Assembly (NCBI GenBank): GCA_045586885.1
Contig: JAZNBE010000016.1
Coordinates: 12,757 to 76,756 of the forward strand
Direction of reading: 5' to 3'
Origin: Christensenellaceae bacterium
GTDB lineage: Bacteria; Bacillota; Clostridia; Christensenellales; Borkfalkiaceae
DNA: 64,000 bases
Within the stretch, counting starts at the first letter, position 1, and each line of letters begins with the position of its first letter. Under the pieces are notes generated by a model that searched no databases, had not been told where the DNA came from, and saw only the letters and a program-made list of their open reading frames with translations. Below are positions 1 through 64,000 of the stretch, one piece after another. The position numbers were made by a program, and so were the translations under genes.

Positions 1-379
1 TAAAGCAACTCCGGGCCCACCTGTTGGTTCTACCTTAGGTCCTTACGGTATCAACATCCCAGGGTTTACGAAGGAATTTAACGCAAAAACCGCTGATAAA
101 GCTGGTCTTATTATTCCAGTAGTTATCACGATTTATCAAGATAGATCCTTCACTTTCATTATGAAAACCCCGCCAGTTCCTGTTCTTATCAAGAAGGCGT
201 GCGGTATTGACTCGGGTAGCGCAACCCCTAACAAAGTTAAGGTTGCTAAGCTTACCAAAGCTCAAGTTGAAGAAATCGCTAAAACCAAGATGGTTGATAC
301 TAATGCAGCATCGTTAGAAGCTTGCATGAGCATGGTTGCCGGAACTGCTCGCAGTATGGGCATCACTGTTGAGGACTAA
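1..379 (+). CDS. rplK: 50S ribosomal protein L11, C-terminal part (5' end outside window)
   Basis: Frame 2 reads [44 protein letters not shown].., typical L11; TAA at 377-379. Confidence 0.96.
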
Positions 380-430
380 TTATAGTTTGTGGGAGGGTTT
401 TTCCCGTTTGACCACAAGGAGGTTTATTTT

Positions 431-1120
431 ATGAAATACGGTAAAAAATACGTTGATAGTAGAAAATCTTACGATCGCTCAACCTTATATGAAGTTGGCG
501 AGGCTATGGATATTGTATTAAACACTGCTAAAGCTAAATTCGATGAAACTGTTGAACTTCACGTAAAACTTGGCGTTGACCCTAAACAAGCCGACCAACA
601 AGTTCGTGGCGTTATCGTTTTACCTAACGGAACTGGTAAATCGGTTAAAGTTTTAGTTATTGCTAAAGGCGAAAAGGCTGACCAAGCTCAAGAAGCAGGC
701 GCTGAATTCGTTGGCGCTGAAGAAATCGTTGCTAAAATCCAAAAGGAAAACTGGTTCGATTTCGACGTTGTTATCACCACTCCTGATATGATGGGCGTTG
801 TTGGTAGAATTGGTAAACTCTTAGGTCCTAAAGGCTTAATGCCAAACCCTAAGTCAGGTACCGTTACTATGGACGTTGCTAAAGCGGTTAAAGACGCTAA
901 AGCAGGTAAGGTTGAATACAGACTTGATAAGCAAGCAATTATCCACTGCCCAATCGGCAAGAAGAGTTTTGGTAAAGAAAAACTTATCGAAAACTACAAT
1001 GCTTTATACGAAGCAATCGTTAAGGCTAAACCAGCAGCAGCAAAAGGTCAATACGTAAAGAGCGTAACCTTAGCAAGCACTATGGGTCCTGGCGTAAAAG
1101 TTTCTAACAAAACTCTTTAA
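431..1120 (+). CDS. rplA: 50S ribosomal protein L1
   Basis: GGAGG 9 nt upstream of ATG 431; [38 protein letters not shown] typical L1; follows rplK. Confidence 0.96.
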
Positions 1121-1309
1121 TTTTAGTTGACACGAATAATTTTTTGTGTTAAAGTTACTAAGTAATAATTGAATAGCCGAAGAAAGCAGGTTTTAAGTCT
1201 TGAAAAAGCACCCGCCGAGGAAGTTTGAAAAACGCTATTTTATCGCGCTCTTTTGCTGTCCTTGGCAAAAGAGCGTTTTTTTGGCTATATTCTTAAAGGA
1301 GGTATCATT
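1121..1309 (+). promoter_or_regulatory. rplJ-rplL leader (L10-leader-like) with attenuator hairpin
   Basis: 190-nt untranslated gap before rplJ; TTGACA at 1127-1132; perfect 11-bp stem CGCTCTTTTGC/GCAAAAGAGCG (1246-1275) followed by T7 (1276-1282) just before the rplJ RBS. Position matches the known L10 autoregulatory leader of Firmicutes. Confidence 0.55.
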
Positions 1310-1831
1310 TTGTCAGCAAATTTAGAAAGCAAAAAGCAAGTTGTTGAGAGCATTAAAGAGAAAATTCAAAACGCTAAATCAGTTGTTTTCGTTGACTATA
1401 AGGGTTTAACCGTTTTAGAAGACACTGAGTTTAGAAACGAATTTAGAAAAGCGAACTGCGAATATAAAGTTTTGAAGAACACTTTAGTTAGAAAAGCATT
1501 CAACGAACTTGGAATCACTTGTTTTGACGAGGACTTAAACGGTCCAACAGCAGTTGCTTTTGGTGAAGACGAAACTGCTGCTGCAAAAGTAGTTGTTGCG
1601 GCTTGCAAAAAGTTCAACGACAAAATTTCAGTAAAGAGCGCATACGTTGACGGTGCTTACGTTGACGTTAAGGGTGTTAAAGAGTTATCTGCAATGCCTT
1701 CAAAGGAAGAACTCATTGCAAAGATGCTTGGTTCTATGCAAGCGCCTATCACAAACTTTGCCGGTGCATTATCTGGCATTACTAGAAAACTCGTTATTGC
1801 GCTTAATGCAATTAGCGAAAAGAAGGCATAA
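1310..1831 (+). CDS. rplJ: 50S ribosomal protein L10
   Basis: AAGGAGG at 1295-1301, in-frame TTG at 1310 (MSANLESKKQVVE..); L10-like sequence; between rplA and rplL. Confidence 0.93.
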   Translation: MSANLESKKQVVESIKEKIQNAKSVVFVDYKGLTVLEDTEFRNEFRKANCEYKVLKNTLVRKAFNELGITCFDEDLNGPTAVAFGEDETAAAKVVVAACKKFNDKISVKSAYVDGAYVDVKGVKELSAMPSKEELIAKMLGSMQAPITNFAGALSGITRKLVIALNAISEKKA

Positions 1832-1892
1832 TTTTGCCACAACAAAAAACAGCAAATATTAAAAAAATAAATAATTATCGGAGGATATTAAA

Positions 1893-2264
1893 ATGGCTGA
1901 TATTGCAAAATTTTTAGAAGAAATTAAGAGTATGACTGTTCTTGAACTTAACGAACTTGTTAAGGCATTAGAAGAAGAATTTGGCGTTAGCGCTGCTGCT
2001 CCAGTAGCAGTTGCTGCTGCTCCAGCTGCCGCTGCTGCTCCAGCTGAAGAAGAAAAGACTGAATTCAACGTAGTTCTTAAAGAAATGGGCGGTAACAAGA
2101 TCGCTGTTATCAAAGCAGTTAGAGAAATCACTGGTCTTGGCTTAGCTGAAGCTAAAGCTTTAGCTGAAAAAGGTGGCGTAATCAAAGAAGCCGTTGCTAA
2201 AGACGAAGCTGAAAAGATGGTTGCAAAGTTCAAAGAAGCTGGCGCAACTGCTGCTATGGAATAA
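1893..2264 (+). CDS. rplL: 50S ribosomal protein L7/L12
   Basis: GGAGGA RBS; Ala/Pro hinge [21 protein letters not shown]; C-terminal domain [25 protein letters not shown]. Confidence 0.97.
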
Positions 2265-2282
2265 GAATTATTCGCAAATTAA

Positions 2283-2307
2283 AGGCAAGTTATCTTGCCT
2301 TTTTTTG
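2283..2307 (+). terminator. intrinsic terminator after rplL
   Basis: AGGCAAG-TTAT-CTTGCCT stem followed by T7. Confidence 0.8.
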
Positions 2308-2581
2308 TTGCAAAAAATTAGTTAAATTTATTAAATTTAACGCTTGTCTATTGCAAAAATTTTATGTTAAATTTTCTCAAAATTTAAGGCGTTAAAAATT
2401 CAAACATTTTTGAACAAAAATAAACGATTTAACTAAAAAAATTAAAAATTTGCAAAAAATGGCGAAAAAAGTCGGTTTTTGGCTTAAAAATTACATAATT
2501 TATTGCGTTAAAAAATATCGACAAAATTTAATTATTTTTGTTCAAAAATAATTAAAAATAGTTTGGTTTTTTCTCGTTTTA

Positions 2582-2590
2582 TGTTATAAT
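2582..2590 (+). promoter_or_regulatory. extended -10 element (TGtTATAAT) upstream of the spo0A-like gene
   Basis: TGTTATAAT 35 nt before ATG 2626; weak -35 (TTTGGT) 17 nt upstream; near-0A-box TGTCGAT on the minus strand near 2517-2525. Confidence 0.4.
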
Positions 2591-2625
2591 TTTATTATGA
2601 AAAAATAAAATATAAGGAGTCAAAA

Positions 2626-3387
2626 ATGTCTAAACACACTGTATTTATTTTACAAGAGAAACAGAGTGCAATAGATGAACTGACGAAAATTTTAACAAGC
2701 GCCGATTTTGAAGTTATCGGTAGCAGTTGTTACGGAAACAAGGCGTTAGAGGCTGTTCAAGAGAAAAAACCTGAGTTTTTAATTTTGGGAATAATTGCTT
2801 TTTGCCTTGACGGACTTGAAGTTATGGCTAGAGTTAAAGAGATGAACGTTGAAACTAAGTGCATAGTTTTAAGCTCAATTACTCGTGATGAAATTATTCA
2901 AAAGGCCTTTGACGAGGGCGCGTTTTATTATTTTGCTAAACCGCTTGATGAAAAGGTTTTAGTCGATAGGCTTATTAGTTTTACAAAAAATAGTAGCATT
3001 AGCGAAGTTAAGGGTTTTAGCGGTGAGCCTAAAAAACCTATAAGCCTTGATGAAAAAATAAGTAAAATTTTTATATCGGTTGGAATTCCACCGCACATTA
3101 AGGGTTATACTTATTTAAGAGAAGGTATAAAAATGGCGGTAGAATCGCCAGAGGTTATAAACAACATAACGAAGAAGTTGTATCCGTCTATTGGCGAGAA
3201 ATATCAAACTTCGGCGTCAAAGGTAGAGCGCGCTATTCGCCACGCTATCGAAGTTGCTTGGAATAGGGGCAGAATTGATAGCATAAACTCAATTTTTGGG
3301 GTAAGAGCATACGTTGGTAGCGAGAAGCCAACTAACGGCGAATTTATTGCTCTTGTTGCCGATAAAATGATTTTAGAAGGCGCTTAA
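2626..3387 (+). CDS. Spo0A-family transcription factor with degenerate (non-phosphorylatable?) receiver domain
   Basis: C-terminal Spo0A_C signature (IPPHIKGYTYLREGIKMAV, SKVERAIRHAIEVAWNRG). N-terminal CheY-like fold, but acidic pocket DD is QE (aa 10-11) and the phospho-acceptor position is Gly55 (LILGIIAFCLDGL; GGA 2788-2790). Confidence 0.85.
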   Translation: MSKHTVFILQEKQSAIDELTKILTSADFEVIGSSCYGNKALEAVQEKKPEFLILGIIAFCLDGLEVMARVKEMNVETKCIVLSSITRDEIIQKAFDEGAFYYFAKPLDEKVLVDRLISFTKNSSISEVKGFSGEPKKPISLDEKISKIFISVGIPPHIKGYTYLREGIKMAVESPEVINNITKKLYPSIGEKYQTSASKVERAIRHAIEVAWNRGRIDSINSIFGVRAYVGSEKPTNGEFIALVADKMILEGA

Positions 3388-3565
3388 CGATTAAAAAACA
3401 GTAAACGTTAAGTGAAATATAAAAAAATATCAAAAAATTTATAAAAAACACTTTACAAATTTTCATAATATAAATATAATAAGTGCGCTTAATAAGTTTA
3501 AGCGCATATATTTTTTTCTAATTTTGCATAGAATTGCGTATAGTAACGCTCTTTTGGAGGTCTTT

Positions 3566-4105
3566 ATGCCAAAATATAAACTTTGCCCAAGATGTGAATT
3601 AAATTATATTCCTGAAGAAGAGGAATATTGTGGCGTTTGCAAAGCCGAGCTAAAAATTGGGCCTCAACTAATGTTTGCGGTTGATGACGAAGAAGAAAAT
3701 CAAGAAAAACTTTGCCCTATCTGTAAAAGGGTTTATATTCCTGTTGCTAGTGAAATGTGCGAAAGTTGTAAAGAACAATCGCAATATGGCGACGATAAGG
3801 ATGATATCGACCTTGATAAAGATGAAAAATGGCGTGATTTCCTTGATGAAGATGAGAAAGACGATATCATTAACAAAGAAAATAGCGAAGAATTCTTGTC
3901 TTTAAGCGAGCTTGAAAAGCAAGAAGCGGAAGAACTTTTCGACGATGAAGAAGAAGAGTATAGCGACGATGAAGAAATGATGGAAACTCGTGACGATTTT
4001 GACGATGATTTCGAGATTATTCCTTTCAAAGAAGGCGACTATATTGACGAAGACGACGACGAAGAGGACGAAGAAGACTTTGACGATGATGACGACGATA
4101 TTTAA
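3566..4105 (+). CDS. hypothetical double zinc-ribbon protein with poly-acidic tail
   Basis: GGAGG RBS then ATG 3566; two CxxC-x(13-15)-CxxC motifs (CPRC..CGVC; CPIC..CESC); C-terminal ~110 aa almost entirely D/E. Confidence 0.7.
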   Translation: MPKYKLCPRCELNYIPEEEEYCGVCKAELKIGPQLMFAVDDEEENQEKLCPICKRVYIPVASEMCESCKEQSQYGDDKDDIDLDKDEKWRDFLDEDEKDDIINKENSEEFLSLSELEKQEAEELFDDEEEEYSDDEEMMETRDDFDDDFEIIPFKEGDYIDEDDDEEDEEDFDDDDDDI

Positions 4106-4145
4106 TTTTTAGAATATTTTGCTAAAATTTGGCAATAATATTTCT

Positions 4146-4397
4146 ATGATTAAGTCTGATTTAAGTTTCGAAACGGTAAGAAGGGCTATTGAAGGTCTTT
4201 GCAACCAAAAAGTGAAAATTACTCAAAATTTAGGTAGAAACAAATACGTCTCATATAAGGGGGTTGTGAGTGGGGTGTATCCTGCGCTATTTACCGTAAC
4301 GCCTGATCTTCCAAACAACTTCAAAACGAGTTTTTCATACGCCGAAGTTATCTGTGGCGACGTGAAAATTACAACTAACAGTGAAAAAAGGGGCTAA
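4146..4397 (+). CDS. veg: Veg-like protein (start uncertain: 4119 or 4146)
   Basis: ~85 aa; LGRNKYVSYKGVVSGVYPALFTV....SFSYAEVICGDVKI parallels B. subtilis Veg (GGRRK..G.L...YPSVF...SYSYADIL); veg-ispE neighbourhood resembles Bacillus. Confidence 0.75.
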   Translation: MIKSDLSFETVRRAIEGLCNQKVKITQNLGRNKYVSYKGVVSGVYPALFTVTPDLPNNFKTSFSYAEVICGDVKITTNSEKRG

Positions 4398-4411
4398 TAA
4401 GCCCTTTTTTT
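4391..4411 (+). terminator. terminator overlapping the veg stop codon
   Basis: GGGCT-AATA-AGCCC stem followed by T7. Confidence 0.6.
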
Positions 4412-4497
4412 GTTTATAAATTAAAAAAAGCATAACGTTCGTTCTAAAATAGAGCCGTTTAACATAATATTATTTAGAGAATTTTCGAGGTGATTAA

Positions 4498-5964
4498 ATG
4501 TTTCAAGCGGAATATGATAATTTTACTCTATGCGCTAAAAAATGCGTGCAAAAAAAGAACGAACTAGAATGTTCGCTTAACCTATCTTTAGACTATTTTG
4601 ATAAGATTTTATCAATTTCGGCAAAAATAGTTGAAACTACTGCGAGCATTGACGCAGGGCTCTTAATTTACGGCGGAACGGTAGTTTTTAATGCGATTTT
4701 CCAAAACGAAGAGTTAGAAAGAAACGAAGTTGGCGCAAAATTTTCGTTCTCTATGCCGATAGAAAAGCCTAGCGCAAACGAAAGCGTTAAATATCAAATT
4801 GATAACGTAAAAATCAAGAAAGAAGGCGGAATGCTTTTTGCCGTTTTAGAAATAACGGCTACTATTTGCTACGAAGAGCGTGAAGATAAAAAATATTTAA
4901 CTAGTTCAAATTGTTTATGCAATAAGGCAAAGAACACAAGCCTTTGCGATATTGAATTTTCTAACGTTTTCGATATTGAAGACGAGTTTGACGCAAAGCG
5001 CATAAAAAAGGTGCTTTGGCAAGATGCAAGAGCAAGCATTACTATGGCTGAAGTTAAAGAAAATTGCGTTATTTGCGATGGCGAAGTAACCTTATGCGTT
5101 TGTTTGTTGCCTTTTTTAGAAAATAGTGATATATTAAAAGAAGAAAGAATTATTCCTTTTAGATTTGAAGTTGACGTTCAGGGCGCTGAAAGTTTTATGC
5201 AAGCAAGAGCAAGCGCAAGCGTTGAAAAACTTCAACTTAAAGTTATAGTTGATGAAGAAAACAATAAATCAACAATAAATACTGAAATTGCCGTTAAAAT
5301 ATTTGGGTTTGTTCAAGGTGAAGTTGAAGAAGATTTTATAATCGACGTGTTTAGCCCTACCGTAGAATTAAAACCTAGTTTCGTCGAACGTTCTATCGAT
5401 AAGTTAGTTTCTCAAAACAGTTTTATTCACAAAATTTCGGGTAAAGCCATTTGCGACGTGCCTGAATATTCACGCTTTATAAAACTAATTTGCGAAAGTA
5501 TTGAATACACGTCTTCTAAAGAAAAAGATGAAATTTTATTAGTCGGCGTATTAAATGCGGACGCTTTATTTTCTTCAGGAGAGAACGAACTTATTTGTAA
5601 AAAAGCGTCTTTGCCGTTTAGTTTAAGCCTAAAAACTGACGGCGAAGATTTGGAATTAGAAGCCGTTTTACAAAGCGTTTCGGCAAAATTAAGAAGCGGT
5701 GCAATCGAAGTTGATTTAACGCTTAGAGTTTGCGAAGTAAAAACCAAAAAGTTGGTCTATAAGCTCGTAAACGACGTAATTGAAGGCGAATTAACGCCTG
5801 AAAACGATAGCGCTATTAGCGTTTATATTGCTCAAAAAGGCGATGATGAGTGGACCGTTATGAAGCGGTTACAAGTAGGGCTTGAAGAAATTTATAAGTT
5901 CAATAAAGATTTAGAATTTCCGCTCAAAGGCGATGAAAGAATTATCGTTTTTAGGCAAAAATAA
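4498..5964 (+). CDS. hypothetical protein (488 aa), possibly DUF3794-like sporulation-associated
   Basis: GAGGTG RBS; long uninterrupted ORF between veg and ispE; no motif I can name with certainty. Confidence 0.7.
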   Translation: MFQAEYDNFTLCAKKCVQKKNELECSLNLSLDYFDKILSISAKIVETTASIDAGLLIYGGTVVFNAIFQNEELERNEVGAKFSFSMPIEKPSANESVKYQIDNVKIKKEGGMLFAVLEITATICYEEREDKKYLTSSNCLCNKAKNTSLCDIEFSNVFDIEDEFDAKRIKKVLWQDARASITMAEVKENCVICDGEVTLCVCLLPFLENSDILKEERIIPFRFEVDVQGAESFMQARASASVEKLQLKVIVDEENNKSTINTEIAVKIFGFVQGEVEEDFIIDVFSPTVELKPSFVERSIDKLVSQNSFIHKISGKAICDVPEYSRFIKLICESIEYTSSKEKDEILLVGVLNADALFSSGENELICKKASLPFSLSLKTDGEDLELEAVLQSVSAKLRSGAIEVDLTLRVCEVKTKKLVYKLVNDVIEGELTPENDSAISVYIAQKGDDEWTVMKRLQVGLEEIYKFNKDLEFPLKGDERIIVFRQK

Positions 5965-5979
5965 AAAACGAGGTAACAA

Positions 5980-6891
5980 ATGAAAACGGTTAGAGAAAAG
6001 GCTTACGCTAAAATAAACTTGTTTTTAGATATTGTTGGGACTGATGAAAACGGCTATCATATGCTAGATACCGTCGTTTCAACTATTTCGCTTTTTGATA
6101 GCGTGGTGGTATCTTCTCGCCGTGATGATAAAATAGTGTTAAAAACCGCAGGGAGTTTATATTCCGTAACCGATGGTTTTGATAATAACGCCTATAAAGC
6201 GGCAAAACTTTTTCAAGAAACGTTTAACACTAAAGGCGTTGATATAACGCTAAATAAAAATATACCTGTTGCTAGTGGGCTTGGCGGTTCTTCTGCCGAT
6301 ATTGCCGGCGTTTTGAAGGCGATGAAGAAACTTTTTAAGGTTGAAGAAGATATTAAACCTATTGCCGATAAACTTGGTAGCGATTCTGGGTATCTTTTAA
6401 CCGGTGGCTTTGCAAGGCTTTCAGGCAGAGGCGAAATTGTTGAAAGTTTAGATTTAACGAATAAACTTTATCTTGTAATTGGAATAGCAAAAGGTGGAGT
6501 GAATACGGCTGATTGTTATAAAGAATATGATAATCAACAAGTTACGCCAATTAAAAACGGCTCGAGGGGGCTTATTGAAAACCTTAAAAACAATAAAGTA
6601 TGCGAAAGTGATTTTTATAACGCTCTCTATCTTCCGGCAACTAAAATAAACGAAAAAGTTAAAGAACTTTATGAAGATATGAAAGCGTTATCGCCAAAAG
6701 CGGTAGCAATGAGCGGAAGCGGAAGTAGTGTTTACGCTATTTTTGATTCGTTTGAACTCACCGAGTGGGCGCGGTTGAAACTAAACAAAAAATATAAAGA
6801 CGTTTTTACCGCCGAAACTTTAACCGTTAATGAAATGAATAAGATAGGTCTTTTTGGAAGAACGCCATATAGACTTGAAGAAGAAAATTAA
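5980..6891 (+). CDS. ispE: 4-diphosphocytidyl-2-C-methyl-D-erythritol kinase
   Basis: KAYAKINLFLDIVG..DGYH N-terminus; GHMP kinase motif PVASGLGGSSADIAG. Confidence 0.92.
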   Translation: MKTVREKAYAKINLFLDIVGTDENGYHMLDTVVSTISLFDSVVVSSRRDDKIVLKTAGSLYSVTDGFDNNAYKAAKLFQETFNTKGVDITLNKNIPVASGLGGSSADIAGVLKAMKKLFKVEEDIKPIADKLGSDSGYLLTGGFARLSGRGEIVESLDLTNKLYLVIGIAKGGVNTADCYKEYDNQQVTPIKNGSRGLIENLKNNKVCESDFYNALYLPATKINEKVKELYEDMKALSPKAVAMSGSGSSVYAIFDSFELTEWARLKLNKKYKDVFTAETLTVNEMNKIGLFGRTPYRLEEEN

Positions 6892-6910
6892 AAAGTTAAA
6901 AAAATAAAAC

Positions 6911-7308
6911 AAAAACGCAACCAAAATGCGTGATCTTCTTAGCGGAGAATTTGAAAAGTGCCTCTAAGTGCGAGCATCGCATTTGTCTGGTCAAATGCAA
7001 AATGGGCTAAGCCCAAACCCTTATTACACGCAGAAAGAGATAACAAATCGGTTCGTAGCCGAAATGTTATCTCTTTTTTCTGCTTGGCGATATGTTTGCA
7101 AGCAAACGCGATATACTCGCTTTGCTCGTGCGATATATTGTCGTTTCGCTCCAATGCGATATGATATAAATCCCCTCACGCCCCGCAGGGCATATCGCAA
7201 GGCGTAGGCCTTATATCGCTCCCGCAAGGGAATATCGCAGATCCCGTAAGGGATTTATATCGCTGCGTGTTCTCCGTTAAGGATAACACGCTAAAAGGTT
7301 GCGTTTTT
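6911..7308. repeat. ~400-bp non-coding palindromic mosaic element (39-nt imperfect terminal inverted repeats, mirrored GCGATAT/ATATCGC heptamer arrays, multiple mini-hairpins)
   Basis: Left arm 6911-6949 vs reverse complement of right arm 7270-7308 (~31/39 identical). GCGATAT at 7087, 7108, 7130, 7156; ATATCGC at 7192, 7213, 7232, 7257. GNRA-type hairpins TCCC-GCAA-GGGA and ATCCC-GTAA-GGGAT. Only short overlapping ORFs. Confidence 0.75.
7035..7080 (+). terminator. terminator-like long hairpin inside the mosaic element (possible ispE terminator)
   Basis: AAGAGATAAC (7035-7044) pairs with GTTATCTCTT (7066-7075), followed by a T-run. Confidence 0.5.
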
Positions 7309-7382
7309 TATATTCGTTTTTGTTTAAGATAAAAATTTTTCGTTAATAATTATAGTATCACAATTTTTTGGGAGAGAAAAAA

Positions 7383-7910
7383 ATGAAACGTCTATGCATA
7401 AGTTTTGCGGTTATTCTCATAATAATTTTAGCATTTAACTTTATTCCAACAAAAACGGAAAATACCGAATATTTAAGAATTCATATAAGGGCAAATTCTA
7501 ACTCTTCTAGCGACCAAGCCATCAAGTTAGAAATAAGAGATTTAGTAGTAAATTATCTTGCTAAAGACATTGCTTGCACTTATTCAAAGGCTCAGGCTAT
7601 TGAACTTATTGAAAGTAAGAAAAACGCTATTAACGGGCTTATAGACGGGTTTTTGGCTCAAAATGGGTTTGATTATTCGGCAAACGTAAAGATTTGCAAG
7701 GAAGAATTTCCTACTCGAGAATATGAAGACGTTACGCTTTATCAAGGTTATTATGACGCAATAATTATTGAACTAGGAAAAGCCGAGGGAGATAATTGGT
7801 GGTGCGTTGTGTTTCCACCGCTTTGTTGGACGGATACTTCCGTAAAATATAAATCGAAAATTTTAGAGATTATAAACGATTTTTTTATTGATAACAAAAA
7901 GGAGGAATAA
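7383..7910 (+). CDS. spoIIR: stage II sporulation protein R
   Basis: N-terminal TM; YLRIHIRANSNSSSDQAIKLEIRD and GDNWWCVVFPPLCW are SpoIIR hallmarks. Confidence 0.9.
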   Translation: MKRLCISFAVILIIILAFNFIPTKTENTEYLRIHIRANSNSSSDQAIKLEIRDLVVNYLAKDIACTYSKAQAIELIESKKNAINGLIDGFLAQNGFDYSANVKICKEEFPTREYEDVTLYQGYYDAIIIELGKAEGDNWWCVVFPPLCWTDTSVKYKSKILEIINDFFIDNKKEE

Positions 7911-8632
7911 TGAAAAAAGCGTTAAAAATATTAATTATATCGCTATCTTTAATCGCGGTGTTTTCAGCATCTTATTTTATATCATTTAATAATATGAAAG
8001 ATGCAAGCGCCGAAACTTTAGAGCAAGCGGTTATGATAGCAACTTACCGTCAAGGCTCTAGTGGAGCAACGGTAAAAACTATTCAACGAAAACTCAAAAA
8101 CTGGGGTTATTACACCGGTTCGGTTGACGGAATTTTCGGCGCAAAAACTACTGCCGCCGTTAAATATTTCCAAAGAAAGAACGGTTTGACCGTAGATGGT
8201 ATTGTGGGAGCAAAAACTCTAAAGGCTCTTGGAATTTCAACTTCATCTAGTTCTAGTTCAACTTCTGGCGGTAGTTATTCTAATAGCGACTTAAATTTGC
8301 TTGCAAGAGTTGTTAGCGGTGAAGCGCGCGGTGAAAACTATACTGGAAAAGTTGCGGTAGCAGCCGTTGTTCTAAACAGAGTTAAGAGTTCGTCTTTCCC
8401 TAATACCATTTCAGGCGTAGTTTATCAGCCATACGCATTTACCGCCGTAGCGGACGGTCAAATTAACGTTGCGCCAGATAATTCTTGCTATGAAGCGGCA
8501 AAGGCTGCTCTTAACGGATGGGACCCAACCAACGGCGCAATTTACTACTATAATCCAAAAACTGCCACAAGCTCTTGGATTTTCTCAAGAACTACCGTTG
8601 CCGTAATAGGCAATCACGTTTTTGCAATTTAA
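7910..8632 (+). CDS. sleB: spore cortex-lytic enzyme SleB-like (PG-binding domain + cell wall hydrolase domain)
   Basis: Signal/TM; PG_binding_1-like repeat (GSSGATVKTIQRKLKNWGYYTGSVDGIFGAKT); Hydrolase_2 motif LLARVVSGEARGE..AVAAVVLNRV; TAATG overlap with spoIIR. Confidence 0.88.
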   Translation: MKKALKILIISLSLIAVFSASYFISFNNMKDASAETLEQAVMIATYRQGSSGATVKTIQRKLKNWGYYTGSVDGIFGAKTTAAVKYFQRKNGLTVDGIVGAKTLKALGISTSSSSSSTSGGSYSNSDLNLLARVVSGEARGENYTGKVAVAAVVLNRVKSSSFPNTISGVVYQPYAFTAVADGQINVAPDNSCYEAAKAALNGWDPTNGAIYYYNPKTATSSWIFSRTTVAVIGNHVFAI

Positions 8633-8641
8633 TAAGGAGAG

Positions 8642-10498
8642 ATGATGGAAAACAAGAAGAATAACGCAACCGAAAAGGTTGAAAATATAACAAACGAAAC
8701 TTCTAAAGAAACAAAAACCGAGAAGAGTTCAAAGCCTACAAGTTCTAATAAATCCGCTCAAAAAAAGGCGGAAGATGCTAGAACTAAAAAAGCCGTTCAA
8801 AAAAAGAACGAAAAAAAGGCTAAGCAAACGGCAAAAAGCCAAAAAAAGAGCGAGCGCCAAAAAAATAAGGAACTCAAAAGAGAACTTAATAGAAAGAAGC
8901 GTGAAGATTGGAAAAAAGAGCGCTTAAGAAGAAAGGAAGAGCGTCTTGCTCGCCGTGATATGTTAAAAAAGGAAACGAAAGCTGAAAAGCAAAAACGAAT
9001 TCAAGCCGAAAAGCAGGCAAAATTAAAAGAACGCCTCGCAAAAAGAGAACAAAAAATTAAAAGGCTTGAAGAAAAAAATGCAATCCGTCGCCAAAAACTT
9101 GCCGATAAGAGAATTGAAAGAGAGCAAAAAATGCGCGATAGAAGAGAGCATAAAAAAGAGCGTTCAAGAAAAGGGCTTGGCGGTTGGATTACCGCAGTTT
9201 CAGTTCTTGGCGCGTCAACTTTAGCCCTAGCAACGCTTTTCACTCTTTCTATGACTACGCCACTTGGTTCTAATAACGATATGAATATCGTAGGCGGAGT
9301 TGACGAGGCTTTTTACGAATTCGTTGATATGGTAAACGATATGGACGTAAATTTATCTAAACTCGTAGTATCAACCGATGAAAAATCGCAACAAAAAATC
9401 TTGAGCGAACTCGTTGTTTCATCAACATTAGCGGAAAGCGCCGTATCAAGATTACCGCTAAAAGACGAGAGCCGTTTTTACACTATGAAATACGTAAACC
9501 AAGTGGGCGACTTCTCAAAATACCTTAATAACAAACTTATAGACGGGGATTTATTAGATAAAGAAGATAAGAAAAACGTTTCGGCTTTATATGAAATTAC
9601 TAATAATTTAAAGAACGAAATTAACAAGGCTGTCGATGGTATGGGTGAAGATTTTGATTTTATGACCATGCTTGACGAGAATAGTGATAACGTCGTGCTT
9701 AAGGCTTTTAATAATTTAGAATCTAACGCGATTGATTATCCTACCTTAATTTACGACGGACCTTTTAGCGATGGGCTTGAAACTAAAAAGCCGAAGAACT
9801 TAAACGGTAAAGAAATAAATTTGGTTGAAGCAAGAGAAGTTTTTGAAAAGGCTTTTCAAGGTTATAACGTAAAGGAAGTAGAAGACCTTGGCGAGTTAAA
9901 CTCTAAGATTGAAACTTATAACTTTGAGGCTCAATCAAACGGAACGGTTCTATTTGCCGAAATTTCAAAAAAAGGTGGAGAAGTTATCAGTTTTAACACC
10001 TTCGCCGATTGTTTTAACAAAAACTACTCTTTAGACGATTGCATTGAAATAGGCTATGAACTTATTGAGAGTTTTGGAATTTCAGGTATGACTGCCGTTT
10101 GGGCAACCGAAAGCGGAGCAACGGCGTTTATAAATTACGCTTACGAAACTCAAGACGCTATTTGTTATCCTGATATGATTAAAGTTGCCGTTTGTATGGA
10201 AAGGGGATTAGTTTCTAATTACGATGCTAGAGAATACTATCTAAACCACCAAACTAGAAAAGTTGAAAAACCAAAACTATCTAGCGAAGAGGCAATCAAA
10301 AAGGTTAATAAAGACTTAAAAGTTGATACCGTTCGTTTAGCAATCGTGCCAAAGAGTTCGGAAAAAGAAGTTTTAGCATATGAAATTTCTGGCGTTTATA
10401 ATGATAATTTATATTACGTTTATATTGATGCTTTAACTGGTAGGGAAGTTAGCGTTTTCAAGGTAGTTGAAAACACTGAAGGCAAACTTTTAGTTTAA
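8642..10498 (+). CDS. ypeB: germination protein YpeB-like with ~175-aa Lys/Glu/Arg-rich N-terminal extension
   Basis: Immediately downstream of sleB; single TM (WITAVSVLGASTLALATLFTL); IYDGPFSD motif; PepSY-like C-terminal repeats. Confidence 0.8.
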   Translation: MMENKKNNATEKVENITNETSKETKTEKSSKPTSSNKSAQKKAEDARTKKAVQKKNEKKAKQTAKSQKKSERQKNKELKRELNRKKREDWKKERLRRKEERLARRDMLKKETKAEKQKRIQAEKQAKLKERLAKREQKIKRLEEKNAIRRQKLADKRIEREQKMRDRREHKKERSRKGLGGWITAVSVLGASTLALATLFTLSMTTPLGSNNDMNIVGGVDEAFYEFVDMVNDMDVNLSKLVVSTDEKSQQKILSELVVSSTLAESAVSRLPLKDESRFYTMKYVNQVGDFSKYLNNKLIDGDLLDKEDKKNVSALYEITNNLKNEINKAVDGMGEDFDFMTMLDENSDNVVLKAFNNLESNAIDYPTLIYDGPFSDGLETKKPKNLNGKEINLVEAREVFEKAFQGYNVKEVEDLGELNSKIETYNFEAQSNGTVLFAEISKKGGEVISFNTFADCFNKNYSLDDCIEIGYELIESFGISGMTAVWATESGATAFINYAYETQDAICYPDMIKVAVCMERGLVSNYDAREYYLNHQTRKVEKPKLSSEEAIKKVNKDLKVDTVRLAIVPKSSEKEVLAYEISGVYNDNLYYVYIDALTGREVSVFKVVENTEGKLLV

Positions 10499-10512
10499 TT
10501 AAAAAACTTAAA

Positions 10513-10544
10513 ACCCCACGATAATCGACTTATCGTGGGGTTTT
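10513..10544. terminator. bidirectional terminator between convergent genes
   Basis: CCCCACGATAA-TCGAC-TTATCGTGGGG perfect 11-bp stem, A-run before and T-run after. Confidence 0.85.
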
Positions 10545-10561
10545 TATAGTTTGATTTAGTT

Positions 10562-11041
10562 TTATTTATAATAAGTAACGTTGCAAGCAATTTCGTAAGA
10601 ATCGTAAGTTTCTAAGGTGTTAGGGTCTGGTTGATATCTAAAAACGTAAGTCTTGTTCTTAATATCTTTAATTATTTTTACGGAAGATTCGTTAAAATTA
10701 CCATCAGCATTTTGAGTAGTGCGTTGAATAATATTATCAGTTCCTTCTTCATATAAAGTTACGGTAACTCTAATTTCTTCATATTGCTTTTTGCATTTTA
10801 CCGTTACGATAACGTCGCCGGGGTTACACATTTCGCCGTAAAGCTCAGTGTGGCGAGAAAGTTGCTCGTAAGAAATTTCAGGCGGATTTTTGAAAACGGC
10901 AGTCCAGTTATTAGCAGCCGCCGCGCCGTTTTTAGAAATTTTAATTCCTATTGGTAAAATAATTGCAAATGCTAAAACGACTATTAGCGCAACGATTATT
11001 AGCGCAAGCATACCGTTTGATAAACGTTTAAACCAATTCAT
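10562..11041 (-). CDS. hypothetical membrane-anchored protein
   Basis: AAAGGAG RBS before ATG at 11041 (MNWFKRL..); one N-terminal TM helix. Confidence 0.65.
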   Translation of the reverse strand: MNWFKRLSNGMLALIIVALIVVLAFAIILPIGIKISKNGAAAANNWTAVFKNPPEISYEQLSRHTELYGEMCNPGDVIVTVKCKKQYEEIRVTVTLYEEGTDNIIQRTTQNADGNFNESSVKIIKDIKNKTYVFRYQPDPNTLETYDSYEIACNVTYYK

Positions 11042-11178
11042 TATTTTCTCCTTTATAACCAAAAAACTTTATAACCATATAATAATATACACCTAAAAAG
11101 AAAAAATGTCAACTAAATTAAGAAAAAGCAATAATTTTTAAAAAAAGGTCAAAATTTAGTATATTTCCTAATTAAATA

Positions 11179-11206
11179 TTGACAAATTTTCTATAAATGA
11201 TAAAAT
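11179..11206 (+). promoter_or_regulatory. sigma-A-type promoter
   Basis: TTGACA-16 nt-TAAAAT preceded by TG. Confidence 0.5.
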
Positions 11207-11239
11207 ATTTTTATAAAATAAATTGCGCTTGGGGGAAAA

Positions 11240-11863
11240 ATGGCAAAGAGCGTTTATAGCATGCTACTTAGCGATGAAGTTATTGAAAAGGTTGACGCCA
11301 TCGCCTTAAAAAACGGCTTATCACGTTCACAGGTCGTTAATAATTGCCTTGCAGATTATCTTGGCGTAAAGCTCACGAAAAGTATAATTGACGAACTTAT
11401 TGCAAGTTTAACAAACGCAATTTGCGACCATAACCGAATGAGAATTGCCCGCAGGCAAACTTATGCCGTTGATTATTATAGCGCGGTAAATTATAAATAT
11501 AGCCCACGCGTTACCTATTCCGTTGATTTTATTGAATCGGGGCAAGCAGGCGAATTAAAAATAAGCCTTCGTTCAACAAGTCAAGAACTTGCGCAAATTT
11601 TCTCAAATTTCTTTAACGATTTTATTTCCGTTGAGAAAAGTGTTAATCCTAACGTTTCTTTTTATATTGAAGACGGAAAGTTAATAAGGCGGTTAGATTT
11701 TTCTAAAATCTCTTCTTTAGAAGAGTTGTCTTTTGCAATTACCGAATACGTTAAGATTTTAGATATGTTGCTTAATAAATACGTTTACGAGTTTTCTTCA
11801 GGGCTTCAAAGCGAGAGTTTAGAAAGAAGTTATTTTGGGTTAAAAGATAGAATAAAAATATAA
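11240..11863 (+). CDS. hypothetical protein with ribbon-helix-helix-like N-terminus
   Basis: GGGGGA RBS; N-terminus SVYSMLLSDEVIEKVDAIALKNGLSRSQVVNNCLADYLG resembles the CopG/RHH fold. Confidence 0.6.
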   Translation: MAKSVYSMLLSDEVIEKVDAIALKNGLSRSQVVNNCLADYLGVKLTKSIIDELIASLTNAICDHNRMRIARRQTYAVDYYSAVNYKYSPRVTYSVDFIESGQAGELKISLRSTSQELAQIFSNFFNDFISVEKSVNPNVSFYIEDGKLIRRLDFSKISSLEELSFAITEYVKILDMLLNKYVYEFSSGLQSESLERSYFGLKDRIKI

Positions 11864-11905
11864 AAAGCGTGGTTTTTACCACGCTTAATTTTTTATAAAA
11901 ACGCT

Positions 11906-11930
11906 TAATAACAGGCTTATAGCCCTACTT
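11906..11930 (+). repeat. REP-like intergenic motif copy
   Basis: TAATAACAGGCTTATAGCCCTACTT, abuts the stop of the HK gene. Confidence 0.8.
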
Positions 11931-12972
11931 ATTCTAAAGGAATAGTAACTTTTACGCTCGTTCCTTTATTAATAGCAGAAGAGATTTCTAACTCCAAATT
12001 ACAGTTTTCTACAATTTTATCAACAATTGCAAGCCCAAGACCCAGTCCGTCTTTTTTTCTATCGGTGTTGCCTTGATAAAACTTTTCTTTAACTTTTGAT
12101 AGAGTTTCTTCATCCATACCGATTCCGTTATCGCCAATGGTAACGACTGCTCTATTTTGAATTTTTTCAATAGATATAGTAATTTTTCCGTTTTCGTTTG
12201 AATATTTTACGGCGTTAGATATAAGGTTTACCCAAACTTCTTTAAGTAGGTCAAAGTTTGCTTTTACGGTTACTGGCGTTTTCGTATAGTCAAGGTCGAT
12301 TGATTTAGCCGTCATTTGCGAATCAAAAAGCAAAATGCATTGTTCAATTTGGTCGTCAAGAGAAAAAATCGTTTTATCGGTAACAATGTTTTGGCTATCT
12401 AGTTTAGATAAAAGTAGAGTTCTTTCCGCTAGCGTTGATAGGTGCTTACTTTCATCGATAACAATTTTAAGATATTCTTTTTGTTCTAAAGTGAGGTTAT
12501 CGGCTTGATATAAAATTTCAGCATAGCCTCGAATAGAAGTTATCGGCGTTTTAAATTCGTGCGAAAAGGTTGAAATAAAATCTTGGCGCAAAATTGAAAC
12601 GGAATTTAAGTCGCTTACCATTTTATTAAAGCCGTCTATTATAGTTGCTATTTCAGATTCGTTATCTAACTTTTCGAGTCTAACCGAGAAATCACCTTCG
12701 GCAACCTTTTTCATACATCTAGTAAAATCTTTAGTCACATGCGACGCTCTAGACGTTAAAAGATAGGTAAAAAAACTGCCTAGAATTATTGTCAAAATTC
12801 CCACGCAAATTTGCGCTTGCAAAAAGGTTATTCTAGTAAAATTGTTCCAAACGCTATGCAAAATAACGGAAAGCGTTAAAACCAAAATAGAACTTATTAG
12901 CCACGAACAAAAAACTATTGCCGTAGCTCTTAAGGAATAAATGTATTTTTTGAAATTATTATGCTTTTTCAT
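11929..12972 (-). CDS. sensor histidine kinase (two TM, very short external loop, HAMP, HisKA, HATPase_c)
   Basis: H-box FSHEFKTPITSIRGYAE; N/G boxes NLISNAVKYS, GDNGIGM, GLGLGLAIV. Confidence 0.9.
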   Translation of the reverse strand: MKKHNNFKKYIYSLRATAIVFCSWLISSILVLTLSVILHSVWNNFTRITFLQAQICVGILTIILGSFFTYLLTSRASHVTKDFTRCMKKVAEGDFSVRLEKLDNESEIATIIDGFNKMVSDLNSVSILRQDFISTFSHEFKTPITSIRGYAEILYQADNLTLEQKEYLKIVIDESKHLSTLAERTLLLSKLDSQNIVTDKTIFSLDDQIEQCILLFDSQMTAKSIDLDYTKTPVTVKANFDLLKEVWVNLISNAVKYSNENGKITISIEKIQNRAVVTIGDNGIGMDEETLSKVKEKFYQGNTDRKKDGLGLGLAIVDKIVENCNLELEISSAINKGTSVKVTIPLE

Positions 12973-13642
12973 TTCTTACACCTTTATAGCCGATACCGCG
13001 AATAGTGGCAACGTCTATTTCGTCAAAGTCCTTAATTTTCGTGCGGATGCGGTTTATAAAGACTTTGACGGTATCTTCGTCGCTAGGCGAATCGTAACCC
13101 CAAAACTCATCGAAAAGTTGACCTTTGGTAAAAGAAGTTTCAGGGTATGATAAGAGTTTGAAAAGTATAGAAAATTCTCTTTTGGTTAAAGTAACTTCTA
13201 AGCCTTTAGACGACGAAACGGTTAAAGTGTTGTAATCTAGGGTAACGTTTCCTATAACGAGTTTTTTCTCGTTTACAATTTGCGCTCTTTTCAAAAGCGC
13301 TTTTATTCTTAAAAGCAGTTCTTCAAATTCTATAGGCTTAACCATATAATCGTCAACACCTACTAAAAAACCTTGAGTTTTATCTTCCAAACTGCCTTTA
13401 GCCGTAACCATAATAGCCGGCGTGGTGCTACCTAAATCTCTAATTTCTTTCAAAAGTTCAAGTCCGTTTTTATTCGGCATCATTACGTCTATAATCATAA
13501 GGTCAACGTGGTTGTTTAGGAAAACTTCTAAACCTTTAACGCCGTCTTCAGCGCAAAAAACGTTGTAACCACTATTAGTTAAACGTAGTTTCATTAGCCT
13601 TAAAATGTTGATATCATCTTCGCAAAGTAAAATATTAAACAT
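12959..13642 (-). CDS. OmpR-family response regulator
   Basis: Receiver with intact Asp (DLMIIDVMMPNKNG) and winged-helix C-terminus (LTKREFSILFKLL..IRGIGYK); overlaps the HK gene by 14 nt. Confidence 0.92.
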   Translation of the reverse strand: MFNILLCEDDINILRLMKLRLTNSGYNVFCAEDGVKGLEVFLNNHVDLMIIDVMMPNKNGLELLKEIRDLGSTTPAIMVTAKGSLEDKTQGFLVGVDDYMVKPIEFEELLLRIKALLKRAQIVNEKKLVIGNVTLDYNTLTVSSSKGLEVTLTKREFSILFKLLSYPETSFTKGQLFDEFWGYDSPSDEDTVKVFINRIRTKIKDFDEIDVATIRGIGYKGVRNEKA

Positions 13643-13801
13643 AACTTACCGCCTTGTTTATTCGTTTTATTTATTTTAGCATAATTTCAAAGTAAAAAAC
13701 AACAATTCCTAAAAAATTGATATCTTTTATAATTTTATTTACCAAATATTTACGCTTTAGCCTACTTTATAAATAAATGTTGGCAGTTTTTGTATTTAGT
13801 A

Positions 13802-13830
13802 TTGTTTATTTTTTATTTTTGTGATATAAT
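13802..13830 (+). promoter_or_regulatory. promoter with extended -10
   Basis: TTGTTT-17 nt-TGaTATAAT, 35 nt upstream of ATG 13865. Confidence 0.45.
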
Positions 13831-13864
13831 TTAAAAGTCGCAAAAATATGCTAAAGAGGAAATT

Positions 13865-14704
13865 ATGATTTATATTTTATTCAATCCGCTTTCCGATAAC
13901 AAAAAAGGCGAACAAAAAGCCAAAGAAGTTGCTCAAAAATTTCAAGGTAGCGCCTTTGTTGACGTTACGAAAATAAATTACAAAGAATTTGTTTCCGCAA
14001 TTAAAGAAGGCGATGTTATTCACTTAATCGGTGGCGATGGAACGCTAAGTATTTTTGCTAACGCTGTTTACGGCGAAAGTTTACCGTGCGAAGTTTTTTT
14101 TCACCCTGCCGGAACTGGAAACGATTTTATTAACGATAACAAAAAATATTTACTGGAAGACGGTTCTATTAAAATTAACGATTTTATTAAGAATTTGCCA
14201 ACGGTTACCGTCAACGATAATGAATATAAGTTCATAAACGGTATAGGTTTTGGGCTTGACGGCGTTTGTTGCGAAATAGGCGACGAAAAGAAGAAAAAAA
14301 GTTCAAAGCCTATAAATTATACGCTTATTGCGTTAAAACTTTGCCTTTATGCGTTCAAGCCAAGAAACGCAACCGTTACGGTTGACGGCGAAAAACTTGA
14401 GTTTAAAAAGGTGTGGATTGCCCCTACCATGAAAGGTAAATATTTCGGTGGCGGTATGCAGGTTGCTCCTTTCCAAGATAGGTTTTTTGAAGATAAAAAC
14501 GTTACTTTCGTTTGCGTTTCAAAAGCATCAAGATTAACTCTTTTATTTGCTTTTCCTAGCATTTTTAAGGGTAAGCACACAAAATTTAAGTGCGTTAAAA
14601 TGATTAAGGCAAAAGAAGTTGAAGTTGAATTCGACAAGCCTTGCGCTTTGCAAATAGATGGCGAAACTTTTTTAAACGTAAAAAAATATTCGGTGAAAAT
14701 TTAG
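13865..14704 (+). CDS. diacylglycerol/lipid kinase family protein (YegS/DagK-like)
   Basis: GGDGT motif (HLIGGDGTLS); PAGTGNDF. Confidence 0.8.
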   Translation: MIYILFNPLSDNKKGEQKAKEVAQKFQGSAFVDVTKINYKEFVSAIKEGDVIHLIGGDGTLSIFANAVYGESLPCEVFFHPAGTGNDFINDNKKYLLEDGSIKINDFIKNLPTVTVNDNEYKFINGIGFGLDGVCCEIGDEKKKKSSKPINYTLIALKLCLYAFKPRNATVTVDGEKLEFKKVWIAPTMKGKYFGGGMQVAPFQDRFFEDKNVTFVCVSKASRLTLLFAFPSIFKGKHTKFKCVKMIKAKEVEVEFDKPCALQIDGETFLNVKKYSVKI

Positions 14705-14705
14705 T

Positions 14706-15518
14706 ATGTTTTTTTTATTTGTTTGTATTATTTCTTTAATAACTACGGCGTCTTTATACGGCTTTAACGTAATTAATTACGATGGGCGGTTTCTTTTGCC
14801 TATTGCCGTTTATTTGGCGGTTTTTTTTGGTGTTATAATTGTTTATTTTTTAATTCTGTTTTTCCTTTACGCTTTCGTTAATAAGAAAAAGCCTATCAAA
14901 AAACCTAGTTGTTTTCACTATTTCGTTTATAGAACGGCAATAGAATTTATTTGTAACGCGTCAAACGTTTCGGTAAGGGGAAAGGGGCTTGAACTTCTAG
15001 ATAAAAATAAAAACTATCTTTTCGTTTTCAATCACCGCTCTAACTTCGACCCTATAGTAGTTGCTAAAATTCTTAAAAATCATAAACCGCTTATGATTTC
15101 AAAACCGCAAAACTTTAGTAAGTTTATGGTTGGCGGCTGTATTCATAAGTTAGGGTTTATGCCTATTGATAGAGATAACGATAGAGAGGCTTTAAAAACC
15201 ATAATAAAGAGCGTTAATCTAATAAAAGACGGCTATTCCATAGGCGTTTTTCCAGAAGGAACTAGAAACAAATCTGGCGAAGGGCTTTTACCTTTAAAAA
15301 ACGGCGCTTTCAAAATTGCAACTAAAGCCAAAAAACCTATAGCCGTTTTATCAATTTTAGGCACGGAAAAAATTTCTAAAAATTCACCTTTTAGAAGAAC
15401 TAAAGTTTATATTGAAGTAGTTAAAATTATAGAACCTGAAGAATTTAGCGAAACGGCAACATTTAACGTAGGCGAAATCGTTGAGAAAGCCCTTTTAGAT
15501 AATATAAATAAAACTTAA
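14706..15518 (+). CDS. plsC: 1-acyl-sn-glycerol-3-phosphate acyltransferase
   Basis: HX4D motif NHRSNFDP and FPEGTR motif; N-terminal TM helices. Confidence 0.85.
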   Translation: MFFLFVCIISLITTASLYGFNVINYDGRFLLPIAVYLAVFFGVIIVYFLILFFLYAFVNKKKPIKKPSCFHYFVYRTAIEFICNASNVSVRGKGLELLDKNKNYLFVFNHRSNFDPIVVAKILKNHKPLMISKPQNFSKFMVGGCIHKLGFMPIDRDNDREALKTIIKSVNLIKDGYSIGVFPEGTRNKSGEGLLPLKNGAFKIATKAKKPIAVLSILGTEKISKNSPFRRTKVYIEVVKIIEPEEFSETATFNVGEIVEKALLDNINKT

Positions 15519-15536
15519 AGAAAAAAGAGAGATTTT

Positions 15537-15956
15537 ATGAATAAGAAACAATCGTTTTTGCAGTTTTTGAAATTTACGCTTTTTTCCATCTCTGCAGGAA
15601 TAATAGAAATAGGTGTTTTTACTTTACTTAACGAACTTTTAGTAGTTGATTATTGGCCCGCTTACTTAACCGGTTTGATAGCGTCAATCGTTTGGAATTT
15701 TACTTTTAATAGAAAATTCACTTTCAAATCGGCATCCAACGTGCCTATTGCAATGCTTAAAGTTTTTGCTTTCTATATAGTGTTCACGCCCGTTTCAACG
15801 ATCTTAGGCGATATTTGGGAAAGTAGCGGTGGAAACGGATATTTAGTGCTTGGAGTAACGATGGTAGCAAATTTCGTTTTAGAGTTTTTATATTGCAAAT
15901 TTTTCGTTTATAGAAAAGAAGAACTTGCAAGAAAGAACGCTGAGAAAACCGAATAA
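15537..15956 (+). CDS. GtrA-family membrane protein
   Basis: ~140 aa, four TM, FLKFTLFSISAGIIEIGVF.. pattern typical of GtrA-like proteins. Confidence 0.65.
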   Translation: MNKKQSFLQFLKFTLFSISAGIIEIGVFTLLNELLVVDYWPAYLTGLIASIVWNFTFNRKFTFKSASNVPIAMLKVFAFYIVFTPVSTILGDIWESSGGNGYLVLGVTMVANFVLEFLYCKFFVYRKEELARKNAEKTE

Positions 15957-16043
15957 AGTAGCCAAGAATAACAAATCAAAAATTAAAAAACACGCCGATA
16001 ACGAAGTTATAGGCGTGTTTTTTTGCGTTTAGAGTTGAAACTT

Positions 16044-16985
16044 TTATAAATTATCGCAAATTTCAATATATTTTTTAAGGTATGGTTTGGCGTTAGGGTT
16101 ATTCTTTTCAAGGCACTTCAAAACGGTGGGCAAATGTTTTTTAGGGTCGTCGTAAAGCATAGCGTTTAGCGTGAAAATTAAGAACTTTATAGGTTTTAGA
16201 TAGTTCTTGCCAAAAATATTAGCATATTGACTATTCTTAAAATTTTCATCAACTAGGGAAAGTAAAAAATTATCAAGCGAGAAAAGTTTTAAATATGTTT
16301 GGTCGGGAACTTCGGCTTTTTCAAAAACAGGTTTATTTAGCGGACACGCTATTTGGCAATAATTACAACCTAAAATTTTATTTTTCAAAAGTTTAATAAT
16401 TTTTTCATCGCCAAGAGTTGGGATTTTGCTTTGTAAATCTCTAAGGCAATTTTCACGAATAAATCCGTTTCCGTTTAGCGCGTTATTAGGGCAAGCCTTA
16501 ACGCATAAATTGCAAGTTTCGCAGTGGCTATGAAGGCTGATTTTAGGCTCGGTGTTAAGCGAAAAATCGCCGAATTTATCTATTACTTCAAAGCAAAAAA
16601 ACGAGCCGAAAGGGTTTATGAAAAGCAGTGAATTTTTTAGTTGGCTACTAAAACCTAGCGTTAAAAGTAAAGTTTTATACGAACCGTTATAAAGTTTTGC
16701 GTTTTTGAAAACATTTTTAACTTCTTCAAGCGCTTGAGCCGTTTTTTCGTAAAGAGTTTGGTGCGCGCCGTAATAATTTCCTACCGACGCTATAGAATAA
16801 TCGTTTACTATAATAGGTCTATATGCCTTGAAAATTATTAAAAGTTTTTCGTTTTCATAGGCAAAAAAACTATCGTAATCACAAAACTCTTTACAAGATA
16901 ATGAAATTATCGGTAAAACGTCTTTTAACTTTAGTTTTTCATATTGAGTTTTTGATAAAAAACCTTCCATAGCCGTATTATACAA
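16044..16985 (-). CDS. epoxyqueuosine reductase-like 4Fe-4S protein
   Basis: CETCNLCVKACPNNA and GCNYCQIACPLNKP cluster motifs spaced as in QueG. Confidence 0.55.
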   Translation of the reverse strand: MYNTAMEGFLSKTQYEKLKLKDVLPIISLSCKEFCDYDSFFAYENEKLLIIFKAYRPIIVNDYSIASVGNYYGAHQTLYEKTAQALEEVKNVFKNAKLYNGSYKTLLLTLGFSSQLKNSLLFINPFGSFFCFEVIDKFGDFSLNTEPKISLHSHCETCNLCVKACPNNALNGNGFIRENCLRDLQSKIPTLGDEKIIKLLKNKILGCNYCQIACPLNKPVFEKAEVPDQTYLKLFSLDNFLLSLVDENFKNSQYANIFGKNYLKPIKFLIFTLNAMLYDDPKKHLPTVLKCLEKNNPNAKPYLKKYIEICDNL

Positions 16986-17115
16986 TAATTTAATAAAAAA
17001 GAAAAGTGTTTTTTAACGAACCGAAAATTCAAAAGATAAGAAAAAGCCGTGTTTTTCTTTACTTTACAAAACCCTGCGTTTGTGCTAGAATTATAAAAAA
17101 CCTTAAGGAGTTATT

Positions 17116-19041
17116 ATGCCGTTTTTACCTATTACTTACAAAGATATGCAAGAGCGCGGTTGGTCGCAACCAGATTTTATCTTGGTAACTGGCGATGCTT
17201 ACGTCGACCACCCTAGTTTTGGCACGGCTATAATTTCTAGGCTTTTAGAGGCTGAGGGCTTTAAGGTTTGCATAATTTCTCAACCGCAAAAGGATAGCGA
17301 TTATTTAGAGTTCGGCGCGCCAAAACTTGGCTTTTTAGTTAATAGCGGGAACTTAGACTGTATGGTAAACGCCTATACTAGCGCGAAAAAGCCACGCTCT
17401 GACGACGCTTATTCACCGGGCGGAAAGTCAGGGTTTAGGCCAGATCGCGCGCTTATAGTTTACTGTAACGCAATAAGAAGGCTTTTTGGCGAAGAAGTTT
17501 TTATAGCAATAGGTGGCTTAGAGGCGTCTTTGCGCCGTTTTGCGCATTACGATTATTGGAGCGATTCGGTTATGCCGTCTATCTTGGTTGATACTAAGGC
17601 AGATATTTTAGCCTACGGTATGGGCGAGCATCAAATGGTTGAAATTGCTAAAAGGCTAAAAAACGGCGAGAAAAAGCAAGCGCTTAACGATATTTTAGGC
17701 ACTTGCTATCTTGTAAAGACGACCGATTACGAGTATCGCTCTTGCGCGGAGTGCCCTTCGTTTGAACTTGTTTCTAAAAACGATGAGAGCGGAAAAAAGC
17801 AATACGCAATATCGGCTAAAATTCAACACCGAGAAGCCGACTCCGTGCGCGGAAAAACCGTTATTCAACGGCATTTTGATAAGATTTTAGTTCAACTTCC
17901 GCCTGCTAAAATTTTAACTACGGAAGAGTTAGATAGGGTTTACGATTTGCCGTATGAAAGAACCTATCACCCAGTTTACGAAAAGTTTGGCGGAGTTCCG
18001 GCGATTGAAGAAGTTAAGTTTTCAATAACTCACGTAAGGGGTTGTTTCGGCGCGTGCAATTTCTGTTCGCTTGCTTATCATCAAGGCAGGATGATTGCCG
18101 TTCGAAGTAAAGAATCAATTATAAAAGAAGCAAAAAAACTTATCGCTATGCCTGATTTTAAGGGCTATATTCACGACGTTGGCGGACCTACCGCTAACTT
18201 TAGGCATTTATCTTGCGAAAAGCAAAAAACGTTAGGGCTTTGCGCCGATAAAAAGTGCTTAGCGCCAAAGGCTTGCCCTAACCTTTACGTTTCTCACCAA
18301 GAATATTTAGATATTTTGCGTGAAATTAGGGCGCTTAAGGGCGTAAAAAAGGTGTTCGTTCGCTCTGGTATTCGCTTTGATTATATTATGCAAGATAAGT
18401 CTTTAGAGTTTTTCGAAGAACTGGTAAAACATCACGTTAGCGGTCAGTTAAAGGTTGCGCCTGAGCATTGTTCTAACCAAGTTTTAGGTTATATGGGTAA
18501 GCCTAATTTCGAAGTGTATTTGAAGTTTAAGAATAAGTTTTACGAACTTACGAAAAAGGTTGGCTTAAAACAGTATTTAGTGCCGTATTTAATGTCTTCT
18601 CATCCGGGTAGCACGTCTAAAGACGCTATTGAACTTGCGCTTTTTCTAAAGAAAGAAAATCTTCATCCACAGCAGGTGCAAGATTTTTACCCAACGCCCG
18701 GAACGCTTGCAACGGCTATGTATTATACGGGTTTAAATCCGCTTGATATGAAACCTGTTTACGTTGCAAAAACGGCGGAAGAGAAAAGAGAACAAAGGGT
18801 TTTATTGCAGTTTTTCAAAAAAGAAAACCAAAAAGAAGTTTATAAAATTTTGATAAAACTTGGGCGTAGAGATTTAATAGGTTCGTCTTGTGATTGCCTT
18901 ATCGACGTTCCAAAAGATATTAAAGAAAATAAGAGCGCAAGCGGAAAAGCAAATACTACTAAAAACAGTAACAAAAAATTTACTCAAAAAACACAAAAAA
19001 ACACTTTTAAAACTGGCAAAAAAACAGGTAAAAAATATTAA
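17116..19041 (+). CDS. YgiQ-family radical SAM protein (UPF0313) with Lys-rich tail
   Basis: N-terminus FLPITYKDMQERGW..PDFILVTGDAYVDHPSFG is characteristic; CxxxCxxC (CFGACNFC). Confidence 0.88.
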   Translation: MPFLPITYKDMQERGWSQPDFILVTGDAYVDHPSFGTAIISRLLEAEGFKVCIISQPQKDSDYLEFGAPKLGFLVNSGNLDCMVNAYTSAKKPRSDDAYSPGGKSGFRPDRALIVYCNAIRRLFGEEVFIAIGGLEASLRRFAHYDYWSDSVMPSILVDTKADILAYGMGEHQMVEIAKRLKNGEKKQALNDILGTCYLVKTTDYEYRSCAECPSFELVSKNDESGKKQYAISAKIQHREADSVRGKTVIQRHFDKILVQLPPAKILTTEELDRVYDLPYERTYHPVYEKFGGVPAIEEVKFSITHVRGCFGACNFCSLAYHQGRMIAVRSKESIIKEAKKLIAMPDFKGYIHDVGGPTANFRHLSCEKQKTLGLCADKKCLAPKACPNLYVSHQEYLDILREIRALKGVKKVFVRSGIRFDYIMQDKSLEFFEELVKHHVSGQLKVAPEHCSNQVLGYMGKPNFEVYLKFKNKFYELTKKVGLKQYLVPYLMSSHPGSTSKDAIELALFLKKENLHPQQVQDFYPTPGTLATAMYYTGLNPLDMKPVYVAKTAEEKREQRVLLQFFKKENQKEVYKILIKLGRRDLIGSSCDCLIDVPKDIKENKSASGKANTTKNSNKKFTQKTQKNTFKTGKKTGKKY

Positions 19042-19059
19042 AAAGTTTTTTGTCTAGCG

Positions 19060-19088
19060 TTGACAAGCGTTTTTTACTGTGCTATAAT
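19060..19088 (+). promoter_or_regulatory. consensus sigma-A promoter of the aromatic operon
   Basis: TTGACA (19060-19065), 17-nt spacer, TATAAT (19083-19088). Confidence 0.8.
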
Positions 19089-19112
19089 GAGAAAAAAGTT
19101 AAGGGGGCTAAT

Positions 19113-19196
19113 ATGAAAAATTTAGCGTCTTTCAACAACTTTTATTTCTATTCTTTCGTTCGCTTTTATTTTGCGGGCTTTGATTTGGTGCAATAA
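19113..19196 (+). CDS. candidate Phe/Tyr-rich leader peptide (27 aa)
   Basis: AAGGGGG RBS; MKNLASFNNFYFYSFVRFYFAGFDLVQ has 7 Phe + 3 Tyr; lies between the promoter and a terminator upstream of pheA. Confidence 0.6.
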   Translation: MKNLASFNNFYFYSFVRFYFAGFDLVQ

Positions 19197-19240
19197 AATA
19201 AGTGGTTAAAGAATAGATTGCAATTTAATTTTTGTATTTT

Positions 19241-19274
19241 GGCGGTTTGTTTTTTAAGCATAACCGCCTTTTTT
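19241..19274 (+). terminator. attenuator terminator upstream of pheA
   Basis: GGCGGTT (19241-19247) pairs with AACCGCC (19262-19268), followed by T6; 40 nt before ATG 19315. Confidence 0.65.
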
Positions 19275-19314
19275 ATAATTTTAAAAGTTATTCTAGTGAG
19301 GCTAGTAGGTTTTT

Positions 19315-20412
19315 ATGGATAAATTAGCTAATGCAAGAGAAAAAATTAATCAAATAAACGAAAAGTTGGCAAAACTTTTCGAAGAGCGTATGGATGCCGT
19401 TCAATTCGTTGCGGAATATAAAAAGGAAAGAGGTCTTCCGGTTTTTGACGCCGTTAGAGAAACCGAAATTTTGCAAAAATGCTCGGCTTTAGTTAAAAAT
19501 AGCGATTATAAGGCTTATTTTATTTCCGTAATGCAAGCCATTATGGAAGTTTCTAAAAACTATCAGCATAGGCTTTTGGAAGGCGTTAAAATTGCTTATA
19601 GCGGTGTTGAGGGCGCGTTTGCGAATATCGCAACTAGAAAAATCTTCCCAGACGGCGAGGCTGTTTCCTATCAAGACTTCCAAAGAACTTACGAAGCCGT
19701 TGAAAAGGGTGAGTGCGATTATTGCGTTTTGCCTATTGAAAATAGTTATGCAGGCGAAGTTGGTCAGGTTTTAGACTTAATGTTTAACGGTTCGCTTTTC
19801 GTCAACGGCGTTTACGTTTTACCAATTTCTCAAAACCTTCTAGGCGTAAAAGGCGCAACCATTAAAGATATTAAAAAAGTAGTTAGTCATCCGCAAGCGT
19901 TATCACAATGCGCCGATTTTATTAAAGAGCACGGCTTTGAAGAAATTAAGGCTACTAACACGGCGGTTGCAGGGCAAAACGTTGCTAGCCTTAACGATAA
20001 ATCAATCGGCGCTATTGCAAGCGTAGAAACCGCTAAGCTTTACGGACTTGACGTTATCGAAAAAGATATAAACGAAAGCGCAACCAACGCCACTCGTTTT
20101 GCCGTTTTCTCAAAAGTTAAAAACGAACAAGAAAAATCCGGCGAAGATAGGTTCTTGCTTATGTTTTCGGTTAAAAACGAAGCAGGCGCATTAGCAAAAG
20201 CCATTAACGTTATAGGCGAAAAGGGTTTTAATATGAAATCGCTTAAATCAAGACCTATGAAAACGCTTGATTGGCAATATTATTTCTATATTGAAGCCGA
20301 AGGCGATTTAACTTCAGCAAGCGCAAAAGAAATGCTAGAAGAATTAAAAAAGCATTGCCAAATGCTAAAGATTGTTGGAACTTTTGGAGTTGATGAAAAT
20401 TTAAGGGGCTAA
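19315..20412 (+). CDS. pheA: bifunctional chorismate mutase / prephenate dehydratase
   Basis: AroQ-type CM N-terminus (REKINQINEKLAKLFEERMD); PDT domain (KIAYSGVEGAFANIA, ENSYAGEV); C-terminal ACT domain. Confidence 0.9.
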   Translation: MDKLANAREKINQINEKLAKLFEERMDAVQFVAEYKKERGLPVFDAVRETEILQKCSALVKNSDYKAYFISVMQAIMEVSKNYQHRLLEGVKIAYSGVEGAFANIATRKIFPDGEAVSYQDFQRTYEAVEKGECDYCVLPIENSYAGEVGQVLDLMFNGSLFVNGVYVLPISQNLLGVKGATIKDIKKVVSHPQALSQCADFIKEHGFEEIKATNTAVAGQNVASLNDKSIGAIASVETAKLYGLDVIEKDINESATNATRFAVFSKVKNEQEKSGEDRFLLMFSVKNEAGALAKAINVIGEKGFNMKSLKSRPMKTLDWQYYFYIEAEGDLTSASAKEMLEELKKHCQMLKIVGTFGVDENLRG

Positions 20413-20415
20413 AAA

Positions 20416-21414
20416 ATGAAAATTTCTTTAAACTTAAAAGAAAACTCTTACGATATTATAGTTGAAAAAGACGCGCTAAAAAACGCCGACAAGTATTTAG
20501 ATTTAAACAGAAAGGTTCTTATCGTAACGGATGAAGGCGTGCCAAGCGTTTATGCTAAAACTATAGAAAAGTTGGCATATAAGCCCGTTATCGTAACAAT
20601 TTGCCAAGGCGAAGAAGCAAAAACGCTAGGAAACTACGAAAAACTTTTGAAAGTTATGCTAGAAAATTCTTTTACTAGAAAAGATGCCGTTTTGGCTGTT
20701 GGCGGAGGCGTTGTAGGTGATTTAGCAGGATTTGTTGCCTCATCTTTTATGCGTGGTGTTGATTTTTATAATATTCCAACCACCGTTTTGTCGCAAGTAG
20801 ATTCTTCTATCGGTGGGAAGACTGCTATTAACTTTTTAGGCGTTAAAAATATCGTTGGGGCTTTTTATCAACCAAAAAAAGTTTTAATCGATACAAATCT
20901 ATTGAAAACGTTACCAAAACGCCAAATTTCTAACGGACTTGTTGAAGCGGTAAAAATGGCGCTAACTTTAGATGAACAACTTTTTGAATTTATAGAAAAC
21001 AATAACGCTTTTGAAAATCTTGAAGAAATTATTACTCGAGCAATTTTAATTAAGAAAAACGTTGTTGAGAGAGATGAAAAAGAAAGTAATTTAAGAAAGG
21101 TTTTAAATTTTGGGCATACTATTGGACACGGAATTGAAACTACGGCTTTAAATATTTATCACGGCGAAGCGGTGGCTTTAGGTATGCTTTATATGTGTTC
21201 AAATAGCGTAAGATTAAGGCTTGAAAAAGTGTTAAAGGCTTTAGAAGTTCCGTTAAAAGTTGAAATTAATTCTCAAGCGGTAATAGAAAAAGCATCTCAC
21301 GATAAAAAGTCTAACGGTAAAAATATTTCCGCCGTTTTCGTTAAAAAGGTAGGAAGTTTTGATTTTATTGACGTTGATGAAAAATTCTTAAAAGAGCGTT
21401 TAACGAGTATATAG
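20416..21414 (+). CDS. aroB: 3-dehydroquinate synthase
   Basis: GGGVVGDLAGFVAS, DSSIGGKTAINF, FGHTIGHGIE motifs. Confidence 0.92.
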   Translation: MKISLNLKENSYDIIVEKDALKNADKYLDLNRKVLIVTDEGVPSVYAKTIEKLAYKPVIVTICQGEEAKTLGNYEKLLKVMLENSFTRKDAVLAVGGGVVGDLAGFVASSFMRGVDFYNIPTTVLSQVDSSIGGKTAINFLGVKNIVGAFYQPKKVLIDTNLLKTLPKRQISNGLVEAVKMALTLDEQLFEFIENNNAFENLEEIITRAILIKKNVVERDEKESNLRKVLNFGHTIGHGIETTALNIYHGEAVALGMLYMCSNSVRLRLEKVLKALEVPLKVEINSQAVIEKASHDKKSNGKNISAVFVKKVGSFDFIDVDEKFLKERLTSI

Positions 21415-21424
21415 AGGGGTTTTT

Positions 21425-22507
21425 ATGAAAAACAGTTTTGGAAATAACTTAATTATTACGCTTTTTGGCGAAAGTCACGGAAAGGCTATTGGTATCGTTT
21501 GCGACGGACTTCCAGCAGGGCTTGAAGTAAATTATAGCCAAATTGAAAGTATGCTTGCAAAAAGAAGACCAGATGGAAAACTTTCAACCAAAAGAATTGA
21601 AAAAGATAATTTTGAAATAGTTAGCGGTGAATTTAACGGCAAAACTACCGGAACTCCGCTTTGCATAATTATTCCAAACGAAAACGTTTCAAGTAAAGAT
21701 TATTCTTACGGCACGGCAAGACCGTCCCACGCGGATTTCGTAGCGTCGGTTAAATACGGCGGTTTTGAAGATTATCGTGGCGGGGGGCATTTTAGCGGTA
21801 GAATAACCGCGCCAATAGTTGCGCTTGGCGCAATTTTGAAAGGCGCGCTTGATAAAAAAGGCGTTAAAGTTGCAACGCATATTAAAAATATTTACGGCGT
21901 TTTAGATAGAGATTTTATTGATATCGATAAAGATATTGAATATTTAGAAAATATAGAATTTGCAACGCTTGACCAAGAACAAGGCAAAAAAATGCAAGAA
22001 CAAATTGTATTAGCACAAGAAGAAGGCGATAGCGTTGGCGGAATATTAGAAACTATTGTAACTGGAATTGACGTAGGCTACGGCGAACCGTGGTTTGACG
22101 GTATTGAAAACGTTATTTCAAAAGCAATGTTTGCAATCCCTGCGGTTAAAGGCGTTGAGTTCGGTTTAGGCTTTTCTTTTGCTAACTTAAAGGGAAGTCA
22201 AGCAAACGACGAGTTTTCGATGATTGACGGAAAGGTTAAAACGTTGACTAATAACAACGGCGGAATTAACGGCGGAATAACTAACGGTATGCCTATCTTG
22301 TTTAGAACGGCAATAAAGCCAACGCCTTCAATTTTCAAAGAGCAAACTACAGTTGATTTTATTAAAGGCGAAACTGTAAAGCACGTAATTTCAGGTAGGC
22401 ACGATCCGTGCATCGTGCAAAGAGCAAAAGTCGTTGTCGATGCGATGACCTATATCGCGCTTGCCGATATTATGGCAATGAAAAACGGAGTGGATTTTTT
22501 GAAGTAA
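21425..22507 (+). CDS. aroC: chorismate synthase
   Basis: FGESHG, RPSHADF, GGGHFSGR, GRHDPC motifs. Confidence 0.95.
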   Translation: MKNSFGNNLIITLFGESHGKAIGIVCDGLPAGLEVNYSQIESMLAKRRPDGKLSTKRIEKDNFEIVSGEFNGKTTGTPLCIIIPNENVSSKDYSYGTARPSHADFVASVKYGGFEDYRGGGHFSGRITAPIVALGAILKGALDKKGVKVATHIKNIYGVLDRDFIDIDKDIEYLENIEFATLDQEQGKKMQEQIVLAQEEGDSVGGILETIVTGIDVGYGEPWFDGIENVISKAMFAIPAVKGVEFGLGFSFANLKGSQANDEFSMIDGKVKTLTNNNGGINGGITNGMPILFRTAIKPTPSIFKEQTTVDFIKGETVKHVISGRHDPCIVQRAKVVVDAMTYIALADIMAMKNGVDFLK

Positions 22508-22508
22508 A

Positions 22509-23759
22509 ATGGAAAAAAACACTAAATACGGACTTATAGGCAGACGTTTGCCTTATAGTTTTTCAAAAATCGTTCACGAAATGATAGGAAAGTATTCCTA
22601 TTCGTTAATAGAACTTGAGCCTGAAATGCTCGATGAATTTTTTACTAAAAAAGAGTTTTTAGGCGTAAACGTTACTATTCCTTATAAGGTGGACGTAATT
22701 AAATATCTTGATTTTGTTGACGAAAGCGCTAAGAAAATAGGCGCGGTAAATACCGTCGTTAATAAAGGCGGAAAACTTTTTGGCTATAATACCGATTTTT
22801 ATGGGTTAAAAGCAACTTTAGAGAGAAGTTCGGTTTCGGTAAAGGGTAAACTTTGCTTAATTTTAGGGACTGGCGCAACTAGTAATACTGCAAATGCGGT
22901 TTTAAAAGAACTTGGCGCAACTAATATTATAAAAGTTTCAAGAACTAAAAGTCAAAACGCAATAACTTATGAAGAGGCTGTTTCAAAATATAATAATGCT
23001 CAAATCATAGTAAACACAACGCCTTGCGGAACGTTTCCAAACGTTAAAGATACGCCGATGAGTTTAGATAATTTTAACAATCTTGAAGGCGTGTTCGACG
23101 TAATTTATAATCCGCTTTGCACGAATTTGACGCTTGCGGGCGCTCAAAAACGCGCCAAAACGGCGTCTGGGCTATATATGTTAGTGTATCAAGCGGTTAA
23201 AACGTGCGAATTTTTCTTAGATACCGTTATTGATAAAACTAAGCCTGATGAAATTTACGAAAAGATTTTGAGAGAAAAGCAAAACGTTGTTTTAACGGGT
23301 ATGCCAACGTGCGGTAAATCAACTATTGGAAAAGAACTTGCTAAAAAACTTGGGCGAGAGTTTATTGACACCGATGAAGAAATAGTTAAATTTGCTAAAA
23401 TGGAAATTAGCGAAATTTTTGAAAAATTTGGCGAGAAAAAGTTTAGAGAAATCGAAACAAAGGTAATTAGCGAATTATCGTCTTCACAAGGGTTAGTTAT
23501 TTCAACCGGCGGTGGAGCGCCTTTAAAAGAAGAAAACGTTTTAGCGCTAAAGAGAAATGGTAAAATCTTTTTTATAGACAGAGACGTAGATAAACTTTTT
23601 GCATCAAATGATAGACCATTGTCTAGTGATATTGAAGCCGTTAAAAAACTTTATAATGCTAGATATTCAACTTATAGCGCCACTTGTGACGTAAAAATTG
23701 ATAACAACGAAAGAGTAGAAGACGCTATTGAAAAAATTTTAAAGGAACTAAATTTATGA
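22509..23759 (+). CDS. aroE: fused shikimate dehydrogenase / shikimate kinase
   Basis: N-terminal AroE-like domain (YGLIGRRLPYSFSKIVH, GAVNTV, NTDFYG); C-terminal P-loop GMPTCGKSTIGKELAKKLGREFIDTD typical of AroK. Confidence 0.88.
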   Translation: MEKNTKYGLIGRRLPYSFSKIVHEMIGKYSYSLIELEPEMLDEFFTKKEFLGVNVTIPYKVDVIKYLDFVDESAKKIGAVNTVVNKGGKLFGYNTDFYGLKATLERSSVSVKGKLCLILGTGATSNTANAVLKELGATNIIKVSRTKSQNAITYEEAVSKYNNAQIIVNTTPCGTFPNVKDTPMSLDNFNNLEGVFDVIYNPLCTNLTLAGAQKRAKTASGLYMLVYQAVKTCEFFLDTVIDKTKPDEIYEKILREKQNVVLTGMPTCGKSTIGKELAKKLGREFIDTDEEIVKFAKMEISEIFEKFGEKKFREIETKVISELSSSQGLVISTGGGAPLKEENVLALKRNGKIFFIDRDVDKLFASNDRPLSSDIEAVKKLYNARYSTYSATCDVKIDNNERVEDAIEKILKELNL

Positions 23760-24184
23760 AAATTTTAGTAATAAACGGACCAAATCTTAATATGCTTGGC
23801 GTTCGTGAACCCGATATTTACGGCAAAACGACTTATGGTGATTTAGTTAGACTAATTGAAGATTATTCAAAGGAAAAAGGCGTTTTCGTTGAATGTTATC
23901 AATCAAACCACGAAGGCGCAATCGTTGATAAAATTCAGCAAGCGTATTTTGATAAGTTTGACGGTATCGTAATAAACCCCGGCGCTTATACGCACACAAG
24001 CGTTGCTATTTTGGACGCGTTAAAAGCCGTTCAAATAAAAGCGGTTGAAGTGCATATTTCTAACGTTGAAAAAAGAGAGCCTTTTAGAAGTATTAGTTTT
24101 ATTCGTGATTATTGCGTTAAAAGCGTAATTGGAAAGGGAATAAACGGCTATTTAGAGGCTATCGATATTTTATTAAACAATTAA
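23756..24184 (+). CDS. aroQ: type II 3-dehydroquinate dehydratase
   Basis: MKILVINGPNLNMLGVREPDIYG, QSNHEG, INPGAYTHTS; ATGA overlap with the upstream gene. Confidence 0.95.
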   Translation: MKILVINGPNLNMLGVREPDIYGKTTYGDLVRLIEDYSKEKGVFVECYQSNHEGAIVDKIQQAYFDKFDGIVINPGAYTHTSVAILDALKAVQIKAVEVHISNVEKREPFRSISFIRDYCVKSVIGKGINGYLEAIDILLNN

Positions 24185-24188
24185 AATT

Positions 24189-25391
24189 ATGAAAGTAAAA
24201 ATTTTACCGTCAAAACTAAATGGTATCTATTTCGCGCCAACGAGTAAGTCAATTGCGCACCGAATGCTAATTTTGGCAAGCATAGAAAAAGGCGAAACGT
24301 TGATAAAAAGAGTTTCATTTTCTAAAGACGTTTTAGCAACCATTGATTGTTTGAAGGCTCTTGGCGTAAAAATAGAAGTTTTTGATGATAGCGTTAAAGT
24401 TTTAGGCGACGGCTTTTCATCCGTTCCAAACGGCGCAATTTTAAATTGCAACGAGAGTGGTAGCACGCTTAGGTTTTTAATTCCGCTTGCGCTTTGTTTT
24501 GATAAAGAAATAACCTTTATCGGCACGGAAAAACTCTTTTCACGTCCGCTTGAAGAATACCAAAAAATTTGTAACGATTATGGCTTTACGTTTGAAAAAG
24601 GAAACTCAAGTTTAAAGGTTAAAGGCAAACTTACGGCAACGAACTTGCAAGTTTTAGGAAATATTAGCAGTCAATATATAACGGGCTTGTTATTTGCTCT
24701 TGTTTATTGCAATAAAGCAAGCGTTTTGAAAATTATTCCGCCTATTGAATCAAAGCCTTATATTGATTTAACACTTAAGGCTATTGAAGATTTTGGAGGA
24801 TTAGTAAATTTTGAAGGGAACGTCATTACGATAAACCCTTCAAAACTAAAAACAGGCGAATTTGAAGTTGAAGCCGATTATTCTTCTTCGGCGTTTATAG
24901 ATGCGTTCAATCTAATAGGTGGGAACGTTTTAGTTAAAAACTTAAACGAGAAATCACTTCAAGCCGATAAAAAATACGTTGAATATTTTAACCTTTTGCA
25001 AAAGGAAAGGGCAGTTTTAGATATTTCTTCTTGCCCAGACCTTGGTCCTGTTTTAATAGCCGTAGCAACTTATTTTCACGGCGCGACCATTTTAGGAACG
25101 AAAAGGCTTAAAATCAAGGAAAGCGATAGAGCGGAAGTTATGAAACAAGAACTCGAAAAGTTCGGCGCTAAAATTTTGGTTTTTGAAGATAAGATTGAAG
25201 TTGAAAAGGTAAATCTTGAAAAACCTAAAAAACTCCTTTCATCTCACAACGACCATAGAATTGCAATGGCGCTATCTGTTATTTGCTCTATTTATGGCGG
25301 TGAAATTGATGGCGCTGAATGTGTTTCTAAATCTTTCCCAACCTATTGGGAAGACGTTGAAAAACTAGGTTTAAAAATTATTAAAGAATAA
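24189..25391 (+). CDS. aroA: 3-phosphoshikimate 1-carboxyvinyltransferase (EPSP synthase)
   Basis: PTSKSIAHRMLILA, ESGSTLRFL, DHRIAMA motifs. Confidence 0.92.
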   Translation: MKVKILPSKLNGIYFAPTSKSIAHRMLILASIEKGETLIKRVSFSKDVLATIDCLKALGVKIEVFDDSVKVLGDGFSSVPNGAILNCNESGSTLRFLIPLALCFDKEITFIGTEKLFSRPLEEYQKICNDYGFTFEKGNSSLKVKGKLTATNLQVLGNISSQYITGLLFALVYCNKASVLKIIPPIESKPYIDLTLKAIEDFGGLVNFEGNVITINPSKLKTGEFEVEADYSSSAFIDAFNLIGGNVLVKNLNEKSLQADKKYVEYFNLLQKERAVLDISSCPDLGPVLIAVATYFHGATILGTKRLKIKESDRAEVMKQELEKFGAKILVFEDKIEVEKVNLEKPKKLLSSHNDHRIAMALSVICSIYGGEIDGAECVSKSFPTYWEDVEKLGLKIIKE

Positions 25392-25399
25392 CGTAAAAT

Positions 25400-25436
25400 A
25401 TAAAAGTTAGGCTATAAGCCCAAAAACAAGAGGTTT
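25400..25436 (+). repeat. 37-nt intercistronic repeat, copy 1 (hairpin + RBS)
   Basis: ATAAAAGTTAGGCTATAAGCCCAAAAACAAGAGGTTT, identical to 26290-26326. Confidence 0.95.
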
Positions 25437-25441
25437 AGAAA

Positions 25442-26293
25442 ATGAATTCAAATAAATGCGTTTTAATCGTTGGACTAGGATTAATTGGTGGAAGTTACGC
25501 AAAAGCTTTGAAAAAACATGGTAAAACCGTTTTTGCAATCGATATCGATGAAAAAGCAATAAATTTTGCGCTAGAGAATAAAATTATAGACGATGGGGAA
25601 ACGGAAGTTTCTTCTAGGCTTTTAGAAAAAGCTGACGTGGTTGTATTCGCTCTTTATCCGTCGGTTTTAGTTGAGTGGATAAAGAAAAACCAAAATTTTA
25701 TAAAACCCGGCGCAATATTAACTGACGTAACAGGTGTAAAAAGTGGAGTTGTTGAAGAAATTCAGTCAATTTTGAGAAGTGATATTGAGTTTATCTCCGC
25801 TCACCCTATGGCAGGGCGTGAAATGAGTGGCGTTGAAAATAGCGATGATGCAATTTTTAAAAACGCTAACTATATAGTAGTGCCAACCAAGAAAAACAGG
25901 CCGTCGACAATCGAGTGGTGCAAAGATTTTGGAAAAATTTTAGGCTTTTCGCAAATTAGCGAATTATCAATTCACGAGCACGATAAAATGATAGGCTTTT
26001 TATCTCAACTAACGCACGTTATTGCAATATCTTTAATGACTTGTAACGACGATGATAGGTTACCGCTCTATACCGGCGATTCTTTTAGAGATTTAACTAG
26101 GATTGCGCGTATAAACGATAAGATGTGGAGCGAACTATTCTTAATGAATAAGGAAGAGTTAGTTTGCCAAATTGACATGTTTTTAGAAGAAATGACTCAA
26201 ATTAAAAGTCTTTTGCAAAACGGTGATAGAGAAGGCTTAAGAGAGAAAATGAAACTATCAACAAGAAGAAGAGCAGACTTTGATAAAAAATAA
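25442..26293 (+). CDS. tyrA: prephenate dehydrogenase
   Basis: Rossmann N-terminus IVGLGLIGGSYAKAL; HPMAGRE motif. Confidence 0.88.
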   Translation: MNSNKCVLIVGLGLIGGSYAKALKKHGKTVFAIDIDEKAINFALENKIIDDGETEVSSRLLEKADVVVFALYPSVLVEWIKKNQNFIKPGAILTDVTGVKSGVVEEIQSILRSDIEFISAHPMAGREMSGVENSDDAIFKNANYIVVPTKKNRPSTIEWCKDFGKILGFSQISELSIHEHDKMIGFLSQLTHVIAISLMTCNDDDRLPLYTGDSFRDLTRIARINDKMWSELFLMNKEELVCQIDMFLEEMTQIKSLLQNGDREGLREKMKLSTRRRADFDKK

Positions 26294-26326
26294 AAGTTAG
26301 GCTATAAGCCCAAAAACAAGAGGTTT
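26290..26326 (+). repeat. 37-nt intercistronic repeat, copy 2
   Basis: Exact copy of 25400-25436, overlaps the tyrA stop and supplies the RBS of the next gene. Confidence 0.95.
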
Positions 26327-26333
26327 TACTATT

Positions 26334-27365
26334 ATGAATATGATTTTTGAGAGAAAACTTGCAATACCGATGGAAGTTAAAGAAAAGTATCCGTTATCTA
26401 ATGAACTTACCGATTTGGTTATAAAAAGAAACGAAGAAATTAAGGCGATTTTCGAAGGCAAAGACGATAGGTTAATTCTTATTATCGGTCCTTGCTCAGC
26501 GGATAGGGAAGATAGCGTTTTAGATTATATTTCAAGACTTCAAAAAGTTCAAGAAAAGGTTAAAGATAAAATTTTTATTATTCCTAGAATTTATACTAAC
26601 AAGCCAAGAACTACTGGAGAAGGTTACAAGGGGCTTTTGCATCAACCAAATCCGCGCGAAAAGCCTGATATGTTAAAGGGCGTTATCGCAATAAGAGAAC
26701 TTCATCTTCGCGCGCTTAAGGAAACCGGTTTTTCTTGCGCCGATGAAATGCTTTACCCTGAAAACTATAAATATTTAGACGACTTGCTCGCTTACGTTGC
26801 GGTAGGGGCTAGGTCGGTTGAAAACCAACAACACCGCTTAACCGCTAGCGGAATTGAAGTGCCCGTTGGTATGAAAAACCCAACCGGTGGCGATTTATCG
26901 GTTATGATGAACGCAATTTACGCCGCTCAGCATAAACACACGTTTATTTATCGTGGTTGGGAAGCGCATTCTCAAGGTAACCCTTTAGCGCACGCAATTT
27001 TAAGAGGTTATATGAATAAGCACGGAAATTGTATTCCAAACTATCACTATGAAGATTTAATACATTTGACCGAACTTTACCAAAGCGGAAATTCCCAAAA
27101 CCCTGCATTAATAGTTGACACTAACCACGCAAACTCTAATAAAAATGCGTTTGAGCAAATTAGAATTGTAAAAGAAGTGTTAGAAAGCGCAGATTATAAT
27201 AAAGATATTAGAAAAATGCTAAAAGGCTTTATGATTGAAAGTTATATTTTAGACGGCAAACAAGATATTTCAGGCGATGAATACGGAAAGTCTATAACGG
27301 ATGCTTGTCTTGGCTGGGAAAAGAGTGAAAGATTAATTTTCGATATTGCCGATAGTTTAAAATAA
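26334..27365 (+). CDS. aroF: 3-deoxy-7-phosphoheptulonate (DAHP) synthase, class I
   Basis: IIGPCSADRED, KPRTT..YKGLL.QP, HRLTASG motifs; ~343 aa. Confidence 0.88.
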   Translation: MNMIFERKLAIPMEVKEKYPLSNELTDLVIKRNEEIKAIFEGKDDRLILIIGPCSADREDSVLDYISRLQKVQEKVKDKIFIIPRIYTNKPRTTGEGYKGLLHQPNPREKPDMLKGVIAIRELHLRALKETGFSCADEMLYPENYKYLDDLLAYVAVGARSVENQQHRLTASGIEVPVGMKNPTGGDLSVMMNAIYAAQHKHTFIYRGWEAHSQGNPLAHAILRGYMNKHGNCIPNYHYEDLIHLTELYQSGNSQNPALIVDTNHANSNKNAFEQIRIVKEVLESADYNKDIRKMLKGFMIESYILDGKQDISGDEYGKSITDACLGWEKSERLIFDIADSLK

Positions 27366-27377
27366 TAAAATAAAAAA

Positions 27378-27407
27378 ACATAGACTAACGCGGTCTATGT
27401 TTTTTTA
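27378..27407. terminator. bidirectional terminator between convergent genes
   Basis: ACATAGAC-loop-GTCTATGT stem with A7 before and T7 after. Confidence 0.8.
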
Positions 27408-27416
27408 CGTCTTAAA

Positions 27417-29609
27417 TTAAATAAGCGGTTTTTCGCTATGCCCTAAAGTGTGAGGGGATAGAATTTGTTTTAAACTATCAAAGTTATCTAAATTTTTCAA
27501 AACTTCTATCTTTTTAGATTGCTCTAGCGTTAAAAGTGAAATTAAATTTTTCTTCGAGCCTTTAGTTACTAAATTAGAAAGGTTATAAACTTCAAACCTG
27601 CAAGACGAAAGTTTTACTTTTCTTAAAACAAACTTTCTGTTTTCATCCACAAGGTAAGAAATTTCGTTATAGCAAGGGCAAAGTTTTTTACCAAATAAGC
27701 AATAGTTAAGTTCCATAACCTTGATAGAGCCAAGCGAAAAGTAAAAAGCGTTTTCAAAACTTTTAGCCCATTTCAAAGTAGATTCTTTAGATAAGCAAAT
27801 TTCTTCGCATAAAGGCGATAAAAATTTTAAATCAACTTCGTTATAAACGTTTGCTTGAGGACCTAAGAATAGTTTTTTATTAAACTCTTTTGCAAAGTTT
27901 ATTCCGTAAAGCCCGTCAACGAAAACGCCGTCAAATTTTTCTAAAAGTGGGGCTATAAGTTCGTTATCTTGGCTTTTTAGTAGCGGTGGAAGATATAAAA
28001 ACCGCTTTGCTTTATGACCGCTTAGATTTTCAAAGAACTTTTCAAACGTTTTTTCGTTTGAATAATCGCTTGGAGCGAAAATAGCGTAATCGAAAGAAAA
28101 ATCTTTTGCAAAAGAAAAATTATTGTCGATAATTGCTAGAGAACTAGAAGAACTATTTTTTTCAAATTTAGGTATTGAAAAGTCGTTTTTGCGCCTACTT
28201 TTATTTTGGTTAAATGCTTGAACTAATTTATCAAAAAGTTCTCGCCTTAATGCGTTAAGATAAGATTTTTGCATAAAAACGCCGTTCGTTTCAACTTTTG
28301 CAAAAATTTCAAAAGGCAAGGTATCTGCTTTTGAAAGCGTTTTTTCAATATCAAATGATGAAAGCGGTTGTGTTTTTGCTTTTTCTAAAACGCTATCGCC
28401 TAAAATTTGAACGCAAACGTTGTTCAAAGTTGCCTTAAGTTTTGGCTTTTCGCCTTGCAAAAATTCGCCAGTTACTTCAACTTTTAATAAACGCTTGAAA
28501 TTATTTATTTTCGTTTCAAGGTTTTGGTCTTTAGTAATAAAAAGTTTATCGCCTTTTTTTGCGTCTCCAAAGTAGATAAGGTTTAAGTTATTATCAACGA
28601 TAGCCGAGCCAACTTCATAGCCGTCCCTTATTATTTTATAGCCGTTGCCTAAAGTTTTTTCTATCTTTTCAATCGTTTTAATTTTGCCGTTTTGAGCGCC
28701 TAAAACAGTTGCAACCTCTTCGCCTAGATGGCTTTGAACTTTAGAAGAAATAAAATTTTTATCTTGTGAAAAGGCAAGGCCTCGCGTATAGCCGCCACGG
28801 TTAAAAGTGCGTAATAACGGGCTTATAGACGGGTTTTTGCCGTCAAGAAGTTGACGGTAATAGTTGCTGGAAGAAAAAACGTAAGCGCTTGAGCGCATTC
28901 TTCCTTCTATCTTAAACGATACAACTCCGCTTTTTATAAATTCAAAAATATCTTTTTGTAAAGATAGGTCGGCTAGTGAAATTAAGTAGCCTTCGCTATT
29001 AACTTTTGGGGAGATAAGTTTATATTTTTTACGGCAAGGCTGTTTGCAAAGCCCACGATTTCCGCTTAAGTTTCCAGCAAAGCTAGACATATAGCATTGA
29101 CCTGAAAAAGAAGAGCAAAGCGCGCCTTGAACGAAAATTTCGGTTTCGATAATTTTCGCAATTTTTTTAATATCTTCAAAAGAAGTTTCTCGCGCTAGAA
29201 CTACTCTAGAAAACCCAAATTCTTTTGCAAGGGTTGCTCCCCATACGTTATTTACGCCTGCTTGAGTTGAAAGATGGAGTTCTAAATCAGGAAATAAAGT
29301 TTTTAGAACTTTTCCAAGAGCCATATCTTGAATAATAAGAGCGTCTATTCCAATATCGTTAGCAAACAAAGCAAATTCAAAAAACTTTTCAAGTTCGCTA
29401 TCTTTTATTAAGGTGTTTAGGGCAAGATAAACTTTTACGCCGAAAAGGTGGGCGTAATTAACGAAAAACGGAAGATTTTCCTTTGTGAAGTTTTGCGCGC
29501 TTTTCCTAGCCGAAAAATCGTCAAGCCCAAGATAAATTGCGTTTGCTCCGCCGTTTATTGCGCTATAAAAACTTTGAGCGTTTCCGGCAGGCGATAATAT
29601 TTCAACCAT
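27417..29609 (-). CDS. peptidase U32 family protein (730 aa)
   Basis: N-terminus VEILSPAGNAQSFYSAINGGANAIYLGLDDFSARK and HLSTQ.. typical of U32/PrtC-like proteins. Confidence 0.82.
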   Translation of the reverse strand: MVEILSPAGNAQSFYSAINGGANAIYLGLDDFSARKSAQNFTKENLPFFVNYAHLFGVKVYLALNTLIKDSELEKFFEFALFANDIGIDALIIQDMALGKVLKTLFPDLELHLSTQAGVNNVWGATLAKEFGFSRVVLARETSFEDIKKIAKIIETEIFVQGALCSSFSGQCYMSSFAGNLSGNRGLCKQPCRKKYKLISPKVNSEGYLISLADLSLQKDIFEFIKSGVVSFKIEGRMRSSAYVFSSSNYYRQLLDGKNPSISPLLRTFNRGGYTRGLAFSQDKNFISSKVQSHLGEEVATVLGAQNGKIKTIEKIEKTLGNGYKIIRDGYEVGSAIVDNNLNLIYFGDAKKGDKLFITKDQNLETKINNFKRLLKVEVTGEFLQGEKPKLKATLNNVCVQILGDSVLEKAKTQPLSSFDIEKTLSKADTLPFEIFAKVETNGVFMQKSYLNALRRELFDKLVQAFNQNKSRRKNDFSIPKFEKNSSSSSLAIIDNNFSFAKDFSFDYAIFAPSDYSNEKTFEKFFENLSGHKAKRFLYLPPLLKSQDNELIAPLLEKFDGVFVDGLYGINFAKEFNKKLFLGPQANVYNEVDLKFLSPLCEEICLSKESTLKWAKSFENAFYFSLGSIKVMELNYCLFGKKLCPCYNEISYLVDENRKFVLRKVKLSSCRFEVYNLSNLVTKGSKKNLISLLTLEQSKKIEVLKNLDNFDSLKQILSPHTLGHSEKPLI

Positions 29610-29965
29610 AAATCACCTAACTAAATAATTTTAGCACGACTTATCAAATTTTTCAAGAAGAAAGATTGAAAAGGTTAAAAAACTAAAAGCCTTTAAAAAA
29701 GTTTCTAAACAAAAAAAATGCCCGGCCTGTTAGCCGAACATTTTTTAGGGGTTATAAAGGAGGGTTTGCAACGGGGGATAAACGTTGCTAACCGAAAAAA
29801 TTCGCTTTTTCTTGTATTCACTTATTAAACGATTGAAAAAGGCGTTTTATTGGTAAAATTTGAAAATTTTTTTATTTTTTTAAGTTTAGAAAAAAAGAGC
29901 GCAATTTTTTTGCTAAAAAGTCTTGGTTGTGATATAATTTAACTAATAAAAACGATAGGTGAAAA

Positions 29966-30424
29966 ATGAAAATTATTTTTGTTTGTTACGGAAACATTTG
30001 CCGTTCGCCGATGGCGGAATATCTTTTTAAAGATATTTTAAAAAAGCGTGGCGCAAAAAATATTGAAGTTTTATCAAGGGCTACTTCTCGTGAAGAGTTA
30101 GGCGCGCCCGTGCATTACGGCACGAGAGCCGTTTTAGATAGGCTTAAAATTGATTATCGTGGGCATAGGGCTTCGCAAATTACCAAAGCCGAATGCGATA
30201 GCGCGGACTTACTTATCGTTATGGATAGTTATAACGTAATTTCGATGAAAAGAATTTGCGGTCAAGAAAACGAAAGTAAGGTATGCCGTATGCTAGATTT
30301 TTCTTCTAACCCTAGAGATATTGACGACCCTTGGTATACTCACGATTTCGAAACTTGTTATAACGATATGAAAGAAGGGCTTGAGGGGCTTATAAAAGTT
30401 CTCGAAAAGGACGGCGTATTATGA
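29966..30424 (+). CDS. low-molecular-weight protein-tyrosine phosphatase
   Basis: Active site VCYGNICRSPMAE; DDPWY loop. Confidence 0.9.
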   Translation: MKIIFVCYGNICRSPMAEYLFKDILKKRGAKNIEVLSRATSREELGAPVHYGTRAVLDRLKIDYRGHRASQITKAECDSADLLIVMDSYNVISMKRICGQENESKVCRMLDFSSNPRDIDDPWYTHDFETCYNDMKEGLEGLIKVLEKDGVL

Positions 30425-31116
30425 AAATTTACGCAATAAGCGATTTACACCTATCCGTAACAACGAATAAGCCTATGAACGTGTTTGGCTCGTCTTGGGA
30501 AAATTACGTTGATGAAATTGTTGCCGATTGGGAGAAAAAAGTTACCGATGACGACGTTGTTTTAATTGCCGGCGATCATAGTTGGGCAATGCAACTAGAA
30601 GACGCCGTTATCGATTTAGAAAGGTTTAAAAACCTAAAAGGTAAAAAGGTTATTATTCGCGGTAACCACGATTATTGGTGGAAAAGCGTTTCAAAAATAA
30701 GGGACGCGTTGCCTGAATTTGTAGTTTTGCAAAACGACGCGGTGAAAATAGAAAATTTAGTCGTTTGCGGTTCTCGTGGTTGGACGTGCGAAGGCTCGAA
30801 CGATTTTACTGAAGACGATAAAAAGATTTACCTTCGTGAAACCGAGAGACTGCGCCTTGCTTTGTCTTCTGCAAAAAAACTATTATCAAGCGACGATAAA
30901 CTTATCGTTTTAATGCACTTTCCGCCGTTCAACGTAAGGCGTGAAGATTCGCTCTTTACTAAACTTTTTGAAGAAAACGGCGTTCAAGCGGTTGTTTACG
31001 GGCATCTCCACGGCAAAGATTGCCGAGCCGATTTAACGCTTGAAAAAAACGGTATTAAATATTATTTAACTTCGTGCGATCAAGTTAAAAACAAACTTGT
31101 TGAAATTGTGTTTTAG
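30421..31116 (+). CDS. metallophosphoesterase
   Basis: DLHL, GDHSW, GNHDYWW, GHLHG motifs; ATGA overlap with the phosphatase gene. Confidence 0.85.
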   Translation: MKIYAISDLHLSVTTNKPMNVFGSSWENYVDEIVADWEKKVTDDDVVLIAGDHSWAMQLEDAVIDLERFKNLKGKKVIIRGNHDYWWKSVSKIRDALPEFVVLQNDAVKIENLVVCGSRGWTCEGSNDFTEDDKKIYLRETERLRLALSSAKKLLSSDDKLIVLMHFPPFNVRREDSLFTKLFEENGVQAVVYGHLHGKDCRADLTLEKNGIKYYLTSCDQVKNKLVEIVF

Positions 31117-31118
31117 CG

Positions 31119-31143
31119 TAATAACGGGCTTATAGCCCTACTT
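31119..31143 (+). repeat. REP-like intergenic motif copy
   Basis: TAATAACGGGCTTATAGCCCTACTT, starts 2 nt after a stop codon. Confidence 0.8.
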
Positions 31144-31162
31144 TTTATTAAAAAAGAGCAAT

Positions 31163-32023
31163 ATGAACTATGAAATTTTGAACGAAAGGTTCTTAAAAAT
31201 TTTATCAACGTATCTAAACTTTATGGAAGATGCCGTAAAGGAAAGCGCCGTTTTAGAGATAGAAAAATTAGGCTTTAGCAAGGAATACGCTTTTGCACTT
31301 TTGCTGGCAGAAGGTATGGGGCTTGATACTAACGGCGACGATAAGTTTTTCTTTAGGGAATATTTTTTGCCGAGCGTAAGAGAACTTCGCGTTGATGATT
31401 ATATAAACGACGAATACTATAAACTTGTGAAATTCGACGGCGCAACCTTTGGCGACGTTGAGTTAAAATATTTAACGCAAAAAGCGTATTTTGGTTTTGT
31501 TAGAGATGATTACGAATATTTTGAAAACGGAAAGGTTTTAGCGAAGATAGGTTTTTTTGCTAAAGATTATCGTTACCCTGCAATTTTATCATGTGGGCGT
31601 GAGTGGATGACGCTACTTCCTAACGAAATAAACTCTCAAAAACGATACGTTGAAGAGGCGTGCGGAAGGGTTTTAACTTATGGGTTAGGGCTTGGTTATT
31701 ACGTATATCACGTGGCGAAAAAAGAGAGCGTTAAGTCGATTACGATAGTTGATTTGGACCAAAAGGTAATTGATATTTTTAATGCGAAAATAAAGCCGTG
31801 TTTTCCTAAAGAAGTTCAAGAAAAAATTAACATAATTAAGGCGGATGCGTTCGAGTTTGCGAAAAGTTTAAAGCCTTTTTCGTTCGACTATATTTACGCG
31901 GATATTTGGCACGATTGCGGTGATGGGGTAGAACTTTACAAAAAGTTTAAGGAACTTGAAAAGTTTTGCCCAACGGCTAAGTTTGGTTATTGGATTGAAG
32001 ATAGCATTAAATACTATCTTTAA
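31163..32023 (+). CDS. hypothetical protein (possible Rossmann/methyltransferase-like core)
   Basis: Long ORF; VLTYGLGLGYYVYHVA..ITIVDLD resembles a SAM/polyamine-binding fold; weak. Confidence 0.55.
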   Translation: MNYEILNERFLKILSTYLNFMEDAVKESAVLEIEKLGFSKEYAFALLLAEGMGLDTNGDDKFFFREYFLPSVRELRVDDYINDEYYKLVKFDGATFGDVELKYLTQKAYFGFVRDDYEYFENGKVLAKIGFFAKDYRYPAILSCGREWMTLLPNEINSQKRYVEEACGRVLTYGLGLGYYVYHVAKKESVKSITIVDLDQKVIDIFNAKIKPCFPKEVQEKINIIKADAFEFAKSLKPFSFDYIYADIWHDCGDGVELYKKFKELEKFCPTAKFGYWIEDSIKYYL

Positions 32024-32080
32024 TCGTTAAACGGTTTGAAGATTTATCGATAGTTTAACCAAAATTTTCATTTTTAGGTA

Positions 32081-32110
32081 TTGACAAAACTTCTCGCCAT
32101 ATTATATAAT
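32081..32110 (+). promoter_or_regulatory. sigma-A-type promoter of rubrerythrin
   Basis: TTGACA, 18-nt spacer, TATAAT. Confidence 0.6.
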
Positions 32111-32134
32111 TAAGAAAAATCTTTGGAGGATAAT

Positions 32135-32677
32135 ATGAAAGAATTAAAAGGCACTAAAACCGAAAAGAATTTAATGGAAGCGTTTGCCGGCGAGAGCATG
32201 GCAAGAAATAAATATACTTATTTTGCATCAAAAGCAAAAAAAGATGGTTTCGTTCAAATTGCTAACATTTTTGAAGAAACCGCAAACAACGAAAAAGAAC
32301 ACGCAAAACTTTGGTTTAAGTATTTGCACGGTGGCGCAGTTCCTTCAACTGCAGAAAATCTTTTAGCGGCTGCTGAAGGTGAAAACTATGAATGGACTGA
32401 TATGTACGACCGTATGGCAAAAGAAGCAAAAGAAGAAGGCTTTGACGAAATTGCCGCAAAATTCACGCTCGTTGGTAAAATTGAAAAGGAACACGAAGAA
32501 AGATATAGAAAACTTCTTGCTAACGTTGAAGGCGGTTTAGTTTTCTCAAGAGATGGCGACATGATTTGGCATTGTTTAAACTGCGGTCATATCGCAATCG
32601 GTAAGAAAGCTCCGCTCGTTTGCCCAACTTGTTTGCATAAACAAGAATACTTCCAAATTAAGAGTGAAAACTACTAA
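32135..32677 (+). CDS. rbr: rubrerythrin
   Basis: GGAGG RBS; [28 protein letters not shown] di-iron helices; C-terminal rubredoxin CLNCGH..CPTC. Confidence 0.93.
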
Positions 32678-32691
32678 AATTAGCAAAAAAG

Positions 32692-32715
32692 GGCTACTCT
32701 CGTAGCCTTTTTTTT
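32692..32715 (+). terminator. terminator after rbr
   Basis: GGCTAC-TCTC-GTAGCC stem followed by T8. Confidence 0.7.
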
Positions 32716-32778
32716 AAGTGAAATTTGTTGCAATTCCTATTTAAAAAAATTATTAAAGAAAGTTAAGAGGAGTTTTCA

Positions 32779-33945
32779 ATGCTTAAAGATTTAATAAAAG
32801 AATATAAGAAGTTTAATCATTTTGTATCTTGCGGAGACGAGCATACCGTAGTTCTAAAATTAGACGGCACGCTAGAGTGTTTTGGCGACGGCGCTTTTGG
32901 AAGGCTTAACGTTAAGGAATGGGAAAATATAGTTTCCGTCTCTTGCGGAAACAACCATACCGTTGGCTTGAAAGATAACCGCGAAGTTGTTGCCGTTGGA
33001 GCAATCGGTGATGGGCAAATAAACGTTGAGACTTGGAAAAATATAACTTCTATATCTTGTGGCGGATACCATACCGTAGGGCTAACGGATTCTAGTTTAG
33101 TAGTTGCGGTTGGTGATAATTCTCACGGTCAATTAAACGTTGAGACTTGGAAAAATATAGGCGCAATTTCAGCAGGTGGGCATCATACGGCAGGCTTAAA
33201 GGCGGACGGAACTGTTGTTGCCGTTGGCGATAATTCGTATGGACAAATAAGCGTTGAGGCTTGGGAAAATATAGTTTTTATCTCTTGTGGCGAGTATCAC
33301 ACGGTCGGTTTGAAGAAAGACGGAACGGTTGTTGCCGTTGGTTGCGACTTGGACGATAGGTGTAAGGTTTTCGATTGGGAAAATATAATTTCGGTATCGG
33401 CTGGAACTTATCATACGGTAGGGTTAAAACAAGACGGAACGGTAGTTGCGGTTGGCGATAATAAATACGGACAACTAGACGTTTCTTCTTGGGAAAATAT
33501 TGTTGCGGTTTATGCGGGCGATGAAACAACTTTAGGTTTAACTAAAACTGGGGAAATAGTCGTTACCGATTATTTTGACGGCGATAAAGAACTGCTTAAG
33601 GGGTTAAAGTTATTCAACTCTATTGAAACACTTCACGAAGAGAAAATAAAAGCCCTTGAAAAAAGACGTCAAGAACTTGAAATTAAAAAGCAAGAACAGG
33701 CAAATAAAGAAACTATTACGCCTAAAATGCAAAAAATAATTTCACAAATTGAGAAATTAAATGAAAAAATGATTTATTTAAGAAAAGAAAAAGCCCTTCT
33801 TCAACTAAAGAAAGAAAAGCAAAGGGGGTTATTCGGCGTTAAAGATGATACGGACGAAAAATTAAAAAAGACGATAAAGTTTCTTTCAAAAACCAAAGAC
33901 GAACTTGAAAAATTAAATAAAAAACTTGAAAAACTAAAAAAATAA
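32779..33945 (+). CDS. RCC1-like repeat protein with Lys/Glu-rich coiled-coil tail
   Basis: Six to seven tandem ~38-aa units (HTVGLKxDGTVVAVGDNxYGQxxVxxWENIxxxSxGxx) spanning about 32824-33565, then a ~130-aa coiled coil; no signal peptide. Confidence 0.85.
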   Translation: MLKDLIKEYKKFNHFVSCGDEHTVVLKLDGTLECFGDGAFGRLNVKEWENIVSVSCGNNHTVGLKDNREVVAVGAIGDGQINVETWKNITSISCGGYHTVGLTDSSLVVAVGDNSHGQLNVETWKNIGAISAGGHHTAGLKADGTVVAVGDNSYGQISVEAWENIVFISCGEYHTVGLKKDGTVVAVGCDLDDRCKVFDWENIISVSAGTYHTVGLKQDGTVVAVGDNKYGQLDVSSWENIVAVYAGDETTLGLTKTGEIVVTDYFDGDKELLKGLKLFNSIETLHEEKIKALEKRRQELEIKKQEQANKETITPKMQKIISQIEKLNEKMIYLRKEKALLQLKKEKQRGLFGVKDDTDEKLKKTIKFLSKTKDELEKLNKKLEKLKK

Positions 33946-33957
33946 AACTAATTTTGT

Positions 33958-33990
33958 AAACGAATTTGGAATAAAACCAAATTCGTTTTT
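33958..33990 (+). terminator. terminator after the RCC1-like gene
   Basis: AAACGAATTTGG-loop-CCAAATTCGTTT stem followed by a T-run. Confidence 0.8.
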
Positions 33991-34254
33991 AAGTGTAGTC
34001 TTTAGCGAAAATTAACCACCGCTTGGAGCGGTGGTATTAAAAAATCTTTAGATAAAAGAGTCCTCCTGTGATTGCAAAATTTTAGCCGTTTTGTTATTAA
34101 AACTTGTAATAAAATCGGCTTGTTTCAATTATTTTTTATAGTTATAGTGCTGAAAAGTCCATAAGAAAATGGCGAAAAACGGCGTTTAAAAAGCGTAAAA
34201 TTTGGCATTAAATAATACTTTTTTAAAAAATATTAATAAATTTTCAAATATCTA

Positions 34255-34283
34255 TTGAAAAAGATTATCTTTTATTATATAAT
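34255..34283 (+). promoter_or_regulatory. sigma-A-type promoter
   Basis: TTGAAA, 17-nt spacer, TATAAT. Confidence 0.65.
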
Positions 34284-34338
34284 AGATAAGGACACTTTTT
34301 ATTGGGGATACCCAAAATTACAATGGTAGGTGATATTT

Positions 34339-36393
34339 ATGGCTAATATTCAAAACATTAGAAACATTGCTTTAATCGGCCACGCAGGCGAAGGCAAAAC
34401 TACTTTAATGGAGGCTATTTTATTTAATCTTAAGGCGATTGATAGAATGGGTAAGGTTGACGACGGTAACTCCGTTAGCGACTACGACGCGGAAGAAATT
34501 GCAAGAAAAACTTCCATTTCAATGTCCTTAGGTTACGGCGAATATAACGGCGTTAAGTTTAACGTTATTGACGTTCCTGGCTTTTTTGATTTCGAAAGCG
34601 AAATGATTCAAGCCCTTTCAGTTGTTGCGGGCGCTATTATCGTAACGAGCGCATCCGGTTCGATGACGGTTGGGACTGAACTTGCTCTTGATTACTGTAT
34701 TAAAAATCATATTCCAACGATGATTTTCGTGAGCGGTCTTGATAAAGATAATATTCGTTATAGCGATACCGTTCAAGCGATTATGGACAAATACCCTCAA
34801 AAAATTGCGCCTTGCATTATTCCTTTCATGGAAGGCGATCGTTTCAAAGGTTGGGTTGATATTTCTAGCGGAAAGTTCTTCGACTCTCAAGGCGTTGTTC
34901 AAGATTCTATGCCTGATAGTTTGAAAGACGAATATCAAGTTCGCCTTGGTGAACTTACCGAAGTTGCGGCTGGTAACGATGAAGAACTTTTAGATAAATA
35001 TTTTGAAGAAGGAACTCTATCTACCGAAGAAATTGAAAAAGGCGTTAAGATTGGTGTTAAAGCGGGTAGTTGTATTCCTGTTTTTGGCGGAACTGCGCTT
35101 TATAATAAGGGCGTATTGAACCTTATGAACAAGGTTATTGCACTATTCCCTGCACCAAGCGATGCAGTTCCTTTCAAGATTAAGAAAGGCGATGAAATTA
35201 AAGAAATCGTTTGCGAAGAAGGCGGTTCTGCAATTATTCGCGTATTCAAAACTATCGTTGACCCGTTCGTTGGTAAACTTAATATCTTCAAGGTTATTCG
35301 CGGAACAATATCTTCCGGTATGACTTTGAAAAATTCTAACAGCGGAAAAGATGAAAAGATTTCTGCCCTTTACTGCATTAAAGGTAAAAAGCAAGATAAC
35401 GTTTCATCACTTTCTGCAGGCGATATCGGCGCGGTTGCAAAGTTAAGCGATACTTCAACTGGTGATACGCTTTCTGAATCTGGCGGATATATTTTCGAGC
35501 CGTTTGCTATTCCTTCACCTGTATATTCAATGTCGGTTTCCGCTGCTAAGAAAGGCGACGAAGATAAGGTGTTTGGCGGTCTTAACAAATTAAAGGATGA
35601 AGATATTTCCTTCACGGTAACTAAAAACCCTGAAACCGGCGAAATGTTATTATCTGGTCTTGGTGATACTCAACTTGCTATTTTATGCAAGAAGTTAAAG
35701 AGTAAGTTTGGTTGCGAAGCGTTATTGAAAGAACCAAAAATCGCTTATAGAGAAACTATCAAGAAAAAAGCAGAAGCCGAAGGAAAGCACAAAAAGCAAT
35801 CTGGTGGCGCAGGTCAATTCGGTTGCTGTACCGTTCGTTTTGAACCGGGCGCAGAAGACGGTCTTTACGAATTCGTTGACGAAGTTGTTGGCGGCGCAGT
35901 TCCAAGACAATTTATTCCTGCAGTTGATAAGGGCTTAAGAGAGGCAATCAAAGAAGGCGTTTTAGCAGGTTACCCTATGGTAAATCTAAAGTGTACTCTT
36001 TTCGATGGTAAGTATCACCCAGTTGACTCAAAAGAAATTGCGTTCGTAACGGCTGCTAAACTTGCTTATGCGGACGGCGTTGCAAAAGCAGGTCCTTGCA
36101 TTTTAGAACCTGTAATGCATCTTGAAATTACCGTTCCTGAAAACTATATGGGCGATATCATGGGCGATATGAATAAGCGTGGCGGTAGAATTTTAGGAAC
36201 TGACCAAGTTGACGGCAAAACGGTTATTTCTGCGGAAGCGCCACAAGCCGAACTTGTTAAATACGCTATCGATTTAAGAAGTATGACTCAAGGTCGTGGT
36301 AAATTCACTACCGAATTTGCTAGATACGAAGAAGTTTCTAAACAAGCCGAAGAAAAAATAATTAAAGAAGCAAAGGCTTCAAAGGCGGAATAA
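34339..36393 (+). CDS. elongation factor G paralogue with degenerate GTPase motifs
   Basis: Full five-domain EF-G-like length. G1 is GHAGEGKTT. G3 is DVPGF instead of DTPGH (Phe82, TTT 34582-34584). G4 is SGLD instead of NKxD. Confidence 0.85.
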   Translation: MANIQNIRNIALIGHAGEGKTTLMEAILFNLKAIDRMGKVDDGNSVSDYDAEEIARKTSISMSLGYGEYNGVKFNVIDVPGFFDFESEMIQALSVVAGAIIVTSASGSMTVGTELALDYCIKNHIPTMIFVSGLDKDNIRYSDTVQAIMDKYPQKIAPCIIPFMEGDRFKGWVDISSGKFFDSQGVVQDSMPDSLKDEYQVRLGELTEVAAGNDEELLDKYFEEGTLSTEEIEKGVKIGVKAGSCIPVFGGTALYNKGVLNLMNKVIALFPAPSDAVPFKIKKGDEIKEIVCEEGGSAIIRVFKTIVDPFVGKLNIFKVIRGTISSGMTLKNSNSGKDEKISALYCIKGKKQDNVSSLSAGDIGAVAKLSDTSTGDTLSESGGYIFEPFAIPSPVYSMSVSAAKKGDEDKVFGGLNKLKDEDISFTVTKNPETGEMLLSGLGDTQLAILCKKLKSKFGCEALLKEPKIAYRETIKKKAEAEGKHKKQSGGAGQFGCCTVRFEPGAEDGLYEFVDEVVGGAVPRQFIPAVDKGLREAIKEGVLAGYPMVNLKCTLFDGKYHPVDSKEIAFVTAAKLAYADGVAKAGPCILEPVMHLEITVPENYMGDIMGDMNKRGGRILGTDQVDGKTVISAEAPQAELVKYAIDLRSMTQGRGKFTTEFARYEEVSKQAEEKIIKEAKASKAE

Positions 36394-36400
36394 AAAAGTA

Positions 36401-37324
36401 ATGATTTTAACTGTCTGTCCCAATCCGTGCATTGACTGCACGATTGAGGTTGAAGATTTAAAAATAGGCAGGCTTAACCGCGTTGAGCATAAGCAAGAGA
36501 ATATGTCCGGCAAGGCGCTAAATAGCGCGGTTGGCGTTTCTAGGCTAGACGGAAAAGTTCTAGCCACCGGCTTTATGTTCGAAACGGGCGGTAAAAGATT
36601 TTCTAAAGCCTTAAACAGCGAAGGGATTGATAATCAATTCGTTTGGACTAAAGGCTCTGTCAGGGTAAACTATAAAATTATAGACGGAAAGTCTATGATG
36701 ACCGAAATTAACGATAGGGGCGAAAAAGTTCCTTTAACTAAACAAAAAGAATTATTAACTTTAGTTGAAGACTTATCGAAAGACGCTGAAATGGTAATAA
36801 TTTCAGGTTCTTTGCCACGTGGTGTTGAATCAACCTATTACTACGAGTTATGTAAAGCCGTAAACAAAAAGTCCAAAATCGTAGTTGACTGCGAAAAAGA
36901 AAATCTTTATCAAGCCTTAAAAGCAGGCGTTTTTATGGTTAAGCCAAACCTTGCGGAACTTGAAAAGTTCGCGGAAAAGAAGTTTAAAAGTTACGATGAA
37001 ATGATAGACTCGTGCAAAGATATTATAAAACTAGGCGCGAAATACGTTCTATTATCATTAGGCGCTGGCGGAGCAATTTTAACCGACGGCATCGAGAGTT
37101 ATTTTTGCAAGAGCGCAAACGTTGCCGTAAACTCAACGGTTGGCGCGGGCGATTCAATGGTAGCCTCTGCGTGCGTTGCGTTCTTAGAAAAGCAAAGTCT
37201 TGATAAAGTTTTAATGAGAGCGGTAGCCGCTGGAACGGCTTCTGTAACGACTTCTGGAACAAATCTTTTCACTAAAGATAAATATTTAGAAATTTTAGAT
37301 AAGCTTTCCGTAAGAAAATTATAA
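36401..37324 (+). CDS. PfkB-family sugar kinase (1-phosphofructokinase-like)
   Basis: MILTVCPNPCIDCT N-terminus, GAGDSMVA motif near the C-terminus; 7-nt gap after the EF-G paralogue. Confidence 0.82.
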   Translation: MILTVCPNPCIDCTIEVEDLKIGRLNRVEHKQENMSGKALNSAVGVSRLDGKVLATGFMFETGGKRFSKALNSEGIDNQFVWTKGSVRVNYKIIDGKSMMTEINDRGEKVPLTKQKELLTLVEDLSKDAEMVIISGSLPRGVESTYYYELCKAVNKKSKIVVDCEKENLYQALKAGVFMVKPNLAELEKFAEKKFKSYDEMIDSCKDIIKLGAKYVLLSLGAGGAILTDGIESYFCKSANVAVNSTVGAGDSMVASACVAFLEKQSLDKVLMRAVAAGTASVTTSGTNLFTKDKYLEILDKLSVRKL

Positions 37325-37325
37325 A

Positions 37326-37350
37326 AAGTGGGGCTATAAGCCCGTTATTA
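37326..37350 (-). repeat. REP-like intergenic motif copy (inverted)
   Basis: Reverse complement TAATAACGGGCTTATAGCCCCACTT; 1 nt after a stop codon. Confidence 0.8.
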
Positions 37351-37380
37351 CGCCTTTTTGAGTTAAAAAGGCGTGATTTT
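37351..37380 (+). terminator. terminator
   Basis: CGCCTTTTT-GAGTT-AAAAAGGCG stem followed by a T-rich tail. Confidence 0.65.
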
Positions 37381-37397
37381 ATTATTTTGATAAATAA

Positions 37398-37426
37398 TTG
37401 ACTTTTTTTTAAAGAAAAGTTATAAT
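37398..37426 (+). promoter_or_regulatory. sigma-A-type promoter
   Basis: TTGACT, 17-nt spacer, TATAAT. Confidence 0.65.
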
Positions 37427-37481
37427 ATTTCCAAGGGTAAAAACTAAATAGTTTTTAAGCATAAATTTTTAGGGGGATAAT

Positions 37482-39422
37482 ATGAAAAAATTTGTTGCTT
37501 TACTTGTTGCGCTTTTTTTATGCGTAACGCTAACTGCTTGTGAAATTGTTAAAATTGAAAACAACGCAAGCAATAGTCAATCTTCTAACGAGCAAAACCA
37601 AAACAACCAAGACTCTAGTTTTTATAAAAATTCGTCTTTTGGCGCGAGCGATAATACTTCTCAGGGTTATGGCGGTGGTTCTAGCGGTGGAAACCAAAAC
37701 AATAATTCACAAGGTTCTAACGGCGGTAACCAAACGCAAGAAAATTCATCAAATCAAAACGGAGCAACTTCTTCAAATCAAGCAGGTGGAAACTCTTCAA
37801 GCCAAACTGGAACTACTCCTAGTGGATCATGGTCTGGCGACCTTTCAGACCCAAAGAACCCAACGCTTTATAATATTGACCACTCTAACGCATCTTTTAA
37901 CGGAACTAAAGTAAATTCTTCAGTTGCGCTTTTTAGTTCTCAAGGCTATGGCAAGAACGTAACCGGCGGTGGCAATTTACAAGTAGGTGACGCTGATTAT
38001 TATCAAGTAACGACTGCCGAAGAGTTCATAAAGGCAATCGGTAGAAAGAATTACGATGATAAGAGCGATAGCGGTTTCAACACAAGACCTACCGTTGTTG
38101 AAGTTATGAACGATATTGACCTTGGTTGGAATAAAATCGGCTCAACCGCTCAAGGTTTTTCCGACGTTATTGAAGCAAATAGCCCTTCAGTTCATCCAAC
38201 CTTAAAACAAACTGGCGTTTCAACCATTTATATTGGTGGAAGACAAAACTTAACGATCTTTTCTAAAAACGGCAGTTGTATAAGCCATGCGTGTTTCCAA
38301 ATGCGCGCGCAAGACGGCGTTGCGTGCAAAAACGTAATTATAAGAAATATCAAATTCGTTGGCGCTTGGGAATGGGATGATACCGGCGCTTACGATAATA
38401 ACGACTGGGATACTTTCACAATCCGCGCAGATAAAGGCGAAGTTTCTAATATTTGGATTGACCACTGTACTTTCACAAAGCCTTACGACGGCACGATTGA
38501 TATAAAGTATGGCGCAACCGATATCACTATTTCTTGGTGTTCGTTTATTCCTTACACCAAAGATGATAGCGATTTTATGGATATGATGAATTATCTTGAA
38601 TCCAACCGCTCTTCTTTTTCTAACTATAACACGGCAAGATCAGCCGGCGCTACTTTTGACGATATGGTAAACTATGCGTCGATAAACAAGAAAGTTCACT
38701 TAATAGGCCACTCTGATAGCACCGCTGGCGATGAGAATTTTAGAATTACTTATTGCAATAATTACTATTATGGTTGCACCGAAAGGCTACCAAGACTTAG
38801 AATGGGTAAAGCCCACGTTTATAACTGCATTTTCGACGCATCTACTGCCGATGCCTTAGAAAATTCTATCAAATCAAGAGTGAGCGGATGGCCGTCTGCG
38901 TTATCGTTTGCATCGAACGGTTCGCTTGGAACTAACTATGGCAAACTTCTTTTAGAAAATTGCTATATCGACGGAATTAACACGCCGCTTCGCAACAACA
39001 ATAAGAAGGTGGGCGATGAATACACCGGCGCTGTTGACGCGCTTTGCACTTATTACACCGTTGACGGAATTTCTCGTTCTTGGAGTTACGATAACCAAAC
39101 GAACACTCAAGTTTCAAAGAGCGGAAGATACACTTTCTTTGGTCATTCTACTAAAAACGACGGCAACTTAATGCAACCTTTCCCAATTTCTCCTATCGCG
39201 TTTGATACGGATGCTTTTAAGAACCAACTAACTTACGATTACGTTTTGTTTAACCCAACCGAACTTTATCTTGTTATGCAAGGCAACGTTGGCGCTGGAA
39301 AAATGGATTTCTCTAGAGAAAATTGGCTAAAGTCAACCTATTCTAACGAGCAAACGTCTAACACAATTAAAGTTGACGGCGTTCAAGGAAAAACTGCTAA
39401 TTTAGGCGCATCAAGAAACTAA
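37482..39422 (+). CDS. pectate lyase-like (PL1-type) lipoprotein
   Basis: Lipobox LTAC; Ser/Asn/Gln/Gly-rich linker; DWDTFTI..NIWIDHCTF..DGTIDI..ITISWC and RLPRLRMGKAHVYNC motifs. Confidence 0.82.
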   Translation: MKKFVALLVALFLCVTLTACEIVKIENNASNSQSSNEQNQNNQDSSFYKNSSFGASDNTSQGYGGGSSGGNQNNNSQGSNGGNQTQENSSNQNGATSSNQAGGNSSSQTGTTPSGSWSGDLSDPKNPTLYNIDHSNASFNGTKVNSSVALFSSQGYGKNVTGGGNLQVGDADYYQVTTAEEFIKAIGRKNYDDKSDSGFNTRPTVVEVMNDIDLGWNKIGSTAQGFSDVIEANSPSVHPTLKQTGVSTIYIGGRQNLTIFSKNGSCISHACFQMRAQDGVACKNVIIRNIKFVGAWEWDDTGAYDNNDWDTFTIRADKGEVSNIWIDHCTFTKPYDGTIDIKYGATDITISWCSFIPYTKDDSDFMDMMNYLESNRSSFSNYNTARSAGATFDDMVNYASINKKVHLIGHSDSTAGDENFRITYCNNYYYGCTERLPRLRMGKAHVYNCIFDASTADALENSIKSRVSGWPSALSFASNGSLGTNYGKLLLENCYIDGINTPLRNNNKKVGDEYTGAVDALCTYYTVDGISRSWSYDNQTNTQVSKSGRYTFFGHSTKNDGNLMQPFPISPIAFDTDAFKNQLTYDYVLFNPTELYLVMQGNVGAGKMDFSRENWLKSTYSNEQTSNTIKVDGVQGKTANLGASRN

Positions 39423-39425
39423 AAA

Positions 39426-39450
39426 ATAGCCTATAACTTCATTAACAAGC
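39426..39450 (-). repeat. REP-like motif variant
   Basis: ATAGCCTATAACTTCATTAACAAGC; shares CTATAACTTCAT-AAC with 62638-62663. Confidence 0.6.
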
Positions 39451-39467
39451 ATTTTTTAAGGATATTT

Positions 39468-39998
39468 ATGAAATTTAACTATAAAATCACGCCAAGGAAT
39501 TTGCAACTTGGCGTGAAAAGAATAGCCATAAGAGATAATTTAACTTTTATAATCTTAGGCGCTATAATTTTAATTTATGGGCTTATCTCCCTTGGCATAA
39601 ACGCAAAAGACGGTAGCGTTAAACTGCCACTTATTTTGGCTTTTATGGGGCTAATTTTAATAGCGCTGAGCGCCTTTAGAGTGTTAAGAGCTACGATAAA
39701 CGCTAAGAGAATTTTTAGCGTTTATAAACAAGATTACGAAATGGAATATGAATTGTCGCTAGACGATGAATATTTAATCAATAAGCGAATTGACGCGACT
39801 AAAGCAGTTGGAAAATACGAACGCTTTTTTATAGCAAAAGTTTTTTTCGTTAAAGATTTCGTTGTTGTTCGTATGTTTAATAAATCTAATTTGATTATTC
39901 CAAGTAAGTTCGTTTCTAGCGTGAATAGAGTTAAACTTTTAAATCTCGTTACCAAACTTAAAACAAAAACCAAAAGGATAAATCTAAAAAATAAATAA
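39468..39998 (+). CDS. hypothetical membrane protein (YcxB-like topology)
   Basis: Two adjacent TM helices, then a soluble domain; weak assignment. Confidence 0.55.
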   Translation: MKFNYKITPRNLQLGVKRIAIRDNLTFIILGAIILIYGLISLGINAKDGSVKLPLILAFMGLILIALSAFRVLRATINAKRIFSVYKQDYEMEYELSLDDEYLINKRIDATKAVGKYERFFIAKVFFVKDFVVVRMFNKSNLIIPSKFVSSVNRVKLLNLVTKLKTKTKRINLKNK

Positions 39999-40012
39999 TT
40001 TTGGGGGTTAAT

Positions 40013-41800
40013 ATGAAAGCAAAAATTTTTAGTCTAATCTTAGCGCTAACTATGGTGTTCACGCTAGTTGCTTGCAGTGGAAACGAAGGCTCTTCAAGTA
40101 GTAGCCAAAACGAAACTTCTTCTAGCGCAGGCTTAAACGAAGAAAGTTCTTCAAATAATCAAACGTCTTCTAAAGAACAAAGTTCTTCGTCTCAAGGCGG
40201 AAACCAAACTTCTTCAGGCAATCAAAATTCCGTGCAACAACAAAATTCTTCGTCTCAAGGCGGAAACAATACGTCAACGCCAAGTCAATCAATCGGCGAT
40301 TACGTCAACAATCAAACTAGTATTGCAAATTCTAGTTTTTCAACCGGGGCTTATAACGAAGCGTTATATTTGACTTGGCCGTCTTCTACCGTTTCAGGCG
40401 CGGAAGTTTACGTAATGAGCGAATATGATACCGACTTCAAAAAGGTCGATAACGAACTTATACGCCAACTTTCTAACCAAGCAAGAGTAGATATTTTAGG
40501 ACTTAGTGTTGGAACTTACGCAGTAAGAGTAAAACCAGCGGGCGAAAATAATTTTATAGAATTCGGCGGGTTGAGGGTTACTTCTAACCATGATAGAAGC
40601 GGTTTTGCTCATCATATTGCAAAGGTTGCAAATAGCGGTCAAGGCGTGGGCGCTTATAATAACGACGGAACGTTAAAAGACGGCGCAATCGTAGTTTACG
40701 TAACCCCTGAAAATATGAATACCGTTACGGTTCCCGGCTATGAAGAATTAGGCTCTGGTATTGGTTACATATTGAACACTCAAAATTCAACCGTTTATTC
40801 CGCTTGGCCACGTGGCGTTGCTAAAATTACCCAAGATCATCCTATTTGTATTCGCTTGATAGGTAAAATAACTAACCCTAACGGCACTACCGAAAGATAT
40901 AACGCGGCAACTGGTTGGTATCAACCTGATAACGAAAACGGTTGCCAAGCAAAGATTAACGGCGTTAAGAATATGACTATCGAAGGCGTTGGAACTGATG
41001 CTTACATTGACGGTTGGGGCGTTGCAATTTCTTCCGATGCTAACGGAATTTCTGAAAGCGTTGAAATTAGAAACTTAACTATTCAAAACAACCCTGAAGA
41101 CGCCGTTTCTATCATTGGAACGGATGATGCAAAAGATACTACTATTGATTACCCTGTTCGCTACGCTTGGGTGCATAACAACAGATTTAACAAGGGTTAC
41201 TGCGCTAATCCAACCGAGAGCGATAAGGCGGACGGCGACGGCAGTTTAGACGTTAAAAGATGCGAATACGTAACTTTATCGTATAACCATTTATTCGGTT
41301 GCAAAAAGACTGGTCTTTGCGGTGGCGATGATGAAGATAAGCAAAACGGCATAACTTATCACCATAACTGGTATCAAAATTGTAACGCGCGTTGTCCTCT
41401 AGCAAGACAAGCAAATATTCATATGTATAACAACTATTTCTCTGGAAATAACTCAACGATTTCCGCAAGAGCAAACGTTTATATTTACAGTGAATATAAC
41501 TACTTTGAAAATTGCTCAAATACCTGCGCTACTCAAAGCGGTGGCGTTGTTAAATCGTTTAACGACGTAGTAGTAAATTGTAGTGGCACGAGCGGTTTTA
41601 CCGTTGTAACTTCTAGAGATCAAGAAGTTTCAAACAGTAACGCATTTGGAGCAAGCAGTAACTACTGGAAGAATTTTGATACTCAAAGTTTATTCTTCTA
41701 TTATAGTAAATCTTTAGGAAGAACTAACGTTACTCGTTTAACCGATGCTGAAACGGCAAAACAAGAATGTATGGCTTATAGCGGACCTATTAAGAATTAA
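40013..41800 (+). CDS. pectate lyase-fold lipoprotein
   Basis: Lipobox LVAC; Ser/Asn/Gln-rich linker; DGSLDVKRCEYVTLSYN and ARCPLARQANIHMYNNYF (PL1-like R-x-P-x-x-R ... H-x-Y-N-N). Confidence 0.8.
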   Translation: MKAKIFSLILALTMVFTLVACSGNEGSSSSSQNETSSSAGLNEESSSNNQTSSKEQSSSSQGGNQTSSGNQNSVQQQNSSSQGGNNTSTPSQSIGDYVNNQTSIANSSFSTGAYNEALYLTWPSSTVSGAEVYVMSEYDTDFKKVDNELIRQLSNQARVDILGLSVGTYAVRVKPAGENNFIEFGGLRVTSNHDRSGFAHHIAKVANSGQGVGAYNNDGTLKDGAIVVYVTPENMNTVTVPGYEELGSGIGYILNTQNSTVYSAWPRGVAKITQDHPICIRLIGKITNPNGTTERYNAATGWYQPDNENGCQAKINGVKNMTIEGVGTDAYIDGWGVAISSDANGISESVEIRNLTIQNNPEDAVSIIGTDDAKDTTIDYPVRYAWVHNNRFNKGYCANPTESDKADGDGSLDVKRCEYVTLSYNHLFGCKKTGLCGGDDEDKQNGITYHHNWYQNCNARCPLARQANIHMYNNYFSGNNSTISARANVYIYSEYNYFENCSNTCATQSGGVVKSFNDVVVNCSGTSGFTVVTSRDQEVSNSNAFGASSNYWKNFDTQSLFFYYSKSLGRTNVTRLTDAETAKQECMAYSGPIKN

Positions 41801-41806
41801 ACAAAA

Positions 41807-41835
41807 GGGCAAGTTCAGTTTTGAACTTGCCCTTT
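41807..41835. terminator. terminator (first of two between convergent genes)
   Basis: GGGCAAGTTCA-GTTT-TGAACTTGCCC perfect 11-bp stem. Confidence 0.8.
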
Positions 41836-41849
41836 AAAAATTAAAGAAA

Positions 41850-41881
41850 CAGCCCGATAAGTCGATTATCGGGCTGTTTTT
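41850..41881. terminator. terminator (second of two) carrying the shared CGATAAGTCGATTATCG core
   Basis: CAGCCCGATAA-GTCGA-TTATCGGGCTG stem followed by T5. Confidence 0.8.
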
Positions 41882-41891
41882 GTTTAGGTTG

Positions 41892-43664
41892 TTAATGAAT
41901 TTCAATCGCGCCTATTTCTATTTTTTCGTTTACTCTAGGTTTTAAGAAATAGTCGTAATTACCGTAATTTGACGCCGTTCCTGCGTTTGCCACTTTCGAT
42001 TGAGAAGTTGGGCAAAGGTTACTATCAAACAAGACTGCGCCTGTTAGTGTGGTTGCGTTTAAGAGGCTATTAAAGGCTGATATTCCCGTTTGAGAACTTT
42101 CAAACATATAGAACTTATAATTTTCGGTGTTTTCTCCAGCGTAGAAATAGTTGTTATAAAAGGTTAAGTTTTTAGAGTAAGAAGAAGAAAAATCTGTTCT
42201 AACTAGCGCGTTTCCGTCTTTGCCGTAAACAAGGTTATTGATAAACGAAATTCCGTCAACCTTTGCAATAACTATTTCGCCAGACCAGTCCGCGTTTGAA
42301 GTGGTGTTATTATAGAGAGTGTTGTTTATAAACTTCGTTGAGTAAACAACGCCAGTTGAACTAGTTTCATATCCTCCAACTCTTATTCCGCACATCGAGT
42401 TGTTTTTAACAACGTTATTGCGAACTAAAATGTTTTTAACTGGGTAACTCGTTTGCTTTTCTTCACTACCAACTTCAATACCGAATTGGCAGTTATAAAT
42501 TAAATTCTGTTGTAAAATAATATCTCTAGAGCCGTCAACGTAAAGCCCTGCGCAATCGGCGTAATCACAATGGCTATTATAAATTACGTTTCCGCTCGCA
42601 ATACAGTATCTTGGTTGGTCAAGGCTAGCCGTTGAACAATAACCTGCGTTTCCGTAAAAATCTATGCCGATATTAGTTATATCGTGAACTTCGTTTTCAA
42701 TAACGTAAACGTATTCGCAGTTCCCAGTAACCGAAAGCGTTTCAGCCCAACCGGTAACGTTGCCGTAAAGGGTGTTGTTAGCAATAATTACGTTTGATAT
42801 TGGGTTTTTGTTTTCGCCAAATAGAAGTAATCCGTTTGCGCCGGAATCAGTGTCCGTTTGCGGATTTGAAGAAGTGGTTTTAATTTCGTGAATATTAAGA
42901 TTTCTTAAAATTAAGTGGTTTTGTCCGTTACCCCACATAGCAATTCCGTGCGCGGCTTTTGCCGTTACGTTATAAATTTCAATGCCTTCAAAAATTACGT
43001 AGCAACAACCTGCGTCAAATTGGAAAGCGTAGCTTTCGCTTTTGGTGGTAGGGTTAGTTATAATAGGCGTTTCGTTAGGGTAGTTCCTAATGGTAACGTA
43101 AGCGTTAGCGTTTCCTTTAGCGTTTACGAAATAGCCATCGTATGAAGAAGGCGTGTAAGTTCCTCCACGAAGATAAAGCGTTTGCCCTGCTTGAACTTCA
43201 TCAAGCGCGTCTTGCAAAGCGTAAGGATTATTAAAAGAGCCGTCACCGTTGCCATTAGGGGAGGCGTATATTGCGTTTTGAGAAACGTTTGCGTTAAACT
43301 CATATTCGCCAAGCGATTTATAGAAAGAGAAAAATTGTTGGTCTTGAGACGCGCCGTCGAAAGAACCTTCAATTCTAGCGTCGAAACGCTCTGCAAAATT
43401 AAGTTCTTTAACTTCCGTTGACGGATTTTGAGAACTTCCTTCCCAAGAAGATGAGTTTTCGGCTTGGCTTGAAGAAATTTCTTGCGTTTGGCTAGAAGTT
43501 TGCGTTTGAGAAGACGATTGCTCTCCGTTTTGGGTTTGAGAAGAATAAACTCCTAAATGAGAGCCTTGCGAATTTGAGTTTTCGTTTTGTTCTTTGTTGC
43601 AACCGTAAAGAAAACATACGGAAAGAGACAAAACTATTACAATCAAAAAACTTAACTTTTTCAT
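41892..43664 (-). CDS. right-handed parallel beta-helix repeat lipoprotein
   Basis: Lipobox LYGC; Ser/Gln-rich linker; repeated PbH1-like turns (IIANNTLYGN, VIENEVHDITNIGIDF, LQQNLIYNCQFGIEVG, VRNNVVKNNSMCGIRVG). Confidence 0.8.
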   Translation of the reverse strand: MKKLSFLIVIVLSLSVCFLYGCNKEQNENSNSQGSHLGVYSSQTQNGEQSSSQTQTSSQTQEISSSQAENSSSWEGSSQNPSTEVKELNFAERFDARIEGSFDGASQDQQFFSFYKSLGEYEFNANVSQNAIYASPNGNGDGSFNNPYALQDALDEVQAGQTLYLRGGTYTPSSYDGYFVNAKGNANAYVTIRNYPNETPIITNPTTKSESYAFQFDAGCCYVIFEGIEIYNVTAKAAHGIAMWGNGQNHLILRNLNIHEIKTTSSNPQTDTDSGANGLLLFGENKNPISNVIIANNTLYGNVTGWAETLSVTGNCEYVYVIENEVHDITNIGIDFYGNAGYCSTASLDQPRYCIASGNVIYNSHCDYADCAGLYVDGSRDIILQQNLIYNCQFGIEVGSEEKQTSYPVKNILVRNNVVKNNSMCGIRVGGYETSSTGVVYSTKFINNTLYNNTTSNADWSGEIVIAKVDGISFINNLVYGKDGNALVRTDFSSSYSKNLTFYNNYFYAGENTENYKFYMFESSQTGISAFNSLLNATTLTGAVLFDSNLCPTSQSKVANAGTASNYGNYDYFLKPRVNEKIEIGAIEIH

Positions 43665-43772
43665 AAAACACCTTTACACTTTATTAAAGCCTTAAATAAA
43701 TGCTTTAATTAAGTAATAGCACTTTACAAGAAATTTGTCAACAAGTTTAATAGAAAAGGATGAATTGTCAAA

Positions 43773-44279
43773 CTAAGTGCAACACTTAGCAAGAAATTTT
43801 TCAAATAAATCTAATGGTTTTTCAAAATTTAAAACCTTTTTAGGTCTGGCGTTAATTAACGCCAGATTCTTTTTTAACGTAATTTCACTAACTTTTGCCA
43901 AATCTCTGCCTTTAGGGTAAAATTCTCTCAGCAAACCGTTTAAATTTTCGTTTGTTCATTTTTGCCAAGCACAATATGGATCAGCAAAATACATTTCGCA
44001 ATTAAGTTCTCTTTCAATATCTCGCCAGTTAGCGAATTCACTGCCTCTATCGCACGTAATTGTTATTACCGCTTCATTTGGTAGTTTTGACAATGCCTTA
44101 ATTACAGCTTTTGCCATTGTATCTGCATTTCTGTTTGGTGTTTTTATCGCTATGTAATATCTTGTTTTTCTTTCCGCTAATGTTGCAAAACATGTTTTTG
44201 ATTTTCCACGCCCACTCACAACGGTATCTGCTTTCCAATGACCAAATTCTAAGCGTTTATAAACCATAAATTTATACAA
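43773..44279 (-). pseudogene. IS30-family transposase remnant (N-terminally truncated, internal TGA)
   Basis: FGHWKADTV..ITCDRGSEFANW..FADPYCAWQK-TGA-TNENLNGLLREFYPKG.. matches the IS30 DDE core; stop at 43956-43958; no HTH region and no inverted repeats found. Confidence 0.8.
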
Positions 44280-44390
44280 GAGATTTGCTAAAACTCAAAT
44301 TAGCATTTTTTTGAAAAATTGGTGAAAAATTTTTAATCTTTTATTCAAAAAAGATAAGGTGAAAATTTTTTAAAAATTAATAAAACGAGC

Positions 44391-44415
44391 GATAACGGGC
44401 TTATAGGCGGACTTT
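44391..44415 (+). repeat. REP-like intergenic motif copy
   Basis: GATAACGGGCTTATAGGCGGACTTT; 23-nt exact match to 54216-54238. Confidence 0.8.
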
Positions 44416-44490
44416 ATGCTTGTTTTTTTGTAAAAAAGCGATAAAAATCAAGAAAAAACAAAACGTTAATCTAAAAGGCGAAACAAACGC

Positions 44491-44519
44491 TTGCAATTTT
44501 AATTATGGTTTGATAGAAT
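44491..44519 (+). promoter_or_regulatory. promoter of tRNA-Gln
   Basis: TTGCAA, 17-nt spacer, TAGAAT with upstream TG; ~19 nt before the tRNA 5' end. Confidence 0.6.
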
Positions 44520-44537
44520 AATTTTACAATTAAAAAA

Positions 44538-44612
44538 TGGGGTATCGCCAAGCGGTAAGGCCTCGGACTCTGACTCCGCTACTCGTAGGTTCGAATCCTA
44601 CTACCCCAGCCA
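44538..44612 (+). tRNA. tRNA-Gln (anticodon CUG)
   Basis: 75 nt, TGGGGTATCGCCAAGCGGTAAGGC.. nearly identical in arms to known bacterial tRNA-Gln; anticodon loop CTCTGAC; GGTTCGAATCC T-arm; encoded CCA. Confidence 0.93.
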
Positions 44613-44613
44613 A

Positions 44614-44651
44614 GAAAGAACCAGTTGAACCATAGTTCAACTGGTTCTTTC
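44614..44651 (+). other. 17-bp perfect hairpin directly after the tRNA
   Basis: GAAAGAACCAGTTGAAC-CATA-GTTCAACTGGTTCTTTC; no clear T-tract. Confidence 0.85.
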
Positions 44652-44848
44652 AGTTATATTCGCCTTGCGGCGAGTGATATGCGTAAACGCGTGATATTTG
44701 TTTCGCAAGTGATATGCGCTTTGCGCGCTGAAGATTACAAGGCGAATATAATATCACTGTGAGCATAATTCGCGAAGCAAATTGGCGAACAATATCACTA
44801 CGAGCGCAGCGAGTAATATCACGCCGAGCAAAGCGAGGCATATCACCA
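44652..44848. repeat. second mosaic element related to 6911-7308 (mirrored GTGATAT/ATATCAC heptamers)
   Basis: GTGATAT at 44674, 44691, 44709; ATATCAC at 44751, 44792, 44816, 44840. The 13-mer CGAGCAAAGCGAG (44825-44837) is the exact reverse complement of CTCGCTTTGCTCG at 7116-7128. 10-bp pairing TATATTCGCC/GGCGAATATA. Confidence 0.7.
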
Positions 44849-44955
44849 AAAAACGCACGAGTTCAAGTCCATACAAAAATTCTTGAAAATATCTTTTTTG
44901 TCCGCTCTTCGCAATAACAGCGAGTGCTTTTTTAGCACTCGCTTTTTTACTTTGA

Positions 44956-45429
44956 GGATTAAGTTACTCTATCTCTACAAGTCCAAACTTTTTACAAACG
45001 AGAGAAATGCTAAAAGGCTTGTTTAAAAGATTGCCAAAAACAGCAAGACCACTTTTACGTTTGGATCAAGGCTTGCAATACCAAATGAGAGAGTTTCAAA
45101 AATTACTTAAAAAACATAACGTAACACAAAGTACGTCAAGAAAAGGAAACTGTTTAGATAACAGTGTAATGGAAAACTTCTTTTGAAGATTAAAAGTGGA
45201 AATGTTCTACGGCGAAAAATTTGAAAGCGTTAACGCTTTCATACAAAAATTACACGAATACATTAACTATTACAACAATGAAAGGATATCATTAAAATTG
45301 AAAATGAGTCCAGTAAAATACCGAACTCAATTCCAATACATTTTATTTAATTTTTTGTTTAAACTTTTGGGTTCGCATAATTTTCAATCTCGGCTTTTTG
45401 TTAAAATAAAATTTTTCTGTAATAAGTAA
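44956..45429 (+). pseudogene. IS3-family (IS150-like) transposase 3' remnant with internal TGA
   Basis: ..LRLDQGLQYQMREFQKLLKKHNVTQSTSRKGNCLDNSVMENFF-TGA-RLKVEMFYGEKF..YINYYNNERISLKLKMSPVKYRTQ; TGA at 45184-45186; N-terminal two thirds missing. Confidence 0.8.
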
Positions 45430-45437
45430 AAAATGCT

Positions 45438-45460
45438 GTTAATCGACTTATAGGCTTATT
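45438..45460 (+). repeat. REP-like motif variant
   Basis: GTTAATCGACTTATAGGCTTATT. Confidence 0.6.
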
Positions 45461-45508
45461 TTTTGCGTAAATTAAAAAGAACTTGGAGGGTTTTCCAAGT
45501 TCTAATTT

Positions 45509-47305
45509 TTATTTTCCGCAATAAAAGCCGATTGACGGTTTATACTCGTTGCCAAAGAAATCGTTTACGTTATCAACGTTTGCGCCTTTATTAAGGGCAG
45601 GGGATGAGGCGTCTAAAATATAAAAAGATTGATTATCTATTCCTAGAACGCTTTCAGTTGGTAATTGTTCTATAAATTTAGGGTTTTCGTAAATTCCGCT
45701 TTCGTTTATAGACTTAAAGTAATCCGTTCCGCTAATATTTAAACCGCTTTCGCTGTAAATTAAGTTGTTTGAAGCGACCGCTCCGCTTTTTGATTCTATC
45801 AAGAATATTGCGTTAGGCGAACGGTTATAAATTACGTTGTTATAAAAGAAAGATTTTCTTTTATCGTTAGATTGCAAAATATATTGAGTATCGGTAGCGG
45901 TTACGATAGTGTTGTTATAAACGTAAATTCCGTTAGACTCGTAGTTTATATAGATTATCCCTTTATTTCCTTTATCATTAACGGAAAGGTTATATCTAAC
46001 GATTGCGCTATCTTGAAAATTCTCGTTGTTATAGGTGCAGTTCATAAATAGCCCAAATGAATTATCGTGCGAGTAGTTATACTGCCAAATAGTGTCTTTA
46101 CTAGCGATATCGGCATCAAGCATACAGCCGTCTTGATATTTTCCGTCTTTTGGTCTAGGGGACGCCATATTGCGATAGCCTTCGTTATACTGAACGATAG
46201 TTCCGTCAACGTAAGAGGTTACGATAGAATTTCCTGAAACGCAGTGGATTGCGGTATCGTGAACGATATTGCGTTCAATAACGCCTTTATAAAGGTTACG
46301 AGCGAAAATTGCGTTCTTGCCTATAAAACTTACTTCGTTATTATCAATTTTTACGTTAAGGTGAGCGTAATTTTGAAAATCGCTAATATAAGGGCTAACC
46401 TTTTTTACTTCAACCGAACCGCTTTTGTTTTTAATAACTCGTTGCCAAGTGGCAATACCAACGTTTGAAACGTTTGTAATTTTACAATTCGAAATCGTAA
46501 GGCCGTCAATTCTTCCAAGCCCGTCGTTTGACCAAACGTGAATACCGCCGGTTGTCTTGGAACGCATATCCATTCCGCTATTTTCCGCATCACGAAAACC
46601 GCAAATATCGTGGATATAAAGGTTTCTAAGCGTTACGTTTTCATAGGTTATAGGTTCTTCTGTTCCAACGTTATTATCACAGGTTACAAGAACGCCACGT
46701 CTATCGTCTTCGGTTGAAAACGAATCGAAAAGTTCAAGTTCTTCAACGATTATATTGCTACAATTTAAAATATGAACTATTGCGCTACCAGTTAGATTAT
46801 TGCCGTCAATTTTAGGCTTTTCGCCCTCACCGTAGGCGGTAATTACGATAGGCTCTTCAACTGTGCCTTGTTGGTTAGAAATTGCGAGATTGCCTAAGAA
46901 TTTACTACCCCTTTCAAGATAAATATGCGCACCTTTCTCAAGGCTAATAGTTGATAAAATTTCTAAAGAATTATAAGGCTGTTCAAAACTACCGTTGCCA
47001 CCAGAATTTGCTGAAGATGAGAAAAATATCCCTTTTTCGCTATAACTTTCTTCGGCGCTAGAAGAACTTTCGTTCTTAGAAGAAGAATTTTGACTATTTT
47101 CTTTTAGCGAACTAGAAGAAAGGGAAGAACTAGCGGAATTATCGTTTGAGGAAGAACTAAAACCGTTTACGCTAGAACTACCATTGTTTGCGATAGAACT
47201 AATACTAGAACTACTATTGTTTTCGTTTGAAGAGCAGGCGACCATGACGAAAGCCAAAACGCAAATTAGAAGAAAAACGATTAAGTTTTTAAGCGGTTTT
47301 TTCAT
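45509..47305 (-). CDS. right-handed parallel beta-helix repeat lipoprotein
   Basis: Lipobox MVAC; long Ser/Asn-rich linker; PbH1-like repeats (ISNCKITNVSNVGIATW, IERNIVHDTAIHCVSGN ...). Confidence 0.78.
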   Translation of the reverse strand: MKKPLKNLIVFLLICVLAFVMVACSSNENNSSSSISSIANNGSSSVNGFSSSSNDNSASSSLSSSSLKENSQNSSSKNESSSSAEESYSEKGIFFSSSANSGGNGSFEQPYNSLEILSTISLEKGAHIYLERGSKFLGNLAISNQQGTVEEPIVITAYGEGEKPKIDGNNLTGSAIVHILNCSNIIVEELELFDSFSTEDDRRGVLVTCDNNVGTEEPITYENVTLRNLYIHDICGFRDAENSGMDMRSKTTGGIHVWSNDGLGRIDGLTISNCKITNVSNVGIATWQRVIKNKSGSVEVKKVSPYISDFQNYAHLNVKIDNNEVSFIGKNAIFARNLYKGVIERNIVHDTAIHCVSGNSIVTSYVDGTIVQYNEGYRNMASPRPKDGKYQDGCMLDADIASKDTIWQYNYSHDNSFGLFMNCTYNNENFQDSAIVRYNLSVNDKGNKGIIYINYESNGIYVYNNTIVTATDTQYILQSNDKRKSFFYNNVIYNRSPNAIFLIESKSGAVASNNLIYSESGLNISGTDYFKSINESGIYENPKFIEQLPTESVLGIDNQSFYILDASSPALNKGANVDNVNDFFGNEYKPSIGFYCGK

Positions 47306-47576
47306 AGTTTCCCCCTTTAACCTTCTTTATTTTACCACTTTATCGTAACAAATTTGTTAAGAAACGCCGTTTATTTATTAAAATTATAAACTAAAAACTC
47401 TCTAAAATCAATATAAAATCTAAACAAAAAATCTTATAAAAAGGTCTTTTTTAATTTTAAAAAAGAAAAGTCTAGTTGTTTTGTGAAAATTGTGTGAAAA
47501 TAAGTTGGTAACGTATTGTAAAAAAACGGCGTATATGGTAGAATTGTTGTAACAAAAACAAAGGAGGAAGTTTTTT

Positions 47577-49166
47577 GTGGACAATGAAAACAAAGTTGAA
47601 GTAGTAGAAACTGCTTCTCCTGAAAACGAACAAAACGTTAGCGTAGCAGAAAATAATCCTGAACCTGCTAAAAAAGTTAGCAAATTTGATTCGTATTTCA
47701 AGATTACCGAAAGGGGTTCTAAAGTTAGAACTGAAATACTTGCAGGTATTATTACTTTCCTTGCAATGTGTTACATTTTGACCGTAAACCCTAACCAATT
47801 CTTCTATGCCGGAACTGCTGACCCACGTTGGTCTGCCGTATTTATGGCGACGGCGTTTGGCGCTATCATAGGAACTGTTTTAATGGCGCTCCTTGCTAAA
47901 TTACCGCTTGCGCAAGCATCAGGTATGGGTCTTAACTCGATGGTCGGTTCGATTATCGGCGGTGGATTAGGTTTCTTTGCTTACGGTTTTGGCTTTACTC
48001 TTGCTAACGCTTTGGCAATGGTTCTCGTTTCAGGCGTTATCTTCTTAGTTCTTTCGATCGTATCGGTTAGAGGCGTTTCGTTAAGACAAAAGATTTTCGA
48101 AGGTATTCCAACTCCTATCAAGAAAGCAATTCCTGTTGGTATAGGTTTATTTATTGCTTACATTGGTTTCCAAAATTCAGGTATTATTCTTATCAATGAA
48201 TATACTCAAGTTGGCTTAATCGACTTCACTAACTGGGGCGAACAACTCGTTAAATCTGGTTTCTCAGTAACTCCAAAGGTTGCGCTCGTTTGCTTAATAG
48301 GTTTATTCGTTATTGCTATTTGCGATCATATTAAACTTAAAGGTTCGGTTATTATCGGTATTTTAGTTGCTACTATCGTTGGTATTCCTCTTGGCGTTAC
48401 TAATTTAGGTGTTATTCAAGGTCAAACTCCTGGTATCACTTGGAACGTTGTTGATAACTTCAAGAGTTACTTTGGCGAAAACGGCGTATTCTTAAAGTGC
48501 TTTACCGAAGGCTTTAACTTCCCTGATGGCTCTATTATGACCGTTATTATGCTTATCATCACTATGTGTATGATAGATATGTTCGACACTATGGGAACTT
48601 GCGTTGGTTGCTGTTCTGCTGCAGACCTTCTTGACGAAAACGGCACTCCTATTAACTACGATAAGATTATGTATGCAGATTCTATCGCAACTTGCGCTGG
48701 CGCTGTTTTAGGTACTTCTACCGTTACAACTTTCGTTGAATCTGGCGCAGGCGTTTCTGCTGGTGGTAAGACTGGTTTAGCCGCTTTAACTACCGCAGGT
48801 ATGTTCTTCTTAGCAATATTCCTACTTCCTGTATTTGCTATGATTCCAAGCGCTGCGTCTTCTGCTGCTTTAATCTACGTTGGCGTTCTTATGATGAAAG
48901 GCGTTAAAGATATTGACTTTAGCGATATTAGAAACGCAGTTCCTGCATTCCTTGCAATCATTATTATGCCATTAGCATACTCTATCACGAAAGGTATTGG
49001 TATTGCAATTTTATCTTACGTTGTTATCACTGCTTTAGGCTACGTTGCAGACTTAATTAAATCTGCAATCAAGAAAGAAGAAAAACCTAAATGGGAAATT
49101 TCTATCGTTACTTTAGTAGTTGCAGCGTTATTTATCGTTTACTTCTTCGTTCCAACCGTTTTCTAA
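47577..49166 (+). CDS. NCS2-family nucleobase permease (AzgA/PbuG-like adenine-guanine-hypoxanthine type)
   Basis: AGGAGG, 9 nt, GTG 47577; RGSKVRTEILAGIITFLAMCYILTVNP hallmark; ~12 TM. Confidence 0.85.
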   Translation: MDNENKVEVVETASPENEQNVSVAENNPEPAKKVSKFDSYFKITERGSKVRTEILAGIITFLAMCYILTVNPNQFFYAGTADPRWSAVFMATAFGAIIGTVLMALLAKLPLAQASGMGLNSMVGSIIGGGLGFFAYGFGFTLANALAMVLVSGVIFLVLSIVSVRGVSLRQKIFEGIPTPIKKAIPVGIGLFIAYIGFQNSGIILINEYTQVGLIDFTNWGEQLVKSGFSVTPKVALVCLIGLFVIAICDHIKLKGSVIIGILVATIVGIPLGVTNLGVIQGQTPGITWNVVDNFKSYFGENGVFLKCFTEGFNFPDGSIMTVIMLIITMCMIDMFDTMGTCVGCCSAADLLDENGTPINYDKIMYADSIATCAGAVLGTSTVTTFVESGAGVSAGGKTGLAALTTAGMFFLAIFLLPVFAMIPSAASSAALIYVGVLMMKGVKDIDFSDIRNAVPAFLAIIIMPLAYSITKGIGIAILSYVVITALGYVADLIKSAIKKEEKPKWEISIVTLVVAALFIVYFFVPTVF

Positions 49167-49190
49167 GAAGTTAAACTAAATTAAATTTTA

Positions 49191-49229
49191 GCGGATAATC
49201 GGTCTATAAGTCGATTATCCGCATTTTTT
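49191..49229 (+). terminator. terminator
   Basis: GCGGATAATCG-loop-CGATTATCCGC stem followed by T6. Confidence 0.85.
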
Positions 49230-49405
49230 GTTGTAAAACTATTAAAAACCATTTAAGAAAGTTAGGTTAAGGTTAATAAATGTTAAAAAAATAAGTTGGC
49301 TTATGGTTTTAGTTGAAAACGTAAATTAAGCGTGATATAATAAATATTAAGAAAAAAAGAAAAAGTTAGCGCGTTTTAGCGCATAATAATTTATAGGGTA
49401 ATAAA

Positions 49406-50134
49406 ATGTTTTTAGAAGATTATTTTGCTTTTTTAATTGCAATTTTGGCGTGCGCAGTCTTTTCAATATTTGCAAGCGCAAAGGTGAGGAAGGCTTTTTC
49501 CAAGCATAATAAAACTTTTTGCAGTTCTCGCTTTACCGGTTACGATACCGCTGTTAGACTTTTAAGAAGAAACGGAATTACGGAAATATCGGTAGGTAAA
49601 GTAGGCGGTTTTTTAACGGACCATTATCATCCGTCTAAAAAAATCGTAAACTTATCGGAGTCAACTTTTGGCAGTTCTTCAGTTGCGGCGGTAGCGGTTG
49701 CCGCTCACGAAATAGGCCACGTTACGCAAAAGAAAGATTCATATTTTTTCTACAATTTAAGAACGGCTTTAGTTCCGGTAGTAAATATTGGAACGAGGCT
49801 TGCAATGCCTTTAGTCTTAATAGGTATTATCTTAAGTTACTTTACGGTAGAATACGAAAGTATTGGTTTTTACGTTGCTATGGTGGGCGTAATATTTTAC
49901 GGTGGCGCGCTTTTATTTGCGTTAGTTACTTTGCCTGTTGAACTTAATGCAAGTAGAAGAGCAAAGAAAATGCTTTTAGCCGAAGGAATTTTAACCCAAA
50001 CGGAAATTGAGGGCGCTAGCGAAGTTTTATCGGCGGCGGCTCTTACTTATTTAGCGTCATTAGCAACTTCATTAGTTTATTTCTTAAGGTTTTTGCTTTA
50101 CGTTCTAACTATTTTTGGAAGAAGAAGGGATTAG
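49406..50134 (+). CDS. YugP-like membrane zinc metallopeptidase
   Basis: LTDHYHPSKKIVNLSE and VAVAAHEIGHVTQ (HExxH) in a membrane-embedded protein. Confidence 0.85.
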   Translation: MFLEDYFAFLIAILACAVFSIFASAKVRKAFSKHNKTFCSSRFTGYDTAVRLLRRNGITEISVGKVGGFLTDHYHPSKKIVNLSESTFGSSSVAAVAVAAHEIGHVTQKKDSYFFYNLRTALVPVVNIGTRLAMPLVLIGIILSYFTVEYESIGFYVAMVGVIFYGGALLFALVTLPVELNASRRAKKMLLAEGILTQTEIEGASEVLSAAALTYLASLATSLVYFLRFLLYVLTIFGRRRD

Positions 50135-50149
50135 TTGTTGAAAATAGAA

Positions 50150-50180
50150 AAGGGATTGCGTTTTCGCAATCCCTTTTTTG
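50150..50180 (+). terminator. terminator
   Basis: AAGGGATTGCG-TTTT-CGCAATCCCTT stem followed by a T-run. Confidence 0.85.
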
Positions 50181-50187
50181 TTAAAAG

Positions 50188-50209
50188 ATAGGCTATAAGC
50201 CGTTTAATT
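50188..50209 (-). repeat. REP-like motif variant (inverted)
   Basis: ATAGGCTATAAGCCGTTTAATT. Confidence 0.6.
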
Positions 50210-50222
50210 GTTTGTTTTTTAA

Positions 50223-50861
50223 TTATTTAGTGCCGAAAATTCTATCACCTGCGTCGCCTAAACCGGGAACGATATAGCCGTGTTCGTTAAGACCTCTATC
50301 TAGCGTGGCAACAAAAATTTCAACGTCAGGATAAGTATCTGCAACCTTTTTAACGCCTTCAGGGGCGGCGATAATAGCCAAGAACTTAATCTTCTTGCAA
50401 CCACGCTTTTTCAAAAGCGAAATAGCGTCGCAAGCGCTACCGCCGGTTGCAAGCATAGGGTCAACTAGCATAACTACCTTTTCTTCAATTTGAGAAGGAA
50501 GTTTGCAATAGTATTCTTGCGGTTCTAAAGTTTCTTCATCGCGGTAAAGCCCAATATGGCCAACCTTTGCCGCAGGGAATAGCGTTAAAATTCCGTCAAC
50601 CATTCCAAGCCCTGCGCGAAGAATAGGAACAATTGCAATAGAGTTTTCTCTAACTATCGTTTGAGTTGTGGTCTCTAACGGCGTTTCAACCATTGTTTCT
50701 TGGGTAGGAACGTCCTTAAAACTCTCGTATGCCATAAGCGTTGCAAGTTCTTTGATAATCTCTCTAAACTGCTTGGTATCAGTGTTTTTATTTCTAATAA
50801 TTGCGAGTTTATGGCGAATTAAAGGGTGGTCTAAAATATTAACGTTTTTATAACTTTCCAT
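50223..50861 (-). CDS. upp: uracil phosphoribosyltransferase
   Basis: [49 protein letters not shown]. Confidence 0.96.
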
Positions 50862-50882
50862 AAAACACCTTCTTTTTATTGA

Positions 50883-52313
50883 TTACGCGTTTTCAGTAGT
50901 GGTTTCTTCTTTTTCAGTTTCTACTGCTGAAACTTGTTCGTTTTTAGACTTGATAGAAGTTAGAAGGTTAGTTAAAATACCTAATATAAGTGCGCACGCA
51001 ACTGAAGTTACGGTAACTGCGCCAAAGTTTAAGGTCATACCGCCAACGCCGGCGATAAGAACTACTGAAACGGTGAAAAGGTTGCGGTTATCGCTTAAAT
51101 CTACTTTTTGAATCATCTTTAAGCCTGATACTGCAATAAAGCCGTAAAGAGCAACGCAAATGCCACCCATTACGCAAGATGGAATAGTTGCAAGGAAGGT
51201 TACGAAAGGCGCAACGAACGCTGCAATAATACAAATAATAGCGGTAGTTATTGTAGTAACAACGGAAGCGTTTCCTGAAATTGCAACGCAACCAACAGAT
51301 TCGCCGTAAGTAGTGTTAGGGCAAGAACCGAAGAACGCGCCAACCATAGAGCCTATGCCATCGCCAAGTAAAGTTCTGTGAAGACCCGGGTCTTGAGTTA
51401 AATCTTCGCCAATAATTGAAGAAATGTTCTTGTGGTCGGCAAGGTGTTCTGCAAAAACAACGAAAGCGACAGGGATATACGCAATAGCAACTGTGAGTAA
51501 ATAAGGTCCAAAATTACTCATATCGCCACTAAAAGCACCAAATGCTTCAACGAACGAGAAGTTTGGAAGCCATGCCATATTTTCAAAGAGTGAGAAGTTG
51601 ATAATTTGAAGAGCAGGGTTTGAAGTTGCGTTTCCGATAATAGTAAAGATTGTTGCAACGAAATAACCTGCAACGATACCTATAATGAAAGGAATCATCT
51701 TAAGCATTTTCTTGCCGTAAACAGAGCAAGTGATAGTAACTGCTAAAGTTATTAAACCGCAAAGTAACGCAAGGTAAGGCGATGCGGTTGGAACGAAAGA
51801 TTGCGAAGCAACGTCAAATACCGTAACGCTTCCTTTGGAAAGATCGCCTATAGCGTTGCCTGCTAGCGATAAACCTATAATTGCAACGGTAGGTCCTATA
51901 ACTGATGCAGGCATAATTTTATCAATCCACTTAACGCCTGCGTATTTAATTGCGATAGCGATGATTACGTAAACAAGACCTGCTAAGATAGCGCCGATAA
52001 TTAAGCCAAGATAACCCATTGCCATAGATGCTGCGCCAGCAACGGCTGAACACATTGAACCAATGAAGGCAAACGATGAGCCAAGGAATACAGGGCTCTT
52101 AAACTTGGTAAAAGCAAGGTAAACCAACGTGCCGCAACCTGCGCCGAAAAGCGCTGCAGATTGAGAAAGGCTTGAGCCTGTTGCGTTGTTAATGATTACA
52201 GGAACAACGATTGTTGCCGCTAAAATAGCAAGCATTTGTTGGAAGGCAAAAACCAAAGTTTTGACAAAACCAGGTTTATCTTTCACGCCGTAGATTAAGT
52301 TGGTGTTTTTCAT
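50883..52313 (-). CDS. uraA: uracil/xanthine permease family (NCS2) transporter, probable uracil permease
   Basis: Polytopic NCS2-like sequence directly upstream of upp in the same orientation. Confidence 0.82.
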   Translation of the reverse strand: MKNTNLIYGVKDKPGFVKTLVFAFQQMLAILAATIVVPVIINNATGSSLSQSAALFGAGCGTLVYLAFTKFKSPVFLGSSFAFIGSMCSAVAGAASMAMGYLGLIIGAILAGLVYVIIAIAIKYAGVKWIDKIMPASVIGPTVAIIGLSLAGNAIGDLSKGSVTVFDVASQSFVPTASPYLALLCGLITLAVTITCSVYGKKMLKMIPFIIGIVAGYFVATIFTIIGNATSNPALQIINFSLFENMAWLPNFSFVEAFGAFSGDMSNFGPYLLTVAIAYIPVAFVVFAEHLADHKNISSIIGEDLTQDPGLHRTLLGDGIGSMVGAFFGSCPNTTYGESVGCVAISGNASVVTTITTAIICIIAAFVAPFVTFLATIPSCVMGGICVALYGFIAVSGLKMIQKVDLSDNRNLFTVSVVLIAGVGGMTLNFGAVTVTSVACALILGILTNLLTSIKSKNEQVSAVETEKEETTTENA

Positions 52314-52465
52314 TTGTAACTTCTCCTTAATTTTTTTATTACAAATATTATATCAAATGAATTTATTAAATTCAATACTTTCTTAAAAATTCCTTAAATT
52401 AAAATTTAAACAATTATGGAAAGCAATAGCGTGTTGAATTGTTAAAAAAAGAACCGAAAACAGCG

Positions 52466-52490
52466 TTTAATCGGCTTATAGCCCTTCTTT
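52466..52490 (+). repeat. REP-like motif variant
   Basis: TTTAATCGGCTTATAGCCCTTCTTT. Confidence 0.65.
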
Positions 52491-52627
52491 TTCAAAAAAG
52501 CAGGGCTGTTTTTTTACAAAAATAATTACTCTCTTGACAAAAGTTAAAAAATTAAGTAATCTAAAATTAATAAATTTGAAATAAAACTAACCTTTAATGC
52601 GTCTTATTAGGTGAGAAACGAAAGGGG

Positions 52628-53164
52628 GTGGCAAAATTGACTTTCGATGATAAAACTTTATTAAAAGCCGTCAAAAGCGGTAATAAAGAAAAAATATCGC
52701 TTTTATTTAAGAGCGTTTACGAAAAATATTATAAACTAGTTTTCTTTTGCGTTTCTAAATACGTAGAAGATAATCAAATTGTAGAAGATATCGTAAACGA
52801 CACTTTTTTAAGTTTTTTTAATTCGGCAAGTAAAGTTAAATCAAGCGTTAAATATTACCTTCTAAATTCCGCTAAAAATAATGCGATAAATTATTTAAGG
52901 AAGAAAAAGCCTTCTTATGACCTTGAAAATTTAACGATAGCAAGTTCGTTTAGCGACGAAGGCGTTGTTTTTAAGCAAACGGTTGAAAAAATGCAAAAAA
53001 TTCTTTCAAAAATGGAAGTTGATATCGTTTTATTGCACGCGGTTGAAGATTTTAAGTTTAGAGAAATTGCCACTTTTCTTAAAATGAAATTGCCTACGGT
53101 TATAACTATATACAACCGAGCAATAGCAAAGTTAAAAAATTATATGGAGAAAGATTATGAATAA
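52628..53164 (+). CDS. sigma-70 family (ECF-like) RNA polymerase sigma factor
   Basis: AAAGGGGG RBS, GTG start; 178 aa with region 2-like (IVEDIVNDTFLSFF) and region 4 HTH (FKFREIATFLKMKLPTVITIYNRAIAKLK). Confidence 0.8.
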   Translation: MAKLTFDDKTLLKAVKSGNKEKISLLFKSVYEKYYKLVFFCVSKYVEDNQIVEDIVNDTFLSFFNSASKVKSSVKYYLLNSAKNNAINYLRKKKPSYDLENLTIASSFSDEGVVFKQTVEKMQKILSKMEVDIVLLHAVEDFKFREIATFLKMKLPTVITIYNRAIAKLKNYMEKDYE

Positions 53165-54152
53165 GACGTTTAAAAATTTTATCGACAAAAACGTTGACGT
53201 AGATTTTGATTTTTCGAAAATTGCTAGTAAAATCAACTACGAAAAATGCGTTGAAAAGAAGAATAAAAAATCACTTTATTTTACCAAAAAGGTGTTAGCG
53301 TTTGCTCTTATTCTTGCTATTTTAGTTGTTCCAACCACAGTTTATATGATAAACAACAACACAAAAAACGTTCATACAAACAATGCTCAAGCAAGCCAAA
53401 ATTTTAACGGCGGTATTTTAGGCTCTAACGAATTTAATAATAGCAAAGAAGAAAATTTTGCTAATGGGGTAGTTGGTGGCGTATCATCTAACTCGTCTTA
53501 CGGCGGAGAAATGGTTGAAGTTATTAAATTTAGTTTTTCGCTTGGCGAATTTGTATATATGACGGAATTTTTTCAAGATATTAGCGAAATTGAAATAACT
53601 TTAGGCGATGAAAAAATCTATCTTGAAAGCGCTTTCGTTCAAGGCGTCGGCGTTTGCGAAATTTATAAGTTTACGAATTCAAAAAAGAGTCTTGCGGTAA
53701 AAATAGACGATAAGTTTTATAGGTTTGACGTAAGTGAGTATTCCGGTGATTTTAAGAAAGACGTTGAGTTTGTTTACGAGTATGACGAGCAAGAATATTT
53801 AAGCGCTCCGTTTATTAAAGACGTAACTATTAATTTAGGCGAAAACAAAAACAAACTTGGTCAAGATAAAGCGAACGAGTTATTCGGTTATTTTTTAGAT
53901 GCATATCTTGATAACGACGGAAACATTAATTTTCATAACGAACTTTATAAAAAATACGTAAATCAAGTAAGCAGTGGGCAAGGCTTTATAGGAACGGTTG
54001 AAAATACTTATGAAATAGAGTTCGAAACGGTTTTAGGTTCAACGTTTACGTGCTTTTATCATAAAACTTATTGGGAAGAAAATAAATACGTTTTGTTATT
54101 TGAAGGTTACTATAAAATTAGCGATGAAGCAGTAGATATTATTCTTAGATAA
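53157..54152 (+). CDS. putative anti-sigma factor (single-pass membrane protein)
   Basis: 8-nt overlap with the sigma gene; short cytoplasmic N-terminus, one TM (VLAFALILAILVVPTTVYMI), ~260-aa extracytoplasmic domain of unknown fold. Confidence 0.6.
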   Translation: MNKTFKNFIDKNVDVDFDFSKIASKINYEKCVEKKNKKSLYFTKKVLAFALILAILVVPTTVYMINNNTKNVHTNNAQASQNFNGGILGSNEFNNSKEENFANGVVGGVSSNSSYGGEMVEVIKFSFSLGEFVYMTEFFQDISEIEITLGDEKIYLESAFVQGVGVCEIYKFTNSKKSLAVKIDDKFYRFDVSEYSGDFKKDVEFVYEYDEQEYLSAPFIKDVTINLGENKNKLGQDKANELFGYFLDAYLDNDGNINFHNELYKKYVNQVSSGQGFIGTVENTYEIEFETVLGSTFTCFYHKTYWEENKYVLLFEGYYKISDEAVDIILR

Positions 54153-54166
54153 AATTTCCTTTTTGG

Positions 54167-54190
54167 GCGTGGCTTTTGCCACGCTTTTTT
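54167..54190 (+). terminator. terminator
   Basis: GCGTGGC-TTTT-GCCACGC stem followed by T6. Confidence 0.8.
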
Positions 54191-54213
54191 ATTGCGAAAA
54201 AATTAAAAACGCA

Positions 54214-54238
54214 ATTAACGGGCTTATAGGCGGACTTT
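54214..54238 (+). repeat. REP-like intergenic motif copy
   Basis: ATTAACGGGCTTATAGGCGGACTTT. Confidence 0.8.
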
Positions 54239-54401
54239 TTATAATAAAACGATTAAAATATTAAGCAAAAATTATAAAGTTTCAATAAAAAAATAAAGGC
54301 ATTTTTTCTCGAAAAACGGTTTTATAACAGATTTTTTCAGTCGGCTAATTAGCAAAAAAATTTAATAAAATTAAATTTAAGAAGAAAAAGTCGTTTTAGT
54401 C

Positions 54402-54429
54402 TTGACAATTTCTCCTTTAGTGATATAAT
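54402..54429 (+). promoter_or_regulatory. near-consensus sigma-A promoter of the ATPase/WXG-like operon
   Basis: TTGACA, 16-nt spacer, TGaTATAAT. Confidence 0.65.
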
Positions 54430-54466
54430 ATTTTATTATAATATAATAACAAAGGGAGATTTTGTT

Positions 54467-56512
54467 ATGGCTAATGACAATAAAAAGAAAGGTTTGGACG
54501 CATTTGCAGGGCGAAAGGTTGGTGGCGACGCTAAGTATCGCGCGCATCACTTAGAAGCCTTAAGAATTGAACGCGCTAAAGCGGCTGAACAAAGAATTAA
54601 AGATTTTTATAACCAAGCGAAAACGCTTGATTGGTCTCGTCGCGCGATGGCGTTTTGCGATGAAGAAGAAGCAGCTGCAAAAGAATACGCTGATATTTGC
54701 GGTTCTTTAGATTTGTTGCCTAAAATTAGAAGAGAGGCTCAAATTCGTATCGACGAAGAGAACGATAGGCTTAGAAAAATTGAAGAAGAGAAAGAGAAAA
54801 AGCGTTTAGAAGAAGAGGCTAAAGAAAAAGAACGCTTAAGACAAATTGAAGAGCAAAAGAGAATACAAGCCGAAAAAGAAGCCGAGCAAAAACGCCAACT
54901 CGAGCTTATGAAACAGCAACAAGAGTTAAAAGAAATGGCGGAAGAACAAGAGTTCGTTGCCGATATTGAAAAGATTATTTCATCGCTTTCTAAAGACGTT
55001 AGAAACGAGGCTTGGGTTGACGGTGTTAAAAACACTCACGCAATAGCAACCGGCTTAGAAAAAAGGGTTTACGATAAGATTAAAAATCGTTTTTTATTAG
55101 AAGGCTTTGTAAAAGAAATTGAAGACGTTGAACTCGCTATCGATATCGACGACGAGATTATCGACCTTCAAAACGCAAAGAATAAGAATAAGGCTTGGGC
55201 GTCTAAAGTGTTTGCTTTAGAGGGCGAACTTGACGGAAAACACGAAAAATATTTAACGCAAAAGCCAACTTACTTCAAACTTGTTACGCTTGCTAACAAG
55301 GTTTATTACGCAAGCGAGTTGTCTTCTTTAGAAAATTTCATAATTAAAGTAGAACAAGGTCAAGGCGCGTCGTTCGTTGATGAACTTGAAAACGTAATGA
55401 AGAAAAAACAAACGCTTGCCGACCAAATTTTAATTGAAGAATTCATTACTGGTTTTGACCTTCGTTTCCAAAAGGCAGTATCTACCGTAAACGATATTAT
55501 TGCCGATAGAAAAAGAAGGGAAAAGGAGGCTAAAGAAAAGGCTCAAAAAGAAGAGAAAGAGAGAATACGTAAACAAAAGGCGGAAGAGGCTGAAAGACTT
55601 CGTATTCAAAAAGAAGAAGAAAGAAAGGCTAAACTCGAAGCAGAGCGCTTAGCGAAAATTAAAGCGGATGAAGAGGCTGCTGAAGCGGCAAGACAGCGCG
55701 CTAAAAAAGAAGCGGAACGTCAAGCGGCGTTAAAGAAAGCAAGGCGCAGAAATTTAATTGAAATAATTTCCGTTTCGCTCGTTTTCGTTGCGTTCCTAGT
55801 TCTTGGCATTATAACTAAAAACGTTACGCGTTCGTTCTTCTTAGGTTTTGGTTTAGTTGCCGTAATATCTTACGTTTACTTTAGACTTGCCCAAATTTTA
55901 AGAAATTTAGATAAAGAATCTTTAAGAGCGGTAATATTCACTATTTTAATGATAGCCGAAGCAATTCTTGGTGTCGTTTTCGTATTCGTTGATAGAGGTT
56001 ATAATGGTAATCAATTAGGAATTGTAACCACGGCTCTTGCTCTTGGCATAATTGCTCAAGGTCTTAGCACCTATTTCGTTGGTGGAAACTATCTTGAAGA
56101 TATTGAAAAAGATATAATTTCTATTTTCTGCGTAGTAGCAGGCGCATTGTTAGGCTCTGGAATTTTCCTTATGTCTGGCGCAAGCATATGGTCAGGATTA
56201 GCAGGCGGTATAATCGTAGCGGCAGGCGCTTTCGTTGCTATTTGGGTTAACTATGAAGTATCGTCTTACCATTACGATATAGGCATTTTCATAGAAGTTG
56301 GCTATGCAATTATGGCGGTAATAGGCTGTATTCTTTGCTTATTTGATGCTTGGAGTTTATATATTCTCGGCGCGTTCTTTATAGTATCTAGCGCGGTTTC
56401 GGCATTTCTTATGGGTAATGATGACATTGACGGAGGCTACCTTGTTGGGTCTATTGCGTCGATTGGAGGGCTTATCTTCCTAATTGCAGGTTTGGTTATT
56501 TGTTTAACCTAA
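54467..56512 (+). CDS. hypothetical polytopic membrane protein with ~430-aa cytoplasmic Glu/Lys-rich coiled-coil region
   Basis: GGGAGA RBS; two E/K/R coiled-coil blocks; about 8-9 TM helices from ~55760 to the C-terminus; no family recognised. Confidence 0.8.
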   Translation: MANDNKKKGLDAFAGRKVGGDAKYRAHHLEALRIERAKAAEQRIKDFYNQAKTLDWSRRAMAFCDEEEAAAKEYADICGSLDLLPKIRREAQIRIDEENDRLRKIEEEKEKKRLEEEAKEKERLRQIEEQKRIQAEKEAEQKRQLELMKQQQELKEMAEEQEFVADIEKIISSLSKDVRNEAWVDGVKNTHAIATGLEKRVYDKIKNRFLLEGFVKEIEDVELAIDIDDEIIDLQNAKNKNKAWASKVFALEGELDGKHEKYLTQKPTYFKLVTLANKVYYASELSSLENFIIKVEQGQGASFVDELENVMKKKQTLADQILIEEFITGFDLRFQKAVSTVNDIIADRKRREKEAKEKAQKEEKERIRKQKAEEAERLRIQKEEERKAKLEAERLAKIKADEEAAEAARQRAKKEAERQAALKKARRRNLIEIISVSLVFVAFLVLGIITKNVTRSFFLGFGLVAVISYVYFRLAQILRNLDKESLRAVIFTILMIAEAILGVVFVFVDRGYNGNQLGIVTTALALGIIAQGLSTYFVGGNYLEDIEKDIISIFCVVAGALLGSGIFLMSGASIWSGLAGGIIVAAGAFVAIWVNYEVSSYHYDIGIFIEVGYAIMAVIGCILCLFDAWSLYILGAFFIVSSAVSAFLMGNDDIDGGYLVGSIASIGGLIFLIAGLVICLT

Positions 56513-56519
56513 ATTTGCG

Positions 56520-56555
56520 GAAGTTAAATTTTATAAAGAAGTTAAATTTTATAAA
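56520..56555 (+). repeat. perfect tandem 18-mer x2 in the gap before the ATPase gene
   Basis: GAAGTTAAATTTTATAAA repeated head to tail; followed by AATTATAATAT x2 at about 56569-56592. Confidence 0.9.
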
Positions 56556-56669
56556 AGCGAATCAAAAAAAATTATAATATAAATTATAATATTTTAGTGG
56601 TTTTGATGGGTTAAACGCCAATCATAACCAATTTTAACAAAAAAACACTTAAAACGTTGTAGGTATAAA

Positions 56670-59600
56670 ATGGGTTCAAGTTTAAGCGAATTAAAAAAAT
56701 TAAGAGTAACTTATGAAGCCGAACTAGCCGATAGAAAGGCATTTTATTCGATTGCCGTAAAGGAAGCCAAAAGCGACTATGAGCGTTCGCAAAAGATTGA
56801 TTTTGTCGATGAAGAAAAGTTAAGGTTTGAAATGTCTTTAGAATCGCTTGAAGATTTATATCAAGACCTTCTTAACATTTACGCAAAAACCAAGGGCTTA
56901 ACTTTTTCTATCACAAAACATATAGTAACGGTAACACCACGTCCCGTTCCTTTCGGCGAAGTTTACGCATATTTTGATAGAATTGTTGAAGATTGTAACG
57001 GCGCTTTAGACGAAATTGAAAGAAGTTCTACCCCTGAGCAAGATATTAAGCCTATAAAGGCTTTCTGTCAAGGCTTAGTTGATTTAAGATACGTAGTTAA
57101 AAACGTTCGCCAACTTATTCTTGATACTGGTGATACGCAACGCCGTAAAGCCGAAATTTTAGATAAGAAAAGGCAAGAGATTTCTAACGCGGAAAGAGAA
57201 TTTAAAGAGCAAACTTTACTTGAAAATTTCGATTGCTATCCTGAACTTATGAAGTTTAGAAATAAGGTTATCGAAGAAAGTAAAATTATCGAAGAGAGTA
57301 TGCTTGCAAATAGGCCTATATCGCCTAGAAACGACCATAAGTTCCTTATGGGTTTTTACGTTTCTCAAATTCCTAAAGATGACCTTAATTTTGCCGAAAA
57401 GGTCTTAGATATTCCAACTTCATGTTTTGCTCAAGACCCAATTTATTTTAATCTTGAAGCCGACCATACCTGTTTATTGATTAACGCTCCAAAACTTTTC
57501 TTTACTAAGTCGGAAGTGTTCTTTAACGATAAAACTAGGAAGTTAGAGTTCTACAAACTTTTAGTTAATCTTTACTTTAGTTTCGTTAGCAATATGCCGG
57601 CAAAGGGGCTTTTGTTTGGTGGCGTTGAGCCTGAAGAAGGCGGAACTTCTCACGTTTCGGCGTTAGAACTTAGAATTAAAAAAGACCTAGAAAACGCGCT
57701 CTTTAAAGACGTTAGAAGAAAGGTTGACGGCACTACCGATTCAATCCCTGAACTTTTCGAAGAGTTAAATAAACTTTGCGAAGATAGGGCAACGAGTTTT
57801 ATTGACGTAATGCATAGCGATATTTTCTCGTTCAACGAAGAAAACCCTGCGAGCGCAGAGCATTTTGTATTGTTTGCGGTAAACCGTTATCCTTACGGCT
57901 TAAACACTTCGCGTTTTAACGGAAGAGACGAACTTATAAAACTAGCAACCCAAAACGGTAATTTTGGCGCGATTTCTATAATTTTCCAAGAAAGCGACGC
58001 TAATTTTACGGCTGAAGCGCCTATGCTAACGGCGGAAGAATTAAATGCTGACGTTATTGATTTCCACGCCGACGGCTCGGTTACCTACAACGGTAAAAAG
58101 GCAACGCTAGACGTTTGCGTACCTAATTTCAATATTCCTGAATATTTCAAAGAAATCGCTAAATACCTTCAAGGCGCGTCTTCTATTAGTTTGTTTGATA
58201 TTTTAGATAGAGAAAATAAGAAAAAAGAAGAGCAAAAAAGAGCGGAAAAGACTGGTAAACTTGCTCCTCACAAGCGCTTAGTTGTGCCTATGGGCGAATC
58301 AAGGGGCGAGCCTTTCAACTTTACGATGAAGTCTTGCTCAACCGAGAGTTTTGCGCTCTTAGTGGGAACGGCTGGCTCTGGTAAATCTTCGTTCTTGCAT
58401 ACCTTCATTTTGAGCGTTGCATCTAAATATTCGCCTGATGAAATTCAGTTCGGGCTTATCGACTTTAAGTCGGATGAAGACTCGCCTGAATTCTCACAAT
58501 ATAAGCGTATTCCCGGTAAAGATAACCTTTATATTCCACACGTAAACTACCTTATGGTAAACGGTAAGCCAGAGTGCGCCGTTGACCTTTTCAGTATGCT
58601 TAGCGATATCAAGAAAGAAAGAAGTAAAATGTTCACCGCTCTTGGCGTTAGCGAACTTTCTGCTTATAACGAACACCCTAGAGTTGTAAGCGGTGAACTT
58701 CCTAAACTTCCTATTTTGTTCTTCATAATCGATGAATATAACGTTATGTTAGAAGGCGACGGCACTCGTGATAGAAACATAAACCGTAAAATCGTTACGG
58801 CTTTAACTTCAACTATAAAACTTGTTAGAGCGTGCGGTATTGGCATTATGCTTTCAGGTCAATCGGTTGCTACCGGTATTATGGGCGAAGAAGGCGCGCT
58901 AGCGCAAATGAATACTAGAATTTCGCTCTATACTAATAGTATCGAAGGTTATACTTCGCTAATGGGTTCTAACAACGTGCCATCACGTGATGCTAAGGCG
59001 GACGTTGATTACCTTCGTGATAAAGGTTTCTCTATTTTTACTACCGACGCAGGTAGAACCAGAACTCAAGTTCGCCACGCATACGCAGGTAATACCGGTT
59101 GCAAAAAGCAACTTGATTTAGCAAGAAAAATTCGTGAAAAATACGGCGATAACACTCAATTAGTCGCAGGCGCTGAAACGCTTTACCCTATCAGCCACGA
59201 TAAGAAAGGCGTTGCAAATATCGGTATTTGTGAAGGTAGTGATTTCCAAATTCCTATCGGCGTATCATCAGCGAGTATGAAACCGCAAGGCTTGGAATAT
59301 TCTAGTGAGAAAGACTCTTTAGGTTATTTCGCTCTAGCAAGCGCAGAACAACTTAACGCTATTGAAATCAACGCTATTTTATCGTTTATAGCAACGGTTG
59401 AAGAGCATAAACTTGGAAACGAAAAAGTCGTTTATATTGGCGATGGTCAATCATACGAAGGGCATCTTGACGAATACGTTGAGAAGTTTAAGCCTATAGG
59501 CGATAGAGTTGAACTTGCTATTGGCGCGATAGAAGGCGCTAAAAAACTTATTGAAATTTACGACTTAGTTGAAGAACGCGAAAAGCAAGCCAACGCTAAA

Positions 59601-60233
59601 AAAGGCGCTAAACCAGACCCTAAATTCGTTGTTTTGCGTGATATTGAGTGGCTTTCCGACGATGAAAACAGTTGGATTTCAGAACTTAACACGCCTGAAA
59701 AGGCAGAAGTTAAAGCCGTGCCAAACCCTGACTTAAAGCCTGTTGGTAAAGTGGTAACGGTGGAAGATTTACTTAAAGAAAAGCCCGGTCTTGCAGCACT
59801 TCCGCTACCTACTTTAGAAGCGATGGCAAAGCAAGCAACTTACGGAAAGCAAACCACAACCATAAAGCCTGAAGTAAAACAAGGCGAGAAAAAGCGTAGA
59901 ATTACTATTGACTTATTAAGAAATATGCTCAAGAAAATTTACGAGCGTGGAAACAGAGTAAACGTATTCGTTATTATAACTGGCGAAACTATCGACGCGT
60001 TCAAAAAGGTTGTTCTTGATAAAATTAGCGAATCTAATAGAGTTAAAGCGCAAGAAAGTTTTGCAGTTTACGCTTCGCAAAACGAATACGTAAACCCTAA
60101 CAAGCGTGATGAAGATTGCGTTAAAGATTGCGTTTACGTTTGCCCAAGCGAAAGTAAAACGAGATTATTTGATTATTCCATTGAGAACAATAAGGCTTGG
60201 TGGGATGCATTTATTAAAAAATTGGAGAAATAG
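56670..60233 (+). CDS. FtsK/SpoIIIE-family P-loop ATPase (1187 aa) lacking TM and FHA regions
   Basis: Walker A LVGTAGSGKSS (~58358-58390), LIDFK, Walker B LPILFFIIDEYN (~58710-58742), GIGIMLSGQS; N-terminal ~230 aa coiled coil; no hydrophobic segment. Confidence 0.85.
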   Translation: MGSSLSELKKLRVTYEAELADRKAFYSIAVKEAKSDYERSQKIDFVDEEKLRFEMSLESLEDLYQDLLNIYAKTKGLTFSITKHIVTVTPRPVPFGEVYAYFDRIVEDCNGALDEIERSSTPEQDIKPIKAFCQGLVDLRYVVKNVRQLILDTGDTQRRKAEILDKKRQEISNAEREFKEQTLLENFDCYPELMKFRNKVIEESKIIEESMLANRPISPRNDHKFLMGFYVSQIPKDDLNFAEKVLDIPTSCFAQDPIYFNLEADHTCLLINAPKLFFTKSEVFFNDKTRKLEFYKLLVNLYFSFVSNMPAKGLLFGGVEPEEGGTSHVSALELRIKKDLENALFKDVRRKVDGTTDSIPELFEELNKLCEDRATSFIDVMHSDIFSFNEENPASAEHFVLFAVNRYPYGLNTSRFNGRDELIKLATQNGNFGAISIIFQESDANFTAEAPMLTAEELNADVIDFHADGSVTYNGKKATLDVCVPNFNIPEYFKEIAKYLQGASSISLFDILDRENKKKEEQKRAEKTGKLAPHKRLVVPMGESRGEPFNFTMKSCSTESFALLVGTAGSGKSSFLHTFILSVASKYSPDEIQFGLIDFKSDEDSPEFSQYKRIPGKDNLYIPHVNYLMVNGKPECAVDLFSMLSDIKKERSKMFTALGVSELSAYNEHPRVVSGELPKLPILFFIIDEYNVMLEGDGTRDRNINRKIVTALTSTIKLVRACGIGIMLSGQSVATGIMGEEGALAQMNTRISLYTNSIEGYTSLMGSNNVPSRDAKADVDYLRDKGFSIFTTDAGRTRTQVRHAYAGNTGCKKQLDLARKIREKYGDNTQLVAGAETLYPISHDKKGVANIGICEGSDFQIPIGVSSASMKPQGLEYSSEKDSLGYFALASAEQLNAIEINAILSFIATVEEHKLGNEKVVYIGDGQSYEGHLDEYVEKFKPIGDRVELAIGAIEGAKKLIEIYDLVEEREKQANAKKGAKPDPKFVVLRDIEWLSDDENSWISELNTPEKAEVKAVPNPDLKPVGKVVTVEDLLKEKPGLAALPLPTLEAMAKQATYGKQTTTIKPEVKQGEKKRRITIDLLRNMLKKIYERGNRVNVFVIITGETIDAFKKVVLDKISESNRVKAQESFAVYASQNEYVNPNKRDEDCVKDCVYVCPSESKTRLFDYSIENNKAWWDAFIKKLEK

Positions 60234-60235
60234 TT

Positions 60236-60517
60236 ATGTTTAAGTATGATCAAGTTAAAGAATTGAGCGACGTTATGCTTAGCGACCTTGCTTCGTTGCG
60301 TAGTAGGGTAGAGTTTCTTAAAGATAAAACTGAAACGTTCAAAGAAATTTTGGGCGACACTATTGCCGATAGCGCTTTAACCTTGGTTGAAGATATTTCT
60401 TCAACGATTAATCAAACGGAATTGATTATTCGTGATAGAACTACAAAAACCGGCGAATTTGCCGAAGCAATTTCAACCACAGAGAAAATAATTAGAGGGA
60501 AGGTATCAAGACAATGA
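60236..60517 (+). CDS. small all-helical protein (93 aa), WXG100/Lap-like candidate
   Basis: Starts 2 nt after the ATPase stop; heptad-rich sequence of helical-hairpin size; no Trp. Confidence 0.7.
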   Translation: MFKYDQVKELSDVMLSDLASLRSRVEFLKDKTETFKEILGDTIADSALTLVEDISSTINQTELIIRDRTTKTGEFAEAISTTEKIIRGKVSRQ

Positions 60518-60810
60518 GTAACGAACAAATTCTTGCCGCAACTGAAGAACTTGAAAGCATAGTATCGCAATATTATAGCGAACTTAATTCTTTCATTAAA
60601 AATATGGAAAACGAGATTGATAACTTAAGAAACAGACTTATAGATATCAGTCGTAATTGGGATGACCAACATTTTAGAGAGTTCAAGTCTAGCGTGGAGG
60701 CAAAAATTAGAGATCTTGAAGTTCAATTAGACCGCGCGAAAAACCTTCTTCAAATCGTTGCCGAAACGAGAAAAGCTTTTGCCGATGCTATCGCTATTTT
60801 AAAAAGTTAA
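60514..60810 (+). CDS. small helical-hairpin protein (98 aa), WXG100-like with central W-D-D
   Basis: ATGA overlap with the preceding gene; two ~45-aa helical halves flank RNWDDQ (TGG 60658-60660) where WXG100 proteins carry WxG. Confidence 0.7.
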   Translation: MSNEQILAATEELESIVSQYYSELNSFIKNMENEIDNLRNRLIDISRNWDDQHFREFKSSVEAKIRDLEVQLDRAKNLLQIVAETRKAFADAIAILKS

Positions 60811-60873
60811 CGCTCTTACTTAAATTTTATAATTTAAAAAACTTGATTTTTAAGTAAATTTTAGAGGTGTTTT

Positions 60874-61128
60874 ATGGGTAAAACCTATTCCGGTCCTGGT
60901 TTTTTCGACGCAAGTTATACCGTTGAAGACGTAACTTTCTCAAAAACTTCGTGGGATGATATGCTTGGCAACGCTATGAACGCTAAAGCAAAAACTATTC
61001 CGTCTTCTTTTAACTATTATCATAGAGATATTTGGGAAAGAATAGGCCCGCTTATGAAGATTGATGAAGACGCAATTCAATATAGTTCTAACGCTTATGA
61101 AATAGAGGGGTTAAAAATAGATGAGTAG
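60874..61128 (+). CDS. hypothetical protein (84 aa)
   Basis: AGAGGTG RBS; 8-nt overlap with the next gene. Confidence 0.6.
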   Translation: MGKTYSGPGFFDASYTVEDVTFSKTSWDDMLGNAMNAKAKTIPSSFNYYHRDIWERIGPLMKIDEDAIQYSSNAYEIEGLKIDE

Positions 61129-62131
61129 TATTTACGTTTCCCCTAGTCAAATAAGCCGTTTTAAGAGCGACGTAAACGATATGTCAACGAAAATTAGAGA
61201 TTACACCTACGAAACTAATTCCCACGCCGACGAAGTTACGTCAAAAGCAAACCGAGCCATTTCTAACGCGCAACAAGCCATCGAAACTATGAACGACGAC
61301 TTAGAAAAAGCCGCTGAAGTTATGGAACATAACCAAGAATTGTTATATGCTCTCGAGGCTAAATTTGACAAAGTGCAAAAACAACTTTCCGCCGCAAAAG
61401 AAGCCTACCAAGCCGCAAAAGAAGCGCAAACTGACGCTAAAAACTCGTCTTCCGGTTCAACGGAAGAAGAAAGAAAAGCTCATAACCAAGCCGTTAGCGA
61501 GGCTAACGCTGCGGTTAGGTCAACTGGGAGCGACGTTTCTTATTACGAAGGTCAGTTAAATAGAATTCGTAACGATATTAAGCGTGTAAATTCGGCAATA
61601 AATCAGTTAAATAATATTATTTACCGCATAAACAATCAAAGAAGAGAAGCGGTAAACTATATTGAAGAAATTGCTAGTGGTCTTCGCGCATTGCAATCTA
61701 GAAGATCGCCTTTTAACGATGCGTCCGCAAAAGCCATAAACGAGTGTAGCGCAGTCGAAATGGTTGCAGACTCTGCGTATTCGTTAATTAAAGGCGCAAT
61801 CTCTTTAATGAGCGAATCGGCAGGCAAAGGCGCTGGTGGGTATGATGACGATCAAATTAGTATGAATTCGCCAAACGCTCTTTTATCCGCTGCTGAAAGC
61901 CTTGAAGAGATGAAAGCGCAAACTATCGAATTTACTAACGTGCAAAAAGAGAACGTGCTCTATTTTGAAGAAATTATGGGTGATAGTATTGCTCAAGAAC
62001 TTGCATCCGCTTGCTTAGATATCGGCGAAAGTATGACCGATGCTACGGCATCTTTTGACGATAAAGCCGAATTTTTAAGAGAAGCGTATAGAAATTTATG
62101 CAATTACCTATCTTTAGCAAATAGAGTGTAA
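61121..62131 (+). CDS. hypothetical helical/coiled-coil protein (336 aa)
   Basis: Long predicted helices (AISNAQQAIETMNDDLEKAAEVMEHNQELLYALEAKFDKVQKQLSAAKEAYQAAKEAQ); coupled on both sides. Confidence 0.7.
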   Translation: MSSIYVSPSQISRFKSDVNDMSTKIRDYTYETNSHADEVTSKANRAISNAQQAIETMNDDLEKAAEVMEHNQELLYALEAKFDKVQKQLSAAKEAYQAAKEAQTDAKNSSSGSTEEERKAHNQAVSEANAAVRSTGSDVSYYEGQLNRIRNDIKRVNSAINQLNNIIYRINNQRREAVNYIEEIASGLRALQSRRSPFNDASAKAINECSAVEMVADSAYSLIKGAISLMSESAGKGAGGYDDDQISMNSPNALLSAAESLEEMKAQTIEFTNVQKENVLYFEEIMGDSIAQELASACLDIGESMTDATASFDDKAEFLREAYRNLCNYLSLANRV

Positions 62132-62637
62132 TGAAAATTATAGTCGTTGGCAATATAAATAGCGGTAAGTCGTTTTTGGTTGATAAAATATCTCAAGCGT
62201 TTGAAGACTTTAAGGTTTTAAAAATTGATGATTTTAGAGAAAAACTTGGCGATGGAACAATAGATAAAGAAGTTTTAATTTGGGAAATTTTTTCAAAAGA
62301 AGTTCAAAAAACTAAAAACGCAATAGTTGAAATAACCGGCGTTGGAAAGCCTAGTGAAGAACTTGCTAAAAACAATGAAGATAGCGTTATTTTAGTAAAG
62401 GTTTTAACTAAAAAGAGCGTTTGTTTAGAAAGGTTAAAACAAAAAGATTTTACTTCCTTAAAATACCCTAAAGGCTTGCAAAAAATCGAAGACACTATAA
62501 GTTCAATAGACCTAAAGATAGGAAAAGGTGAAGTTGAAAAGTTGTTTTTAGATAACGTTAAAGCCGTAATAGAAGTTGATTTTCAAAAAATTAGAGTAAG
62601 TGAAATTGTTGAAAAAATAAAGAAAGAACTTTGCTAA
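62131..62637 (+). CDS. small P-loop NTPase/kinase-like protein (168 aa)
   Basis: N-terminal Walker A IVVGNINSGKSFL; TAATG overlap with the preceding gene. Confidence 0.7.
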   Translation: MKIIVVGNINSGKSFLVDKISQAFEDFKVLKIDDFREKLGDGTIDKEVLIWEIFSKEVQKTKNAIVEITGVGKPSEELAKNNEDSVILVKVLTKKSVCLERLKQKDFTSLKYPKGLQKIEDTISSIDLKIGKGEVEKLFLDNVKAVIEVDFQKIRVSEIVEKIKKELC

Positions 62638-62663
62638 AAGTGGGGCTATAACTTCATAAACGC
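62638..62663 (-). repeat. REP-like motif variant (inverted)
   Basis: AAGTGGGGCTATAACTTCATAAACGC, starts directly after a stop codon. Confidence 0.6.
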
Positions 62664-62686
62664 TAAAAATTAGAAAGGAAACAAAA

Positions 62687-63232
62687 ATGAAATACTTAAT
62701 TGCGAGCGATATTCACGGCTCTAACTATAACGCAAAACTTTTATTAAAAGCCTTTTATAATGAAAACGCAGATAAGTTAATTTTGCTAGGCGATATTTTG
62801 TATCACGGAGCAAGAAACGATTTAACAAACGATTATAACACTAAAGAAGTTGCGCGCCTTTTAAATTCAATTAAAGATAAAATAGTTTGCGTTAGGGGTA
62901 ATTGCGATAGCGAAGTTGACCAAATGGTTTTAGAATTTTCTATCGAAGAAGATTTAAAAATTATCGAGTTTTATAAAAGGAAAATAGCGTTAATTCACGG
63001 TCATAAGCGTTTTGAAGAAGCGCTTATGAGATTAAATGGCGGCGATATCTTATTATCAGGGCACACGCATATTCCAGTTTATCAAAACTATAATGGTGTT
63101 TATCATTTTAACCCGGGCTCAACGTCAATTCCAAAAGGCGGAAGTCATCAAGGCTATATTTTATTAGAAGAAAATAAGGCTACGTTTAAAAACTTTTTTG
63201 GCGAAATTAAATTTGAAGTTGAATTAAAATAA
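62687..63232 (+). CDS. YfcE-type metallophosphoesterase
   Basis: SDIHGS, GDILYHG, GNCDS, GHTH motifs. Confidence 0.85.
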   Translation: MKYLIASDIHGSNYNAKLLLKAFYNENADKLILLGDILYHGARNDLTNDYNTKEVARLLNSIKDKIVCVRGNCDSEVDQMVLEFSIEEDLKIIEFYKRKIALIHGHKRFEEALMRLNGGDILLSGHTHIPVYQNYNGVYHFNPGSTSIPKGGSHQGYILLEENKATFKNFFGEIKFEVELK

Positions 63233-63240
63233 ACAAAAAA

Positions 63241-63267
63241 ACGACGATAATTTATCGTCGTTTTTTT
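63241..63267. terminator. bidirectional terminator
   Basis: ACGACGATA-loop-TATCGTCGT stem with A-run before and T7 after. Confidence 0.8.
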
Positions 63268-63288
63268 GTTTGGGGTTTATTAAAAACG

Positions 63289-64000
63289 TTAGTTAATCGA
63301 CTTATTGACCGCCGTTTTTTGTTTTTTAAGGTTTTTAGGGCTATCGAAAAGCGCGTTAATTTCGTTTATCGTTTCACTATAATCGTAACTAAAGAAACTA
63401 ACTTCGAATTTTTCGCCGATTTCCATTATAGGATCTTCGTCAATTATTAAATTGCCTTGTTCATCGTAGTTATTAATTTGTTTAACGATGCACTCGGGTG
63501 GCCAAATAACGCCTTTAACTTCTTTGCCGACAACGAAAGAGTTTTTCTCAACCGTTTTTTCAACGGTATAATGTTGTTTGGTTTTTCCTTTGTTTTTGTT
63601 TTCAACAAGCCAGTGTAGTTGCGTTTCGTAAAGAGGGGCAACGTGGAGAGATTCAATTACGAAATAGGCTAGCATTATGGCAATTCCAGTTGCTAAAAAA
63701 CCGCTAAGAAGTTGACCAGTCGTTTCAACTATTAAAACGATTGCGGTTAAAGGCGAACGAAGTATTGCGCCCATAAACGCGCTCATCGTTATTAAAATAA
63801 TGGCTTTATAATAAATATGGTCAATTCCAAGAAGAATGCAAACTTTTGCTAATATCGTTCCAAATAACGCGCCCATAACGAAAGTTGGAATAAAAATTCC
63901 ACCGCAAGCGCCGTTTCCTGAGCATAGGGCAATAAGTAAAAGTTTTACAAGAAGTAGTAGAACTAAAAATTCAATGGTGAATTTATCTGGGTTTAGAGCA
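63289..64000 (-). CDS. ClC-family chloride channel, C-terminal part with RCK_C/TrkA-C-like domain (5' end outside window)
   Basis: Frame is open to the window edge: ..GNGACGGIFIPTFVMGALFG..GAILRSPLTAIVLIVETTGQ typical ClC motifs. Confidence 0.85.
   Translation of the reverse strand, partial: ALNPDKFTIEFLVLLLLVKLLLIALCSGNGACGGIFIPTFVMGALFGTILAKVCILLGIDHIYYKAIILITMSAFMGAILRSPLTAIVLIVETTGQLLSGFLATGIAIMLAYFVIESLHVAPLYETQLHWLVENKNKGKTKQHYTVEKTVEKNSFVVGKEVKGVIWPPECIVKQINNYDEQGNLIIDEDPIMEIGEKFEVSFFSYDYSETINEINALFDSPKNLKKQKTAVNKSIN

Follow-up and report, generated by a model that had tools for sequence, protein, structure and literature searches.

In all Bacillus and Clostridium species studied so far, endospore formation is, by the textbook account, set off by phosphorylation of Spo0A at a single aspartate, and in comparative work the kinases or the phosphorelay have been the one component seen as variable. 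In B. subtilis, Spo0A has been made phosphorylation-independent by mutation, in sad67, a receiver deletion, and in the sof and sob substitutions such as P60S. Changes between strand 3 and helix 3, those at P60 among them, can free Spo0A from its dependence on the normal phosphorelay. All of these mutants arose in the laboratory, and Asp56 is still needed by most of the sof alleles.

Among other regulators, receivers that have departed from this chemistry form a well-documented class (PMC4395418, PMC12632262). Of the five conserved active-site residues, a pseudo-receiver is missing one or more, and in an aspartate-less receiver (ALR) the phosphorylated Asp itself is missing (PMC12632262, PMC4395418). 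Described examples include ChxR of Chlamydia, HP1043 of Helicobacter, and GlnR, JadR1 and WhiI of actinomycetes. Glu replaces the acceptor in 26% of ALRs (PMC4395418), and a Spo0A_C output is listed among the pseudo-receiver regulators by neither PMC4395418 nor PMC12632262. In the literature searched, no description was found of an Asp-less Spo0A, which would pair these two known kinds of protein, or of two spo0A lineages in the Christensenellales.

The window, the whole stretch of 64,000 nucleotides that was analyzed, comes from a Christensenellales MAG (G000; 1.43 Mb, 52 contigs, 36% G+C, 96.35% complete) and carries a spo0A gene with the following parts.

2626..3387, + strand: spo0A of the type-2 lineage, 253 aa, the sole Spo0A_C-bearing gene of the genome (TIGR02875, 233 bits)
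2635..2988, + strand: receiver domain, residues 4-121, with five intact strand-helix units and no phospho-acceptor pocket
2653..2658, + strand: codons 10-11, Gln-Glu, replacing the Mg2+-binding Asp-Asp pair (HMMER and MAFFT alignments)
2788..2790, + strand: codon 55, GGA, Gly, standing in for the phosphorylated Asp56
2872..2874, + strand: Ser83, the Thr/Ser switch residue, kept (B. subtilis T86); S in 95% of the clade
2938..2940, + strand: Lys105, the conserved Lys, kept (B. subtilis K108); K in 98% of the clade
2989..3045, + strand: variable, disordered inter-domain linker, residues 122-140 (pLDDT <50 at 123-137; column entropy ~3 bits)
3046..3378, + strand: Spo0A DNA-binding and trans-activation domain (Pfam, HMMER, Foldseek), 85% mean pairwise identity in the clade

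The protein shares its two-domain architecture with the canonical Spo0As of B. subtilis, Geobacillus and Clostridioides, and over its full length it scores 233.4 bits against the NCBIfam equivalog TIGR02875, above the cut-off of 200. The structures used for comparison were 1qmp, 1dz3 and 9phz for the receiver and 1fc3 and 1lq1 for the effector. That the effector is of the Spo0A type, as the earlier note had proposed, is borne out by Pfam (Spo0A_C, PF08769, 132 bits, residues 145-247), by HMMER, which matches residues 137-251 to 1fc3/1lq1 with E ~1e-38 (7e-39 to 1fc3), and by Foldseek (TM 0.89-0.93 against the same two structures). The domain is 57% identical to that of canonical Spo0A at a TM of 0.9, and its recognition helix, SKVERAIRHAIEVAW, is conserved, differing from the B. 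subtilis helix SRVERAIRHAIEVAW by a single change of K for R. The N-terminal domain has a CheY-like fold, being recognized as a receiver by profile (Response_reg, PF00072, 53 bits, residues 6-116) and modelled by AlphaFold2 from a 93-sequence alignment as five strand-helix units (pLDDT 93-98) ahead of a helical effector domain. In Foldseek it superposes on ordinary receivers with an rmsd of 1.1-1.3 A, and activated and inactive receivers rank alike among its matches.

The receiver departs from canonical Spo0A at its active site. HMMER aligns residues 6-122 with the B. subtilis Spo0A receiver 9phz, placing Q10 and E11 opposite D10 and D11 and G55 opposite D56, and MAFFT alignments concur. The numbering also draws on a B. 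subtilis Spo0A sequence that is consistent with the PDB alignments where the two overlap. In the AlphaFold model, G55 follows immediately after strand 3 (residues 51-54), in the acceptor slot, and Q10 follows strand 1. Both observations of the earlier note on this pocket thus stand, namely that D10-D11 and D56 are replaced by Q-E and Gly55 and that the conserved Ser/Thr and Lys persist, as S83 and K105. Lacking Asp56 and the D10/D11 acidic pair of Spo0A, and with D10 changed to Q and the acceptor D56 to G, the protein falls within the definitions of both the pseudo-receiver and the ALR. The surrounding loop is remodelled from D-I-I-M-P to G-I-I-A-F, and further changes specific to the clade flank the pocket (A/V9 to L, L54 to T, M59 to L, and loss of P60 and P80).

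These features liken the protein to the ALRs, which are likewise receivers by profile whose acceptor Asp is lost together with part of the acidic pocket; like them, it keeps the Lys and Ser/Thr, is under selection and is fused to a DNA-binding output. Here, however, the loss lies inside a master regulator whose phosphorylation is regarded as setting off endospore formation universally. Glu often replaces the acceptor in this clade too, but Gly predominates. The absence of P60 recalls the sof and sob alleles of B. subtilis, yet the changes in this clade are natural and family-wide, and the Asp itself is lost.

The most economical reading would be a functional Spo0A with an Asp-less pseudo-receiver, a class known for other regulators. 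It is probable, on the evidence set out below, that this protein is the sole Spo0A of a Christensenellales bacterium that itself probably forms spores, and that its conserved pseudo-receiver can no longer accept a phosphoryl group. From the free turnover of D, E and G at the acceptor under purifying selection, we infer that Spo0A functions in these bacteria without Asp phosphorylation.

The degenerate receiver extends well beyond this genome. Another MAG encodes a 90%-identical protein (P0001/L002) with the same Q-E-G, as does the same-genus genome G310, and the active site is degenerate in all 18 window-family genomes whose Spo0A was read. In a tree of 382 sequences, 234 of the 235 members of the family clade lack the [DE]-D-D-[ST]-K set, the single canonical member being L079 (EDDSK), while 81 of the remaining 147 sequences are canonical for it. 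The family clade comprises a sub-clade of 199 sequences that includes the window and genera g1 and g5, with the pattern Q-[D/E]-[G/E/D]-S-K, and a sub-clade of genera g2, g3 and g6 with the pattern E-[S/N/R]-[D/S]-[S/G/T]-K. Position 10 is Q in 95% of the clade, versus D or E in 100% of canonical sequences. At the acceptor, 126 of the 199 sequences in the window's sub-clade have G, 41 have E and 25 have D. In an alignment of 122 rows (the best 120 protein clusters of a large protein collection, the query and B. subtilis), Q10 occurs in 119 and a Gly acceptor in 100. Of 80 loci from species-representative genomes (gut MAGs of human, ruminant and other origin that carry the label 'Christensenellaceae bacterium' or 'Clostridia bacterium'), 71 have Q10; at the acceptor, 29 have D, 26 have G and 24 have E.

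Since the nearest type-2 families (f10, f15, f21, f22, f27, f35 and f39) are mostly DDDSK, the degenerate active site is a derived state. By parsimony, at least 31 changes among G, E and D have occurred at the acceptor (position 56) within the window's sub-clade, against 9 at Q10, 19 at position 11 (mostly D/E swaps), 6 at the Ser/Thr and 3 at the Lys. This makes the acceptor the least constrained of the five sites, Asp-bearing members included. What the family consistently loses is the acidic pocket and not the Asp alone, and the feature is real, conserved and derived. It offers a well-sampled natural series, from the canonical site through loss of the acidic pocket to a freely varying D/E/G acceptor, and so a model for the passage from receiver to pseudo-receiver. 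The 13% of the sub-clade that keep the acceptor Asp could be weakly phosphorylated.

Loss of the pocket has left the domain under constraint. For close pairs, dN/dS is 0.03-0.12 in the receiver and 0.00-0.06 in the DNA-binding domain, Gly/Gly pairs included; between the window and L002, one such pair, the receiver value is 0.095 at a dS of 0.80. These ratios indicate strong purifying selection on the receiver and no decay.

The genome also has the downstream sporulation genes that accompany canonical Spo0A. In B. subtilis, the operons spoIIAA-AB-sigF, spoIIE and spoIIGA-sigE are the three switched on by Spo0A, and all three are intact in G000: spoIIAB scores above its cut-off and is accompanied by spoIIAA, the spoIIE-like protein is 753 aa long, and spoIIGA lies immediately 5' of sigE. 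Among the sigma factors, sigE is above cut-off, sigF-, sigG- and sigH-like genes are open frames, and sigK is a fragment at a contig end. Also present are spoIVB and spoIVA (531 bits, cut-off 460), together with sipL, spoIIR, sleB and ypeB as open frames. SpoIVA is encoded by 40 of 41 family genomes, in 36 of them above cut-off, and the one genome without it (G045) has no Spo0A either, so the two have been lost together. Presence of this gene set argues for a working sporulation programme, and the host is probably a spore-forming, genome-reduced organism.

Against this background it seems unlikely that the gene has ceased to control sporulation, whether as a repurposed or slowly decaying regulator of a non-sporulating family or with sporulation started by something else. 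Many non-spore-formers have a Spo0A (Galperin et al., bioRxiv 10.1101/2022.02.25.481979), and the machine-learning classifier SpoMAG predicts most Christensenellales MAGs to be non-sporulating (PMC12536801). The gene also descends from the second of two spo0A lineages in the order. A further point in favor comes from the search for 0A boxes that the earlier note had proposed. Perfect TGTCGAA occurs 10 times in the intergenic DNA of the genome, at 2.6 times its coding density, and is absent upstream of spoIIA, spoIIE, spoIIG and sigH, where only one-mismatch boxes were found. Such a loss of function is nevertheless hard to square with purifying selection on both domains, with a recognition helix one residue away from that of B. 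subtilis, with the open frames of the sigma cascade and its companion genes, and with the joint retention, and single joint loss, of Spo0A and SpoIVA.

A Spo0A with an Asp-less pseudo-receiver that still directs sporulation leaves the question of whether a covalent signal could act at another residue, by Ser/Thr phosphorylation near S83 by a Hanks-type kinase or by phosphorylation of E11 or D62. Several atypical regulators are under Ser/Thr kinase control, the receiver is strongly selected, and S83, K105 and an acidic position 11 are kept in 94-98% of the clade while the acceptor varies. This alternative is nonetheless improbable. We know of no receiver in which the equivalent of D62 or the second acidic residue serves as acceptor. 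The earlier note had named D62 (in LDGL) as a residue that might occupy the acceptor site, but because canonical Spo0As share an equally invariant D62-G63, and in the AlphaFold model D62 starts and caps helix 3, outside the acceptor slot, it is not a replacement acceptor. Family-wide, moreover, no alternative site is apparent, as position 11 is S, N or R in the sister sub-clade and position 86 there is often G. Retention of S83, K105 and the acidic position 11 would not be expected of a wholly functionless pocket, and it hints that the pocket may still do something.

The uniqueness of this Asp-less Spo0A follows from the history of spo0A in the order. A scan of ~300 same-order genomes found many with two full-length Spo0A genes, and two types can be told apart by their surroundings. 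Type 1 lies in an argR-recN-spoIVB-spo0A-spoIIM locus (L092 and L098, from other families), and type 2 lies upstream of (veg)-sipL-ispE-spoIIR-sleB (L093, L095, L096, L103, L105, L111). The window gene lies between rplL and the following genes, an order that matches type 2 and is conserved in close relatives.

3566..4105, + strand: double zinc-ribbon protein ending in a polyacidic tail (23 bits to Pfam DZR, under its cut-off), the usual neighbor of type-2 spo0A
4119..4397, + strand: veg (PF06257, 59 bits)
4498..5964, + strand: sipL-like gene with a SPOCS domain, SpoIVA partner (PF12673, 55 bits), a synteny marker of type-2 spo0A
5980..6891, + strand: ispE (TIGR00154, 164 bits)
7368..7910, + strand: spoIIR (TIGR02837, 136 bits, cut-off 152)
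7910..8632, + strand: sleB (TIGR02869, 298 bits)
8642..10498, + strand: ypeB (TIGR02889, 283 bits, cut-off 304)

Phylogeny agrees with synteny. The window Spo0A falls within the type-2 clade in a FastTree tree of 382 sequences (support 99), this clade has an SH-aLRT of 100 in an IQ-TREE tree of 70 sequences, and in both trees the window-family sequences form one clade (support 99) whose stem branch is long (0.67). The gene thus differs from canonical spo0A in its location, away from recN and spoIVB, and in its membership of a second paralogous lineage that is specific to the order. The earlier note had suggested looking for a second spo0A beside recN and spoIVB. In G000 that locus, on contig C23, reads argR, recN, spoIVB, a 40-bp gap, a spoIIM-like gene, a dacB-like gene, spoIIAA, spoIIAB and sigF, with no spo0A in it, and the whole genome yields exactly one Spo0A_C match. 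Because of this single match and the 40 bp between spoIVB and spoIIM, the window gene is taken as the sole Spo0A of the genome. One match apiece was likewise found in the same-genus genomes G310 and G327 and in G182, G323 and G303, and 14 of 15 sampled family genomes have one full-length Spo0A. Type-1 spo0A has therefore been deleted from its ancestral locus in G000, leaving the type-2 paralogue as the only Spo0A. More broadly, the trees and gene orders indicate an order-wide duplication of spo0A, the second copy of which took over as the only one in the window's family.

Each of the two identities offered by the earlier note therefore holds in part. As a pseudo-receiver paralogue acting beside a canonical spo0A, the gene does belong by descent to a second lineage that coexists with the first in other families, but there is no canonical copy here; as an unusual sporulation master switch, it is indeed the sole Spo0A of the genome, although by descent a second-lineage paralogue. 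That a canonical spo0A lies in the unassembled ~4% of the genome, making the window gene an accessory paralogue, is very improbable: the assembly is in 52 contigs at 96.35% completeness and both types occur together in roughly 60 of 263 same-order genomes, yet the ancestral locus is contiguous with no room for the gene, and 18 other family genomes, several of them 97-100% complete in 10-30 contigs, each have a single full-length Spo0A. An error of sequencing or assembly at codon 55, which the earlier note had named as a way for its reading to fail, has nothing in its favor other than the source genome being a MAG, and its probability is negligible because Gly recurs in 126 independent sequences of the clade, with Q10 co-occurring, in the 90%-identical relative, and through four codons (GGA 8, GGC 7, GGG 5 and GGT 6 among the 80 loci).

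With an Asp-less Spo0A as the only one in the genome, Spo0A would still bind 0A-box DNA and start sporulation, and its activation would bypass His-Asp phosphotransfer. This could come about in two ways. In the first, the remodelled receiver (L9, Q10, T54, G/E55, L58, without P60 and P80) would be permanently competent for dimerization, and activity would follow the abundance of Spo0A made from its own monocistronic promoter with 0A-like boxes. In the second, the receiver would take a non-phosphoryl input, for example from a partner protein or from a ligand in the emptied pocket.

The surroundings of the gene bear on the first of these.

2281..2302, + strand: terminator-like hairpin after rplL, conserved in L002, isolating spo0A transcriptionally
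2460..2466, + strand: TGGCGAA at -166, fitting the relaxed 0A-box consensus TGNCGAA; L002 has TGCCGAA in the same place; weak, as a one-mismatch heptamer in two sequences
2517..2523, - strand: TGTCGAT at -109, 6/7 of an 0A box, identical in L002; weak evidence
2582..2590, + strand: TGTTATAAT, resembling an extended -10 and lying 36 nt upstream of the start codon; conserved in L002
3483..3507, + strand: terminator-like hairpin after spo0A (hairpin scan)

With terminator-like hairpins on both flanks, spo0A is apparently monocistronic. The 320-bp upstream region is 85% identical to that of L002, and the 0A-like boxes and the -10 fall in conserved blocks. The TGTTATAAT element was read from the sequence; the consensus promoter scan does not list it because its -35 is poor. 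The candidate boxes, based on two sequences, are compatible with autoregulation of spo0A.

Judging from the genomes, this family of uncultured gut and rumen Clostridia appears to have kept the sporulation machinery together with a sole Spo0A unable to use Asp chemistry. If these bacteria sporulate, the decision would be made in another way, which would surprise sporulation specialists. This bears on spore formation and transmission in abundant gut anaerobes and on the prediction of sporulation from genomes. A bolder proposal, possible but on the doubtful side, is that in a whole gut family of the Christensenellales Spo0A starts endospore formation without ever being phosphorylated, another signal acting on the pseudo-receiver having replaced the supposedly universal His-Asp input to sporulation. 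Candidates for that signal would be a ligand or partner in the emptied pocket, or control through the neighboring polyacidic zinc-ribbon protein. Of 46 clade loci, 38 have the zinc-ribbon gene downstream of spo0A, and in three genera of the window's family the two are unlinked. The zinc-ribbon protein was considered as a family-specific partner and rejected as such, its gene being present in 252 of 301 same-order genomes and adjoining type-2 spo0A, in tandem or divergently, in many families with canonical receivers. Its order-wide presence makes it a candidate partner of the type-2 lineage generally and not of the pseudo-receiver specifically.

Upstream components were also compared. The three HisKA kinases of G000 each adjoin a response regulator of their own, Spo0A is a fourth regulator, and no Spo0F-like single-domain receiver was found in the genome. 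Spo0E-like phosphatases, rare in the order as a whole (8 of 301 genomes), were not found in the window's family or its nearest sister families, which is uninformative. In the window's family as a whole, a listed regulator accompanies 118 of the 136 kinases, and 27 of 41 genomes are without an unpaired kinase. The genome thus differs from those with well-studied canonical Spo0As in having neither phosphorelay proteins nor an orphan kinase, but the latter is true of canonical sister families as well. In the control family f35, which has a canonical DDDSK Spo0A and similar genome sizes, all 46 of 46 HisKA kinases are paired. That orphan kinases are lacking therefore reflects the reduced state of these genomes, and the point was discarded as evidence for phosphorylation independence. 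The pairing in f35 raises the separate question of the phosphoryl source of canonical Spo0A there.

A Spo0A output that is ungated by Asp phosphorylation is shared with the receiver-less Spo0A_C proteins, stand-alone effector domains of which some are phage-borne (PMC10294663); the window protein differs from these in keeping a complete receiver under selection. One genome of the family, G275, encodes two such receiver-less Spo0A_C ORFs of 130 aa.

Across the order Christensenellales, spo0A is duplicated, with a type 1 copy linked to recN and spoIVB and a type 2 copy linked to sipL, ispE and spoIIR occurring together in about 60 of the 263 sampled genomes. Examples of locus pairs carrying both copies are L092/L093 (genome G005), L094/L095 (G006) and L098/L099 (G069), and further pairs are L100/L101 (G136), L104/L105 (G096) and L106/L107 (G097). 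Where the two copies coexist, type 1 and type 2 proteins alike have canonical receivers with the D-D-D-S-K active-site set. No description of this order-wide duplication was found in the literature searched.

In the window, rplK-rplA-rplJ-rplL (1-2264) is followed by an AT-rich 360-bp spacer (2265-2625) and then by the type 2 spo0A, which stands in place of rpoB-rpoC. Among 46 related loci, this rplL-spacer-spo0A junction is common only to the window and L002, the locus of a 90%-identical Spo0A, and it is therefore a recent rearrangement. Downstream of spo0A lies a gene that recurs beside type 2 copies, in tandem or divergent orientation, in many families:

3566-4105, + strand, double zinc-ribbon protein with an Asp/Glu tail of about 100 residues

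This protein is present in 252 of 301 genomes of the order, including genomes without Spo0A (G045 and G041), and could be a DNA mimic or a partner of the type 2 Spo0A lineage. G045, a 99% complete genome of genus g2 in the window's family (f1), has neither Spo0A_C nor SpoIVA; sporulation was apparently lost recently within the family.

In the sister family f35, which has a canonical Spo0A and 1.5-Mb genomes, all HisKA kinases (46 of 46) are paired with a response regulator. No orphan HisKA kinase occurs in these genomes, and the kinase for Spo0A phosphorylation there is not evident. The source genome itself has three paired systems, one of which is found 9 kb downstream of spo0A:

about 11932-13633 (contig C16, 24688-26389), - strand, two-component system (HisKA kinase, 348 aa; regulator, 228 aa)

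Receiver domains are expanded in G309 (f1, genus g156), whose 2.0-Mb genome has 58 Response_reg matches versus 7 HisKA kinases.

Several further Spo0A-like proteins were observed in the window's family. Besides a full-length pseudo-receiver Spo0A, G275 encodes two identical 130-aa receiver-less Spo0A_C ORFs (L087 on contig C34, L091 on C4), which may lie on a repeated or mobile element. In genus g2, the genomes G076 (L088), G007 (L089) and G165 (L090) encode an additional response regulator that is only very distantly related (about 25% identity); its Spo0A_C-like domain scores 53-72 bits, and its acidic pocket reads E-D-D. Among the 235 sequences of the family's Spo0A clade, L079 (JAZRYO010000075.1) alone has a canonical-looking set, E-D-D-S-K, which may reflect either retention or reversion.

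Follow-up and report, generated by a model that had tools for sequence, protein, structure and literature searches.

The Gut-1 motif has been described from human-gut metagenome sequence only, where it was rated 'RNA? Y' (Weinberg et al. 2010, PMC2864571). It consists of three short hairpins that are separated and flanked by four conserved heptamers, has a strong hairpin ahead of these and comes from a gut Firmicutes-type source. The published alignment includes members with GUGAUAU and with GCGAUAU heptamers (PMC2864571). In our literature searches, we found no work on Gut-1 after its 2010 description. The layout of the motif is shared by the element that we describe here, which lies between ispE and spoIIR in a window of 64,000 nucleotides (the whole stretch of DNA that was analysed). 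However, the consensus heptamer of the Gut-1 model is GUGAAAU whereas it is GCGAUAU here, and the published model covers the 5' half only; it does not describe a mirror array, an internal arm copy (X''), multi-copy and mobile behaviour, copies in phages or a nesting within a second element. Furthermore, we place the family in MAGs of Oscillospiraceae, Ruminococcaceae and Acutalibacteraceae, whereas the published motif was reported from human-gut metagenome sequence.

Similarities also exist to the REP/BIME repeats (REPINs) of Enterobacteria and Pseudomonas. These are short extragenic palindromes with a conserved single-stranded motif beside a hairpin, they form mosaic arrays in many copies, mostly just past the 3' ends of genes, and their inverted doublets give larger hairpins. 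However, REP hairpins are sequence-conserved within a genome and the GTAG motif is read by a RAYT transposase, whereas the hairpins of the arrays described here are nearly all different, the motif is a 7-mer (GYGAUAU) and a RAYT was not found. The GTAG 5' of a genome-conserved palindrome that characterizes REPs is missing, with zero GTAGGG-plus-hairpin units in the 64-kb window. A dependence of the arrays on GTAG-type REPs was rejected because the window has none. Elsewhere, GTAGGGG-type REPs occur beside some arrays.

The MITEs and modular repeats of Firmicutes (e.g. the pneumococcal BOX A-Bn-C and RUP) resemble the element in being non-coding, bounded by terminal inverted repeats (TIRs), a few hundred bp long, highly structured and present at several unrelated intergenic sites. 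They also share an empty site in a relative and a modular build with a variable number of internal units. The differences are that no target-site duplication or parent IS was identified here, that the internal units have only 7 nt in common and that the insertion is into hairpin loops. Palindromes and terminators are targeted by other elements, as IS1397 and ISKpn1 insert into REP loops and class C group II introns insert after terminators. The carrier of the array, which we term the chassis, resembles these in its choice of a terminator-type hairpin loop as target, and in this only; in contrast to them, it lacks an ORF and any features of introns or ribozymes, and Gut-1 is its sole Rfam match. 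Lastly, CRISPR arrays likewise alternate identical short repeats with unique spacers, and their repeats are homogeneous within an array and different between arrays of one genome. Here, by contrast, the repeat has 7 nt, the spacers are self-complementary hairpins of 9-20 nt, there are at most 4-5 units followed by a mirror array, and cas genes are absent. The CRISPR reading was rejected, as it calls for repeats of ~21 nt or more, unique spacers that are not palindromic and cas genes; no cas-like recurrent neighbours were found.

Nested insertion in the ispE terminator

The element is flanked by genes for an ispE-type GHMP kinase and for SpoIIR, as the earlier note on this DNA had stated. Its description of the repeats also held: GCGATAT starts at 7087, 7108, 7130 and 7156 (+) and its complement ATATCGC at 7192, 7213, 7232 and 7257, CACGCAG (7027-7033) can pair with CTGCGTG (7263-7269), and the spacers are distinct mini-hairpins, including CCC-GCAA-GGG and CCC-GTAA-GGG. 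The GCGATAT heptamer occurs 27 times in the window, compared to an expectation of 7.9 +/- 2.7 (none of 100 shuffles reached 27), and eight of the copies are found within 177 nt (7087-7263). An outer inverted repeat of 52 nt pairs 6898-6949 with 7270-7321 at 71% complementarity. Furthermore, the 439-nt region folds much better than its shuffles on both strands (z = -10.6 on the plus and -9.7 on the minus strand). The proposal that the region is non-coding was confirmed, with four overlapping ORFs that have no Pfam match and homologues that differ by indels of 1-2 nt. A coding reading was rejected on the missing Pfam matches and on these frame-breaking indels.

The closest homologue of ispE (82% identity) is found on a contig of a sister genome (L242) with the same gene order as the window (SipL-domain gene, ispE, spoIIR, sleB and ypeB). 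At the same place after ispE, this contig carries an intact intrinsic terminator, AGCGCAACC-TAAAAA-GGTTTGCGCT followed by T7, with a loop of 6 nt and within an ispE-spoIIR spacer of 109 nt. The window has 374 nt in place of this loop, between the same two arms. The 5' arm of the host terminator (ACGCAACC) is located at 6915-6922 (+) and the 3' arm (GGTTGCGT) at 7297-7304 (+), continuing with its T-run to 7310, and both align with the terminator of L242. Downstream of the insert, the spoIIR promoter block is conserved compared to L242. L242 is the empty site, and the chassis shows the polymorphism of presence and absence that is expected of a MITE.

The feature is a nested insertion, where a non-coding, TIR-bounded chassis of 364 nt sits in the loop of the intrinsic terminator of ispE. 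There are three nested layers, namely the host terminator, the chassis and the array module, and not one single element as the earlier note had it. The 39-nt terminal inverted repeat reported there is present but has two components. The host terminator stem makes up the outer one (ACGCAACC / GGTTGCGT), as the window arms match the terminator arms of L242, and the inner one alone is the TIR of the element.

The chassis (6928-7291, canonical on the minus strand) has the ends GCGTG...CACGC, is missing from L242 and has homologues at three further loci (L027, L240 and L241). Its 5' TIR is hairpin P0 (GCGUGUUAUCC-UUAAC-GGAGAACACGC; 7265-7291, minus strand), which is kept in L027, L117, L240 and L241. 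The 3' TIR (UUCUCCGCUAAGAAGAUCACGC on the minus strand; 6928-6949) is complementary to the P0 region at ~17 of 22 positions (GCGTGTTATCCTTAACGGAGAA versus the reverse complement of TTCTCCGCTAAGAAGATCACGC), such that the chassis has the terminal inverted repeats of a MITE. An 18-bp hairpin at 7034-7082, with an A-run and a T-run on either side, is conserved in L027, L240 and L241; on the plus strand it resembles a terminator that would stop read-through from ispE, and it is U-tailed on the minus strand, too. The conserved 3' part of the chassis (6950-7033, minus strand), with the GGGUUUGGGCUUAGCCC hairpin, UUUGACCAGACAAAUGCGAUGCUCGCAC and CUGCGUG, is ~90% identical to that of L027. The double array of 177 nt (7087-7263) is placed within the chassis, between P0 and the internal terminator-like hairpin.

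Homologous copies of the chassis in unrelated contexts, as known for MITEs, were found at L027, L240 and L241. The copy L027, from an Oscillospiraceae MAG, aligns over ~390 nt to the element of the window with 83% identity, and the homology extends from GCGTGTTATCC (hairpin P0) to ...ATCAC(G/C)C. The flanks of L027 are unrelated to those of the window, yet here, too, they make up an inverted repeat that includes A- and T-runs (AATTCCTCTGCCATA / TATGGTAGAGGAATT), and the neighbouring genes, a nucleotidase and a GH2 hydrolase, are unlike those in the window. The chassis of L027 shares ~90% identity with that of the window, but no similarity exists between their hairpins P3 and P5-P7. With a 27-mer from the conserved 3' chassis part, two further copies were retrieved, on the metagenome contigs L240 and L241. 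They share P0, the long hairpin, the GGGTT.GGCTTAGCCC hairpin, the 27-mer and the 3' TIR, and their chassis resides in a further, different flanking stem (GCACAGAG / CTCTGTGC). Both are without arrays and instead have ~85 nt whose sole content is a degenerate two-unit GUGAAGU-hairpin-GUGAAUU. At four loci, which represent three independent contexts, the chassis thus occupies a terminator-type hairpin loop. As the arrays of L240 and L241 are replaced and the flanking stems are unrelated, we conclude that the chassis moves between hairpin loops and that the array is a separable module.

On the chassis strand (minus), the flanks read TTTTA/ATTTT in the window, CCATA/TATGG in L027 and TTTTA/TTTCTT in L240; a TA duplication is possible but inconsistent, and a clean target-site duplication is not readable at these junctions. 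Among the fetched loci, no transposase or other cognate protein was identified.

The array module and its Gut-1 kinship

Read on the minus strand, the array module contains four GCGAUAU heptamers, each with a short hairpin flush after it, then a copy of the 3' arm of P1, and then four AUAUCGC heptamers with hairpins. The 5' array (7192-7263, minus strand; four GCGAUAU with hairpins P1-P3) is the stretch that matches Gut-1. The centre (7163-7191, minus strand) comprises hairpin P4 (7180-7191), a GUGAG linker and X'' (GGGAUUUAUAUC, 7174-7163), which was recognized as a 12-nt perfect inverted repeat. X'' is the copy of the P1 3' arm and is able to pair with GAUAU and the 5' arm of P1 (7250-7261). 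The 3' mirror array (7087-7162, minus strand; four AUAUCGC with hairpins P5-P7) is defined by the heptamer positions and the hairpins, and its P5 and P6 have a tandem G.A/A.G internal loop.

The Rfam scan of the region gave one match, Gut-1 (RF01706), at 7265-7187 (-) with 35.0 bits and E = 1.7e-4. The alignment spans the full model (1-77) and places all three stems, with four 7-nt linkers that read GCGAUAU and not GUGAAAU. The score is below the Gut-1 gathering score of 50 bits, as is that of a second copy in the window (48.5 bits). Both the mirror array and the arm copy are visible in flanks of the published alignment; for instance, BAAZ01000095.1 has GUGAUAU..., GGCGAAUAUA and four AUAUCAC. 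This implies that the Gut-1 model is the 5' half of a larger architecture. The array at 7087-7263 is an extended, mirror-doubled member of the Gut-1 family, and the statement that the element belongs to no known family was wrong because it is a Gut-1 variant.

The second copy (44613-44846, plus strand) was found by searching the whole window against Rfam at an E-value threshold, whereas a strict generic scan for k-mers and hairpins recovered the studied copy alone. It consists of P0 (44613-44651), GUUAUAU/GUGAUAU x3, X'' (44741-44750) and four AUAUCAC heptamers, with the Gut-1 match at 44651-44720 (+) and a mirror match at 44746-44848 (-). Its P0 stem has 17 bp and the fold has z = -6.7. The copy directly follows tRNA-Gln (44538-44612), and a terminator (44919-44948) is located ~70 nt downstream. 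An empty site was sought via the neighbouring beta-helix protein, which belongs to a multi-copy family and whose best match was non-syntenic. Heptamers are homogeneous within each of the two elements of the window and different between them (GCGAUAU/AUAUCGC versus GUGAUAU/AUAUCAC).

Distribution and anatomy of the family

To survey the family, we scanned one genome per species for three spaced GCGATAT and obtained at least 120 loci, of which at least 65-70 have hairpin-spaced arrays. Nearly all of these are in gut or rumen Clostridia MAGs, where the arrays occur in unrelated contexts. A tblastn search with the neighbour proteins of the window gave no ispE or spoIIR match at any array locus among the 120 loci listed, and synteny with ispE and spoIIR was thus rejected. 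Several MAGs have more than one array locus, and L044 has four arrays within 8 kb amid housekeeping genes. Viral contigs carry true arrays at two of the 119 loci fetched by the heptamer pattern. In one of them, phage L219, three near-identical units of P0 and array lie between the genes for terminase, portal, Prp and capsid; their homology begins exactly at P0, and they are in sense orientation in the late operon. A blastn search of the studied region against phage and plasmid collections gave no match.

All-against-all clustering of the ORFs at the listed loci revealed no recurrent neighbour protein except for 23S_rRNA_IVP, a four-helix-bundle protein whose gene is beside arrays at four loci by clustering and at six by tblastn, and a RumA-like protein (three loci). 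The arrays usually begin right after the 3' end of a gene and, by rough ORF calling, about two-thirds are co-oriented with their neighbours. The remaining third or so is antisense, including all L044 arrays and the studied copy. Array units usually start just past a perfect hairpin at the gene end, and at several loci the 5' arm of P0 consists of the last codons of the upstream gene, such that the 3' arm of P0 is an inverted copy of host sequence. For instance, the C-terminal codons of RumA are inverted in L058 and L068, and the same kind of arm is seen in L107, L042 and L090. L058 and L068 are RumA-linked orthologous copies that keep their hairpins through different sequences. Flanking direct repeats that could be a target-site duplication of the array were found in L139 (18 nt) and L014 (8 nt) only and are not general.

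Among the listed loci, ~28 full modules share one order when read as on the minus strand of the window: P0; [GCGAUAU] P1 [GCGAUAU] P2 [GCGAUAU] P3 [GCGAUAU] P4; GWGA; X'' with AUAUC; [AUAUCGC] P5 [AUAUCGC] P6 [AUAUCGC] P7 [AUAUCGC]. P5 and P6 often have the tandem G.A/A.G loop, unit numbers vary from 3 to 5, and at many loci the 5' half occurs alone. The heptamers are invariant and the hairpins almost all different; the 247 spacers at the listed loci comprise 218 different sequences, and 74% of the spacers directly abut the heptamers. The heptamer period at these loci has a wide spread of 16-27 nt and reaches up to 50 nt. About 97% of the stem pairs are Watson-Crick and ~3% are not, and X and X'' covary, with eight sequence types across loci.

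An RNAalifold analysis of 16 modules paired the heptamers across the two halves and detected double-sided changes at 17 of 43 consensus pairs. The heptamers also covary between the halves, with GCGAUAU/AUAUCGC versus GUGAUAU/AUAUCAC both within the window and in the sequences that flank the published Gut-1 alignment; single-nucleotide variants are mostly uncompensated. Because the heptamers hardly vary, their pairing is inseparable from a plain inverted repetition of the DNA. The rod of paired heptamers is not obligatory, as many arrays are a 5' half alone.

Within the full modules, the better fold of either half is the one on the strand reading AUAUCGC, where the loops are of the C(GNA/GNNA)G type (33 versus 7 and 33 versus 8). 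Such loops are especially stable in DNA. G.U pairs favour the same strand (6 versus 1 and 10 versus 1). These counts for a strand bias are small, and single arrays have no such bias (seven G.U versus six A.C). Together with an orientation relative to neighbouring genes of only ~2:1, this fold preference argues against a gene for RNA from strictly one strand. Nevertheless, five loci (L032, L004, L041, L051 and L074) have a TGnTAnAAT -10 box just upstream of P0. These and the second element in the tRNA-Gln unit suggest that a part of the copies, at least, is transcribed in the orientation of Gut-1. On the minus strand of the studied copy, no promoter-like site was found.

Mobile repeat or RNA gene

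We favour the reading that the arrays are REP/BIME- or MITE-like interspersed palindromic repeats that act as a folded single strand and are recognized via their heptamers, and we give it about an even chance of being correct. The MITE-like mobile element that the earlier note had offered as one option is supported by the empty site in L242 and by the chassis copies in other hairpin loops. As such a repeat, the array would function as a folded single strand, either as RNA when transcribed or as ssDNA. Extrusion of the hairpins would bring the invariant heptamers side by side, and where the array is doubled, heptamers from both halves would pair with each other into a rod of 7-bp helices with four-way junctions. 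The recognized part would be the heptamers and not the hairpins, with a putative trans-acting protein that reads GYGAUAU/AUAUCRC. The family would then be a REP/BIME- or MITE-type repeat of gut Clostridia and phages that spreads and duplicates beside or inside terminator-like hairpins, and whose perfect stems may be maintained by selection, by palindrome-correcting template switching or by both. The ispE-spoIIR copy is probably a passenger, since its arrays lie behind the chassis hairpin and T-run for ispE read-through and a minus-strand promoter was not found. Against this reading, no cognate protein and no clean target-site duplication were identified, and at least some copies appear to be transcribed. 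Furthermore, MITE copies within a genome are normally near-identical, whereas here the hairpins differ in almost every copy, a divergence that looks more like long-term selection on structure.

The main rival is that the array is a structured non-coding RNA, a longer form of the Gut-1 sRNA that would be transcribed in the GCGAUAU orientation. Its four or five single-stranded heptamers between clamp hairpins would offer a multivalent platform, or a sponge, to a nuclease or an RNA-binding protein, with the 3' mirror array and X/X'' as a lid or switch, and the chassis and the position in a terminator loop would merely ensure transcription. We regard this as possible but rather unlikely. The two Gut-1 matches (35 and 48.5 bits) and the published rating as RNA fit with it, as do the abundant compensatory changes in the hairpins, the hairpins kept through different sequences in the RumA-linked orthologues, and the covarying X/X'/X'' triple, which is typical of alternative RNA pairings. 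The -10 boxes abutting P0, the place of the second element between a tRNA promoter and a terminator, and the sense orientation of the phage copies in a late operon point the same way. However, the loops and the G.U pairs of the 5' half favour the opposite strand, about one-third of the copies are antisense, the studied copy has no promoter and is situated behind a terminator-like hairpin, and a conserved gene association is absent apart from the minority beside 23S_rRNA_IVP genes. Furthermore, ~3% of non-Watson-Crick pairs is unusually low for an RNA family. The structured RNA that the earlier note had considered is thus plausible rather than proven: a sub-threshold Gut-1 match and hairpin covariation stand against the missing promoter in the studied copy.

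The arrays might also be functionless by-products of replication. They would then be seeded by template switching and slippage at the hairpins of terminators, with a correction of quasi-palindromes and inverted duplications, and be spread by recombination among copies, without any dedicated machinery. The 97% perfect stems, the P0 arms inverted from upstream coding sequence at several loci, the complete difference of P3 and P5-P7 between the window and L027 on a ~90% identical chassis, and the varying unit number agree with such an origin. However, the same heptamer is invariant across many Clostridia families and phages, and the layout is fixed, with four units, P4 as a G...C hairpin, GWGA after it and the copy X''; mutation alone would not preserve these, and we consider this explanation improbable. 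About equally doubtful is that the arrays are an actively diversifying, repeat-spacer-like system, in which the 7-mers would be duplicated target sites or templated 'repeats' and a dedicated mechanism (fold-back synthesis or insertion) would make or replace the perfect hairpins. Such a system would explain unrelated hairpins on ~90% identical chassis, the homogeneity of heptamers per element, the 97% Watson-Crick stems and the inverted P0 arms. Related to this, the folded strand could be a natural stack of four-way junctions that is used as a nucleic-acid scaffold, and the Avd-like 23S_rRNA_IVP protein encoded next to a minority of the arrays might serve as its partner there. By far the least credible is a double-stranded operator or iteron array, where the eight heptamers would be binding sites for a repressor, a partition protein or an initiator, as in plasmid iterons or ribbon-helix-helix heptad operators. 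The direct and then inverted heptamers of the studied copy are about two helical turns apart (19-26 nt), and heptamers of the AUAUCAC type are presumably similar to the WATCACW heptads to which the omega protein of pSM19035 binds. However, the period in the family lacks helical phasing, the spacers are always hairpins flush with the heptamers, which binding to dsDNA does not need, no rep, par or regulator gene is linked to arrays in the neighbourhoods examined (for the studied copy ispE, spoIIR and sleB), and plasmid and phage collections gave no match. The iteron-like option of the earlier note is thus unsupported. Type III toxin-antitoxin repeats, retron or DGR RNAs and riboswitches or leaders were rejected, as their defining features are absent.

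Our results give hosts to Gut-1, until now an orphan motif known in the literature that we found from its 2010 description only: these are gut and rumen Clostridia of the Oscillospirales type and their phages. What is new is that the module occurs in multiple copies, duplicates, can be separated from its carrier and is able to travel within a second element, which inserts into terminator loops. This family is a candidate for the clostridial counterpart of REP/BIME, unusual in its combination of invariant 7-mers with hypervariable perfect hairpins. As a consequence, the arrays will be mistaken for sRNA genes, intrinsic terminators are split by them, and they are likely hot spots for rearrangements and for assembly errors in gut MAGs.

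A second array element in the window

Downstream of tRNA-Gln (44538-44612), the window carries a second double array of the Gut-1 type (44613-44846, plus strand), which scores 48.5 bits against the Rfam model, slightly below Rfam's threshold. Its heptamers form a GUGAUAU/AUAUCAC pair, unlike those of the copy under study, and the window's two array elements are oriented opposite to each other. The tRNA gene and the array lie between a tRNA promoter (TTGCAA...TAGAAT, ~44491-44519) and a terminator beyond the array (44919-44948). We also detected a ribosomal protein L10 leader (RF00557, 1159-1289, plus strand; 50.4 bits, over the gathering score). The GC content of the window is ~36%, and its cumulative GC skew climbs throughout; thus, the plus strand looks like the leading strand.

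Viral copies, REP-like units and array duplication

In the IMG/VR contig L219, three near-identical array units (5008-5077, 7057-7150 and 10041-10160) occupy intergenic gaps of a phage structural operon that encodes terminase, portal, Prp protease and capsid. The same 10.6-kb stretch holds 14 REP-like units, each a GTAGGG motif with a hairpin. Similar GTAGGGG-hairpin units flank or adjoin the heptamer arrays at L013, L015, L016, L036, L040, L055 and L080, and at L016 they stand on either side of the array. Together, these units and the arrays resemble BIME mosaics. No REP-like GTAGGGG-hairpin unit was found in the 64-kb window.

A full array module in the viral contig L139 (4330-4560) is flanked by an 18-nt direct repeat, CCCGGCTAAGCGAGCCGC, that takes in the stop codon of the upstream gene, and the L014 array has an 8-nt direct repeat (GCGCGACA). 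At most array loci, flanking direct repeats are absent. Whereas the usual module combines a 5' and a 3' array, L060 (1660-1960) contains two convergent 5'-type arrays with one P0 hairpin each; one of these two arrays recurs in near-identical form elsewhere in the same MAG (L009, 4300-4460).

Host-derived hairpin arms and an adjoining gene

In L058 (~6080-6116) and L068 (~975-1015; minus strand), the 5' arm of P0, the hairpin that heads the array modules, consists of the final codons of the gene upstream; the same holds for L107, L042 and L090. One such gene encodes a RumA-like methyltransferase, whose conserved C-terminus reads ...HVETIACL. It follows that the 3' arm repeats host coding sequence perfectly in inverted orientation, a pattern suggestive of fold-back or template-switch synthesis, either during insertion or later.

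A small 23S_rRNA_IVP gene (PF05635, an Avd-like four-helix bundle) directly adjoins the arrays at L032, L041, L058, L064, L068 and L082. These copies are highly alike (73-91% identity; that of L068 is truncated), and the gene is always preceded by an array reading AUAUCGC on its sense strand. Two possible roles for this array-linked gene are those of a mobile cassette and of a binding partner.

Follow-up and report, generated by a model that had tools for sequence, protein, structure and literature searches.

A predicted Phe/Tyr leader-peptide attenuator upstream of an eight-gene aromatic amino-acid operon in a Christensenellaceae bacterium

The window analysed here, a stretch of 64,000 nt from a Christensenellaceae bacterium, contains an aromatic amino-acid operon whose first gene, pheA, is preceded by a short open reading frame (ORF) that is rich in Phe and Tyr codons, and by a hairpin with the appearance of an intrinsic terminator. 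The question raised by this locus is whether the two features together form a regulatory switch and, if so, whether it is the translating ribosome that sets it. We consider it highly probable that the element is a ribosome-mediated transcription attenuator of the classical type, with four segments, by which charged tRNA-Phe and tRNA-Tyr are sensed, and the switch very probably turns the operon on when either amino acid is short. Such attenuation had been proposed in an initial annotation of the window: the mechanism is backed both in silico and by comparison with relatives, whereas translation of the leader, stalling of the ribosome and the response to Phe and Tyr are things that we infer, rather than observe directly.

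The host genome (1.43 Mb in 52 contigs) is known as a MAG. The eight genes of the operon, identified from the ORF list and by Pfam, all lie on the plus strand: pheA (19315-20412), the product of which combines CM_2, PDT and ACT domains, is followed by aroB (20416-21414), aroC (21425-22507), an aroE-aroK fusion (22509-23759), aroQ (23756-24184), aroA (24189-25391), tyrA (25442-26293) and a DAHP synthase gene (26334-27365). The intergenic gaps are at most 50 nt, and the products cover the synthesis of both Phe (pheA) and Tyr (tyrA). A bidirectional terminator (27370-27408) closes the operon after the DAHP synthase gene, and a search for plus-strand terminators within the operon gave none that was convincing; taken with the single promoter described below, this fits one eight-gene transcription unit, from pheA to the DAHP synthase gene (19315-27365, plus strand), that is predicted to be under the control of the leader. 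Pfam thus confirms the aromatic operon of the initial annotation, and the claim that the leader governs the whole eight-gene pathway agrees with this architecture.

The gene upstream of the leader encodes a YgiQ-type radical SAM protein and ends at 19041. It is followed, on the plus strand, by a sigma-70-type promoter (19060-19088), comprising TTGACA (19060-19065) and TATAAT (19083-19088) on either side of a 17-nt spacer that has TG at its end; this scores 12/12, with an extended TG, and is the sole promoter-like site within 18600-19700. Transcription probably starts near 19095, approximately 7 nt past the TATAAT. The ribosome-binding site (RBS) of the leader, AAGGGGG (19101-19107, plus strand), lies 5 nt before an ATG at 19113, from which an ORF of 27 codons (19113-19196, plus strand) encodes the peptide MKNLASFNNFYFYSFVRFYFAGFDLVQ and ends in a stop codon. 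Seven of its codons specify Phe (7, 10, 12, 15, 18, 20 and 23) and three specify Tyr (11, 13 and 19). The terminator, also on the plus strand, consists of a GGCGGTT...AACCGCC stem (19241-19268) and a run of six T residues (19269-19274); written as RNA, the hairpin is GGCGGUUUGUUU/AAGCA-U-AACCGCC, with the U6 tract after the stem. It folds with -12.8 kcal/mol when isolated and -16.0 kcal/mol with its flanks, and it ends 40 nt ahead of the pheA ATG (19315).

All of these elements had been reported previously from inspection of the sequence, and each was recovered on re-examination: the perfect TTGACA-17-TATAAT promoter, the AAGGGGG site, the 27-codon ORF with its 7 Phe and 3 Tyr codons confined to codons 7-23, and the stem with its T6 tract 40 nt from pheA. 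The accompanying claim that the locus lacks a T-box also holds, as cmscan of 18500-19800 at E ≤ 10 returned neither a T-box nor any other Rfam family, with the leader models, including Phe_leader, among those giving no match; the only matches were unrelated and at chance level. Elsewhere in the host genome there are six T-boxes, which precede aspS, ileS, thrS, a trpB-like gene and two acyl-CoA-synthetase-like genes. A gene for TRAP (TrpBP) was sought in the host genome and not found.

The initial annotation had suggested that the leader be folded in search of competing antiterminator and terminator structures. This yielded three mutually exclusive helices, 1:2, 2:3 and 3:4, the predicted formation of which depends on the position of the ribosome. 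Region 1 (UCUAUUCUUU; 19147-19156), in codons 12-15 (F-Y-S-F), is the 5' strand of a 1:2 'protector' hairpin seen in the minimum free energy (MFE) folds; region 2 (AAAGAAUAGAUUGC, beginning with AAAGAAUAGA; 19208-19221) pairs with either region 1 or region 3; region 3 (GGCGGUUUGUUUUUU; 19241-19255) is the 5' arm and loop of the terminator, of which 19242-19255 pair with region 2; and region 4 (AAGCAUAACCGCC; 19256-19274) is the 3' arm together with the U6 tract (all plus strand). The 1:2 hairpin, spanning 19147-19217, has a predicted energy of -17.6 kcal/mol, and the 2:3 antiterminator is a helix of 14 bp (19208-19221 with 19242-19255) at -9.8 kcal/mol. The segment from 19197 to 19259, which contains the antiterminator, folds with -13.9 kcal/mol, as against -6.0 ± 1.9 kcal/mol for dinucleotide shuffles, and none of 500 shuffles was as stable. 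The antiterminator pairs are A-U and G-U, with only two G-C. On its own, the antiterminator is weaker than the terminator (-9.8 versus -12.8 kcal/mol), and hence the switch would rely on kinetics, which are invisible to equilibrium folding.

The effect of translation was modelled by treating the ribosome as a 30-nt unpaired footprint and moving its A site codon by codon along the leader. Under equilibrium folding, the terminator has the same probability, 0.94, whether the ribosome is absent or sits at the stop codon; a drop, to 0.00-0.4, occurs only when the A site is on codons ~9-16 (N-F-Y-F-Y-S-F-V). The outcome was the same with four footprint sizes. In these models, the switch is predicted at precisely the Phe/Tyr codons. 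When the stretch from codon 9 to the terminator was shuffled 120 times, the best shuffle reached a switch score of 0.83 against 0.94 for the native sequence, and one of the 120 reached 0.5. Region 2 begins 12 nt past the leader stop codon, so that a terminating ribosome would itself leave region 2 uncovered, unlike the situation in the closest relative considered below.

The mechanism that we propose from these folds would operate as follows. The 27-codon leader would be translated while RNA polymerase proceeds. With Phe and Tyr plentiful, the ribosome would pass codons 10-23 and be released at the UAA, whereupon region 1, within the F-Y-S-F codons, would pair with region 2; region 3 would thereby be free to pair with region 4, so that the GC-rich terminator would form just ahead of the U6 tract and transcription would halt 40 nt before pheA. 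Termination would likewise be expected if the leader were wholly untranslated. Were Phe-tRNA or Tyr-tRNA scarce, the ribosome would stall with its A site on codons 9-16 and mask region 1; the unmasked region 2 could then form its 14 bp with region 3, the terminator would be blocked, and the eight genes of the pheA-aro-tyrA-DAHP synthase operon would be transcribed. As modelled, this three-state logic is that of the trp, phe and his attenuators.

Conservation of the peptide was another point on which the initial annotation had asked for evidence, and it was assessed in 40 relatives, among which a single genome (G001) has a close pheA (87% identity to that of the host genome, G000). It keeps both promoter hexamers, has GAGGTGG at the position of the RBS, and retains the leader ORF in frame, encoding MKNLVSSHNFYFYSFVRYYFAGFSFCAKK before the stop codon, with the same helices; region 2 is 100% conserved. 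Over codons 9-23 the two genomes agree at 44/45 nt (98%), the single change replacing Phe with Tyr and none affecting a third position, and the stretch from the stop codon to the terminator is 91% identical. By contrast, identity is 47% at the four-fold degenerate sites of pheA and 42% in the spacer between the terminator and pheA. Conservation of the leader at 98% and 91%, set against approximately 45% at neutral positions, implies strong purifying selection on the leader at the nucleotide level; as the exact leader is shared by G001 only and is near-identical there in the paired regions, this comparison carries no covariation signal for the helices of the window. In G001, the 2:3 antiterminator belongs to the MFE structure, and the terminator is predicted only with a ribosome on the last codons or at the stop.

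The host genome has a second Tyr/Phe leader, encoding MRRSYYYYFNRFVF before its stop codon, on another contig (G000:C13:204-248), downstream of a TTGACA/TATAAT promoter and with a terminator after it; it precedes a gene for a sodium:solute symporter (SSF, PF00474). In G001, the corresponding leader encodes MKRFNYYYYFNRYGF, again followed by a stop codon, and the terminator stem has A-U in place of G-C through compensatory changes. With Phe/Tyr leaders in front of both a biosynthesis operon and a transporter gene, the genome shows the pattern expected of a Phe/Tyr regulon. Two other candidates were considered and rejected: a 15-mer, GGTTTGTTTTTTAAG, occurs in both the window terminator and the C13 leader and might be taken for a common module, but a third copy lies in an unrelated spacer on contig C35 and the match may be due to chance; and a Leu/Thr-rich ORF of 57 codons on contig C40 has no same-strand gene downstream that it could lead.

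Leaders of this general type recur in other Clostridia. A search of JGI metagenomes with pheA found no relatives. Public assemblies contain numerous pheA proteins that are 57-66% identical to that of the window, and unrelated contigs carrying some of these, together with one genome locus (L033; pheA 52% identical), have other Phe/Tyr-rich leaders and terminators ahead of pheA, with peptides such as MLSNNYNYYFYFNIEMDYCILPNANV, MFNNKSFYFYFITEMDCCVVPSLNA, MKTNNANNFFFTFARWYAGFYCRAEKI, one containing SFFAGFYSFYYYYF, and MKSVCYNNFAFSYYFSTAYYYGGAI. For a systematic count, 399 Clostridia species were sampled, of which 54 have a window-type pheA (E ≤ 1e-95), and 53 upstream regions were fetched; leaders were counted as short ORFs that have an RBS ahead of them and no fewer than 6 Phe/Tyr/Trp in 10 codons. 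Such a Phe/Tyr-rich ORF lies upstream of pheA in 23/53 species, compared with 0/53 in the antisense control, although the species are related to one another and these counts are not independent. Approximately 40% of the sampled species with a window-type pheA thus carry a leader of this type, and in 22 of the 23 a terminator precedes pheA. Other relatives have different arrangements: in some, pheA lies mid-operon, after aroC, and in others GTTAAC-N3-GTTAAC palindromes are found ahead of pheA.

The leader peptides fall into at least six families that have little in common except their Phe/Tyr codons; common to all of these unrelated families are an RBS-preceded ATG and an open frame that contains Phe/Tyr codons. 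Non-aromatic stretches that are conserved inside a family correspond to RNA strands pairing with a terminator arm: the K-L-L-V codons, GUUACUUGUGAG, pair with CUCACUUGUAAC, and in the family comprising L046, L047 and L054 compensatory changes accompany the pairing of the codons GAG/GAA-AUG-GA with UCCGUCUC/UCCAUUUC in the 5' arm of the terminator. A MAFFT alignment of the window leader with L052, L049, L053 and L104 displays a common motif similar to region 2, in an alignment too loose for pair counts. None of 20 related leaders matches Rfam (E ≤ 0.01). The equilibrium scan finds no switch in several leader families with very strong terminators, nor in the C13 leader, which we take to be a limit of equilibrium folding in such models, rather than evidence against those leaders.

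How else might these observations be explained? One alternative is that there is no regulation at all, the ORF having arisen by chance in T-rich DNA and the hairpin being a leaky constitutive terminator or a stabilizing structure. The genome is AT-rich, and across its 1.43 Mb there are 40 RBS-preceded short ORFs with at least 6 Phe/Tyr/Trp per 10 codons, so aromatic-rich ORFs with an RBS-like motif are not in themselves rare; yet a terminator follows in only two of the 40 cases, those of pheA and the transporter, and these two ORFs stand ahead of genes linked to aromatic amino acids. The arrangement of leader and terminator is thus more than chance. A perfect promoter separates the upstream gene from the leader, the native switch score lies above those of all 120 shuffles, the leader is far better conserved than neutral sites (98% and 91% versus ~45%), and similar elements are present at 23/53 related loci; we regard the absence of regulation as very unlikely. 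Somewhat easier to entertain, albeit still improbable, is a switch that is real but set by some agent other than the ribosome (for instance a protein that binds RNA, an RNA that binds a metabolite, or an uncharged tRNA), the ORF being a by-product of U-rich structural RNA. The full conservation of third positions in codons 9-23 between G000 and G001 points to a constraint at the RNA level, beyond that on the peptide, and several of the leader families contain the motif GCGGGCUUU ('AGF'). Against this, the locus matches no Rfam family, T-box included, at E ≤ 10, and the host genome has no TRAP gene; moreover, at least six unrelated families share an RBS with ATG, an open frame and in-frame Phe/Tyr codons, with 0/53 on the antisense strand, and the predicted switch falls exactly on the Phe/Tyr codons.

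It might also be argued that the product of the ORF is functional in itself, as a small hydrophobic (for instance membrane) peptide with a role unrelated to control of the operon, since some non-aromatic residues are conserved within families, e.g. FAGF and AMKKLLV. However, the families are mutually unrelated apart from their Phe/Tyr content, the conserved non-aromatic stretches are those where the RNA pairs with the terminator (K-L-L-V, above, being an example), and the ORF always lies between promoter and terminator upstream of pheA; this explanation strikes us as extremely unlikely. Attenuation by the translating ribosome accordingly remains the reading that we prefer, and it is in this light that the element is compared with known systems.

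The closest counterparts are the 'aromatic amino acid attenuators' uORF-12 and uORF-13, which were found from Clostridium novyi and explicitly likened to the trp attenuator by their authors (Stav et al. 2019, BMC Microbiol 19:66, PMC6429828, Fig. 6b, Additional files 1 and 3). The former has 1,258 unique representatives, spread over Bacilli, Clostridia and Erysipelotrichia, mostly before amino-acid transporters and in some cases before shikimate genes; the latter has 336 representatives before aroF, tyrA and other shikimate genes, in which a short ORF with a conserved F-Y-F is followed by a terminator, giving ~1,600 representatives of the two in Firmicutes (PMC6429828). Like these, the window element has an RBS-preceded short ORF encoding a Phe/Tyr-rich peptide (NFYFYSF), followed by an intrinsic terminator, and it stands before shikimate/Phe/Tyr genes in the Firmicutes (Clostridia); furthermore, the leaders of the window operon and of the C13 transporter mirror the pair of contexts of uORF-13 and uORF-12, respectively. 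The differences are that the first gene in the window is pheA, with DAHP synthase last, and that the published consensus places F-Y-F in the P1 loop, or else has the peptide immediately ahead of P1, whereas the F-Y-S-F codons of the window leader make up the 5' side of the 1:2 hairpin. By every described feature, the window element belongs with the uORF-12/13 kind, the comparison being one of descriptions and not of alignments. The literature searched yielded no experimental test of uORF-12 or uORF-13, and no model in Rfam 15 corresponding to them matched the window or the 20 related leaders; as the class is without an Rfam model, a curated one would be useful.

Whether the window leader forms a family of its own is a more speculative matter. 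We can put forward, tentatively and with more doubt than conviction, a joint reading in which it does so, distinct from uORF-12 and uORF-13. The family would be defined by the core F-x-R-[FWY]-Y-(F)-A-G-F, with GGCGGUU as the arm of the terminator, both present in the window, G001, L052 and G212; it would have travelled with a pheA-first operon, by horizontal transfer, into one small lineage of Christensenellales; with the SSF transporter leader, it would make up a small Phe/Tyr regulon that works through leader peptides alone; and the fixed A-G-F and third positions would be due to more than simple codon sensing, namely to an additional constraint on the RNA or on the nascent peptide.

In Rfam, the pheL-pheA leader is the family Phe_leader. 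Leader-peptide attenuation in Proteobacteria, that of pheL-pheA included, is textbook knowledge (PMC3082878), and the resemblance extends to the Phe-codon leader, the 1:2, 2:3 and 3:4 helices and the terminator, as in E. coli and other Gammaproteobacteria (and also in pheM-pheST), as well as to the first gene, which in the window likewise encodes a bifunctional chorismate mutase-prephenate dehydratase. Unlike pheL, the window leader mixes Phe and Tyr codons, and the two match in neither sequence nor structure; whereas pheL controls pheA alone, the window leader is predicted to control the whole common pathway and tyrA. Since the two are found in different phyla, an independent origin is probable.

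Another comparable element is the aroR leader of Corynebacterium glutamicum, reportedly the subject of work by Neshat et al. in 2014. As is predicted for the window, an aromatic-rich leader peptide governs a DAHP synthase/shikimate gene through attenuation in a Gram-positive organism, the host of aroR being one of the Actinobacteria. This leader, upstream of aroF, is structurally and phylogenetically distinct from the Firmicutes motifs (PMC6429828). The uORFC-13-1 motif, found before aroF in Acholeplasma and environmental sequences only (Brewer et al. 2021, PMC8632094), resembles the window leader in its Phe-codon uORF, promoter, RBS, adjoining terminator and downstream shikimate-pathway gene; it differs in having a U run that encodes one or more Phe, and its description makes no mention of richness in Tyr.

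Leader-peptide attenuation in Firmicutes extends beyond the aromatic amino acids: His leader-peptide attenuators occur in the Bacillus cereus group (PMC2965389) and in Peptostreptococcaceae, Lutispora and Erysipelotrichales (PMC9413887), and 'regular' attenuation of this kind replaces T-boxes or repressors in several Firmicutes lineages (PMC2965389, PMC9413887). They differ from the window leader in their amino acid and operon, and their sequences are unrelated to it. The suggestion in the initial annotation that attenuation here would be a notable solution for the lineage must accordingly be withdrawn, both because Phe/Tyr uORF attenuators were already predicted to be widespread in Firmicutes, including Clostridia (PMC6429828), and because of these His leaders in Bacillus, Peptostreptococcaceae and Erysipelotrichales (PMC2965389, PMC9413887); leader-peptide attenuation is no longer unusual in Firmicutes. 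As a discovery, the element is unsurprising, given a textbook mechanism and a class predicted in 2019. What it supplies is a regulatory annotation of the operon for aromatic amino acids in an uncultured Christensenellales bacterium of the gut, and one more example, which may represent a sequence family of its own, of a class that had been predicted before and is common among Clostridia; it thereby adds to the evidence that Phe/Tyr leader attenuation is a common form of control in Clostridia, beside T-boxes, TRAP and DNA-binding repressors.

Among 23 sampled genomes of genus g1 (the window's own genome, G000, together with G001-G022), pheA of the type present in the window was found in only three, namely G000, its nearest relative G001, and G013; in most of the remaining genomes, pheA is either missing or belongs to a distant aroC-pheA arrangement. 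From this restricted distribution, the G000/G001 lineage probably gained the pheA-first operon, together with its leader, horizontally. Some of the closest homologues of the window's pheA (57-60% identity) have no leader ORF upstream. At these leaderless loci (L032, L034 and L058-L061, upstream of pheA in G343, G400, G320, G177 and two named MAGs), the interval from promoter to start codon contains one, two or three GTTAAC-N3-GTTAAC palindromes, which look like operators for a putative DNA-binding repressor of the aromatic operon.

Several otherwise divergent leaders do share sequence: the window ORF (19113-19196) and those of loci L052, L049, L053 and L104 have in common a peptide core, F-[FY]-A-G-F, as well as GCGGGCUUU-like nucleotides, and, 3' of the ORF, a motif, (U/A)UAA(A/G)G..UAGA, resembling region 2, the proposed antiterminator strand. 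This hints either that the attenuators share a deep common ancestor, or that the RNA or the nascent peptide is under an additional constraint. Within G000, the 15-mer GGTTTGTTTTTTAAG is present as an exact match both in the 5' arm of the window terminator (19244-19258) and at the end of a second leader ORF on contig C13 (235-249), with a third copy in an unrelated spacer (C35:45294-45308); the sharing may reflect chance in T-rich DNA, or a common module.

The window operon has just two long intergenic gaps, one ahead of tyrA and one ahead of the DAHP synthase gene, and identical copies of a 37-nt cassette, ATAAAAGTTAGGCTATAAGCCCAAAAACAAGAGGTTT, occupy them (25400-25436 and 26290-26326, respectively). 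In each copy, an RBS follows a small hairpin, GGCTATAAGCC. The cassette is not a plus-strand terminator; it may act in RNA processing or stability, or else in translation initiation. Elsewhere in G000, one T-box precedes a trpB-like gene, and two of the six T-boxes (C49:1241-1472, L042; C17:21990-22227, L044) precede paralogous genes encoding proteins of ~760 aa. By eye, an AMP-dependent acyl-CoA-synthetase-like domain appears to be fused in these proteins to both an XRE-type HTH and a cupin-like domain, which makes them an unusual T-box target.

The second Tyr/Phe leader, MRRSYYYYFNRFVF (followed by a stop codon), lies outside the window at C13:204-248 (within C13:150-420, corresponding to L109:150-420). 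It is preceded by a TTGACA/TATAAT promoter and followed by a terminator, CGGCTTTGC-TCAA-GCAAAGCCG plus a T run, and the downstream gene encodes a 513-aa sodium:solute symporter (SSF; PF00474). The leader is retained in G001, where it reads MKRFNYYYYFNRYGF and stop, and the terminator there shows compensatory changes; equilibrium folding gave no clear antiterminator for the C13 leader. In other Christensenellales, SSF homologues of this gene are preceded by purine-rich repeats of AUGG/UAGG units, for example GTAGTATGGnAGGATGGTAG (L115 in G026, L117 in G037, L118 in G032 and L121 in G025). A TRAP gene (PF02081) is present in G026 and G032, and a search of G025 and G037 found none; TRAP control is therefore possible for some of these homologues. 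The C13 element itself is probably an attenuator resembling uORF-12, the aromatic amino acid motif found mostly upstream of amino-acid transporters (Stav et al. 2019; PMC6429828), with an aromatic amino-acid importer as its putative target.

Follow-up and report, generated by a model that had tools for sequence, protein, structure and literature searches.

A gene-less copy of the Gut-1 element behind a tRNA-Gln gene, and a candidate role for Gut-1 arrays as sites of S23p/Avd-like proteins

Layout of the tRNA-Gln locus

The window analysed here is a stretch of 64,000 nucleotides from a Christensenellaceae genome, and all positions refer to it unless a contig is named. A tRNA-Gln gene with anticodon CTG lies on the + strand at 44538–44612 (ARAGORN; Rfam tRNA, 56.9 bits), preceded on the same strand by a predicted promoter-like site, TTGCAA-17-TAGAAT with a TG, at 44491–44519 (consensus scan). 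One base past the tRNA begins a perfect 17-bp hairpin, H0 (44614–44651, + strand; arms 44614–44630 and 44635–44651, 4-nt loop), which an earlier note on this DNA had already recognised at this place. By the consensus scan, H0 is the terminator-like stem of the tRNA-Gln gene, with the tail AGTTATATTC. Two bases past H0 begins an array of heptamers and hairpins in two halves, which spans 196 nt in all (44652–44847, + strand). A separate terminator-like hairpin stands outside the array at 44919–44943 (+ strand, consensus scan).

The first half of the array opens with a variant heptamer, GTTATAT (44653–44659), which the earlier note had passed over and which accounts for 38 of the 106 left-hand heptamers in the family described below. 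It is located in the 5′ strand of a closing stem, P1 (TTATATTCGCCTTG, 44654–44667, + strand), whose 3′ strand (CAAGGCGAATATAA, 44738–44751, + strand) forms the centre of the element. The two strands are a 14-nt inverted repeat with 100% identity and pair perfectly over 14 bp; the closing pair had been seen before, with its length put at only 10 bp. Alternatively, the TCGCC of the P1 5′ strand can pair locally with GGCGA at 44669–44673, giving the hairpin h1 (TCGCC-TTGC-GGCGA). Three GTGATAT heptamers follow on the + strand at 44674, 44691 and 44709 (44674–44715), separated by the hairpins GCG-TAAA-CGC and TTGT-TTC-GCAA, and a further hairpin, GCGC-TTT-GCGC, is found past the last left-hand heptamer (44716–44726, + strand). 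The second half (44751–44846, + strand) holds four ATATCAC heptamers at 44751, 44792, 44816 and 44840, spaced by a long imperfect hairpin and by two further hairpins that contain tandem G·A (CGAGC-GCA-GCGAG and CGAGC-AAA-GCGAG). All spacers of the array are hairpins. The three GTGATAT and four ATATCAC heptamers, together with the mini-hairpins CGCC-TTGC-GGCG and GCG-TAAA-CGC, had been listed in the earlier note and were all recovered.

In the 1.43-Mb genome, GTGATAT occurs 124 times and ATATCAC 135 times. About 0.04 occurrences are expected in a stretch of the size of the array and seven are observed, a density far beyond chance. When the array was folded as single-stranded DNA, both strands gave z = –7.2 against 200 shuffles, none of which reached the observed energy, and the two strand folds were near equal (–54.9 and –52.9 kcal/mol). 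Folding as RNA gave z = –7.5, with the observed energy again unreached by the shuffles.

Both flanks carry IS remnants, as the earlier note had stated: an rve-type (IS3-like) fragment on the – strand at 43956–44279 (PF00665, E = 1.8 × 10–12) and, on the + strand at 45007–45429, two ORF fragments of a different IS (the C-terminal part of an rve, then rve_2). All are present in a single copy in the assembly, and the two rve fragments are mutually unrelated (26% identity over 38 aa). The possibility that they are two parts of a single IS enclosing a composite element was rejected for these reasons, and the fragments look like bystanders.

In another genome of the genus (G001), the orthologous tRNA-Gln(CTG) is followed by a plain terminator without an array and then by a tyrosine integrase gene, so that this flank is unstable in the genus. 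The comparison of the tRNA flank between relatives, which the earlier note had proposed, thus yielded a relative lacking the array; an exact pair of filled and empty sites was not found among them. A scan of metagenome contigs with exact 28-mers found no other strain of the tRNA-Gln locus.

A two-part unit of the Gut-1 family

The first half of the array (44651–44720, + strand) matches the Rfam family Gut-1 (RF01706) close to threshold. In a permissive Rfam scan it scored 48.5 bits (E = 1.6 × 10–8) over the full model (positions 1–77), which is 1.5 bits under the gathering score of 50. Gut-1 was described from human-gut metagenomes only, with no function given (Weinberg et al. 2010, Genome Biol 11:R31, PMC2864571), and was rated “certainly” RNA on covariation both in that study and by Rfam (RF01706, PMC2864571). 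Rfam models one half of it and files it as Gene; sRNA, without a function or protein partner. A literature search found no functional work on Gut-1 and a single paper that names PF05635.

The tRNA-Gln array resembles Gut-1 in having three hairpins split by a constant heptamer, in belonging to gut Clostridia and in the layout of its flanks. Its words are GUGAUAU (three times) and GUUAUAU, with hairpins between them, whereas the Gut-1 consensus word is GUGAAAU. In the record BAAZ01025322.1 of Weinberg's alignment, the CCA end of a tRNA is followed by a hairpin, CAGUUAUAUUCGCC, a GUGAUAU array, GCGAAUAUAAUAUCAC and an AUAUCAC array, which is the layout of the tRNA-Gln locus. BAAZ01025322.1 and BAAZ01000095.1 both show a hairpin with (CA)GUUAUAUUCGCC, followed further on by GCGAAUAUAAUAUCAC and the AUAUCAC array. 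The genome-wide search for further copies gave 23 Gut-1-type matches in the 1.43-Mb genome, many of them at contig ends, of which four other copies pass the Gut-1 cut-off with 54.8–61.6 bits. We conclude that the tRNA-Gln repeats are a real, gene-less copy of the catalogued Gut-1 element of gut Clostridia.

Rfam Gut-1 covers just the first half of the element; the real unit consists of two inverted halves and a closing stem. A set of 32 homologous elements was extracted from other genomes and from the present one. Their common layout comprises H0, two bases, (T/C)T(A/C)TATT(C/T)GCC with hairpin h1, and GTKATAT three times, each with a flush hairpin; it continues with GGC(G/A)AATA(T/G)A and then three or four ATAT(C/A)AC with flush hairpins. 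The H0 of the tRNA-Gln locus occupies the position common to the family members, 2 nt before the array. A two-part covariance model of 173 positions, R1, was built from an alignment of 21 of these elements, with the tRNA-Gln locus excluded. In the 21 copies, the closing stem and five hairpins are 98.0% paired, a value that none of 500 shuffles attained (80.4% paired); slid controls gave 32–51%. Compensatory change is frequent, 19 of the 31 pairs varying on both sides. The closing stem P1 covaries at two positions, with one pair being A-U in 12 copies and C-G in 9.

R1 matches the tRNA-Gln array over its whole length (positions 1–173) with 96 bits on the + strand (E = 5.7 × 10–18), compared to 44.3 bits on the – strand. 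The second half on its own, read on the – strand, matches Gut-1 with 24.8 bits. A sister locus at 7086–7264 has its Gut-1 match in the opposite orientation to the tRNA-Gln array, and R1 scores it at 70.6 bits on the – strand and 24.8 bits on the + strand. Since the higher scores fall on opposite strands, the two loci are inverted relatives, in agreement with the single family in opposite orientations that the earlier note had proposed. The local alignment of the tRNA-Gln array (+ strand) with the sister locus (– strand) scored 37 compared with 18.3 ± 2.7 for shuffled sequences (best of 500 shuffles, 41), and the same-strand alignment scored only 20. The 13-mer CGAGCAAAGCGAG at 44825–44837 is indeed the exact reverse complement of 7116–7128, and the variant of this 13-mer reported with it is also present, at 44801–44813 and so one base away from where it had been placed. 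The last spacer of the tRNA-Gln array is common to 7116–7128 and to the array that precedes the PF05635 gene of another genome of the genus (G005), and the first half is closest to the tRNA-trailer arrays of the genome G007.

Association with tRNAs and with PF05635 genes

Scanning one genome per species for the three-heptamer pattern gave at least 120 loci elsewhere. Among the matches listed, nearly all are in metagenome-assembled genomes of gut and rumen Clostridia, the carriers being Oscillospiraceae, Acutalibacteraceae, Ruminococcus, Christensenellales and Lachnospiraceae; in these same matches both arrays always face each other and the order ‘---+++’ never occurs. The family is thus widespread in gut and rumen Clostridia, compared to the “human gut only” of the 2010 description. 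In IMG/VR, 2 of the first 80 loci listed for the three-heptamer pattern resemble true arrays and the rest are coding tandem repeats, and a phage origin was rejected on this count.

The earlier note had asked whether other copies abut tRNA genes. A co-oriented tRNA 3′ end was found 32–75 nt upstream of 13 of 64 arrays, with the orientation fixed in all 13 copies. The usual distance is 36–38 nt, corresponding to the terminator hairpin plus CAG, and is 41 nt at the tRNA-Gln array. The tRNAs concerned are Gln (five), Tyr (two), Thr (two), Glu, Asn, Cys, Ala and Gly, and the same architecture is found behind many different tRNAs and also behind protein genes. Abutment on a tRNA terminator is therefore a recurrent trait of the family. 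In two species with orthologous arrays behind tRNA-Gln(TTG), the arrays are about as similar as the tRNAs themselves and the downstream DNA has diverged; one whole hairpin spacer has been swapped between them as a cassette. Orphan arrays can accordingly be well conserved.

Complete copies of the element run on into a promoter and a gene of ~115 aa of the PF05635 (S23p/Avd-like) family, which is considered homologous to the DGR accessory protein Avd (PDB 4DWL) and shares its four-helix-bundle ring fold (PMC10053308). The family is present in 69 of the 301 genomes of the order. The 360 nt upstream of the 71 PF05635 genes with enough upstream DNA were scanned: a hairpin array was found at 23 and contiguous tandem heptamers at 13, compared to 0.6% and 1.8% of random windows, respectively. 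In 69 windows downstream of PF05635 genes, six hairpin arrays and one tandem array were found. Ten of the 23 hairpin arrays before PF05635 genes are also behind a tRNA. The record MT835815.1, which is longer than and near-identical to the BAAZ01025322.1 locus, contains in order a tRNA-Arg, a terminator, the array, TTTACA-17-TATATT and a PF05635 gene (101.7 bits). In at least eight word lineages, a canonical –35 is directly adjacent to the last word or overlaps it, which places the array upstream of the transcription start and downstream of the terminator. Viewed from the array side, a PF05635 gene adjoins only 2 of 67 GTGATAT-type arrays, and most copies therefore persist without the gene.

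The heptamers vary with the clade of the protein, the words being GTGAAAT, ATGAAGC, AATGATG, GTGATGC, GTTATAT, GTGATAT, GCGATAT and ATGAATT, and they differ even among the genes of one genome (G258, G126 and G178) and within the source genus. Words are shared by 40% of pairs at ≥70% protein identity, by 2% at 50–70% and by ~0% below 50%. The heptamer is specific to the protein clade, a relation that could simply reflect co-inheritance.

The sole PF05635 gene of the present genome (contig C41, 40872–41165) starts ~33–35 nt past a hairpin array of 4+4 GCGATAT/ATATCGC words, and its product matches the pentameric PF05635 structure 2RLD (E = 7 × 10–19). This locus is orthologous to those of G005 and G017, with all eight words changed from GTGATAT to GCGATAT. 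Complete GTKATAT modules occur within the genus in G005, G017 and G006. In the clade formed by C41, L144, G005 and G017, the start codon follows the last word at only ~27–35 nt, leaving no room for a promoter, and the array may there be transcribed as a 5′ leader. The array of the resident C41 protein thus uses GCGATAT, unlike the GTGATAT of the tRNA-Gln array, and the assembly contains at least 12 GTKATAT arrays without a matching PF05635 gene.

At the tRNA-Gln copy itself, the consensus scan found no promoter-like site on the + strand past 44846. A search for a PF05635 remnant in 44301–45600, in six frames read through stops, gave at most 3.6 bits (135.8 bits for the positive control), so that a decayed PF05635 gene downstream of the array was rejected. 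The IS fragments at 45007–45429 stand where complete copies hold the promoter and PF05635 gene. Across the orphan arrays, a promoter-like site within 70 nt was found in 3 of 28, compared to 5% of shuffles, which lends no support to orphan arrays being portable promoter modules of a regulon.

Possible function and related systems

We consider it somewhat probable, on comparative grounds, that the tRNA-Gln locus is an orphan protein-binding array whose partner is an S23p/Avd-like ring protein and which is bound as DNA. A complete module would open with a stable-RNA or other gene and H0. Four heptamers with flush hairpin spacers would come next, then the centre, another four heptamers in inverted orientation that are likewise spaced by hairpins, and finally a promoter and the PF05635 gene, the latter within ~20–115 nt of the last heptamer. 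The heptamers would be the recognition words of the PF05635 protein, with one word per subunit contact, and it would be as DNA that the array is read, its palindromic spacers most likely being folded out. With the last word touching the –35, the PF05635 protein would control its own promoter. The tRNA-Gln copy, reduced to tRNA-Gln, H0 and the array and followed by IS debris in place of a promoter and gene, would then be either a relic or a spare site at which any binding would occur in trans.

The array might instead act as a structured non-coding RNA, arising as a 3′ trailer or through transcription that runs on from the tRNA-Gln promoter, and serving for example as a multi-site ligand or sponge for a ring protein, as with TRAP/CsrA. 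The covariation on which Gut-1 was rated as RNA and the strong RNA fold (z = –7.5) speak for such a molecule. The polarity of the array (96 versus 44 bits), co-directional with the tRNA as in all 13 tRNA-linked copies, the two G·U pairs in one stem of the tRNA-Gln array and the leader position of the array in the clade of the resident protein (C41/L144/G005), with no promoter before the start codon, point to RNA as well. Structured RNAs normally show a marked excess of G·U on the sense strand. However, the stems of this family comprise 482 Watson–Crick, 8 G·U and 8 A·C pairs (498 such pairs) and show no sense-strand wobble excess, and G·U makes up ~1% of the cells in the 21-sequence alignment. 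Most loops have 3–4 bases, and in either half it is the ATATCAC strand that shows the purine-rich GAA, GCA, GTA or GNRA. The favoured loops thus change strands at the centre, and no single transcript carries them throughout. C-GNA-G triloops are classic, very stable DNA mini-hairpins. Moreover, the array begins 2 nt past a strong terminator-like hairpin and in many lineages ends at the next –35, which places it in the least-transcribed part of the spacer. Nor is there covariation between the words of the two halves as partners: complementarity is seen in 58 of 101 nested pairs, where independence predicts 58.9, and left GTTATAT is freely combined with right ATATCAC across the family. The same counts led us to reject a stack of four-way junctions in which left and right heptamers are paired. 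The pairing statistics, the loops, the –35 abutment and the absence of word covariation lean towards DNA over RNA, and we regard the RNA reading as unlikely.

Mobility offers two other accounts. The array could belong to a non-autonomous selfish element (MITE- or 23S-IVS-like) that homes to terminator hairpins by stable-RNA genes, its heptamer arrays being end structures and the S23p gene cargo or helper, and this is not exclusive of protein binding. Consistent with such an element, the family is multi-copy, with its 23 matches in 1.43 Mb and many of them at contig ends, and ranges from 0 to 45 pattern matches within one genus. Copies of the sister type, 85–95% identical, are found at five places, each between copy-specific inverted arms followed by a T-run, as though inserted into the loop of a terminator. 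The plain terminator of the orthologous tRNA-Gln(CTG) in G001 and the spacer exchanged whole between two orthologous arrays would also fit, and the S23p-bearing IVS has been described as a selfish element, delimited by terminal inverted repeats within a 23S rRNA hairpin loop (PMC4990558). On the other hand, no target-site duplication was found at the tRNA-Gln array or at other tRNA-linked copies, the outer heptamers being inverted (T[CT]AGTKATAT) without direct duplication, and no association with a transposase or RAYT was seen, the 96%-complete assembly giving no match to Y1_Tnp (PF01797) whereas control genomes do. The subtype of the tRNA-Gln array is present in a single copy in the genome, compared to five of the sister type; the tRNA-Gln(TTG) arrays of two species, about as conserved as the tRNA, fit vertical descent under selection; and the G001 flank carries an integrase gene in place of the empty half of an exact site pair. 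We judge the selfish element quite unlikely. A further possibility, which takes up the integration-site scar of the earlier note, is that the locus is the attachment-site remnant of an integrative element at the tRNA-Gln 3′ end, with the heptamers as arm-type recombinase sites. Inverted arrays generally resemble P and P′ arms. In this genus tRNA-Gln is an integration hot spot, as seen from the integrase gene right behind the orthologous tRNA of G001; in the genome G003, 23 nt of the tRNA-Gln 3′ end recur ~170 nt downstream; and IS/integrase fragments are found on both flanks here. Nevertheless, when the last 45 nt of the tRNA were searched for in the 600 nt downstream, the best match was 9 nt with one mismatch, and an integration scar was rejected because no repeat of the tRNA 3′ end lies past the array. 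In addition, a terminator keeps the array clear of the tRNA core, with no overlap between them, its architecture recurs behind many different tRNAs and behind protein genes, compensatory changes in hairpin spacers are not a feature of arm sites, and the fragments on the two flanks are of the DDE type, each in a single copy and unrelated to the other. As a conserved and structured member of its family, the array is not debris, and the scar is very improbable.

Returning to the protein-bound DNA array, a wider proposal is possible, which we put forward tentatively: Gut-1 arrays might in general be cognate folded-DNA sites of PF05635 ring proteins, with clade and word forming orthogonal pairs, extruded spacers making the words contiguous, homing to stable-RNA hairpins (tRNA terminators; 23S helix 45), and orphans as footprints or trans sites. 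If true, this would be the first function for Gut-1, an orphan motif since 2010, and for a protein family unexplained since 1993, and would represent a new kind of recognition between a protein and a repeat array, in elements abundant in gut and rumen Clostridia. Taken alone, the tRNA-Gln locus is a decayed and unexceptional representative of a known family, and its value is that of one more data point. The family data make Gut-1 and the S23p/23S-IVS proteins (non-DGR relatives of Avd) testable by simple binding assays.

A published parallel to the complete arrays is found in the S23p/23S-IVS elements of Coxiella and Leptospira, which carry a protein of the same PF05635 family; in the Coxiella IVS, three tandem copies of the heptamer GACAGAT immediately precede the S23p ORF (PMC4990558). 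IVS and arrays are also alike in being located in or beside hairpins of stable-RNA genes. However, the IVS lies inside helix 45 of 23S rRNA and, once transcribed, is excised by RNase III, and its heptamers are contiguous and direct, without hairpin spacers and without an inverted second half. The tRNA-Gln array, unlike the IVS, has no S23p gene. Regarding the other relative, Avd binds nucleic acid, and this binding has been reported as not sequence-specific. No reverse transcriptase, and no template or variable repeats as in DGRs, were noticed in those individual loci that were read.

REP/BIME elements resemble the arrays in being intergenic, multi-copy, located past the 3′ ends of genes and composed of mosaic clusters of palindromes in alternating orientation. 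They differ in that the palindrome is the constant part there, whereas here the constant part is a single-stranded heptamer between variable palindromes, and a REP/RAYT identity was rejected for lack of a Y1 transposase in the genome. TRAP-type rings likewise combine a ring oligomer with evenly repeated short words and may work similarly; TRAP has another fold and another word length and binds RNA leaders, and the likeness is an analogy only.

Iteron-type operator or centromere arrays with autoregulation, such as ParR–parC of plasmid R1 and the omega heptads of pSM19035, are similar in placing many short repeats, direct and inverted, around the promoter of the gene for the small oligomeric protein that binds them. 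By eye, TATCACT within AATATCACT fits the omega heptad WATCACW. The ParR and omega repeats form contiguous runs of duplex DNA to which ribbon–helix–helix proteins bind, whereas the repeats of Gut-1 arrays are held 9–34 nt apart by palindromes, their candidate partner is a four-helix-bundle ring and they are mostly chromosomal orphans. No plasmid match was found, and one faecal contig labelled “Bacteriophage sp.” (label unverified) carries a complete module.

Features flanking the array and its tRNA-Gln neighbour

Two rve-type (IS3-like) gene fragments lie on either side of the tRNA-Gln(CTG) gene and the GTGATAT/ATATCAC array of the window, at 43956-44279 (-) and 45007-45429 (+). The two are unrelated and each is single-copy, and the truncated N-terminal sides of both point toward the tRNA-array segment. 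Between the array and the second fragment sits a strong terminator-like hairpin (44919-44943 (+), AGCGAGTGC-TTTTT-AGCACTCGCT plus a T-run), without an obvious gene to terminate. Upstream of the tRNA promoter, a CGGGCTTATAGGCGGAC motif (44388-44404) is a member of a GGCTTATAGCC-type intergenic repeat.

Within the genus of G000, the genome of the window, the flank of tRNA-Gln is a hot spot for integration. At the orthologous tRNA-Gln(CTG) of another genome (G001:C13, loci L344 / L010), the gene is followed by a plain terminator and then by the opposite-strand 3' end of a tyrosine-integrase-like gene. In G003 (L014, G003:C7), the tRNA-Gln 3' end is duplicated over 23 nt about 170 nt after the gene, and this duplicate looks like a miniature integration remnant. 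A TGATGATAT / ATATCATCA array is found downstream of tRNA-Gln both in this locus and in L013 (G010:C2), in each genome in tail-to-tail order, the opposite of head-to-head.

Variation in word, order and spacer

At the rumA-like gene / array / PF05635 locus of G000, which lies outside the window (C41:40589-41195), the word is GCGATAT at 8/8 sites, compared to GTGATAT at the orthologous locus in two same-genus genomes (L340, G005:C17; L341, G017:C5). This difference is a concerted one-letter word switch, accompanied by protein divergence. A further array of G000 outside the window (C5:37055-37194) has the word ATGATAT and UUCG/GNRA-type hairpins; its order, '--++++', is the reverse of that of the GTGATAT arrays, all of which are head-to-head.

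At the tRNA-Gln(TTG) locus, compared between orthologues in two species (L072 and L096), the arrays are ~95% identical save for one spacer, where an entire hairpin differs (TTTAGCGAAAGCAAAA vs TGTCGCTTGCGACA). This replacement suggests that spacers are exchanged among array copies in a cassette-like manner. In L342 (G007:C88:18100-18900), two tandem copies of a GTTATAT/ATATAAC array, each with its own hairpin, follow a tRNA on the minus strand; the entire unit has been duplicated locally. G+C-rich GGATATCACC-word arrays with hairpin spacers also occur at 3822-3890 and 4303-4353 of a 37.8-kb viral contig (IMGVR_UViG_3300028832_000052, L220), and are possibly a high-GC relative of the heptamer-hairpin family.

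PF05635 genes preceded by hairpin-less direct repeats

In other genomes, PF05635 genes of a second clade have, within the 360 nt upstream of them, direct repeats whose 7-9-nt units adjoin one another, with no hairpins (L266, L267, L268, L282, L294 and L280). The repeat units at these six loci are GAAGAGTTG x7, AGTTTTC x5, AGTGGTC x4, AATGCAG x4+2, AAAGGTG x6 and AATTGAG x3. They resemble the GACAGAT repeats upstream of the S23p ORF in the Coxiella 23S rRNA intervening sequence (PMC4990558).
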